Assembly (NCBI RefSeq): GCF_004365815.1
Contig: NZ_SODD01000003.1
Location: 82,286 to 114,285 of the forward strand
Reading direction: 5' to 3'
From: Breznakia blatticola
Lineage (GTDB): Bacteria > Bacillota_I > Bacilli_A > Erysipelotrichales > Erysipelotrichaceae
DNA: 32,000 nt
Shown: positions 1 through 32,000 of the stretch, in pieces
How positions within the stretch are numbered: position 1 is the first letter of the stretch
Layout: each line of letters starts with the position of its first letter
The notes under the pieces: model-generated
The model's database searches: none
What the model was told of the DNA's origin: nothing
Seen by the model: the letters and a program-made list of their open reading frames with translations, nothing else
Made by a program: the position numbers and the translations under genes

Positions 1-585
1 AAGTGCTTGAATCTTATCCTGATCCAAAGCATCAATTTCGTATATATGTGCAAGTTCATCAAAGTCAAATACAAGTACATTGTAATATACATCTTGATGT
101 ACAACTTTCTCTACAGGTAATACACCTACAAGAATATCGACATGCTCTTTACACATTTGACTTAAATACTCTAATTGATTTGTGCTTGCATCTTGGCCAT
201 CACAAATAATTGCGATATCACTTTTTTGTAACTTACTTTGTGCAAGCATACGATACAGTTGCATCTGTGAACCATCTAGTTCCATTTCATGTTCTGTCAT
301 GCTATGCAGCAATGTATCATCTTCATACATCGATACTTGTAATTTATTGTGAGCAGTAATTTCTAGAACTTCAGTGTTAGCAATATCTACAAATTTGGTG
401 GCATCACTAGCTAACATCATCATTTGTTTGCATGCAAGCCCTTCTTGCTGTATGTATGATTGACATTGCAAACCATCACCCATCACTTGATAGGTAATAT
501 GTTCACTATAAAACTGTCCATCTTCATCTGTTTTTCCACGTACTACTTTTTGTAGGTATGGATATAAGGATAAGATTTGTATCAT
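1..585 (-). CDS. Hypothetical protein, N-terminal 195 codons only (gene runs off the left edge)
   Basis: I checked the minus-strand frame codon by codon from ATG 585..583 to position 1 and found no stop. The ATG overlaps the nnr stop (ATGA at 585..582), suggesting translational coupling. It is missing from the ORF track because it has no stop in the window. The sequence (MIQILSLYPYLQKVVRGKTDEDG...) is not recognisable to me. Confidence 0.55.
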   Translation of the reverse strand, partial: MIQILSLYPYLQKVVRGKTDEDGQFYSEHITYQVMGDGLQCQSYIQQEGLACKQMMMLASDATKFVDIANTEVLEITAHNKLQVSMYEDDTLLHSMTEHEMELDGSQMQLYRMLAQSKLQKSDIAIICDGQDASTNQLEYLSQMCKEHVDILVGVLPVEKVVHQDVYYNVLVFDFDELAHIYEIDALDQDKIQAL

Positions 586-2099
586 CTATGTTCCTCCAAT
601 TTCCGTAATACTTGTTGTATTTCTTTTAATACATCTGTTGGTAATAACGAGAATACGCTTTTTCGTTTTTTCACTCGATCTCCAGCATATGCATGTAAAA
701 ATACACCCAGTACTGCAGCTTTTGCAGCATCTTCATTTTGTGCATACAAACCAGTAATACAACCAGCAAGCACATCACCACTTCCACCTTTTGCCAAGCC
801 ATTATTTCCATAGGTGTTAATCCATACTTCATCTTTATGGAAAATCAGTGTTGTTTCACTTTTTAAAACAAGTGTTGCCTTTGGAAATTTCTCCATAAAT
901 TTCTTACCCCAATAAAGAAAATCATCAATCACTTCTTTCGTGGTAATATTCATAATATCTGCGAATTCTTTTGGATGTGGTGTCAATATTACATGCTCAC
1001 GGTCCGTATAATGATCTTGAATTTGACGGAATGCCCATAGACCATCCGCATCAATAATTAATGGTTTTTTACTATCAAGAAGCATTTTTACCATATCAAC
1101 CACAGCTTCACTTCGTCCAATCCCACAACCAACTAAGATTACACTGTATGGATCTAGTTGTGCTTGTAGTTCATCGACTGCTTTAGGTGCAATAATACCT
1201 GCTACATCTGATAAAGGAATAATCATTGATTCAAATACATTGGTCGCAATCACTTCACGTACACTTTCCGGTACAGCACAAGTCATCATTCCAGCACCAC
1301 TACGTAATGCACTTAAACTAGCCATTGTGATTGCTCCACTCATGTGGATACTTCCACCAACACATAATACCTTTCCATAATCTGCTTTATTGGAATGCAT
1401 AAAACGATCTGGTAGGAAATCTACCATTTCTTTCTTGGCAATCAAATGCGTTTTAGGGTGAATCGATTGTATATACATCTCAGGAATTCCGATATCAAGG
1501 ATATGGACATTTCCTGCATGCAATCGCCCTGGATAAATATATAAACCGATTTTCCCAGTTTGTAAGGTATAGGTTTCGTGAGCTTGTACAGCAACACCCA
1601 ACACCTTACCTGTTGCACTATCTACTCCACTAGGAATATCCACTGCAATAATGCGTTTTTCTGATGCATTCATCTGCTCGATTACATCTTTATATGTACC
1701 TTGAATGTCACGATCCAAACCCGTACCAAAAACACAATCCACAAGCACTGTTGCCTCCTCAAATATATCGATAAATGGTACACCTGCAACGACACATGAC
1801 TCGCGATTCATGCGTGTTTCTAAACTTAATTTCGTTGTTTCTAGCGGAAAGATAAATACGTCATAGTCTGCTGCATAAAGTAGACGACTAAGCACATAGC
1901 CATCTCCTCCATTATTCCCTCCTCCACACACAATGACAATCTTTTCCGTTTTCTCAACGTTTTGCACGAAAGCTTCAAATAGTGCATTCCCTGCTTGTTC
2001 CATCAATTGAAGACTTGGAATTCCCCCATCAATAGCCATTTGGTCAACTTCATGCATTTGCTTTCCTGTAAGTATTTGCATATGGCTATTATACAACAA
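582..2099 (-). CDS. nnr: Bifunctional NAD(P)H-hydrate repair enzyme Nnr (YjeF_N epimerase + YjeF_C ADP-dependent dehydratase)
   Basis: 505-aa ORF. The N-terminal half has the VCGGGNNGGDGYV YjeF_N hallmark. The C-terminal half is a carbohydrate-kinase-like domain (GGSGDVLAG). The track start at 2099 is a TTG; the ATG at 2081 (MQILTGKQMHEVD) matches usual Nnr N-termini better. Confidence 0.9.
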   Translation of the reverse strand: MLYNSHMQILTGKQMHEVDQMAIDGGIPSLQLMEQAGNALFEAFVQNVEKTEKIVIVCGGGNNGGDGYVLSRLLYAADYDVFIFPLETTKLSLETRMNRESCVVAGVPFIDIFEEATVLVDCVFGTGLDRDIQGTYKDVIEQMNASEKRIIAVDIPSGVDSATGKVLGVAVQAHETYTLQTGKIGLYIYPGRLHAGNVHILDIGIPEMYIQSIHPKTHLIAKKEMVDFLPDRFMHSNKADYGKVLCVGGSIHMSGAITMASLSALRSGAGMMTCAVPESVREVIATNVFESMIIPLSDVAGIIAPKAVDELQAQLDPYSVILVGCGIGRSEAVVDMVKMLLDSKKPLIIDADGLWAFRQIQDHYTDREHVILTPHPKEFADIMNITTKEVIDDFLYWGKKFMEKFPKATLVLKSETTLIFHKDEVWINTYGNNGLAKGGSGDVLAGCITGLYAQNEDAAKAAVLGVFLHAYAGDRVKKRKSVFSLLPTDVLKEIQQVLRKLEEHR

Positions 2100-2123
2100 A
2101 AAAGAGGCAATATGCCCCTCTTG
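2095..2123 (-). terminator. Putative intrinsic terminator between the small hypothetical gene and nnr
   Basis: Minus-strand RNA reads AAGAGGGGC-AUAUU-GCCUCUUU followed by UUUUG. The stem contains G-U wobbles. Confidence 0.45.
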
Positions 2124-2125
2124 TT

Positions 2126-2548
2126 CTACTTACTTATATAATTGCACCAATTTGTTTGCATCATGTAAGCCAAATGTTTGCTACTATAAAGCATCTCTTT
2201 TGCTCCATCGATCATCACAAAGAACTGTACAACTTCTCCTTCATAGTAAAACTTCACTTCTATTTTATAGTGTTTTTTCTTTACTTGAAAATCATCCATT
2301 TGCACTTTGTAATATACAAAAGATTCATTTCCATCAATACTAGCTAAAACCATTTTATCTGGTCCAACCACAAGTTTATATGGTCTTTCTTCATAATATG
2401 AAGATTGATGATCTTGTTGCATCACAAATGATAACAGGCTTTTCTTTTTACCAAAGGTACGAAAAGCAATCATCGTATTTTGATTTGGTTCTATTTCATG
2501 AGATTGTGCAAAGACTTCCATGTCTTTTTCTGTTGGTAGTTGCATCAT
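2126..2548 (-). CDS. Hypothetical cytoplasmic protein (~140 aa)
   Basis: ORF 2126..2584. AAGGAG lies just upstream of the tandem ATGs at 2548/2545 (MMQLPTEKD...), so the real start is probably there rather than at 2584. No recognisable motif. Confidence 0.55.
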   Translation of the reverse strand: MMQLPTEKDMEVFAQSHEIEPNQNTMIAFRTFGKKKSLLSFVMQQDHQSSYYEERPYKLVVGPDKMVLASIDGNESFVYYKVQMDDFQVKKKHYKIEVKFYYEGEVVQFFVMIDGAKEMLYSSKHLAYMMQTNWCNYISK

Positions 2549-2611
2549 ATACTCCTTATCTATATATAGTATAGTCACATGCAACTATAAAACAACAGTT
2601 CTTCCTAGGAT

Positions 2612-3211
2612 TTATTTCTGGAATTTACTAAACAAATGCACATAGCGATCCACTAATGGACCTGTTGTTAAGAAACAGAAAATTGTTCCTACACCAACAA
2701 CTCCACCAAGCATAAATCCAACTGCAACTAAAAAGAAGTCAACACCCATTCGCGCGATACGAAAACTGATTTTCGTTTTCTCTTCTATATAATATGCGAT
2801 TGCATCAAATGGATTCATTCCTTGCTTATAAATAATCAATAATGCATACGATGCACATAAAATACATTGTGCCAAAATAATGATAATGACTTTAATTGCA
2901 ACATCCATTTGTCCAAGTTGTTCTATGCTAATGATACTGCAGAAAAAATCGATAGCAAATCCTGCCAATGCATTATAAACAATCGACATCCATCCCATCT
3001 TATCGCGTGCCACAAGAAGTCCAATCGCAATAAAAATAATACTTGTAATACGTGATCCCCAACCTAAGGATACATGTAAACTCTTATGTAATCCTTCATT
3101 AAATACCGTAATTGCATCACTACCTAATCCTGCACCAACAAATAAGGTACAACCCAATCCAAGTAGCATTACAGCAACAAATAATACCAACCATGCCTTT
3201 ATATCTTTCAT
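2612..3211 (-). CDS. YczE/YitT-like integral membrane protein
   Basis: 199 aa with multiple TM segments. Pattern AGLGSDAITVFNEGL ... MLGGVVGVGTIFCFLTTGP resembles the B. subtilis YczE family. RBS AGAGGAG lies 5 nt upstream of the ATG. Confidence 0.7.
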   Translation of the reverse strand: MKDIKAWLVLFVAVMLLGLGCTLFVGAGLGSDAITVFNEGLHKSLHVSLGWGSRITSIIFIAIGLLVARDKMGWMSIVYNALAGFAIDFFCSIISIEQLGQMDVAIKVIIIILAQCILCASYALLIIYKQGMNPFDAIAYYIEEKTKISFRIARMGVDFFLVAVGFMLGGVVGVGTIFCFLTTGPLVDRYVHLFSKFQK

Positions 3212-3225
3212 GTTCTCTCCTCTAT

Positions 3226-3277
3226 CAAAAAAAACCTACGCCAAAAATAACTGCAAGGTTATCCTGGGTAGGTTTTA
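3226..3277 (-). terminator. Intrinsic terminator/attenuator about 15 nt upstream of the YczE-like start
   Basis: Minus strand: AAAACCTACCC...(inner ATAAC/GTTAT helix)...GGCGTAGGTTTTTTTT, i.e. an outer ACCTAC/GTAGGT stem plus a U8 tract. Possibly the original terminator of the cel operon (see the direct-repeat finding). Confidence 0.6.
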
Positions 3278-3320
3278 ACTTGTCTTAACATGAAGTAATT
3301 TAGCACAGAACTATAAAAAT

Positions 3321-3363
3321 GTAAATCACTTCCAACATTTTTTTGTGTATATACTAAATAGAA
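3321..3363. repeat. Direct repeat copy 1 (GTAAATCACTTCCAACAT7GTGTAT + degenerate extension)
   Basis: 30 nt identical to 8279..8307 apart from the T-run length (7 vs 6). Weaker similarity continues about 12 nt further (gtgtatatactaa vs gtgtatttataa). Confidence 0.85.
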
Positions 3364-3407
3364 AATAATGACATCTATCAATATATGTTATTTTTATAAA
3401 AATAACT

Positions 3408-3456
3408 AAAAAAACCACAAAATAGTAAGTTATGTACTGTTTTTGTGGTTTTTTGT
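3408..3456 (-). terminator. Bidirectional intrinsic terminator ending the bgl operon
   Basis: Perfect 12-bp stem AAAACCACAAAA / TTTTGTGGTTTT (3411-3422 / 3441-3452) with T/A runs on both sides. Confidence 0.75.
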
Positions 3457-3507
3457 ATTTTGATTAACTACTTCTAACTTTAGCTCACTATTTGCTAAAC
3501 ATAATTA

Positions 3508-4001
3508 CTATTTGTTAATCTTATTTGCTCTTTCTACAATAGTTGGATCAATAAAATCTATTTTGTAATCATCTTTTGCTTTATCAGTTACTATTATCAT
3601 AATAGTTGTGTCATGACCTTCTTTTTTTACTTCGCTCAAATCTACATCTATAATCTTCTGTCCTGCCGCAACTTCATCACCTTGCTGTACAAAACATTTA
3701 AATCCTTTACCATTCATTGATGATGTATTTATTCCAATGTGAATTAAATATCCGTTACCATTCTTTCCCATTATTCCAAAAGCATGTCCAGTTGGATATA
3801 ATGCAACAATAGTTCCATTTACGGGTGAAACAACCGTTCCATCAGAAGGAATAATACCAATCGTCTGTCCCATCATCTCTTGTGCAAATACTCCATCATT
3901 GATTTCAGATGCAGGAATTATCTCTCCATTCACTGGAGATACTACATCTGTATCAGCAAATAGTTGCAATTCCTTTTTTCCTAGTTTCTTAAGTAAACTC
4001 A

Positions 4002-4002
<1 letters not shown>
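3508..4002 (-). CDS. PTS glucose-family EIIA component
   Basis: EIIA-Glc motifs PTGHAFGI and YLIHIGINT (two conserved His). The likely start is MSLLKKLG at 4002, overlapping the bglH stop by 1 nt (TAATG). The longer track ORF to 4047 lies inside the upstream gene. Confidence 0.85.
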
Positions 4003-5516
<1,514 letters not shown>

Positions 5517-5527
5517 CTATCTTTGGT

Positions 5528-7120
5528 TTATATTTCATTTTTCTCGTTATATGTAATCCATGTAATTATTGCAGTAACAACAGCTCCAACTACAACTGAT
5601 GCAATCATAAATATAACATTCATAGAATTCTCTCCTACAAATCCTGTCACAGTAAAGAATACTCCACCCATTACTATTTGATATGCAATAACCTTTGTTA
5701 ACGCAAGCACAATTGCTCCAGCAGCATTTCCAATCATTGCCGCAATTAATGGTGTTCTCAGTTTTAAATTTACACCAAATAGTGCAGGTTCAGTAACTCC
5801 TGCAACGATTGCAGTTACTGTGCTAGACATTGCATTTGTTTTTAGCTCACGATTCTTACTTTTTAGTGAGACGACTAATGTGGCAACACCTTGATTTGTA
5901 TTACTAATTACGATACATAACCATAAAAACGGTTCATACCCCAATGTTGCATACAATCCAAATACAACTGGTACAATCGCTGCATGCATACCAGTAATAA
6001 CCATAATTGGGTACAAGAATGCAAATAATACTATTGCAACAATTCCTGTTTTATCGTATAACCACATAATAAAATCAGATAAGTAAGTTCCTAATACTGA
6101 TCCAAGCGGTGCTAACACACACAATGTAAGTGGAATCATAACAAGAATTGTTAAAAATGGTACACTAATATCCTTAATTATTGCAGGAGAATGCTTTTCA
6201 ATAAACCTTTCTACATGTGACATCACAAATACTGCCATAATTGAAGGAAATAATGTTGATGCATATGATCCTGCATATACTGGTAATCCAAACAAAGATA
6301 ATTCAGTCCCTGAAGTTACATATGTAATAAATGTAGGTGAAATTAACATAGCACATAAGAACATAGCAATATAAATATTACTATTGAAACGTTTTGCAGC
6401 TGCAGCACCTACATAAATTGGCATGAAGTAAAATGCTGCGTCCGCTGCAAATGATAAAACTAAATATGTAGAACTTGTTTCTGTAATCAAAGGTGTATAA
6501 AGCAATAATATTAATAATACTTTTAATAACCCCGCAGCCACAAAAACATTGATCATAGGATATAAACAAGCTGATATAGTTGCAGTAAAATCAAGAAATT
6601 TCTCTTTAACCCCACTTTTCTTTTTAGCATCATTAACTTCTTCAATCATATCCTCTTTTTTAAAATCATAACTTCTGCAAATTGCGTCATAAACCTCACT
6701 AACAAATGGCCCAACAATTACTTGAAGTTGATTACCACTCCAATTGACACCAATAACTTCATTTATTGTTTTAATTTCTTCATCACTTACTAATGATTTA
6801 TTTTTAATTGTAAACCGCAACCTTGTAACACAGTGTGTAAAATAATTAACATTTTCTTTTCCACCAACAAGTGTAATGATCTTGTCAGCTAATTCACTAT
6901 AATTTTTAGACATATTTTTTTCCTCCGATTTTTTGGTATTGAAAGATATGATAACTCTGTTTCTTTTCATCTGAACACTTTCAATTGTTATCATTTCTTT
7001 AATTTTAAGAGAATTTACTAATCCAGCATCCTTAATAAAGACGTGTAACAGTTCATCTTTTTTTTCTGATTTAATGATATTTTCCTTACCACCTAATAAC
7101 TCTATTAATTCAATTTTCAT
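5528..7120 (-). CDS. bglP: PTS beta-glucoside EIIBC permease with an extra degenerate N-terminal EIIB-like domain
   Basis: 530 aa. The canonical EIIB (GGKENVNYFTHCVTRLRF, active Cys) starts at residue ~70 and is followed by a multi-TM EIIC. Residues 1-69 repeat the GGKEN fold pattern but lack the Cys. Strong RBSs precede both ATG 7120 and the in-frame ATG 6913. Confidence 0.85.
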   Translation of the reverse strand: MKIELIELLGGKENIIKSEKKDELLHVFIKDAGLVNSLKIKEMITIESVQMKRNRVIISFNTKKSEEKNMSKNYSELADKIITLVGGKENVNYFTHCVTRLRFTIKNKSLVSDEEIKTINEVIGVNWSGNQLQVIVGPFVSEVYDAICRSYDFKKEDMIEEVNDAKKKSGVKEKFLDFTATISACLYPMINVFVAAGLLKVLLILLLYTPLITETSSTYLVLSFAADAAFYFMPIYVGAAAAKRFNSNIYIAMFLCAMLISPTFITYVTSGTELSLFGLPVYAGSYASTLFPSIMAVFVMSHVERFIEKHSPAIIKDISVPFLTILVMIPLTLCVLAPLGSVLGTYLSDFIMWLYDKTGIVAIVLFAFLYPIMVITGMHAAIVPVVFGLYATLGYEPFLWLCIVISNTNQGVATLVVSLKSKNRELKTNAMSSTVTAIVAGVTEPALFGVNLKLRTPLIAAMIGNAAGAIVLALTKVIAYQIVMGGVFFTVTGFVGENSMNVIFMIASVVVGAVVTAIITWITYNEKNEI

Positions 7121-7179
7121 AATAAACCTCCTTTAATAAACAAAATTGATAAATAGCTGCGCGCTTAACTATTTCTCAA

Positions 7180-7253
7180 AAATAAAATCCAGAGCAACTT
7201 AAAAATACTTTTAAGTTGCTCTGGATATCGCACCTTATTTAGGTTAACACTCC
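7180..7253 (-). promoter_or_regulatory. RAT-like element overlapping a perfect terminator hairpin (LicT antitermination target)
   Basis: Minus strand: GGAGTGTTAACCTAAATAAGGTGCGATATCCAG (RAT-like, 7253..7222). It overlaps the 5' arm of a perfect 18-bp stem (7226..7209 / 7204..7187, loop GTAT), which is followed by UUUAUUUU. Confidence 0.8.
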
Positions 7254-8075
7254 TTAGCCTTTTATTCTATTAATGTGTAACATTAAATATAACACTTCAT
7301 CATCATTACATTTCCAACCCCAGGTACCCTCTAGATAGTTTGCAATTGACTTTGCACATTCATAAATTAGAGGATATTCTTTTGTAAGAGTATTTAACAT
7401 CATTTCATTCTTTACTTCAACCGATTGATTGCTTGACAGCCTTTGAATGAGATATCTTAAATGAGCTACTAACCTGGAATATTCATAGCTATTCTTATCT
7501 AACTTATAATTTAGATAACTTTCAATAATGTTTTCTACTTCATTCAAGATTTTAGTTGTCTTCATTACCTGTGACAAATCTTCTACTTTCGATTCAGCAT
7601 TAATCAAATGCATAGCTATATTAACAGCCTCAGTATCCGGTAGTGTTATTTTTGTCTTATCTTTAAAGACTTCTAAACCTCTTTTTCCAATTTCTGTTTC
7701 TTTTGGATAAAGATGTTTAATATCATAAGCAATCGCACCAGTTAAATCCATCCCTTTTTTCAATCTATTAACAGCAAAATTCAAATGATCTGCTAAAGTG
7801 AATGGAAGATTCGGGTTTAGCTCAGCACCCAATTCTAACTCTGCCATTTCAGCTATTTCAGCACTTGCTAATAATATTGATTGAGGTAACCCTTCAATCA
7901 TTCCAAAATACCTAGAATTTACATCATAAAACGTTTTTTCAATTCTTGATAAATCAGTTAGTTCATATGGAACAGAAGGAAATCCTATTCCTTTACCTAA
8001 TACTACAATTTCATTCCCAGCTGAATCAAGGGCAATTGCAGCTGAAGTATTAATTTTCTTTATTATTTTCATCAA
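7254..8075 (-). CDS. licT: BglG/LicT-family PRD transcription antiterminator
   Basis: 273 aa. N-terminal CAT RNA-binding domain (KKINTSAAIALDSAGNEIVVLGKGIGF) followed by two PRD regions (AMHLINA..., VAHLRYLI...). Confidence 0.9.
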   Translation of the reverse strand: MMKIIKKINTSAAIALDSAGNEIVVLGKGIGFPSVPYELTDLSRIEKTFYDVNSRYFGMIEGLPQSILLASAEIAEMAELELGAELNPNLPFTLADHLNFAVNRLKKGMDLTGAIAYDIKHLYPKETEIGKRGLEVFKDKTKITLPDTEAVNIAMHLINAESKVEDLSQVMKTTKILNEVENIIESYLNYKLDKNSYEYSRLVAHLRYLIQRLSSNQSVEVKNEMMLNTLTKEYPLIYECAKSIANYLEGTWGWKCNDDEVLYLMLHINRIKG

Positions 8076-8094
8076 TTACCCATCCTTAAAAAAA

Positions 8095-8215
8095 TCCTTG
8101 ATTGCATACTACCCGACAAAAAAATCTTGTAAGTAGCGCCTCCAAGGAGTATCACCTATGTTTTAAGTTTGCTTTATTTATGCTGTAAGTAATCGCCCAC
8201 TGAAGGTAACGACCT
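8095..8215 (-). promoter_or_regulatory. licT leader with two tandem RAT-like elements
   Basis: Minus strand: AGGTCGTTACCTTCAGTGGGCGATTACTTACAG (8215..8183) and AGGTGATACTCCTTGGAGGCGCTACTTACAAG (8157..8126). Their 3' halves are near-identical. An imperfect hairpin CTACTTACAA/TTGTCGGGTAG follows. I could not define the terminator cleanly. Confidence 0.4.
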
Positions 8216-8278
8216 CTTAGCAACATTAATGTATCATATTATTTTCATATATGCAAGAGCTCTCTTGAATTACTTAGT

Positions 8279-10083
<1,805 letters not shown>

Positions 10084-10100
<17 letters not shown>

Positions 10101-11397
10101 TTGGTGTTCCTTCTGCTTGTTCTTCCGCATACTTCGCTTTATCAAACATACGTAAGAATGGGTAGTAAATCACCATATTGATAAGTAGCATGATAATAAC
10201 AAGCACAAATGCTTTCCAGTCTAATGTTGCAATCATTGCACCAATTGGAGCAGGTGATGTCCATGGAGCTGCAATCGTTGCCATATTTACTAACCCTGAT
10301 GCAGTAGCCAACCAACCAATTACAATATTTACCATTGGTGCAATCATAAATGGAATGATTAAGATTGGGTTTAAGAAAATTGGTAATCCAAAGATTAATG
10401 GTTCATTAATGTTAAACAATGATGGAATAAACGCAACCTTACCAACATCTTTTACTTGTTTTGATTTTGCCTTAAGTGTAAGAATTGCTAATCCTAAAGT
10501 AGCTCCTCCTCCACCAAGTGCAGCATAGAATGCCCAGAATGGTTGTGTATAAATTTGTGTTGCTTGTAATCCGTTAGCAACCAAGTTTGCATTTTCTGCA
10601 ATATTCATCGCTTCTAATGGATCTAGAACAGGCCCAACTACCGTTGTTGGGTGAACTCCAAATCCAAATAGTAAGTTTTCAACTCCAGTAAGCAATGTAA
10701 CTGAAATTAAGTTATCTACACTTGCTTTAATTCCACTAAATAAGTTAAAGAATACATCTGGTAATAATTGTCCAGTTGTTGCCTGACAAATCAAACTTAG
10801 TGAATAAAATAAAATTAAGTTAATTCCAAATGGAAATAATGATGCAAATGAGTTTGCTACAATTGGTGGAACTCCTGCTGGCATTTTAAATGTCCAACCT
10901 TTGTTTTCCACGAAATTCATAATTTCTGTACCAATCAATGCAACAAATGCAGCTAGTAAAATTCCTTTTCCATCAAATGCTGCAGTTGGAATCGCACCAT
11001 CTGTAACCGGTGCACAAACAAGAATGTAAATCGATACGTTTGCAATTATATAGTTTAATGGTTTCTTTCCGTAATGTGATGATAATGAGTATGTTGAACC
11101 CACACATACGAATAACGATAAGATAGCCATCGTTGCACTAAATGGTGCTAAAATTGCTGACATATTTGCATTTGCCCAGTTGTACCAAGCAAGTAAGAAA
11201 TCTCCAAGTAATGGAATATCCGGCATATTTTCTGGACTCACTGGTGGACACGCTAATATAAGAAATATACTTCCAATAATCGTAAGTGGCATTGCTGATA
11301 CAACACCATCTCGTATTGCCAATAGATGTCTTTGTTGACCAAAGAAATTTGCTACAGGCATCAGTTTTGCTTCTAGCTTATTAAAAAACCCTGTCAT
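10084..11397 (-). CDS. PTS lactose/cellobiose-family EIIC permease
   Basis: 437 aa polytopic membrane protein. The N-terminus MTGFFNKLEAKLMPVANFFGQQRHLLAIRDG is typical of CelB/LicC-type EIIC. Confidence 0.9.
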
Positions 11398-11419
11398 ATT
11401 ATATTCTCCTCTTTTTAAT

Positions 11420-11716
11420 TTATAAACTTCGAACGGAATTCAAAATCTTTTCTCCATTGCATGTCCCATATGCAACAGAATCAATGTCAAGTACAGTAAT
11501 GTCGTATGGTGCTGCAATTTCTTCCAACATTTTTCGTTGGTAGCGAATTTGTGGTGCCATTAAAATCACATCATACTTTCCTACACTCTCTTTTACTTCT
11601 TGAATGGATTTCGCTTCAATAAACCAATCCGCTTCACTTTCTGTCAAAGCATTTTTCATTGCTTCGACAAGTATGCTTGTAGATGCTCCACAAGCACAAA
11701 CTAATAAAATATTCAT
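11420..11716 (-). CDS. PTS lactose/cellobiose-family EIIB
   Basis: MNILLVCACGASTSILV carries the active-site Cys signature. RBS AAAGGAGG precedes ATG 11716. The longer track ORF to 11764 has no RBS. Confidence 0.85.
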   Translation of the reverse strand: MNILLVCACGASTSILVEAMKNALTESEADWFIEAKSIQEVKESVGKYDVILMAPQIRYQRKMLEEIAAPYDITVLDIDSVAYGTCNGEKILNSVRSL

Positions 11717-11783
11717 GTAAACCTCCTTTGTGTTTCCTCTACTTCCAGTTATAGCATGTATCATTTTCTATGTCGTTGTTCTC

Positions 11784-11870
11784 TTTGTCCGTTATATTGT
11801 GGACAAATTTAGACAAGTTATAAATCCTTTATTTATCGCATTTTTTTAGCCTCCGCGAATCTTGTGGACA
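11784..11870. promoter_or_regulatory. Divergent cel/licR control region with repeated TTGTGGACA boxes
   Basis: TTGTGGACA occurs at 11797-11805 and 11862-11870. The first copy forms an inverted repeat with TTTGTCC (11784-11790). An extended -10 TGGTATGAT (11887-11895) serves the plus-strand regulator. Confidence 0.4.
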
Positions 11871-11918
11871 TTTCTTATGATGGCAATGGTATGATGTTAC
11901 TAACATAGAGGACATTAT

Positions 11919-13820
11919 ATGAACAAATACCAAGAACAGATTTTACGCGAGCTAATGTCAGCAGATACATCACTAACAAACGAAGCGTTGGGTAGTCTAC
12001 TACAAGTTAGCGCAAAAACAATCCAAAGAAATACCAAAGATTTAAAAATCATCTTGCAAGTCAATGGAGCAATTTTAGAAACAAAACCAAGTGTAGGAAG
12101 CACACTTCATATTCATGATCAAAATAAGTTTAATAAATTTTTAGCATTACAAACGAACCATGATTACTTACCTTCTACACCAGAAGAACGTATTACATAT
12201 ATTCTTGATAAATTACTGTATTCACATGAATATATCAAAACATCCGATCTAGCAAACCGTTTATTTATCTCGCAATCGTGTCTAGCAATGGACATTAAAA
12301 AAGTACGTGAAATTCTAATAAAAAATGATTTAGAAATTATCTCTAAACCAAATTATGGAATCAAAATACAAGGTAGTGAAAGAAACATTCGACTAGCAAT
12401 GGCAGAACAATATACGAAACGACGCCAAAATGAAACATTTGTTGTTGCTTCAATTCACAATGATTCATATAAGACGATGCTTAATGAAGTCATTTCACAA
12501 GTTTTAATTACTGAGAATTTACGAATGTCCGATGTCGCTTTAGAAAGTTTAGTGATTCATTTACTAATTGCAATTGAACGTTTAAAAACCAACAATGTAG
12601 TAAAGCTCAATGAAGGAACTATTCAATCACAAAGTAGTAAGTCTGAATACCAAACTGCTGTGTTATTGCAAAAGGAAGTAGAAAAACGTTTTGGTGTAAC
12701 TTTGCCACAAAGCGAAATTGCATATTTATCACAACACTTATCAGGCAAGAAACATTTTGATGCAAATCTTGAAGAATTCCAAAATGAAATTGATGATAAA
12801 TATAAAGTTCTAGTAAATACCATATTGCGTGCGATTTTTGATCAAACACGTATCGATTTCTATAATGATTTGGATTTAAAGATGAACTTACTCTTGCACA
12901 TCATTCCATTTGTGAATCGTATCGAGAATAATATGCAAATTAAAAATCCGATTATTAATGATATTAAAGAAAACCATAGTTTTGCCTATGAACTTGCTTC
13001 TATTGGTTTACATAGTGTATGCGATAAATTACAAATTCATGTTTCCGAAGATGAAATCAGTTATTTTGCCTTACACTTTATCTTAGCTTTGGAACGCACA
13101 AATGATAATATCAAATACAACATCCTTATCGTATGCAATACAGGAAAAGCAACTTCTCAACTGCTTGCATATCAAATGCAACGTAATTTCGAGCAAAAGA
13201 TAAATACGATTCGAATTGTTGAATCGTATGTTGTAAAAACAATGGATGTATCTTCTTATGACTATATCTTCTCAACAGTTCCGCTTGATGGATCATTTCC
13301 TATCCCTGTTCACTATATAAATAACATTCTTTCAGATAAGGATTTGGCAACCATTAATGGAACATTTACGCATGTTACTCGACCAAGTTCGATATCTCAT
13401 TTGATCACAAGTGATCTATTCTTCACAAATATTGATGCGAATTCGAAAGAAGAAGCAATTTCAACATTTGTAAAACAGCTATCAAACGTCAAAGAACTGC
13501 CTGACAACTTTGAAGAGGAAGTACTAGAAAGAGAACACTTTTCATCAACTGAATTAAATAATCTAGTTGCAATACCACATCCAAACAAAGCACTTGTTAA
13601 TGAAACTTTCATTGCAGTTGGAATTTTGAATCGTCCTATTTGTTGGAACACAAAGAAAGTACAAATCATGTTTTTAATTGCGATTCAGCCAAACAATAAA
13701 GCAAATCTTCGTGATTTTTATGAAAGCCTTGTGGACTTCACCATGAACGAAGACAATCCAAAGAAGTTGGTGAGTGAGCCTACATACGAGAATTTGTTAA
13801 CATTAATTCAAAATGCATAA
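11919..13820 (+). CDS. LicR/CelR-type PRD-containing transcriptional activator (HTH + 2 PRD + EIIB-like + EIIA-like)
   Basis: 633 aa. N-terminal HTH; PRD His motifs (LVIHLLIAIERL, YFALHFILALER); EIIB-like ILIVCNTGKATSQLL; C-terminal EIIA(Mtl/Fru)-like VAIPHP. Divergent from the cel PTS operon. Confidence 0.85.
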   Translation: MNKYQEQILRELMSADTSLTNEALGSLLQVSAKTIQRNTKDLKIILQVNGAILETKPSVGSTLHIHDQNKFNKFLALQTNHDYLPSTPEERITYILDKLLYSHEYIKTSDLANRLFISQSCLAMDIKKVREILIKNDLEIISKPNYGIKIQGSERNIRLAMAEQYTKRRQNETFVVASIHNDSYKTMLNEVISQVLITENLRMSDVALESLVIHLLIAIERLKTNNVVKLNEGTIQSQSSKSEYQTAVLLQKEVEKRFGVTLPQSEIAYLSQHLSGKKHFDANLEEFQNEIDDKYKVLVNTILRAIFDQTRIDFYNDLDLKMNLLLHIIPFVNRIENNMQIKNPIINDIKENHSFAYELASIGLHSVCDKLQIHVSEDEISYFALHFILALERTNDNIKYNILIVCNTGKATSQLLAYQMQRNFEQKINTIRIVESYVVKTMDVSSYDYIFSTVPLDGSFPIPVHYINNILSDKDLATINGTFTHVTRPSSISHLITSDLFFTNIDANSKEEAISTFVKQLSNVKELPDNFEEEVLEREHFSSTELNNLVAIPHPNKALVNETFIAVGILNRPICWNTKKVQIMFLIAIQPNNKANLRDFYESLVDFTMNEDNPKKLVSEPTYENLLTLIQNA

Positions 13821-13825
13821 ACAAA

Positions 13826-13877
13826 AAAAGATTGTTTTCTTTCTAACCCTGTTGGTAAAATGAATAAACAATCTTTT
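13826..13877. terminator. Bidirectional terminator between the convergent regulator and SulP genes
   Basis: Perfect 12-bp stem AAAAGATTGTTT / AAACAATCTTTT with a 28-nt loop and T/A runs on both sides. Confidence 0.55.
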
Positions 13878-13884
13878 CTTTTCG

Positions 13885-15501
13885 TTATTTTGTTTGTAGA
13901 TATTGCAGTGCTTGTGTAGTATCCCAGAAAAAGTTTTCTTCACCAACAAGCTTTGTAATTTCTGCGCGATCAAAGAATACACGCACTTTATCCTGTACAC
14001 CGGAAAACAGTACAGAACCGCCTGCTTCCTGTTTTTCCTTGCAGAAGTTTAAAATCTCTTGAACACCTGATGTATCAATATTTGCTACTCCACGCATAGA
14101 TAAAATTAGATGCTTTCCTTTAGCTTGTTGGATTTGTTTAGCAAATGATTCAGCAGTTCCAAAGAAAATAGGTCCCGTAATATATACAACTTGTGCATCC
14201 GTTGGACAATCTTCTTTTGAAGTAAAACGTAGTGGATCAATCTCACTAACTTGCACATCAATATTTGAGGCACGTACTATAAATAAGAACATCGCAATAA
14301 AACAACCAACCGCAATTGCAACAGTTAAATCAAAGATTACTGTACAGATTAATGTCACACTAAATTTTACAATTGCTTGTTTGAATCGGTGTGAGAAAAT
14401 ATAACGAATACTTTCCCATTCATTCATACGCCATGCCGTCATCATCAACACTCCAGCAAGTGCTGCCATTGGAATTTGTGACATAAATGGACTAAGTAAA
14501 AACATTGATAAAAGTAGTACAAGTCCTTGAATCCAACCCGTCATTCGTGTACAAGCACCAGATTTAATTGCAACGCTTGTTCTTGCGATTGCTGCAGTTG
14601 CAGGAACTCCACCAAAGAAAGGCAACAAGGCATTTCCTACTCCTTGGGCGATTAGTTCACGATCATTACGCAACTTCTCTCCAGACATTTTTCCAGCCAC
14701 AGCTCCACATAGTAAGCTTTCAATCATCCCTAGTGCAGCAATAGAAATCGCTGGCATCAATACAACATCCCATGGAATTCCAAATAGATCACTAGGAAGT
14801 AAGCGCATATCGTGAATAAGTGTTTGTGGAATATCACCAACCATATGTACTGGAAATTGAAATATCATTTGCAAAATCACCATCACAATAATCGATACTA
14901 ATGATGCAGGCACTTTTGCTTGCCATTTTTTAGGCCATACAGTCATCAAGACAATCACTGCTAGTCCAATTATCACTGCATACATATTGACTTGTAACCC
15001 ATCAGTAAAAATGTGAACTACTTTTTCAAGTGCGTTTTCTCCATGGCTTGTAACACCAAGAAAGTTTTCCACTTGACCTAGCGCAATAATAACTGCAATC
15101 CCTGAAGTAAATCCTGTGATAATCGGTTTGGGCAAAAACTGAATCACACGACCTGCTTTTAATAGTCCAGCAATAATTAAAATTACTCCGGATAGTCCAC
15201 CAGCAACAAGCACTGTTTTAATTCCATACTTTGAGGCAAGTGGAATCAAAATTGCAGCCATAGCTCCAGTTGGTCCAGATATTTGATACGATGCACCAGA
15301 TAATGTTCCAATAATAAACGATGCCATAATGGCAGTAATCAGACCGGATGCTGCATCCATTCCACTGGCTACCCCAAATGCTAATGCTAGTGGCAAGGCA
15401 ACTGCGGCAACGGTAATCCCTGCTAATACATCCTTTGTTAGTTTGGATGCATTATAGCCAGAGAACTCATTGCGCATATCTCTTATATACTCTTTAATCA
15501 T
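13885..15501 (-). CDS. SulP-family anion permease with C-terminal STAS domain
   Basis: SulP N-terminal pattern LTKDVLAGITVAAVALPLALAFG, many TM segments, and a STAS-like tail. The likely start is MIKEYIRD at 15501 (RBS AAGGGGA 9 nt upstream). Confidence 0.88.
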   Translation of the reverse strand: MIKEYIRDMRNEFSGYNASKLTKDVLAGITVAAVALPLALAFGVASGMDAASGLITAIMASFIIGTLSGASYQISGPTGAMAAILIPLASKYGIKTVLVAGGLSGVILIIAGLLKAGRVIQFLPKPIITGFTSGIAVIIALGQVENFLGVTSHGENALEKVVHIFTDGLQVNMYAVIIGLAVIVLMTVWPKKWQAKVPASLVSIIVMVILQMIFQFPVHMVGDIPQTLIHDMRLLPSDLFGIPWDVVLMPAISIAALGMIESLLCGAVAGKMSGEKLRNDRELIAQGVGNALLPFFGGVPATAAIARTSVAIKSGACTRMTGWIQGLVLLLSMFLLSPFMSQIPMAALAGVLMMTAWRMNEWESIRYIFSHRFKQAIVKFSVTLICTVIFDLTVAIAVGCFIAMFLFIVRASNIDVQVSEIDPLRFTSKEDCPTDAQVVYITGPIFFGTAESFAKQIQQAKGKHLILSMRGVANIDTSGVQEILNFCKEKQEAGGSVLFSGVQDKVRVFFDRAEITKLVGEENFFWDTTQALQYLQTK

Positions 15502-15535
15502 AAAATGTATTCCCCTTTTTACAATAACGTTCCTT

Positions 15536-15564
15536 ATTATATACGCCAATTGTATAAATGTAAA
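15536..15564 (-). promoter_or_regulatory. Sigma-A-type promoter for the SulP gene
   Basis: Minus strand: TTTACA, 17 nt spacer, TATAAT (-35 at 15564..15559, -10 at 15541..15536). Confidence 0.6.
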
Positions 15565-15634
15565 TTCCTTATAGAAAAGAACTATCTTATTCTTTCTTTG
15601 ATTTTATGACATATCTAACATTTTTATTCTTTGC

Positions 15635-15667
15635 ACAAAGCAGCCATGTTGAACACAGCTGCTTTGT
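15635..15667. terminator. Hairpin immediately after the trpA stop
   Basis: 10-bp stem ACAAAGCAGC / GCTGCTTTGT. The U-tract is on the plus-strand side only, so function as the minus-strand trpBA terminator is uncertain. Confidence 0.4.
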
Positions 15668-15668
15668 T

Positions 15669-16388
15669 TTATTTAGATACTACTCGTTTTTGTATATACG
15701 CAAATATTTGTTTATCCATATCTTTCTCATGTTTTTCACATATCTCAACAATTGGTGTATCAATCACGATTCCATTCACATGATTCGAAGATACTTGATT
15801 TTGATCATTGTAGCCAATAATCACTGGAATCTCACTAACTTCACGAACTTGTTGAATCGTAGATGATATATCATGACCTACAACATATAAGCAACCGCTT
15901 GCCTTACTAACGATATCCGTAATTCGTTTATCACTAGAAGAAGAGACCATAAATATTTGTGTGACATCATATTGTTTGCAATACAAAGAAATCTCATCAC
16001 ATTCTTCAAAAGGAATATCTGGAATAATCAATCCGTCAACTCCACTTTCCTGGCATTGTTTGAAAAATGCATCATATCCATAGATATACACCGGATTTGC
16101 ATATGTTTGTAAAATAAGTGGTATCTTACTTTGTTTGCGCACTTCATTAACAATCACAAACATATCCTTAGTTGTAATTCCACTATCCAATGCACGCATA
16201 CTTGCTTTTTGAATGACTGGACCTTCTGCTACAGGATCTGAGAATGGCACTCCGATAATCACCATACTAGCCCCTGCTTCACTAAGTGCAAGTATGTGAT
16301 TCACACTTGCTTGGATACCTCCATCACCACCTGTAATATATCCAACTATCGAATTCTTGCTTTGCAATGCATTTGTAATTTTATTCAT
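15669..16388 (-). CDS. trpA: Tryptophan synthase alpha-subunit homologue with degenerate active site
   Basis: [23 protein letters not shown] aligns with E. coli [23 protein letters not shown]. Start ATG 16388 overlaps the trpB end by 8 nt. The catalytic and phosphate-binding positions are substituted (see finding). Confidence 0.8.
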
Positions 16389-17568
16389 GTAGATCAATCC
16401 CCCTATAACGTGCAATCGCTGCAACATCTTTATCTCCTCGACCGGATACATTCACAATTATGCAATCTTCTATTGACAATGTTTGTGCATACTTTATTGC
16501 ATATGCAATCGCATGACTACTTTCGATTGCTGGGATAATCCCTTCAATCTTTGATAGATAATGAAATGCATCAACTGCTTCATCATCGGTAATTGGTACA
16601 TACGTAGCCCGTCCAATATCATGCAAATGGGCATGTTCAGGCCCTACACCTGGATAATCCAATCCTGCCGAAATAGAGTATACTGGGGCAATTTGTCCAG
16701 TTTCATCCTGACAGAAATAACTTTTCATTCCATGGAAAATTCCTTTTGGTGCATTTGATGACACGGTTGCTGCATGTAATTTCGTATTAACTCCCTTTCC
16801 TGCACCTTCACAACCAATTAGTTTTACATCCTCATCTTCAATAAAATGATAGAAACTTCCAATCGCATTACTCCCTCCACCAATACATGCAATTACTGCT
16901 TTGGGTAGTTTTCCTTCTTTTTCTAAAATTTGTGCTTTCATTTCCTTGGAAATAATTGCTTGAAAGTCACGCACCATCATAGGAAATGGATGAGGTCCCA
17001 TCACACTTCCAAGTACATAATGTGTATCTTCCATCCGACTTGCCCACTCACGCATGGTTTCATTTACTGCATCTTTTAGTGTTTTTGTACCTGAAGTTAC
17101 TGCATGTACTTTTGCTCCTAATAGTTCCATACGATACACATTGAGTGCTTGACGAATTGTATCCTCTTCACCCATAAAAATCTCGCATTCCATTCCCATA
17201 AGCGCAGCCGCTGTTGCTGTAGCAACCCCATGTTGACCTGCTCCTGTTTCAGCAATCACTCTTGTTTTTCCCATCTTTTTAGCAAGTAAAACTTGTCCAA
17301 GAACATTATTAATCTTATGCGATCCTGTATGATTTAAATCTTCACGCTTTAGATAGATTTTTGCACCACCAAGATCTTCACTCATACGTTTTGCCTCATA
17401 CAACAAACTTGGTCTACCTGCATACTCATTGAGTAGTGTTGTTAGTTCTTGTTGGAACATATCATCATGTTTTACTTTCTCATAAAAATCTGTGAGTTTA
17501 TGAATTTCATCCATTAGCACTTCTGGAATATACTGTCCTCCGTGTTCTCCAAATCTTCCTTCTTTCAT
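16381..17568 (-). CDS. trpB: Tryptophan synthase beta subunit
   Basis: 395 aa. PLP-lysine motif HTGSHKINN, plus ETGAGQHG and GGGSNAIG. N-terminus [11 protein letters not shown]. Confidence 0.95.
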
Positions 17569-17618
17569 TTTGTATACCTCTTACTTTCTCGTATCATTTC
17601 TATTTGTATTTGTGTCAT
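17565..17618 (-). CDS. Candidate 17-aa upstream sORF ([17 protein letters not shown]) coupled to trpB
   Basis: RBS AGGAGA lies 5 nt upstream of ATG 17618. Its TGA overlaps the trpB ATG (ATGA). Too short to distinguish from chance. Confidence 0.3.
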
Positions 17619-17683
17619 ATATTTCTCCTAATTGAATGTTAATCAAACCGTTACATCTTTAAAAAGTGCATGTTATTAACCAT

Positions 17684-17716
17684 TCACCAACTACATCTTG
17701 ATACATTGAAATTCAT
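17684..17716 (-). CDS. Candidate 10-aa sORF (MNFNVSRCSW) directly after the T-box terminator
   Basis: RBS AAGGAG lies 6 nt upstream of ATG 17716. The last sense codon is UGG (Trp), followed by UGA. Confidence 0.25.
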   Translation of the reverse strand: MNFNVSRCSW

Positions 17717-17734
17717 AATATTCTCCTTAATCGA

Positions 17735-18005
17735 CAAAAAACCGTCCCTGACAAAAAATCTTGTCAAGGACGGTTATACCGCGGTGCCACCTTGTTTCAT
17801 GTTTCACAAAAAAACATGCGCTTTGTAAGATGCTATCACATCTCTTGCTACTTACGTAAGCATTCACGTCAGAAGCTACTAAGCATCTTTGCTTTTCACT
17901 TTGCCCTCTGTGGTCCATTTGCTAGGCTGCGTTCTGCTTGTTTCCACCATCCAAGCTCTCTAGTAGTGCACACGTTAACGTTATCTCCACTTCATCGGTT
18001 TGATT
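17735..18005 (-). ncRNA. Tryptophan-specific T-box riboswitch leader of trpBA
   Basis: Minus strand shows four elements. (1) A K-turn/S-turn base CGATGAAGTGGAGATAA. (2) An AGAGAG bulge and distal loop GATGGTGGAAA. (3) A specifier loop AAA-UGG-A followed by CCAC, which pairs with the 5' GTGG (UGG at 17917..17915). (4) The conserved T-box AAGGTGGCACCGCGG (about 17793..17779), followed by the terminator AACCGTCCTTGACAA...TTGTCAGGGACGGTTTTTT. Confidence 0.88.
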
Positions 18006-18011
18006 GCATGC

Positions 18012-18041
18012 ATAATAGCATTAATCAAAAGATGAAGTCAA
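18012..18041 (-). promoter_or_regulatory. Promoter of the T-box/trpBA transcript
   Basis: Minus strand: TTGACT, 18 nt spacer, TATTAT. The spacer ends in TGC, giving an extended -10-like TGn. Confidence 0.65.
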
Positions 18042-18084
18042 TATAAAATATCAAACAAATTAAAATTTATGATTTCAACTATTT

Positions 18085-18127
18085 AAAAAATGGATGTACT
18101 TTCATGATTGAAATCACTAGAAAGTAC
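18085..18127 (-). terminator. Putative terminator downstream of the XRE gene
   Basis: 8-bp stem GTACTTTC / GAAAGTAC with a 16-nt loop. On the minus strand it is followed by ATCCA and then TTTTTT. Confidence 0.45.
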
Positions 18128-18154
18128 CCTCAAAATAACAGCATACATTGCAAA

Positions 18155-18583
18155 TTAATCATCTATAATTACTGTTTCTTCAGTTATTATTTGTTGTTTA
18201 TTTTGATCAGTATCACTAATGTATTGTGCACTAAAAAACACCATCATAAAAACATATAATAAAACGATCACTGCTAATGTAATACCAACAACTTTCCATA
18301 TGCGTCGTGAGCGTCGATTTTTAATTGCAAGTTGCTCATTTATTCTAGATAGTTGTATTGCTATATCATCCGCAGACTTTTCATTTTCAACTGATGCACC
18401 AAGCAATTCACTAACAGACACATCTAATATTTCTGCAAGACGAATTAATGTATCCGCATCTGGCACAGATAAGTTTTTCTCCCATTTTGAAATTGTTTGT
18501 CTGACTACATGAAGTCTGGTTGCTAATTCCTCTTGCGAAAAACCATTTTGCTTTCTAAGGTTTTTTAGATTCTCACTAAACAT
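18155..18583 (-). CDS. XRE-family HTH regulator with C-terminal transmembrane anchor
   Basis: N-terminal HTH_3 pattern LKNLRKQNGFSQEELATRLHVVRQTISKWEKNLSVPD. A hydrophobic segment WKVVGITLAVIVLLYVFMMVFF lies near the C-terminus. Confidence 0.85.
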   Translation of the reverse strand: MFSENLKNLRKQNGFSQEELATRLHVVRQTISKWEKNLSVPDADTLIRLAEILDVSVSELLGASVENEKSADDIAIQLSRINEQLAIKNRRSRRIWKVVGITLAVIVLLYVFMMVFFSAQYISDTDQNKQQIITEETVIIDD

Positions 18584-18726
18584 AATACGTTACACTCCTT
18601 TGTTTTGATGAATCAAAAGTACCACGATACCTATTATGAGACAAGCAACGCAAATTAACATGAACAAAATGATCCATAAAAATACAACTCTATTGTTACT
18701 AAAATATTGATTTATTCCACTGATTT

Positions 18727-18757
18727 CAAAAGAAAAAGGAGTAGCTCTACTCCTTTT
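18727..18757 (-). terminator. Intrinsic terminator after the small hydrophilin gene
   Basis: Perfect 11-bp stem AAAAGGAGTAG / CTACTCCTTTT flanked by T-rich sequence on both strands. Confidence 0.7.
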
Positions 18758-18775
18758 GGGCAATGATATTTACAA

Positions 18776-19003
18776 CTATTTCTTGAATTTATCTTTCAAT
18801 TCATCGATTTTGTCTTCAGCTGCATCTTTAACATCTCCAGCTTTATCTTTAACATCTTCACCGAAAGATTTCGCTTTATCTGCAACATCTTCACCAGCAT
18901 CTTTTACTTTATCAGCTGCTTCTTTTGCTTTGTCAGAAACATCTTTTCCAAAGTCTTCAGCTTTGTCTTTTAATTCATCTAATTTGTTTTTTAAGTCTGC
19001 CAT
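18776..19003 (-). CDS. Small D/K/A-rich repeat protein (LEA/hydrophilin- or CsbD-like stress protein)
   Basis: 75 aa. Strong RBS AGGAGGAAATATTT-ATG. Imperfect 7/11-residue repeats DKAxxFGxDVx. The plus-strand ORF 18756..19019 is its low-complexity antisense shadow. Confidence 0.7.
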   Translation of the reverse strand: MADLKNKLDELKDKAEDFGKDVSDKAKEAADKVKDAGEDVADKAKSFGEDVKDKAGDVKDAAEDKIDELKDKFKK

Positions 19004-19105
19004 AAATATTTCCTCCTAAATTTATCCCTGGTCTTTCGACCTCATATTTAGTCTAACATGTATATTTATGGTTTCAACCAAGACGCTCAAACAATACATA
19101 ATGTA

Positions 19106-19864
19106 CTAGTCGACTAGATACATATCTTTTAGTAATTGACGTTCTTGATTCGTTACTTGTAATGCATCTGTGATGTATTGATCAAATGAACCAAACTTCT
19201 TATCTGCTTCATCAAATGCTGCCTCTAAGAAATCTGCACTTACTGACATTAATGTTAAAAAGCGTTCTACTTCAATATCAGATTTTCCTGCTTCACGTAG
19301 TTTTTGTGCCATTTGTTCGTTTGCCTCTCTACGTCCTTCAATGGTTTTTAAATAATCTGTGAAGATATCTTCCTTAGATACACCAAGAATTGTTAGGATA
19401 ATCGCTGCTCCAATTCCAGTACGATCTTTTCCTGCTTGGCAGTGAAACAATACAGATCCTTCATCTTGTTTAAGTAATACGTCAATGAACTTACGATATT
19501 GTTTTTGTGCAAATGTATCCACAATTAATTGGCGATACAATCCTTGCATCAAACCATGTGAATCATTTGTATTCATTTGATCCATTAAGTTTTGTTGGGA
19601 TGTTGTTTTAACATCTTTCTCCATGATATTGATGTAGTATTCACTTACTCCAGATAATACATCATCTGGATTTTTTGCAATTTCATCATCCCCACGAAAA
19701 TCTACAATTGCTTTTAGTTGATATGTATCTAACAATTCTTTTTGTTCATTTTCTGGAAGTTCATATAGTACTCCACTTCTCAATAAGCGATGCTTTGCAA
19801 CACGTTTTCCATCAATTGTTTTGATATCCCCTAAATCTCTAAAATTTACTAATTTACTAAACAT
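19106..19864 (-). CDS. Protein-tyrosine/dual-specificity phosphatase (CX5R, IphP/Y_phosphatase3-like)
   Basis: Active-site loop HCQAGKDRTG. N-terminal NFRDLG motif typical of this family. RBS AGAGAGG. Confidence 0.85.
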   Translation of the reverse strand: MFSKLVNFRDLGDIKTIDGKRVAKHRLLRSGVLYELPENEQKELLDTYQLKAIVDFRGDDEIAKNPDDVLSGVSEYYINIMEKDVKTTSQQNLMDQMNTNDSHGLMQGLYRQLIVDTFAQKQYRKFIDVLLKQDEGSVLFHCQAGKDRTGIGAAIILTILGVSKEDIFTDYLKTIEGRREANEQMAQKLREAGKSDIEVERFLTLMSVSADFLEAAFDEADKKFGSFDQYITDALQVTNQERQLLKDMYLVD

Positions 19865-19969
19865 AATCTACCTCTCTGTTATTCAAATATTGTAACACAA
19901 ATCTATTTTTTGGATTTTTTGATTTCTTAAAAGTGAAACCGCTTACTTCATTTTTCTTAATAAATCGTA

Positions 19970-20010
19970 TTGTGTTCAAGTAAAAATACCGATATAATGT
20001 GTCAAGACAC
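19970..20010 (+). promoter_or_regulatory. Promoter plus perfect palindromic operator upstream of the S-component gene
   Basis: TTGTGT (19970-75), 17 nt spacer, TATAAT (19993-98). Immediately after comes the 12-bp perfect palindrome GTGTCAAGACAC (19999-20010), covering the predicted +1. Confidence 0.55.
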
Positions 20011-20036
20011 TTATATTTACAGAAGGAGAATATATT

Positions 20037-20585
20037 ATGAATTCATCATCAAAAGCAATTCAAAAAATGGTTATATCAGCAATGCTAATTGCTGTAGGAA
20101 TTGTGATTCCTATGTTTTCACCAATTAAAGTTGTAATTGAACCAGCTTCATTTACATTAGCTAGTCATGTTGCCATCATGATTGGAATGTTTATTTCACC
20201 AGGAGTTACTGTTGCTGTCGCTATTGGTACAACAATTGGTTTCTTACTTGGCGGATTTCCAATTACCGTTGTTGCTAGAGCAGGTTCACACATCGTCTTT
20301 GCCTTACTAGGTGCTGTATATTTTGCTAAAAAACCAGAAGTTTTATACAACCCTACAAAATGTGTACTAGCATTCTTTGTACTATCATTAATTCATGCAA
20401 TTTGTGAAGTAATCGTTGTGCTTCCATTCTACTTAAATGGACAACCTGTCGATAACTTCTACTATGTTGTATTTGGTTTAGTTGGTGTAGGAACAGTGGT
20501 TCACTCAATGGTGGATTTCTTTATTGCAAGAGCTGTATATCAACTGATTCCACAAGCTAAAACTGCACGCACAAAAATTGCGTAA
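20037..20585 (+). CDS. ECF-transporter S-component-like membrane protein (substrate unknown; NiaX-like is a guess)
   Basis: 182 aa, about 5-6 TM segments, no signal peptide. Size and topology fit solitary vitamin-uptake S components. RBS AGAAGGAG. Confidence 0.55.
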   Translation: MNSSSKAIQKMVISAMLIAVGIVIPMFSPIKVVIEPASFTLASHVAIMIGMFISPGVTVAVAIGTTIGFLLGGFPITVVARAGSHIVFALLGAVYFAKKPEVLYNPTKCVLAFFVLSLIHAICEVIVVLPFYLNGQPVDNFYYVVFGLVGVGTVVHSMVDFFIARAVYQLIPQAKTARTKIA

Positions 20586-20590
20586 ATCAT

Positions 20591-20616
20591 ATCCCACATA
20601 TGTGGGATTTTTTTAT
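20591..20616 (+). terminator. Intrinsic terminator after the S-component gene
   Basis: ATCCCAC-ATAT-GTGGGAT hairpin followed by TTTTTTTATTT. Confidence 0.8.
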
Positions 20617-20639
20617 TTATGTATCACAATTCGAAATCA

Positions 20640-20647
20640 TGTATAAT
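20640..20647 (+). promoter_or_regulatory. Extended -10 promoter (TGTATAAT) of the PAP2-MazG-GIY-YIG/DUF2075 operon
   Basis: TGTATAAT at 20640-20647. The ATG at 20654 lies 6 nt after the -10 and has no RBS, so the mRNA may be leaderless. Confidence 0.45.
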
Positions 20648-20653
20648 ACATTT

Positions 20654-21475
20654 ATGAAACAAACATTACAAATTATGTTCAAGGAATATAAACTACAAAT
20701 CTTTGTCTTTCTGGTGTTACTAAGTATCTTCACAGTTTTTGATCAACAATTGTGTACACTGCTTTATCACCCGGGAAATATCTATGGTGCTTTCTTTGAG
20801 AAGTTTACTTACTTGCCTGGTTGCTACCTACTATTTCTAAGCACTACGATACTTTATGTACACTACTTCAAGACCAACAATAAAAAATTTCAATATTTAA
20901 CCATGCTTATGTGTACAGTATCCTTTTTTATTACTAGTTACTATTTCTATGAGGCACTTGCAGGTATTGGCATGGTATTACATATCATCCTATCATTGTG
21001 TATTATCTTTGCCTGTATTAAATGGAGGCAATTAGATGCATATGTCAAAACTGCTTGGATTGTTATTTTCACGATACTTGCTGCTTTGCTCACAGTTGAA
21101 CTCTTTAAGATGCTATGGGGTCGTGTTCGTCCATATGCAAATTTGGATAATTCAAGTTATTACACACCTTGGTTCGAATTGAACTTTAACGACTTTAAGA
21201 CCTATTTTGAAAATAGTGATACTACAAAATCATTTCCATCAGGTCACAGTAATTGGGCAACATTAACATTATGCTATTCATTCTACTTTAAGAAACATCG
21301 GAAAGTGGCAATTGCAACATCTGTTATCTATATATTACTAGTAACAACTTCAAGAGTAGTTTATGGAATGCATCATCCTAGCGATGTACTTTGCGGATGT
21401 GCAATTGCTTATACCTATTACTCAATTGCAAAACACAAAGTGAAACACTTTAAACAAACGGAGGTATCCATATGA
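20654..21475 (+). CDS. PAP2-superfamily membrane phosphatase
   Basis: All three PAP2 motifs are present: KMLWGRVRP, PSGHS, SRVVYGMHHPSD. Multiple TM segments. The track start at 20600 lies inside the upstream terminator, so I prefer ATG 20654 (20639 is also possible). Confidence 0.8.
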   Translation: MKQTLQIMFKEYKLQIFVFLVLLSIFTVFDQQLCTLLYHPGNIYGAFFEKFTYLPGCYLLFLSTTILYVHYFKTNNKKFQYLTMLMCTVSFFITSYYFYEALAGIGMVLHIILSLCIIFACIKWRQLDAYVKTAWIVIFTILAALLTVELFKMLWGRVRPYANLDNSSYYTPWFELNFNDFKTYFENSDTTKSFPSGHSNWATLTLCYSFYFKKHRKVAIATSVIYILLVTTSRVVYGMHHPSDVLCGCAIAYTYYSIAKHKVKHFKQTEVSI

Positions 21476-21789
21476 ATGAAATCATGGAAAGACTAAGAAA
21501 ATTCAATCAGGATCGGGATTGGGATCAATATCATCAACCAGCTAATCTAGCAAAGTCTATTGTGATTGAAAGTGCTGAATTACTTGAGTGTTTTCAGTGG
21601 GACAATGATAACTTCAATAAACAGCATGTTGCTGAAGAACTTGCAGATGTTCTATGCTATGCATTTCAATTGGCAGATAGTTTACATATGAACATTACAG
21701 AAATCATGAATGATAAAATAGATAAAAATGCAATTAAATATCCAATTGAAAAAGCGAAAGGTAGTTCGAAGAAGTACAATGAGCTCTAG
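21472..21789 (+). CDS. MazG-like nucleoside-triphosphate pyrophosphohydrolase (small all-alpha, DCTPP1/YpjD-like)
   Basis: 105 aa. Acidic metal-binding helices IESAELLE and EELADVL. The FNQDRDWDQYH N-terminus is typical of the MazG-like family. RBS GGAGG. The ATG overlaps the PAP2 stop (ATGA). Confidence 0.8.
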   Translation: MNEIMERLRKFNQDRDWDQYHQPANLAKSIVIESAELLECFQWDNDNFNKQHVAEELADVLCYAFQLADSLHMNITEIMNDKIDKNAIKYPIEKAKGSSKKYNEL

Positions 21790-23461
21790 TAAGATCAAAG
21801 TAAATCAATATGCGTTTACAATGGATTCCGTAAATGCATTAACAAATAATGCATTTATGAAAAACTGGCCAATTGTATACGTATTAAATGATGATCATAA
21901 TGTGTATATAGGTGAAACTTCCAATGCAATTACACGTATGCAGACACACTTAAAAAGTGATGATAAAAACTATCTAAAGCAAATGAATATTATTACAGAT
22001 GAAGAATTTCATAAATCAGCAACACTTCACTTAGAATCCTTGCTTATTGAATACATGAGTGCAGATACTCATTTTGATACGATCATCAATGGAAATACCG
22101 GACAAAGCCACATGTATTTTCAAAAAGATCATTACGCTCATAAATTTGAGGAATTATGGAGTATCCTAAAAAAGAAACACTTGGCAAATGAACGAATTGA
22201 CCAAATTCGCAATAAAGATTTATTCAAATTTTCACCATATAAGTCATTAACAGAAGATCAATTTGGTACTGTGGATGTTATATTGCAAGACTTAGCACAA
22301 CGTACAAAACATCAAGAACCTCAAACATACCTTATTCAAGGAGAAGCAGGAACTGGAAAAACGGTTTTAGCCATTTATTTAGTTAAACTACTTACCGATT
22401 TATTTGCTGATCGTTTATCACTTGAAGGATTTGCAAGCGAAGAAGTTAATGCACTTAAAACGCTTAAACAAGAAAACAGATCACTCAAAGTTGGTTTTGT
22501 TGTACCTATGTCATCATTACGTAGAACTATTCGTAACGTATTTAAAGACATTCAAGGATTACAAGCAAATATGGTAATTACACCATCACAAGCAACCAAA
22601 GAGAATTTTGATATTCTAATCGTTGATGAAGCACATCGTTTAAAACGAAGAAAAAACCTAACGGGTTATGGTGCCTTCGATGCAACAAATAAACGTTTAG
22701 GTTTAGATGATAATGGAACTGAACTTGACTGGATTATGAAATCTTCAAAATATCAAATTCTGTTTTATGATAAGAATCAATCGGTTCGTCCAACAGATGT
22801 TCGACACGATGAATTCAAGAAAATTATAAATAGAGAAGACCATTTAGATCTCTTCTTATTCTCACAAATGCGTGTTATTGGTGGAGATGTTTATGTTAAA
22901 TACATCAAAGATATCTTCAACAACAACCATCCAAAACCAAAAGAATTTGATGCTTATGATGTTTGTCTATTTGATGATATTGACATCATGATTCAAGCAA
23001 TCAAATCCAAGAATGAAGAACTTGGACTTTGTCGTACAGTTAGCGGATATGCATGGGATTGGGTAAGTAAGAAAGATCAATCCAAACATGATATTACAAT
23101 TGATAACCATTCCTATATATGGAACACTGTAAACGAGGATTGGGTGAACTCAAAAAACTCCATCAATGAAATTGGTTGTATACATACAATTCAAGGATAT
23201 GATTTAAACTATGCTGCGATCATTCTTGGAGAAGATATTAAATACGATCCTGTTCTTCAAAAAATCTATACAGATAAGCAAAACTTTTATGATAAAAAAG
23301 CAAAAGCTGGTGTAACCTCTGATAAAGAAATTGCTTCATACATTATAAATGCTTACATAACGATGTTAACACGTGGAATCCGTGGAACATATCTGTATGT
23401 GTGTGATAAAAACTTACGTGAATATCTTGCTACATTCTTTCCAACATATATAAACAAATAA
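21779..23461 (+). CDS. GIY-YIG nuclease domain fused to a DUF2075-type (Schlafen-helicase-like) DEAH P-loop ATPase
   Basis: GIY-YIG part: WPIVYVL..VYIGET..AITRMQTHL..HLESLLIEY. ATPase part: Walker A GEAGTGKT, Walker B ILIVDEAHRL, C-terminal IHTIQGYDLNYAAIILG and TRGIRGTYLYV. The start at 21779 overlaps the MazG gene by 11 nt (the track ORF starts at 21728). Confidence 0.8.
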   Translation: MSSSKIKVNQYAFTMDSVNALTNNAFMKNWPIVYVLNDDHNVYIGETSNAITRMQTHLKSDDKNYLKQMNIITDEEFHKSATLHLESLLIEYMSADTHFDTIINGNTGQSHMYFQKDHYAHKFEELWSILKKKHLANERIDQIRNKDLFKFSPYKSLTEDQFGTVDVILQDLAQRTKHQEPQTYLIQGEAGTGKTVLAIYLVKLLTDLFADRLSLEGFASEEVNALKTLKQENRSLKVGFVVPMSSLRRTIRNVFKDIQGLQANMVITPSQATKENFDILIVDEAHRLKRRKNLTGYGAFDATNKRLGLDDNGTELDWIMKSSKYQILFYDKNQSVRPTDVRHDEFKKIINREDHLDLFLFSQMRVIGGDVYVKYIKDIFNNNHPKPKEFDAYDVCLFDDIDIMIQAIKSKNEELGLCRTVSGYAWDWVSKKDQSKHDITIDNHSYIWNTVNEDWVNSKNSINEIGCIHTIQGYDLNYAAIILGEDIKYDPVLQKIYTDKQNFYDKKAKAGVTSDKEIASYIINAYITMLTRGIRGTYLYVCDKNLREYLATFFPTYINK

Positions 23462-23464
23462 AGA

Positions 23465-23518
23465 AACAGTCTCCAACATTGTATGACTCTCAAGTTGTAC
23501 GATAAGGACTGTTTTTTT
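23465..23518 (+). terminator. Putative terminator of the three-gene operon
   Basis: AACAGTC ... GACTGTT stem with a long, partly structured loop, followed by T7. Confidence 0.45.
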
Positions 23519-23711
23519 GTCTCGATTTTTGTTTGCAGAACAATCATAACTACTTATTTTATGATTACTTCAAATTCTTTTCCTACCCATTTTTGCTTAT
23601 ATAATTCATAACCAAAACAAATAATCATAAAACTAACATATTGTTCATGTATATTGATGAATCGTATACCCATGAATGATAAAATAGAAAAGGACATAGA
23701 GGAGGACTAGC

Positions 23712-24524
23712 ATGAGTTTAAAAGAACACGCAACAAACGTTCGTAAGAACATCATTGACATGGTCTATGCAGCACAATCAGGACACCCAGGTGGTTCATT
23801 AAGTGGTGCAGACATCATTACTTACTTGTATTTCGATGAAATGAATATCAATACTGATAATGCTTCATCAAACAATCGTGATCGTTTTGTCTTAAGTAAA
23901 GGACACGCTTCACCATTGTTATATGGAATTTTAATGGAGAAAGGTATTATCTCTACTGACTTAATTCCAACATTCAGACAAGTAGATTCAAAACTACAAG
24001 GACACCCAAACATGAATTATGTAGAAGGTGTAGATATGTCTACTGGATCATTGGGACAAGGGATCTCATGTGCAGTAGGAATGGCAATTGCAAATAAAGT
24101 AGATAACTCACCAAACCGAGTATATGCAATGCTTGGAGATGGTGAATGTGAAGAAGGTCAAGTATGGGAAGCAGCTATGGCAGCAGCACACTATAAACTT
24201 GATAATCTATGTGCAGTTGTAGACTTTAATGGACTACAAATCGATGGAAACATTACAGATGTTATGAATCCAACACCAATTGATGAAAAATTTGCGGCAT
24301 TCGGTTGGAATGTTGTACACATTGACGGACATGATTTTGATGACATTCGTCGTGGGTTTGATGAAGCAAGAAATTGCAAAGGAAAACCAACAATGATTCT
24401 AGCAAAAACCACAAAAGGAAAATGTGTAAGTTTCATGGAAGGTGACTATGGATGGCATGGTGTTGCACCAAATAAGGAGCAATACGAAGCAGCAATGGAA
24501 TGTTTATGTGGAGGTAGTAAGTAA
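23712..24524 (+). CDS. Transketolase, N-terminal (TPP pyrophosphate-binding) subunit of a split enzyme
   Basis: 270 aa. SGHPGGSLS, LSKGHASP, GSLGQG and GDGECEEG motifs. RBS GAGGAGG. Confidence 0.92.
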   Translation: MSLKEHATNVRKNIIDMVYAAQSGHPGGSLSGADIITYLYFDEMNINTDNASSNNRDRFVLSKGHASPLLYGILMEKGIISTDLIPTFRQVDSKLQGHPNMNYVEGVDMSTGSLGQGISCAVGMAIANKVDNSPNRVYAMLGDGECEEGQVWEAAMAAAHYKLDNLCAVVDFNGLQIDGNITDVMNPTPIDEKFAAFGWNVVHIDGHDFDDIRRGFDEARNCKGKPTMILAKTTKGKCVSFMEGDYGWHGVAPNKEQYEAAMECLCGGSK

Positions 24525-25441
24525 TGGCAAAAGTAGCAACAAGAGAAGCATACGGAAAAACCTTAGCGAAGTTAATCGTTGAGAAAGATAATGTTATCGT
24601 ACTAGATGCAGACTTAACGAAAAGTACAAAAACAATTGATGCAAAAAATGCAAGAGCTGACCATCACTTCAACATGGGGATTGCTGAAGGAAATATGATG
24701 AGTGTAGCAGCAGGACTTGCAGCAAGTAATAAAGTTGTATACGCATCTAGTTTTGCAATGTTTGCAGCAGGAAGAGCATTCGAACAAATTCGTAACTCTA
24801 TCTGTTATCCAAACCTAAATGTAAAAGTATGTGCGACGCATGCAGGATTAACCGTTGGAGAAGATGGAGCAAGTCACCAAAGTGTTGAAGATATCGCATT
24901 GATGCGTGCAATTCCAAATATGAAAGTATTCCAACCATGTGATGATATTGAAACCGCAGCAATTATCAATGCAGTATATGATATTGATGGACCATGTTAT
25001 GTAAGACTTGGACGTTCTGGAGTCGAAAGAGTGAACTATGAAGACTATACATTTGAACTTGGAAAAGGAGTCATCCTTAATAAGGGAGAAAAAGTTGCCA
25101 TTGTAGCTACAGGAATGATGGTGCAAGAAGCACTAGGTGCAAAAGACTTATATGAAGGAAACCCGACAATCGTCAATATGCCAACCATCAAACCAATTGA
25201 TACAGACTTATTAATTGATCTAGCAAAAACACATGATGTAATTGTGACAATTGAAGAACACAGTATCATTGGGGGACTAGGAGGAGCGGTTGTAGAAGCC
25301 TTAGCAGAACACAACCTATGTCCAGTTGTTTGTATGGGAGTTAATGACACATTTGGAGAATCAGGAAAACCTGCAGATCTATTAAAGAAATACGGACTTG
25401 ATAGTCAAGCTATCGCAAACAAAGTAAATACATATCTATAG
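24524..25441 (+). CDS. Transketolase, C-terminal (pyrimidine-binding) subunit
   Basis: 305 aa. REAYG, GIAEGNM and EDGASHQ motifs. The start overlaps the upstream stop (TAATG). Confidence 0.92.
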   Translation: MAKVATREAYGKTLAKLIVEKDNVIVLDADLTKSTKTIDAKNARADHHFNMGIAEGNMMSVAAGLAASNKVVYASSFAMFAAGRAFEQIRNSICYPNLNVKVCATHAGLTVGEDGASHQSVEDIALMRAIPNMKVFQPCDDIETAAIINAVYDIDGPCYVRLGRSGVERVNYEDYTFELGKGVILNKGEKVAIVATGMMVQEALGAKDLYEGNPTIVNMPTIKPIDTDLLIDLAKTHDVIVTIEEHSIIGGLGGAVVEALAEHNLCPVVCMGVNDTFGESGKPADLLKKYGLDSQAIANKVNTYL

Positions 25442-25565
25442 TATATCCGCTTCATATGATAACGCTTACATTTTGGTGTTGACTCCCCAGTAGCACTATG
25501 CTACCATACAGCTAGGGTAGTTATTATCGTTCGTTGTTATTATATGTATACAATAAATATAAGCT

Positions 25566-25628
25566 AAACCTACATCTTTCAAATTTGTTGTTCTATGCAT
25601 CACTCTTTTGATAAATGTAGGTTTTTTT
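25566..25628 (+). terminator. Terminator of the transketolase operon
   Basis: 10-bp perfect stem AAACCTACAT / ATGTAGGTTT, extendable with mismatches, followed by T7. Confidence 0.65.
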
Positions 25629-25683
25629 ATTTGGAATAACAAAGAATACCATACTACCAGAGAGAGATCAGAGGAGGCTAGAT

Positions 25684-26532
25684 ATGAAAAAAATGCAAAA
25701 GGTTTTATTGTCGTTTTTCGTGTTAGTCACATTACTAGCAGGATGTGCTAGCAACACAGACAACGAAAAAGAAACGGCAAAAAAAGAAAGTGATGAGGTA
25801 GTCATCTATTTAACACGACATGGGAAAACGATGTTAAATACGATTGACCGTTCACAAGGATGGATTGATGCTCCACTTACACCTGCTGGTGTTGAAGTAG
25901 CTGAATTCTTAGGAAAAGGGTTAAAAGAAGAAGGAATCGAATTTGATGAAGTGCATTCAAGTGATTCAGGACGTGCAATTGAGACAGCTGAAGTAATTCT
26001 GAAAAACAATGGACAAGAAGATTTAATTTCTTCACTTTCAAAACATCAAGGACTTCGTGAATATAATTTTGGTACATTCGAAGGAATGATGAATGAAGAA
26101 ATGCAATCTGAATTAGCAAAAGCAATTGGTCAAACACCTGAAGAATGGATGGCAAAAATGCAAGAACTTGGATGGTATGAAGGAATCAAAATGTTTGCAG
26201 ATAACATCTCTAAAGTAGACAAAGAAAGAGTTGAAGAAGGTGTTAACTGGCCAGCAGAAGACTATCAAACTATTGCAGATCGTTCTGTTGGTTCAATAAA
26301 AGAAATTGCAGAAAATGCACAGAAAAATGGTTCAAAAAATGTATTAGTTGTATCTCACGGTATGACAATTACTACAATCGTTGCTGAACTTGATAATGGA
26401 AAAGAAGCTGATATTCCTTTCGGTGGTCCAAAAAATGCAAGTATCCAAAAAATTACATATAAAGATGGAAAATACACGGTTGAAACAGTTAATGACTTAA
26501 CATTAATTGAAAAAGGACAAGCTGCTAAATAA
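25684..26532 (+). CDS. Exported lipoprotein of the histidine-phosphatase (phosphoglycerate-mutase-like) superfamily
   Basis: Signal peptide with lipobox LLAGC. Catalytic RHG motif (YLTRHGKT) and a distal SHG. RBS GAGGAGG. Confidence 0.85.
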   Translation: MKKMQKVLLSFFVLVTLLAGCASNTDNEKETAKKESDEVVIYLTRHGKTMLNTIDRSQGWIDAPLTPAGVEVAEFLGKGLKEEGIEFDEVHSSDSGRAIETAEVILKNNGQEDLISSLSKHQGLREYNFGTFEGMMNEEMQSELAKAIGQTPEEWMAKMQELGWYEGIKMFADNISKVDKERVEEGVNWPAEDYQTIADRSVGSIKEIAENAQKNGSKNVLVVSHGMTITTIVAELDNGKEADIPFGGPKNASIQKITYKDGKYTVETVNDLTLIEKGQAAK

Positions 26533-26540
26533 TTTAAACA

Positions 26541-26578
26541 AAAGAAGTTAGTTGATGATGATTTGAACTAACTTCTTT
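26541..26578. terminator. Bidirectional terminator between convergent genes
   Basis: Perfect 13-bp stem AAAGAAGTTAGTT / AACTAACTTCTTT with a 12-nt loop. Confidence 0.75.
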
Positions 26579-26587
26579 TCTTTATGT

Positions 26588-27061
26588 CTATATACTTTTT
26601 ACTATGGGAATGTACATCTGTGTTAGATATTCTTCTACATCTTGCTCTTCACCATTTAAATAATGGTAATAAATCCCACCATCCATTTCATATCCATGAT
26701 TATTTATCCACTGCATCAGTGCTTCTAAAGTGGGATCTTGTTTTTCATATGGACCTCTATCAATAGCAAGAACAATACTTCGTGATGGTTGTTTTGTGAG
26801 TAAAACATCCCCATTTATTTCTAACTGACTGGCTACTACATAGCCCACTTCTACATCCAAATTCTCTAACTCCATATTATGGAAACATACGGTTAATCCA
26901 CTACTTGGATATGTATTATTTTGCTCAATCATTGGTAATAATGTATGAATTGATTTTCCTAGAAAATCAGCATACTCATTAAAAAAATGAATGTTTTTTC
27001 GAATCGATACAAAGTATCGTTCAGGTTGCTGTTGAATTGTTATATTTGCAACTTGTGCCAT
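26588..27061 (-). CDS. Stand-alone GyrI-like small-molecule-binding protein
   Basis: 157 aa. Two-repeat GyrI/SbmC-like pattern (ERYFVSIR..., GPYEKQDPTLEALMQWINNHGYE). The start is 1 nt after the AraC stop. Confidence 0.7.
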   Translation of the reverse strand: MAQVANITIQQQPERYFVSIRKNIHFFNEYADFLGKSIHTLLPMIEQNNTYPSSGLTVCFHNMELENLDVEVGYVVASQLEINGDVLLTKQPSRSIVLAIDRGPYEKQDPTLEALMQWINNHGYEMDGGIYYHYLNGEEQDVEEYLTQMYIPIVKSI

Positions 27062-27062
27062 G

Positions 27063-27989
27063 TTATTTATTCCTTTCTGTTTTATAAATCTTTCGGTAAT
27101 CTAACCATGTTTCTATATTTGCAGGTGATTTTGAAGTATCACTGTATTTTTCTACAGCAAACAATCCTCTTTCAAGTTCATGTTTTTTCATCCAATGTGA
27201 CATAAACACTTGTGCTTTATATTCAGCAGATGTCACAAGTTCATAAAAAGTTTCTGCTTCAAAGTTATACACAATATAGTTTTGTGCTGGCATTTCAAAA
27301 CAATAAAGATTATCTATCGTTTGATTTGTCATTGCTTCTGCTCCTGCCAAATAAAAGCAATGTCCTTCTTTTGCACCTTGTGCAAACACTACACCACACT
27401 CTTTACCATTTACAGTTAATCCAGGTATTGTATGTTTTAACTTATGAAATGTATCCCACAGTTCCCCAGTGATAGATACTCCTGTGTCCTGTCCTCCCAT
27501 GATATCAGTAATAGGGATCTCTTTTACAAACCCTAGTATATAATTCGTTTCATCTACTTTCTTGCGATTCACTTCCAATACAATCCCATCACTGATAAGT
27601 GGTACACCTTCGTCTACCATAACATAGTGTAATAATAAATCTGGTTTTTCATATTGATTTACAATCGTTTGTGTCGACCTCATTTTACTTGGTGTGATTC
27701 CATATGCTTTTTTAAAAGCACGCGTGAAATTACTTTGATTCGAAAACTGATACGTACACGCTATATCAATAATACTTTGTTTTGTTGTTTGTAATAGTTT
27801 ACAAGTTGCTGCCAAACGTCTAAGCCGTATATATTCATACACGGGTACTTTTACCAGTTTATGAAATAGTCGTTGAAAGTAAAATGGTGATAAATAGGCA
27901 ACATTAGCCAATTGCTCAATTGTTATCTCATCACGTAAATGATCTTCAATATAATCTAAAACAAACTGAATTGATTCCCATGCATACAT
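27063..27989 (-). CDS. AraC-family regulator with C-terminal GyrI-like effector domain (Rob-like)
   Basis: N-terminal double HTH (LANVAYLSPFYFQRLFHK ... FSNQSNFTRAFKKAYGITPS), then a ~190-aa effector-binding region. Confidence 0.85.
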   Translation of the reverse strand: MYAWESIQFVLDYIEDHLRDEITIEQLANVAYLSPFYFQRLFHKLVKVPVYEYIRLRRLAATCKLLQTTKQSIIDIACTYQFSNQSNFTRAFKKAYGITPSKMRSTQTIVNQYEKPDLLLHYVMVDEGVPLISDGIVLEVNRKKVDETNYILGFVKEIPITDIMGGQDTGVSITGELWDTFHKLKHTIPGLTVNGKECGVVFAQGAKEGHCFYLAGAEAMTNQTIDNLYCFEMPAQNYIVYNFEAETFYELVTSAEYKAQVFMSHWMKKHELERGLFAVEKYSDTSKSPANIETWLDYRKIYKTERNK

Positions 27990-28073
27990 AGTTCTTCCTC
28001 CATCAAAAGCATAACATAGTGATTTTATAGTTACTAATCATACAGTGCTTTTTTCATCTAAGATAGTTACCAT

Positions 28074-28112
28074 TACAAAAAAAGTTAGTTTCTCGTCTTG
28101 AGAAATCTAACT
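28074..28112 (-). terminator. Terminator of the ula-like operon
   Basis: Hairpin GTTAGTTTCTC / GAGAAATCTAAC with one mismatch, followed on the minus strand by TTTTTTTGT. Confidence 0.6.
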
Positions 28113-28116
28113 TCTT

Positions 28117-28914
28117 TTACTTTATTCTGTCTAGGATAAATTTTGATACTCCTTGATGATTGTTATCTTCATCACTAATGAAAGTTGCATATTTCTTTAC
28201 TAGTGCATCCGCATTTAGCATAGCCACACTATATCCTGCTTGCTTAAACATACTAATGTCATTGTAATTATCACCAAAAACAAGTGTCTGTTCCATTGGT
28301 ATTGATAACTTCTCACATACATAGGATAGTGCCTTCCCCTTGGTTGCATCTTTGCTAGAAAACGTATGTACATCTCCTTCTGAGCGTACAAGTTGTGCAT
28401 ACGTACAACCATGGTTGATGGTTTTCATTAAGTCATCCATTCCCTCTTCATAGCTATGAATCACAACCATCTTCATCACATCTGTAGACTGCAAAGAAAA
28501 CTGTGCTAATGGATATGCATGAACTTTTCCTTTTAAACGTCTAGCAATTGCATCTAACTTTGGATTTTCATCATAATAGATTGCATCTGTTGTGTATACA
28601 ATACAAGCTGCATGAAATAATTCACACTGTTTCAATGCATATTGTACATCTTTTGGATCAATTGAATATTGCATGATACATTTTCCTTCACTATCATATA
28701 CATTTGCACCATTATTGCAGATGATAGGTAGCGAAAGTTTCAATTGTTCAAGATATGGACGAACAATATGAATATTGCGACCAGTCGCTAGCGTAAAATG
28801 TATCTGTTTTTGATTTAACCACTCAATCATAGAACGTATATTTGCATCTAATTCTTGCTTATCATTTAGCAGTGTTCCATCCATATCACATACAACAAGA
28901 GCTATATCCTTCAT
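28117..28914 (-). CDS. Cof-type HAD-IIB sugar phosphatase
   Basis: Motif I VVCDMDGTLLN, motif III/IV GDNYNDISM. The start MKDIALV at 28914 is 1 nt after the upstream stop (the track start at 28947 has no RBS). Confidence 0.8.
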   Translation of the reverse strand: MKDIALVVCDMDGTLLNDKQELDANIRSMIEWLNQKQIHFTLATGRNIHIVRPYLEQLKLSLPIICNNGANVYDSEGKCIMQYSIDPKDVQYALKQCELFHAACIVYTTDAIYYDENPKLDAIARRLKGKVHAYPLAQFSLQSTDVMKMVVIHSYEEGMDDLMKTINHGCTYAQLVRSEGDVHTFSSKDATKGKALSYVCEKLSIPMEQTLVFGDNYNDISMFKQAGYSVAMLNADALVKKYATFISDEDNNHQGVSKFILDRIK

Positions 28915-28915
28915 A

Positions 28916-29788
28916 TTACATTCGATCGCCTTGTCCATAAAAGACATGGTCTAACTTTTCGCGAAGGAATGTATTTGCTTCTTTTAAATCTTCTTTCCAT
29001 GTATGACTGCCCGTGTACCAAAATTCACCTACAAATAAACGGACACCCATATCCTTTAGTAATTCAATATTGTGTTTAAATTCTGTATGACCTGTTCCAA
29101 ACGGAATTTCTCGATAATGTCCAGGAATGGTTTCCTTTAAATGTGCTGCTACTATATGGCCTTTTCCAGTTAGTAAATCTGTATTCACATCTCCATGGTA
29201 AAGCAAACTCGCATTTTTTAAATTTCCAATATCTGGATAAACACCTAAATATGGATTATCAACTAAACGGACATATTCCATACTTTTTTCAACGGTGTCC
29301 ATAAATGAAGTTTCCATCGTTTCAAAACCAAGTAATACTCCATAATAACTTGCCATCTGTGCAGCTTCTTTTAAATTCTGTATGAAGATCTCTTTTGTTT
29401 TTGCATCGCCTTGTTCGTAATATACATCATACCCTGCAAGTTGAATAACACGGACACCTAAATCACTAGCAAGTTTAATCGCTTTTAACATGATCTCTAA
29501 TGACTTTGCTTGCATTTCTGTATCTTTATGACCAAGTGGATATTTACGATGACCACTTAAACAAATTGAATTAATACGCATATCTAAGTGAATCATTGCA
29601 TCAAGTAATGCTTCTCTTTCACTTTGTGGCATATCAATGCGACGTAATTTTTCATCTGTCTCATCGATACTCAATTCTAAATAATCAAAACCACTTTCTT
29701 TGGCAAGTTTAAGCTTTTCAATAATACTTTGATCATTTGGTATAGCTTTCTCATATAATCCAAGTTGATATCTTCTATTTTTGACCAT
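28916..29788 (-). CDS. ulaE: L-ribulose-5-phosphate 3-epimerase (UlaE/SgbU-like, xylose-isomerase TIM barrel)
   Basis: [11 protein letters not shown]...[21 protein letters not shown]...[11 protein letters not shown] closely parallels E. coli UlaE. RBS AGGTG precedes ATG 29788. 14-nt overlap with the upstream gene. Confidence 0.85.
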
Positions 29789-30473
29789 AATATGCACCTG
29801 CTCCATGTTTACGTAAGTAATGCTTATCAAGAAGTTCTGGTTGCATTGGTTCTATTTCATGATTACAAAGTTGGGTTGCTGTAAATGCCATCATCGCACA
29901 CTCTTCCATTACAACTGCATTATGGACAGCATCAAAACCATCTTTTCCCCATGTAAATGGACCATGACTATGAACAAGTACTCCAGGCATCTCATCTGCA
30001 TTTATATTTCTTTCATGGAAACATTCAACGATTACTTTTCCTGTTTCTTCTTCATATGCACCTTGAATTTCATCATTTGTCATTTTTCTTGTACATGGAA
30101 TATCTCCATAGAAGTAATCCGCTTGTGTTGTACCTAATGCTGGAATATCTTTACCTGCCTGTGCCCAAGAAGTCGCCCAACGTGAATGTGTATGTACAAC
30201 TCCTCCAATATTTGGAAAGTTTTTATAAAACTGAACATGTGTCATCAAATCACTTGAAGGGTTTAAGGTTCCTTCAATTACATTTCCATCTAAATCACAA
30301 ATAACGATATCTTCAGCACGCATCGCACCATACTCTACACCACTTGGTTTAATCGCAATGACTTTACGTTCACGATCAATTTCGGATACATTTCCCCAAG
30401 TAAAGGTAATCAAGCCATATTTTGGAAGCAATAAGTTTGCTTCTAAAACTCTTTGTTTCATCTGTTCAAACAT
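29775..30473 (-). CDS. ulaF: L-ribulose-5-phosphate 4-epimerase (AraD/UlaF/SgbE class II aldolase fold)
   Basis: [35 protein letters not shown] plus HTHS metal ligands. RBS GGAGG lies 6 nt upstream of ATG 30473. Confidence 0.88.
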
Positions 30474-30474
30474 A

Positions 30475-31506
30475 CTAATCCTCCACGATGTAGACAGCAG
30501 CTTCATTACATGTATGGTTTGCCGCAATAATAATATCTCGATTTTCTTCGTTCACGACTGCTAAGTTTGCTGGTCCACATCCTTTTTCAAGAACTTCAGT
30601 CACAAATGCCCCATCTTTATATTGCACATAGAAGATTTCTGCATCTTTACGACGTACCCCTGCTAAGAAGGTATTTACACCTCGAAGTGTACAACCAACA
30701 AGTGTATGTGCAAAATCAATTTCATTTTGATAGCTATATACTTCTTTATAGTTTCCATCTACTTTTTTATAGATTTTAATTGCATTTCCATGGAATGGTT
30801 CAATTGTCATAATTTCATCTTCACCATCGTTATCGATATCAATAATTGCGATTTCACTAATTGTGCCATCCATGATCTTTTCAGTTTTCCAAGCTTCTCC
30901 TTGTTTTTTAGGAGGTGTAACTTTTAAGATTCCTTGATCACTTCCAAAGTAACCTACAGGCATATCATTTTCATAGTGTCTTGTATATCCATGATTTCTA
31001 AACAATCCACCAACTAGTTCGGTTAGTTCAATGGGTTGCTCTAAATCATCTGGAAGAATGGCTGTATAAATTTTCCCTGGTTTACTCCAGTCTTCTTTGT
31101 TTTCCTTTGTTTCAGCAATTGTTGCACCAATAAAGTAGTTCACACCATCCACTCGATAAATATCAAAGCGGTGTAAGTATGGTAAATAGAATAGATCTTT
31201 TACTTTCCATTCTCCATTTTCATATTTTCCCCAAACGATTTTGGCTTTACTTGGTGAAACTTTTAAATAAAAATCCATGACTGCTAAAAACTCATTGCTT
31301 TTATTTGGTAAAGGTATGATTGACATTGTCCCTCCACCTTCTTGCCATACTACTTTTTTTGTCTCAAAGCTTTCTCCACTATAGTCATAACAAGGATATC
31401 CTTGTTCCTCACTTGCTAAAAAGATATGCAAGTCATTATCAATGTTTGTTGAGCTTGCACAGTAGCATCGATACATCTCATCCAAATGTTTTTTTGTTAT
31501 TTTCAT
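30475..31506 (-). CDS. Uncharacterised 343-aa protein, probably beta-propeller/FG-GAP-like, embedded in the ula-like operon
   Basis: Strong RBS AGGAGGG precedes ATG 31506. Acidic Ca-binding-like loop [11 protein letters not shown] and a repetitive beta-strand-like pattern. No catalytic motif I can name. Confidence 0.7.
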
Positions 31507-31524
31507 ACACCCTCCTATTTGAAG

Positions 31525-31552
31525 AAAGGCTATCACCAACGTGACAGCCTTT
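31525..31552 (-). other. Intercistronic stem-loop between EIIB and the unknown gene
   Basis: 12-bp stem with loop GUUG. The single non-Watson-Crick position is a U-G wobble on the minus-strand RNA but an A-C mismatch on the plus strand, so the structure is selected in the transcribed sense. No U-tract follows. Confidence 0.5.
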
Positions 31553-31558
31553 CATGTT

Positions 31559-31861
31559 TTACTTCTTGAAACGTTGTTCTAAGTCAGTTTCAGCAACTTT
31601 TTCTTGAACTTCTTTTGCAGACATTACGTTACGAATTCCAATAACTGTAATCCCTTTCTTTTTTGCATCGTCAAACATATTTAGGAAGTTCATTGGCGTA
31701 AATACTACATCGTATTGTGATGCTGATGATTTTCCTTCTGCGATTGAACAGTGGTGAATTTTTGTAATTTCAAATCCCATATCTGTTAATCCTTTGTTTG
31801 CACTTTTTTGAAGCATCAAACTTGTGCCTGATCCATTTGCACATGAAATTAAAACTCTCAT
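31559..31861 (-). CDS. ulaB: PTS ascorbate-family EIIB (UlaB/SgaB-like)
   Basis: 100 aa. MRVLISCANGSGTSLM carries the active-site Cys signature. RBS AAGGAGAAAGG. Confidence 0.85.
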   Translation of the reverse strand: MRVLISCANGSGTSLMLQKSANKGLTDMGFEITKIHHCSIAEGKSSASQYDVVFTPMNFLNMFDDAKKKGITVIGIRNVMSAKEVQEKVAETDLEQRFKK

Positions 31862-32000
31862 AATTGTGTCCTTTCTCCTTTATGTAATTTTATTGTTGAT
31901 TTACTTTGGCTTAATTCAACCAGTGCATACCAAGTCTCGATAAATCACTGATAAGTACTGAATAATTTATGTGTCTTTAAAGCATTTCTTGTGATGGTAA

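Follow-up and report, generated by a model that had tools for sequence, protein, structure and literature searches.

Within a 32,000-nt stretch of Breznakia blatticola DNA (hereafter the window), three tightly arranged genes encode a PAP2-family phosphatase, a MazG-like pyrophosphohydrolase and a nuclease-helicase, of which the second and third belong together across many phyla and the first appears to be a bystander. Comparison of the sequences suggests that this pair is a mobile, self-sufficient module that probably serves in anti-phage or anti-mobile-DNA defence of the Nhi-like kind. The best reading of the module is an undescribed variant of Nhi-like defence with an obligatory dNTP pyrophosphatase partner, its defensive function being a prediction. 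No description of a MazG-like/DCTPP1-type protein paired with a DUF2075/GIY-YIG/Schlafen helicase was found in the literature searched; the initial annotation had considered the trio not to be a described system. MazG is named in the DefensePredictor paper together with a kinase domain, MazG-C, and domains for nucleotide modification.

Locus organization and the resident PAP2 gene

The unit is preceded on its 5' side by a gene for a 182-aa membrane protein (20037-20585), which ends at an intrinsic terminator (20591..20615, + strand) formed by a hairpin at 20591-20608 and a following T run. The 7-bp stem contains four GC pairs, folds with an energy of -10.3 kcal/mol (z = -2.5) and carries compensatory changes in two orthologous loci, L002 and L091; the terminator is thereby predicted to isolate the PAP2-MazG-nuclease unit from upstream transcription. 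An extended -10 element, TGTATAAT, follows at 20640..20647 (+ strand). By itself this motif is not above chance in the AT-rich window (2 found versus 3.9 expected), and a sigma-70 scan left the promoter at 20640 uncalled because it has no good -35. What supports TGTATAAT as a real -10 is its conservation, as the 15-nt block GAAATCATGTATAAT is invariant in the window, L002 and L091 amid diverged orthologous regions that are only ~75% identical. We take it to be the likely promoter of PAP2 and, in this lineage, probably of all three genes.

The PAP2 gene (20654..21475, + strand) encodes a 273-aa integral-membrane phosphatase (Pfam PAP2 5.7e-22, 78.3 bits versus a cut-off of 27.2) with three acid-phosphatase motifs in its translation, KMLWGRVRP (KX6RP), PSGH and SRVVYGMHHPSD (SRX5HX3D). 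The start codon that is conserved is the ATG at 20654 rather than a start at 20640 or 20600, and since this lies only 6 nt past the -10 the mRNA is probably leaderless. A GGAGG ribosome-binding site within the PAP2 3' end (21460..21464, + strand) stands 7 nt upstream of the ATG of the MazG-like gene (21472..21789, + strand; 105 aa), which overlaps the PAP2 stop in the ATGA at 21472-21475. The nuclease-helicase gene (21779..23461, + strand; 560 aa) in turn begins with an ATG at 21779, 11 nt inside the MazG-like gene and ahead of the stop of the latter at 21787-21789. The unit is closed by a second intrinsic terminator (23458..23520, + strand), a long hairpin with a U7 tail whose stability of -24.5 kcal/mol (z = -5.1) was reached by none of 200 shuffles. 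Both terminators, the -10 element and both gene overlaps with their ribosome-binding site were thus found where the initial annotation had placed them, and co-transcription of the pair from the PAP2 promoter is plausible in this lineage. No riboswitch or other RNA family was detected within the window using Rfam. The flanks of the window consist of housekeeping genes (transketolase, Trp synthase, phosphatases) with no defence island, and base composition offers no usable island signal, with a slight dip in GC to 0.31-0.33 versus 0.36-0.39 in the transketolase genes.

The ATGA coupling and the common promoter and terminator, which recur in a relative with 74% identity, could indicate a true three-component system in which PAP2 cooperates with the other two proteins, for instance as a sensor of the envelope or by removing phosphate from dNMP products, analogous to the combination of PUA-Calcineurin-CE/MazG with a HAD phosphatase (bioRxiv 10.64898/2026.01.15.699771). 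This reading is largely refuted by the neighbourhood census and we regard it as highly improbable. Leaving aside the closest relatives of the window, PAP2 was found beside the pair in none of 80 genome loci and in none of 80 metagenome loci. Its homologues fall into only two clusters, and the pair goes with them solely in the relatives at 98% and 74% identity. Moreover, the pair-less locus L091 (Erysipelotrichaceae bacterium MTC7) is 98.9% identical to the pair-bearing L002 until ~37 nt upstream of the PAP2 stop, and keeps PAP2 together with the upstream membrane gene and a PAP2 terminator of its own; the GGAGG site falls within the stretch that differs at this junction. PAP2 enzymes are also integral-membrane lipid phosphatases, with which weak PgpB and SepP matches agree. 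The earlier proposal that the trio forms one system thus stands for the linkage of the MazG-like and nuclease-helicase genes and falls for the PAP2 leg, whose association is not conserved among homologues and which persists without the pair in MTC7. On this genomic evidence PAP2 is best regarded as a lineage-specific resident gene and bystander that lies outside the conserved module. Because PAP2 is limited to the closest relatives and is retained without the pair, the latter can be described as an accessory cassette of two genes that has come under the PAP2 promoter by capture. Tight operon structure is misleading here, and annotation should keep PAP2 out of the module.

Pairing of the pyrophosphatase and nuclease-helicase genes

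The neighbourhood census covered 80 homologous genome loci from many phyla, including Bacillota, Patescibacteria/CPR, Bacteroidota and Gammaproteobacteria. A MazG-like gene accompanied the nuclease-helicase gene in 77 of them. In 73 it was the immediate upstream neighbour, in the same orientation, and in the other four the two genes were adjacent but differently arranged; the stop-to-start distance was -23 to +20 nt at 71 of the 74 measurable junctions. The pair is also present around a 32%-identity homologue on the Bacillus thuringiensis plasmid pIS56-233 and in five viral contigs, and the MazG-like gene likewise adjoins a variant of the nuclease-helicase fused to an S24 domain. Pairwise identities of the two proteins are correlated (Mantel r = 0.53, with none of 2000 permutations as high), suggesting co-inheritance of both genes. 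No third conserved gene emerged, the largest neighbour cluster being present in 7 of 78 loci. Linkage conserved so strongly is good support for the view that nucleotide hydrolysis and the nuclease-helicase are functionally coupled.

A converse census, starting from the closest relatives of the MazG-like protein, found the DUF2075 gene missing in 32 of 70 informative metagenome loci, and some of these relatives adjoin ordinary metabolic genes. The possibility of a MazG-like clade dedicated to DUF2075 partners was thus rejected. Also rejected, as evidence for fusion, was a DUF2075-MazG open reading frame in locus L168, in which a C-terminally truncated helicase is joined to an N-terminally truncated MazG at the microhomology 'YDWDQFH', the product of a deletion or a misassembly.

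By homology, the MazG-like protein is a relative of DCTPP1/RS21-C6 and a predicted all-alpha (d)NTP pyrophosphohydrolase (PF12643 4.6e-19, 68.9 bits versus a cut-off of 27). Its matches in the PDB include 4qgp (8e-18), an archaeal pyrophosphatase, as well as 6sqw (DCTPP1) and 2a3q (3.6e-17), and the homology to DCTPP1/RS21-C6 (XTP3-TPA) and 4qgp extends over all 105 residues. Among 81 partner proteins E33, E36, E39, E56 and D59 are 100% conserved, so that the metal-binding acids of the ExxE...ExxD motif are present, and there is little or no variation at W17, H21 and W43. Conserved, too, are the positions aligned to mouse RS21-C6 E63, E66, E95 and D98, which we take to be the metal-binding acids of the RS21-C6 structure, and those aligned to W47, W73 and Y102. 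While DCTPP1 is a housekeeping sanitiser of nucleotide pools, the enzyme of the window is a minimal bacterial form that moves horizontally and shares a coupled operon with a nuclease-helicase. Neither this protein nor its counterpart on the B. thuringiensis plasmid has a family match in PADLOC.

A small gene tightly coupled upstream of a large nuclease gene is also the arrangement that might be anticipated of a toxin-antitoxin-like or addiction cassette, in which a toxic nuclease-helicase would be neutralised by the pyrophosphatase, either through binding or through removal of a nucleotide cofactor or activator, and which would stabilise the mobile DNA that carries it, with or without abortive infection. 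In line with such a cassette, the dependence of the two genes is asymmetric, as the nuclease-helicase is almost never found without its partner and the relatives of the partner are often alone; moreover, the pair is carried on plasmids and lies beside other toxin-antitoxin genes. Nevertheless, we judge this explanation improbable: no catalytic residue of the pyrophosphatase varies, which speaks for a role as an enzyme over one that is purely steric, the two genes can also stand in the opposite order, with the DUF2075 gene first in 19 metagenome loci as well as in L013 and L088/L089, and locus L065 retains an intact nuclease-helicase gene without a partner.

Architecture of the nuclease-helicase and its relation to known systems

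The putative effector of the module combines an N-terminal GIY-YIG domain (residues ~28-110, nt 21860-22108, + strand) with a Schlafen-group-3/DUF2075 SF1-type helicase (residues 182-543, nt 22322-23407, + strand). The helicase is matched by PF09848 (SLFN-g3_helicase/DUF2075) at 2e-65, and its Walker A (G191-T195) and D283-E284-x-H286 motifs are invariant. In the window protein itself the GIY-YIG profile (PF01541) scores 20.2 bits versus a cut-off of 22.6 (E 7e-4); the domain is matched at E <= 0.01 in 22 of 24 homologues, at best with 9e-6, and some long relatives exceed the cut-off. Residues Y34, Y43, G45, E46, R53, H57, E86 and N104, which comprise the GIY...YIG motifs and the Arg, Glu and Asn, are invariant in the 24 homologues. 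The full-length AF2 model (pLDDT 86) displays an N-terminal domain (pLDDT 85-93) with strands at 28-37, 41-49 and 68-73 and helices at 50-59 and 79-95, in keeping with the beta-beta-alpha-beta-alpha core of GIY-YIG nucleases, and the best Foldseek matches are the SF1B helicases SLFN11, Dna2, Upf1, RecD2 and Dda. A search of the N-terminal domain against PDB sequences gave no match even at E <= 10, and an AF2 model of the N-terminal 140 residues computed without an alignment reached a pLDDT of 39, too low for a fold search. The GIY-YIG assignment is therefore based on Pfam, the invariant residues and the full-length model; Pfam reported no PD-(D/E)XK family for this domain in the window protein or its homologues. 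With these results, the PAP2, MazG-like, and GIY-YIG plus Schlafen-group-3/DUF2075 domain calls made at the outset are borne out.

Among the closest known systems is Nhi, a defence enzyme of validated function that joins a nuclease to DUF2075 (bioRxiv 10.1101/776245). Nhi from S. epidermidis (SERP2475) and the Nhi-like proteins (Millman et al. 2022) resemble the window protein in that an N-terminal nuclease is fused to a DUF2075/Schlafen-type SF1 helicase, and both families are mobile or plasmid-borne. In contrast, the nuclease of Nhi is of the PD-(D/E)XK rather than the GIY-YIG type, and Nhi works as a single protein, whereas the window family is nearly always encoded with a DCTPP1-like pyrophosphatase (77 of 80 loci), a near-obligate partnership that hints at a system of two components in this case. 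No match of the window protein to the PADLOC Nhi model (PDLC02372) was found at E <= 0.01. Its relatives match PADLOC Nhi weakly (1e-9 to 1e-13) and only in the helicase core (profile positions 171-376 of 470), as they do AbiO models; the kinship of the large protein with these two defence helicases is no more than distant. Neither window protein matches a family-level PADLOC model, and the family as such is absent from PADLOC 2.0.

Two further comparisons are informative. The eukaryotic Schlafens of group 3 (SLFN11, SLFN5, SLFN13), which are antiviral and replication-stress effectors, have a helicase domain of the same Pfam family (PF09848). SLFN11 is the best structural match, with a TM-score that is low (0.36) because the alignment covers only the helicase half. 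However, Schlafens possess an AlbA_2/Schlafen-core RNase domain that the window protein lacks, a predicted GIY-YIG DNA nuclease standing in its place. With the dCTP deaminase, dGTPase and PUA-Calcineurin-CE/MazG-HAD defences, the pair has in common the logic of a (d)NTP-destroying enzyme within an immune module, and a MazG-like effector variant has been described in the PUA-Cal-HAD family, where an NTP-cleaving effector is augmented by the phosphatase HAD (bioRxiv 10.64898/2026.01.15.699771). These nucleotide-depletion defences are, however, without sequence relationship to the MazG-like protein of the window, as judged by PADLOC; PUA-Cal-HAD includes PUA and HAD components, neither of which is present in the pair, and the nucleotide-depletion enzymes act as sole effector, whereas the pyrophosphatase here is paired with a nuclease-helicase.

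Distribution of the pair and its proposed function

The family is large: among 185,579 species-level genomes at least 570 gave a match, and there are 395 clusters at 50% identity (E <= 1e-30). The pair is spread patchily across phyla at 43-49% identity and occurs on plasmids, its presence is polymorphic between strains (L002 with, L091 without), and matches are rare in phage genomes (4 of 50,697 records). Neighbourhoods are hypervariable and dominated by restriction, Abi and toxin-antitoxin genes, the tally of defence-type neighbours being a qualitative count. Recurrent among them are type IV and methyl-directed restriction endonucleases, DpnI, Mrr, MrcB_N-NucS and type I restriction endonucleases, as well as PLD-helicase-DUF3427, Cas3, SoFic, PemK, SocA and the PADLOC candidates PDC-S02/S04/S07/S24/S41. 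Patchy spread, plasmid carriage, polymorphism and variable neighbourhoods, taken together, are atypical of core repair functions.

These features bear on the possibility of a DNA-repair or house-cleaning module, in which the DCTPP1-like enzyme would clear non-canonical dNTPs and the GIY-YIG helicase would excise or process DNA that had taken up such nucleotides or other lesions, in the manner of UvrC or Slx1, the S24 variants being wired to RecA/SOS. GIY-YIG is the nuclease fold of UvrC and Slx1, and the shared fold is consistent with such a role, as are the homology to DCTPP1 with its conserved pocket residues, and the housekeeping genes that flank the unit in the window. DCTPP1 and RS21-C6 are pool sanitisers that prefer 5-methyl-dCTP (PMC10742078). 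A C-terminal LexA/UmuD-like S24 domain is present in about one in eight relatives, with Peptidase_S24 at the C-terminus of nine of the ten long relatives tested, and may fit a DNA-damage response as well as defence. NUDIX pyrophosphohydrolases also recur near the pair, but PADLOC lists this recurrent neighbour among its own defence candidates (PDC-S07), and the patchy cross-phylum spread, the plasmids, the strain-level polymorphism and the restriction-rich surroundings all argue against repair, which we consider unlikely.

For the defence reading that we prefer, a course of action can be proposed. In this lineage the module sits at the PAP2 3' end, where it takes the place of the last ~37 nt of PAP2 and its terminator, and its expression would depend on read-through from the PAP2 promoter and on translational coupling. 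The ATP-driven helicase may load onto foreign replication intermediates for cleavage by the GIY-YIG domain, an action on phage replication intermediates that is borrowed from Nhi. The co-translated pyrophosphatase would hydrolyse dCTP-type, possibly base-modified, dNTPs and so starve or 'de-modify' phage DNA synthesis or, perhaps in a physical complex, gate the nuclease-helicase. More tentatively, and with the odds against so specific a version, the pair could be a widespread, undescribed two-gene immune system in which the pyrophosphatase selectively destroys dCTP or the modified pyrimidine dNTPs that phages make, such as hm-dCTP and hm-dUTP, the GIY-YIG-Schlafen helicase then degrades stalled or 'unmasked' phage replication intermediates, and a subset is switched on by RecA-stimulated self-cleavage of S24.

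If the module is indeed a defence system, it would represent a new architecture of nuclease-helicase immunity, with a dNTP pyrophosphatase as the obligatory partner of a DNA nuclease-helicase, and would join attack on the nucleotide pool to degradation of nucleic acid, strategies so far described separately. Since DCTPP1 and the SLFN11-type helicase are human homologues of its two parts, the bacterial system could also inform how Schlafen helicases recognize replication stress.

Anatomy of the operon and the resident PAP2 gene

The initial annotation described a self-contained, tightly coupled operon, and this observation is firmly confirmed, since every element it named lies in place. The ORF map and our reading of the window show three genes on the plus strand with a terminator on either side: a PAP2 gene (20654-21475), a MazG-like gene (21472-21789) that overlaps it by ATGA and has a GGAGG 7 nt 5' of its ATG, and a nuclease-helicase gene (21779-23461) that starts 11 nt ahead of the MazG stop. 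On the same strand, the upstream gene for a 182-aa membrane protein (20037-20585) ends at a hairpin (20591-20608) followed by a T run, the stem of which carries compensatory changes between the window and the orthologous regions of two relatives, while the unit itself closes with a long hairpin and U7 tail (23458-23520; -24.5 kcal/mol, z = -5.1). An extended -10 (20640-20647, plus strand; TATAAT at 20642-20647) lies within the block GAAATCATGTATAAT. Neither this block nor the ATG at 20654 varies in the orthologous regions of the two relatives, which elsewhere are only ~75% identical. The TGTATAAT motif by itself shows no excess over chance in the AT-rich DNA of the window, and the predicted promoter upstream of PAP2 is therefore called on conservation, not on the motif. 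Because the invariant ATG stands only 6 nt beyond the equally invariant -10, with no space for a Shine-Dalgarno sequence, the PAP2 mRNA is probably translated leaderless.

The PAP2 phosphatase (Pfam 5.7e-22) contains all three acid-phosphatase motifs and is weakly similar to PgpB and SepP, and its homologues form only two clusters in 5.8 billion proteins. PAP2 and the 182-aa protein turned up only in the window's 98% and 74% relatives; PAP2 is missing from all of the more distant 80 loci of the census described below. Erysipelotrichaceae bacterium MTC7 (locus L091) has the same order as the window, Y_phosphatase3 ... 182-aa gene - PAP2, where a hairpin and T-run of its own close PAP2 and the genes beyond are unrelated. 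Aligned with the pair-bearing contig L002, this locus is 98.9% identical in DNA to ~37 nt short of the PAP2 stop, where homology stops abruptly, and the segment unique to pair-bearing strains starts just 5' of the GGAGG site. This break marks the MazG-like and nuclease-helicase genes as an accessory cassette joined to the 3' end of PAP2; since the cassette leaves no space for a promoter of its own, it presumably relies on the PAP2 promoter. The earlier proposal that all three genes form one system consequently fails its own test of a conserved neighbourhood as regards PAP2, a conclusion we hold with high confidence: a true three-gene system is very improbable, as PAP2 accompanies the pair only in the two closest relatives and occurs without it in MTC7. 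The link between the MazG-like and nuclease genes in the same proposal was upheld by the census.

The 182-aa protein falls in no Pfam family and matches only, and weakly, the ECF transporter S component of the folate family (TIGR04518, 2.7e-4). Its gene keeps synteny with PAP2 in every relative, and no riboswitch was found 5' of it. Between the Y_phosphatase3 and 182-aa genes, MTC7 (L091 1504-9098) and L002 carry an inserted type I R-M system, which in MTC7 contains a phage-type integrase as well as two HsdS genes and resembles a specificity shufflon; the insertion is absent from the window (19865-20036), marking this spot as a variable hotspot. Also upstream, the minus-strand gene at 18155-18583 codes for an HTH/XRE repressor-like protein that matches the RstR family (4e-17) and has a hydrophobic segment at its C-terminus; beside it is a 75-aa lysine/aspartate-rich repeat protein (18776-19003), and both are kept in locus L001.

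Pairing of the pyrophosphatase and nuclease-helicase genes

A search of one genome per species for nuclease-helicase relatives recovered at least 570 loci, the best 80 of which (42-49% identity) were analyzed and are spread over Bacillota, Patescibacteria/CPR, Bacteroidota, Gammaproteobacteria and other groups. A MazG-like gene lies directly upstream on the same strand in 73 of the 80, upstream with one gene between in one, directly downstream in one and adjacent but divergent in two; contig ends make two uninformative, and the gene is truly missing only from L065. In 71 of 74 loci the helicase gene begins between -23 and +20 nt from the MazG stop, and the pairwise identities of the two proteins correlate (Mantel r = 0.53; matched by 0 of 2000 permutations). 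Five viral contigs also have the pairing, as does the B. thuringiensis plasmid pIS56-233, whose homologue is 32% identical; there a 'nucleotide pyrophosphohydrolase' precedes a 'DUF2075 domain-containing protein'. No third conserved gene accompanies the pair, the biggest neighbour cluster covering 7 of 78 loci. We are nearly certain that the pair is a real, mobile, near-obligate two-gene module. At L007 (4840-5970), an extra 376-aa gene with no assigned function separates the two genes. A single DUF2075-MazG ORF (L168 2642-4273) was rejected as a fusion, since both halves are truncated and meet at the microhomology YDWDQFH; a deletion or a faulty assembly probably gave rise to it.

The MazG-like protein (PF12643, 4.6e-19) is homologous to the solved dCTP pyrophosphatase DCTPP1/RS21-C6 (3.6e-17) and to the archaeal pyrophosphatase 4qgp (8e-18). 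E33, E36, E39, E56 and D59 are invariant in 81 partner proteins and align with E63, E66, E69, E95 and D98 of mouse RS21-C6, of which E63, E66, E95 and D98 bind the metal. Because these acids are kept, together with the invariant or nearly invariant W17, H21, W43, K82, Y90, K101 and Y102, the partner must be under selection as an enzyme. DCTPP1/RS21-C6 enzymes are pool sanitisers with a preference for 5-methyl-dCTP (PMC10742078).

The reciprocal census took the 80 closest MazG-like relatives in metagenomes: 38 share their locus with a DUF2075 gene (downstream in 10, upstream in 19, elsewhere in 9), 32 have none and 10 are uninformative. A MazG-like clade dedicated to DUF2075 partners is ruled out by these 32, whose neighbours range from GH88, ADH and DUF969 to Abi_2, PLD-ResIII and a Schlafen AlbA_2 protein. 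The dependence is asymmetric, the nuclease-helicase requiring the pyrophosphatase and not vice versa. At L098 (2341-4301), the gene after a close MazG-like relative of 178 aa encodes a Schlafen AlbA_2-domain protein in place of the DUF2075 helicase, so that MazG-like genes adjoin each of the two halves that make up eukaryotic Schlafens.

A nuclease-helicase distantly related to Nhi and distinct from it

The third protein carries a GIY-YIG domain ahead of its Schlafen-group-3/DUF2075 helicase domain (Pfam, 2e-65). The Pfam match to GIY-YIG is weak in the window protein (7e-4) and reaches E <= 0.01 in 22 of 24 homologues. Across the alignment of these 24, the GIY-YIG residues Y34, Y43, G45, E46, R53, H57, E86 and N104, the Walker A (GxGTGKT) and the DExH box are invariant. 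The AlphaFold2 model (pLDDT 86), with SLFN11, Dna2, Upf1, RecD2 and Dda as nearest solved structures, predicts an SF1B fold for the helicase half.

Nhi of S. epidermidis, a validated single-protein defence combining a PD-(D/E)XK nuclease with a DUF2075 helicase, degrades phage replication intermediates (bioRxiv 10.1101/776245); 'Nhi-like' was used by Millman et al. for an unrelated protein of the same architecture, and a restriction-enzyme survey mentions GIY-YIG-DUF2075 fusions in passing. In contrast to Nhi, the window protein bears a GIY-YIG nuclease and its family is nearly always encoded with a MazG-like partner. Against PADLOC it does not match the Nhi model, giving only weak matches to AbiO, PDC-S14 (N-terminal) and PDC-S41, and the Nhi and AbiO models match its relatives over the helicase core only. 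The literature we searched showed no link between a DUF2075/Schlafen-type helicase and a MazG or DCTPP1-like partner. For these reasons we do not file the protein under Nhi and regard it, on sequence comparison, as a putative new variant of the nuclease-helicase kind.

Genomic islands and possible function

Immediately beside the pair, 150 genes at 78 loci match 118 PADLOC families (E <= 1e-10). Recurrent Pfam/PADLOC neighbours are type IV and methyl-directed restriction enzymes, DpnI, Mrr, MrcB_N-NucS, PLD-helicase-DUF3427, type I REase, Cas3, ZorD-like, SoFic, PemK, SocA/Panacea and NYN, along with the PADLOC candidates PDC-S02, S04, S07, S24 and S41; in the 74% relative, the block adjoins a type I R-M system. 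The nuclease-helicase family occurs on 108 plasmids and seldom in phage genomes (4 of 50,697 records). This pattern, a qualitative count, would be typical of mobile defence genes.

The most recurrent neighbour is a small NUDIX pyrophosphohydrolase (L005, L015, L042, L051 and others; L090 959-1342), present at 7 of 78 loci and also on the Bt plasmid. It matches the PADLOC candidate PDC-S07 (2.8e-51) and would give these islands another enzyme that hydrolyses nucleotides. In the contig of homologue P0057 (ENA ERZ1426827), a small island breaks a ribosomal-protein operon between L2 and S19 and holds a 267-aa gene, a MazG-like gene, DUF2075-S24, three unknown genes and a NERD gene.

Among the best 150 cluster representatives, 20 are 669-776 aa long; nine of ten long relatives tested have a C-terminal Peptidase_S24 domain (LexA/UmuD-like) and one an N-terminal HSDR_N (P0153). 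Carriers of S24 are P0057, P0119, P0124, P0126, P0128, P0131, P0134, P0138, P0149, P0166 and P0184, and at least one (P0057) retains the MazG-like partner. S24 domains self-cleave on RecA-ssDNA filaments, and their presence suggests that part of the family may be regulated by sensing of ssDNA or DNA damage. This clue is equally compatible with sensing of phage replication and with SOS-linked repair; a repair or house-cleaning module, which it fits just as well, we consider unlikely overall, and a TA-like cassette less likely still. We rate any particular split of tasks between the pyrophosphatase and the nuclease-helicase as less likely than not. With somewhat better than even confidence, we favour a defence function of the Nhi-like kind for the pair.

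Follow-up and report, generated by a model that had tools for sequence, protein, structure and literature searches.

Within the 32,000-nucleotide stretch of Breznakia blatticola DNA analysed here (the window), a nuclease-helicase fusion gene lies on the forward strand directly behind a small pyrophosphatase gene. The features of the locus are listed below, the two Walker motifs having been read directly from the sequence.

20600..21475, + strand: PAP2 phosphatase gene (PF01569, E=6.7e-22)
21472..21789, + strand: MazG-like NTP pyrophosphatase gene, 105 aa, all-alpha, homologous to DCTPP1/RS21-C6
21779..23461, + strand: GIY-YIG/SF1B (DUF2075, SLFN-g3) helicase fusion gene, 560 aa plus stop
21779..22183, + strand: N-terminal GIY-YIG nuclease domain, aa 1-135
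22322..23407, + strand: SLFN-g3/DUF2075 helicase core, aa 182-543 (PF09848)
22340..22363, + strand: Walker A GEAGTGKT, aa 188-195
22625..22636, + strand: Walker B DEAH, aa 283-286
23458..23520, + strand: long hairpin and U-run immediately behind the stop codon, forming the intrinsic terminator of the operon

The longest frame of the nuclease-helicase gene is 21728..23461 (+ strand), and the ATG at 21779 yields the 560-aa protein, whose N-terminus matches the N-termini of its homologues in the alignment. A first, sequence-only reading of this DNA had described the protein as a GIY-YIG nuclease fused to a DUF2075/Schlafen-type DEAH P-loop ATPase, and both assignments were borne out. All motifs quoted for the nuclease are present in the translation (WPIVYVL at aa 30-36, VYIGET at aa 42-47, R53 and E86), and the family profiles, the fold and the invariant residues agree with them. 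The GIY-YIG core spans aa 28-104 and includes Y34, Y43, R53, H57, E86 and N104, which together with G45 were invariant among 95 sequences; the spacing of the two signature elements, from VY34 to Y43-I-G45, is 9 residues. The profile-HMM check proposed earlier gave a strong result for DUF2075, whereas the result for GIY-YIG was positive through the family and marginal on the single sequence. The profile PF01541 reached 20.2 bits on the complete protein, below its cut-off of 22.6, and 22.7 bits, about level with it, on the isolated N-domain, but it matched 57 of 60 homologous N-domains, the best at 6e-9. The GIY-YIG assignment is thus solid because of these family-wide matches. The helicase core was matched by PF09848 (SLFN-g3_helicase, formerly DUF2075) over aa 182-543 with E=2e-65 and 221.9 bits (cut-off 24), the alignment spanning profile positions 2-354 of 354. 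Walker A (GEAGTGKT, 188-195) and the DEAH box (ILIVDEAHRL, 279-288) are intact, and the C-terminal motifs IHTIQGYDLNYAAIILG and TRGIRGTYLYV lie at 468-484 and 531-541. Residues G191, T192, G193 and K194 of Walker A, as well as D283, E284 and H286 of Walker B, are invariant across the homologues, and the complete GTGKT and DEAH stretches are invariant or almost so.

A sequence search of the full nuclease-helicase against the PDB returned nothing at E<=0.01, and profile and fold searches were therefore used instead; NCBIfam yielded sub-threshold RecG and P-loop noise only. A profile of the N-domain, compared with solved structures, placed T4 endonuclease II, I-TevI and UvrC as the top three. The AlphaFold model of the full-length protein (pLDDT 89, pTM 0.87) gave Dna2, DSH9, SLFN11, Upf1, ZNFX1, nsp13, RecD and Dda as its top Foldseek matches. 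The matches to the whole model are all helicases, since the motor conceals the small N-domain from the search; aa 1-135 were therefore modelled on their own. The resulting model (pLDDT 86) has a beta-beta-alpha-beta-alpha topology, and its best plausible Foldseek matches were GIY-YIG domains of UvrC (probability 0.96, target TM 0.62, rmsd 3.2 A). Of the comparisons suggested earlier, the one with SLFN helicase domains was borne out by the matches to SLFN11. The window protein shares with the UvrC N-domain, I-TevI and T4 endonuclease II a common fold and the catalytic residue set, whereas sequence similarity to them is very low (E=0.006-0.1), and its GIY-YIG domain has an SF1B motor as fusion partner in place of the C-terminal half of UvrC or a DNA-binding domain. 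Taken together, these data confirm the identity of the protein as a GIY-YIG nuclease joined to an SLFN-g3 helicase, which is real and far beyond chance.

The last 11 nt of the MazG-like gene, stop codon included, are shared with the beginning of the nuclease-helicase gene. The MazG-like product was matched by PF12643 (E=4.6e-19; 68.9 bits, cut-off 27) and, among solved structures, by mouse DCTPP1 (6sqw, E=3.6e-17) and by 4qgp (8e-18). The metal-binding motifs ExxE(xxE)...ExxD are intact, and E33, E36, E39, E56, D59, W17, H21 and W43 are invariant among 77 partners. DCTPP1, a nucleotide pool-sanitising enzyme, holds its substrate and metal through Trp47, Trp73, His51, Phe41, Asp98, Tyr129 and Glu63/66/69/95 (PMC13291643). 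The equivalents in the partner are W17, W43, H21, F11, D59, Y90 and E33/36/39/56, each of these pocket positions being at least 92% conserved in the 77 partners. Homology to DCTPP1/RS21-C6 extends over the full length, with the metal ligands, the Trp-Trp sandwich and His51 conserved. The two proteins differ in size (170 aa for DCTPP1, 105 aa for the partner), in the operon with a nuclease-helicase and in His38, one of two proposed cytosine selectivity residues in DCTPP1, whose equivalent in the partner is L8 and is not conserved. The MazG-like protein had no match among the PADLOC models.

The PAP2 gene, in the same orientation, shares 4 nt at its stop with the start of the MazG-like gene. Outside the window this arrangement was limited to two relatives (98% and 74%) and occurred in none of 80 other loci, so the PAP2 neighbour is probably lineage-specific and outside the module. 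A 182-aa membrane-protein gene upstream was likewise rejected as a part of the module, being specific to this lineage. The terminator folds at -23.9 kcal/mol (z = -4.75), a value equalled by none of 200 shuffles, and neither Rfam nor tRNA scans of the surrounding sequence returned a match. No defence or mobile-element genes were found near the pair in the window; the neighbours are metabolic, as the sequence-only reading had noted.

Comparison of 80 genome loci revealed that the MazG-like gene adjoins the nuclease-helicase gene in 75 of them, in Bacillota, Patescibacteria, Bacteroidota and Gammaproteobacteria, with an intergenic gap mostly between -4 and +5 nt. The nuclease-helicase is hence half of a conserved two-gene unit with a MazG-like pyrophosphatase, and the two genes are translationally coupled. 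The pair is also present on a B. thuringiensis megaplasmid, Bacillus megaplasmid copies having zeta toxin and HNH genes alongside, and it is kept in all five IMG/VR contigs and in one GenBank phage-like contig. Relatives of the nuclease-helicase are rare in viral sequences, with four weak matches in 50,697 phage records and five in 2.9 million viral contigs (IMG/VR), and PHROGs gave no family match except generic helicase. Clustering at 50% identity yields no fewer than about 960 clusters for the nuclease-helicase module. A neighbour-joining tree was broadly congruent with phylum, yet contained several cross-phylum placements. The proposition that the MazG-like clade is always paired with the nuclease-helicase was rejected, since close homologues (60-67% identity) also stand alone, beside a DinB-type polymerase or thymidine kinase. 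A C-terminal LexA/UmuD-like S24 self-cleaving domain, which is a classical RecA-responsive module, was found in 34 of 78 relatives (~44%), whose tails retain the Gly of the (A/C)-G cleavage site and an intact Ser-Lys dyad (Ser in G[DE]SMN, Lys in T[IV]K); the 560-aa window protein lacks this domain and is the short form.

The gene neighbourhoods vary between loci except for the MazG-like partner. Conserved housekeeping synteny, which the sequence-only reading had named as a finding that would speak against defence, was sought in the 80 loci, and only the MazG-like gene recurred; the second commonest neighbour cluster consisted of generic ABC ATPases (18 loci). Many loci in Patescibacteria have housekeeping neighbours. 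Defence genes directly adjoin the pair elsewhere: type I-C CRISPR-Cas together with PLD-helicase-DUF3427 and NUDIX at two loci (L001 and L092), Cas9 in two cases, type I R-M in the 74% relative, and CBASS. Further neighbour matches were three SoFic, two MazF, several PADLOC candidate families, and two AriA and two PtuA, which may be the same ATPases.

Proteins that couple a nuclease to DUF2075 are bacterial relatives of the human Schlafen helicases. The window protein shares with Schlafen group III (SLFN5/11/13/14) the C-terminal helicase domain PF09848, and human SLFN11 (7zep, 7zel) was among its top structural matches. Contrary to the Schlafen proteins, it is bacterial, has an operon partner and carries an N-terminal GIY-YIG domain, with no Pfam match to an AlbA_2-type RNase core. 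The LexA-like switch of its relatives hints at a link to ssDNA or replication stress comparable to that of Schlafen.

Two validated phage-defence proteins have a related layout (Bari et al. 2022; Millman et al. 2022). Nhi of S. epidermidis (SERP2475) combines a PD-(D/E)XK nuclease with a DUF2075 core (Bari et al. 2022), as described in the Bari et al. preprint, the sequence-only reading having cited Nhi-type systems with reserve as to a DUF2075-like core; Nhi-like of B. cereus also carries a PD-(D/E)XK nuclease (Millman et al. 2022). Both resemble the window protein in the fusion of an N-terminal nuclease to a DUF2075 SF1B helicase core, and all three belong to one general class of nuclease-helicase proteins, in which the window protein is a putative defence member. 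Their nuclease is PD-(D/E)XK whereas that of the window protein is GIY-YIG, and they act as single genes with no conserved partner whereas the window family has its pyrophosphatase. BLAST of the window protein against the first 399 of 611 Nhi-like residues aligned the P-loop only (E=0.005). The PADLOC check gave a divided result. The model (PDLC02350) of AbiO, an abortive-infection protein from lactococci that confers phage resistance, matched the window protein in the P-loop/helicase region (E=3.4e-9) and a relative over about 300 residues (3.8e-16), leaving the GIY-YIG part unmatched; AbiO membership is therefore not established. The Nhi model (PDLC02372) did not match the window protein at E<=1, and matched relatives (E=7e-17) in the helicase core only. 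Membership in Nhi or Nhi-like was rejected, as the nuclease class, the Nhi HMM result and the partner all differ, and membership in PDC-S14 and PDC-S41 of PADLOC was rejected on partial domain matches only. Within the collection of papers searched, no characterised system built on a GIY-YIG and DUF2075 fusion was found, in agreement with the sequence-only reading. The family is thus a real, uncharacterised variant within the nuclease-DUF2075 class.

The 'Pyrophosphatase' candidate of Millman et al. 2022, represented by SG192 (B. firmus) and SG193 (B. thuringiensis), has a comparable two-gene layout, with a ~100-aa MazG-like pyrophosphatase and a ~620-640-aa DUF2075 protein. The SG192 pyrophosphatase is 40% identical to the window partner (E=6e-25), and the ATPase core of SG192, available as the N-terminal two thirds (about 400 residues), is 27% identical to that of the window protein. 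The N-terminal region of SG192 does not align with that of the window protein and, judged by its motifs, looks like a PD-(D/E)XK nuclease. SG192 was scored 'x' under 'observed defense', and the cloning of SG193 failed (Millman et al. 2022).

The most likely role of the two-gene module is nucleic-acid-targeting defence against phages or plasmids, a reading in which belief and doubt are about equally balanced. A defence role is plausible because of the near-obligate pairing, the catalytic conservation, the variable and often defence-rich neighbourhoods and the homology to the Nhi and AbiO models. The predicted reaction of the first gene product (21472-21789) is hydrolysis of dCTP or C5-modified dCTP to the monophosphate, whereas in the product of the second (21779-23461) the SF1B motor would load onto and move along DNA at the expense of ATP, and the GIY-YIG domain would cut the DNA engaged by the motor. 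Both enzymes are presumably active, and the two proteins would act together, possibly as a complex. Alternatively, the pyrophosphatase might remove phage-type modified cytosine nucleotides or bar them from host DNA, and such pool control would let the nuclease-helicase attack foreign or modified DNA only. In the relatives bearing S24 (~44%), activity may be released by RecA-ssDNA-stimulated self-cleavage at the conserved (A/C)-G site; the window protein, as the short form, would operate without this switch. The failure of the SG192 sister architecture to defend counts against this reading, as do the metabolic window, the housekeeping neighbours in Patescibacteria, the broad congruence of the tree with phylum and the non-conserved equivalent of His38. 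More specifically, and with considerable doubt, the pair might be an unnamed, widespread two-component immune system, in which a cytosine-nucleotide pyrophosphatase and a GIY-YIG Schlafen-type helicase would jointly discriminate and destroy replicating foreign DNA, possibly containing modified cytosine, and which would be armed in many lineages by a RecA-ssDNA-sensing LexA/UmuD-like domain.

Instead of defence, the pair could serve as a housekeeping genome-integrity module, in which the MazG-like enzyme would sanitise non-canonical cytosine dNTPs, the GIY-YIG helicase would process DNA containing such nucleotides or damaged in other ways, and the LexA-like domain would tie the module to the SOS response in many lineages. 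The GIY-YIG nucleases UvrC and SLX1 process damaged DNA, S24 is a RecA-responsive domain, and the metabolic context of the window, the lone MazG-like homologues beside a DinB-type polymerase or thymidine kinase and the frequency of the module in small Patescibacteria genomes with housekeeping genes around it all fit such a role, as do the pool-sanitising function of DCTPP1 (PMC13291643) and the lack of defence from SG192. We nevertheless regard it as rather unlikely, given that synteny is limited to the partner, that CRISPR-Cas, R-M, CBASS, Fic and DUF3427 enzymes recur as neighbours, that copies reside on accessory megaplasmids of Bacillus with genes for zeta toxin and HNH next to them, that the tree contains cross-phylum placements and that two defence models, Nhi and AbiO, match the helicase core. 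An abortive-infection or addiction pair, in which a self-toxic nuclease-helicase would be restrained by the MazG-like protein through binding or through destruction of an activating nucleotide and freed upon infection or loss of the locus, appears quite improbable. The asymmetric dependence, with the nuclease-helicase nearly always partnered (76 of 81) and homologues of the partner sometimes solo, the tight translational coupling and the abundance of toxin-antitoxin and Abi genes among the neighbours are in line with such a pair, and the failed cloning of SG193 weakly hints at toxicity. Against this, the catalytic and substrate pocket of the partner is complete, as would be expected of an enzyme more than of a simple inhibitor; moreover, the addiction reading overlaps with the preferred defence reading and is compatible with it.

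The sequence-only reading had proposed a candidate single-protein immunity gene; as a stand-alone gene of the Nhi type, it would have the upstream frame as an unrelated neighbour. The layout of an N-terminal nuclease and DUF2075 does parallel that of Nhi and Nhi-like, but the translationally coupled partner in 75 of 80 loci from four phyla largely refutes this proposal, and the absence of a PADLOC Nhi match at E<=1, the restriction of the Nhi-like alignment to the P-loop and the different nuclease class leave it very unlikely. Many GIY-YIG domains are homing endonucleases, and the PADLOC 'HEase' model weakly matched one relative; a selfish homing-endonuclease-like or phage-encoded element is scarcely credible here, however, as an intron, intein or insertion context is absent, the operon partner is conserved and cellular, relatives are as rare in phage records and viral contigs as given above, and the PHROG matches are to generic helicases only.

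The family differs from Nhi and Nhi-like in three respects: the nuclease class, the near-obligate DCTPP1-like partner and the frequent LexA-like switch. If defensive, it would be a compact module that links RecA-based sensing and a Schlafen-type motor to the chemistry of the dNTP pool. If true, this reading would also explain the inactivity of the 'Pyrophosphatase' candidate, provided that the tested phages lacked the right DNA modification. Should the pair act in repair or nucleotide sanitation instead, it would represent a new bacterial pathway for modified cytosine nucleotides. Should the immune reading be true, the pair would be a bacterial counterpart of SLFN11-type restriction triggered by replication stress, tied to the control of the dNTP pool.

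The nuclease-helicase encoded in the window had been proposed as a single-protein immunity gene, and this part of the proposal is overturned by a conserved partner. ORFs were called in 80 fetched genome loci holding relatives of 42-48% identity from Bacillota, Patescibacteria, Bacteroidota and Gammaproteobacteria, and clustering of all neighbours revealed a single cluster, of proteins of 103-138 aa, represented in 75 of the 80 loci. In nearly every case the partner gene sits immediately upstream in the same orientation, separated by -4 to +5 nt, and occasionally it is immediately downstream; no other conserved neighbours were found among the 80 clustered loci. All cluster members (76/76) share 38-60% identity with the ORF upstream of the nuclease-helicase gene in the window; the sole reason why the ORF filter removed the window's copy was its overlap with the longer form of the nuclease-helicase ORF. 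The features of the pair are as follows:

21472..21789, forward strand: partner gene, MazG-like, overlapping the start of the nuclease-helicase gene by 11 nt at its stop codon
21728..23461, forward strand: longest ORF form of the nuclease-helicase gene
21779..23461, forward strand: nuclease-helicase gene from the ATG that gives 560 aa, with the N-terminus in register with those of homologues
After the nuclease-helicase stop codon: operon-ending hairpin with U-run, -23.9 kcal/mol, z=-4.75

The pairing is kept in a near-identical Logan contig, in a 74%-identical relative, in 5 of 5 IMG/VR contigs with a relative and in one GenBank 'Bacteriophage sp.' contig, as well as at 32% identity on a B. 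thuringiensis megaplasmid; its partner gene there carries the annotation 'nucleotide pyrophosphohydrolase'. Two of the closest homologues of the partner (60-67% identity; L093 1-4321 and L095 4001-4321) stand alone, one by thymidine kinase and one near a DinB-type polymerase, so the dependence is asymmetric and the pairing obligate from the nuclease-helicase side only. A third close homologue forms a pair with another GIY-YIG-DUF2075 gene, next to a CBASS operon. The stand-alone copy beside thymidine kinase lies in an apparently decayed DUF3427/NUDIX/YgjP island.

Upstream of the pair, the PAP2 gene and the gene of a 182-aa membrane protein, which has weak ECF S-component similarity, were found again only in the two closest relatives of the window. 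A terminator-like hairpin with T-run separates these two genes (20591-20608), and the transcription unit may therefore start at PAP2 rather than at 20037.

The partner matches PF12643 (MazG-like, 68.9 bits) and is homologous over its full length to mouse DCTPP1/RS21-C6 (E=3.6e-17) and to the archaeal pyrophosphatase 4qgp. In DCTPP1 the metal is held by Glu63, Glu66, Glu69, Glu95 and Asp98 and the base is sandwiched by Trp47/Trp73, in a pocket that also holds His51, Phe41, Tyr129 and His38 (PMC13291643). Mapping of this pocket through a HMMER alignment placed the metal ligands at E33, E36, E39, E56 and D59, the sandwich at W17 and W43, and His51, Phe41 and Tyr129 at H21, F11 and Y90; each of these residues is at least 92% conserved among 77 partners, while the equivalent of His38 is not conserved. 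Since the reported substrates of DCTPP1 include dCTP and C5-modified dCTPs, we infer by analogy that the partner prefers cytosine nucleotides.

The domain call of the sequence-only reading held, and every motif that it quoted was found in the translation. PF09848 (SLFN-g3_helicase, formerly DUF2075) covers aa 182-543 (E=2e-65), homologues show little or no variation in Walker A (GTGKT), DEAH or the C-terminal motifs, and in the family the helicase core matches the PADLOC models of AbiO (window protein and relatives) and Nhi (relatives). The full-length AlphaFold model (pLDDT 89, pTM 0.87) is related by Foldseek to the SF1B helicases Dna2, Upf1, human SLFN11, ZNFX1, nsp13, RecD and Dda. The GIY-YIG match of the full protein is marginal in Pfam (aa 35-73, 20.2 bits; cut-off, 22.6), and the isolated N-domain scores 22.7 bits against PF01541. 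Among homologous N-domains, however, 57 of 60 match PF01541 (top E=6e-9), and the three solved structures ranked highest by the N-domain HMM were T4 endonuclease II, I-TevI and UvrC, with weak E-values (0.006-0.09). The model of aa 1-135 (pLDDT 86) shows the expected strand-strand-helix-strand-helix order, and its best Foldseek matches were 2lwf, a plant glutaredoxin N-terminal domain that is likewise a GIY-YIG domain, and UvrC GIY-YIG domains (probability 0.96, target TM 0.62, rmsd 3.2 Å). Y34, Y43, G45, R53, H57, E86 and N104, catalytic residues included, are invariant in 95 sequences sharing only ~47% identity. Judged from these family-level matches, the predicted fold and the invariant residues, the GIY-YIG assignment is firm. 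Out of 1.84 billion representatives, at least ~960 clusters (50% identity) belong to the family at E<=1e-30.

Of 78 homologues, 34 (~44%) have a length of 670-740 aa and end in a Peptidase_S24 domain (PF00717, best E=3e-23):

L003, 9947-12013: long-form nuclease-helicase
L038, 9995-12187: long-form nuclease-helicase
L009, 9995-12019: long-form nuclease-helicase
31 other loci: long-form nuclease-helicase

The window protein, like every other Bacillota member, has the short form, and both forms are mixed in the tree within Patescibacteria and Bacteroidota. Alignment to E. coli LexA and UmuD indicates that the tails retain the cleavage-site Gly of the linker (A/C)-G, the G[DE]SMN serine and the T[IV]K lysine, which suggests that the domain could be released by RecA-ssDNA-stimulated self-cleavage, activating the long forms.

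Nhi, named as an example in the sequence-only reading, is built on a DUF2075-like core: it joins an N-terminal PD-(D/E)XK nuclease to helicase motifs overlapping DUF2075 (Bari et al. preprint). Nhi-like of B. cereus was so named for the same organisation (Millman et al.) and is assigned to the PD-(D/E)XK class (2025 preprint). Membership of the window protein in Nhi or Nhi-like was rejected because three defining features are lacking, and the absence of the SLFN core separates it from true Schlafen proteins. This variant of the nuclease-DUF2075 kind is set apart by its nuclease class and its conserved partner. A literature search on DUF2075, Schlafen, MazG, GIY-YIG and defence gave no description of a characterised system built on this fusion, as had been supposed; a 2019 NAR paper mentions in passing, without experiment, GIY-YIG fused to DUF2075 in some genomes and a DUF2075 NTPase adjoining DUF3427 enzymes. 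Proteins with SLFN-g3_helicase and ResIII, recurrent in CRISPR loci (2025 preprint), may belong to the same family. The nearest tested relative is SG192 of B. firmus, a 'Pyrophosphatase' construct with a 98-aa MazG-like and a 643-aa DUF2075 protein, scored 'x' under 'observed defense'; cloning of SG193 failed (Millman et al. Table S2). The partners of SG192 and the window are 40% identical (E=6e-25) and the ATPase cores 27%, whereas the N-terminal domains are unrelated, in a comparison covering the N-terminal ~two thirds of the SG192 DUF2075 protein. By these alignments, the pyrophosphatase-DUF2075 pairing occurs with two or more classes of nuclease; it had been noted earlier as a candidate, unvalidated defence system.

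Non-partner neighbours in the fetched loci are variable and, by raw counts, often known defence systems. Two loci, L001 and L092, have type I-C CRISPR-Cas upstream of the pair and the following genes downstream:

L001, 11495-14816: PLD-nuclease/SF2-helicase/DUF3427 protein (~970 aa), then small NUDIX hydrolase
L092, 11730-15018: the same two genes

This enzyme, followed by the NUDIX gene, directly adjoins the pair in five loci (L001, L092, L008, L041, L067), and the NUDIX gene recurs in seven; DUF3427 is a domain linked with modification-dependent restriction enzymes. Cas9 lies immediately downstream in two loci, and one GIY-YIG-DUF2075 pair adjoins a CBASS operon. On B. thuringiensis plasmid poh1 (NZ_CP021062.1, 3959-9581) the pair is next to a zeta toxin, an HNH endonuclease and a second, NUDIX-type dNTP pyrophosphohydrolase, and 69 Bacillus records carry the 32%-identical pair on B. 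cereus group megaplasmids. The 150 immediate neighbours include matches to SoFic, PDC-S04, PDC-S24 and mad2 (three each) and to MazF, AriA and PtuA (two each, those to AriA and PtuA possibly the same ATPases), and YgjP-like, NERD and AbiEii-like proteins. In the 74%-identical relative (L089, 3-5166) the block of membrane protein, PAP2, MazG-like and nuclease-helicase genes abuts a type I R-M operon where the window has tyrosine phosphatase and trpBA; the flank of the four-gene block is therefore a variable region.

The window (GC ~33%) is otherwise metabolic, as first read, or regulatory, with trpBA, SulP, tyrosine phosphatase, a split transketolase, histidine phosphatase and an AraC regulator around the locus, and no integrase or tRNA was found there. 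The transketolase is encoded by two abutting genes, the N-terminal TPP-binding half at 23712-24524 and the C-terminal half at 24524-25441. A 75-aa highly charged protein with KD/AED-rich repeats and a weak, below-cut-off YtxH-like match lies at 18776-19003 (-), opposite a spurious mirror ORF. A Cro/CI-type HTH regulator whose N-terminus resembles that of phage CI repressors stands alone at 18155-18583 (-), and no further prophage genes lie near it.

We give about an even chance to a two-component defence system targeting nucleic acid, in which the SF1B motor would load onto DNA and translocate, and the GIY-YIG domain tethered to it would cut. The DCTPP1-like partner would act on cytosine nucleotides, removing phage-type modified dCTP or reducing the dCTP supply; alternatively, it would protect the host from the nuclease-helicase by excluding modified cytosine nucleotides from host DNA. 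A RecA-ssDNA trigger could come with the LexA-like domain in long-form relatives. A link with modified cytosine is compatible with, and not proven by, the recurrent DUF3427 and NUDIX neighbourhood and the reported escape of phages from Nhi-like, a protein other than that of the window, through DNA methylase loss.

The main rival, a module for genome integrity and pool sanitation, seems rather unlikely. The metabolic or regulatory surroundings in the window, the many Patescibacteria loci with the pair amid housekeeping genes and a tree broadly congruent with phylum speak against defence; the same tree also holds several cross-phylum placements, which together with the variable, often defence-system neighbours and the Nhi and AbiO model matches speak for defence. 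An addiction or abortive-infection pair, a reading that overlaps with the two-component defence system, appears improbable. The GIY-YIG-DUF2075 pair is well supported and experimentally tractable and has eukaryotic parallels, with a function that is predicted and a nearest tested relative, SG192, that was negative.
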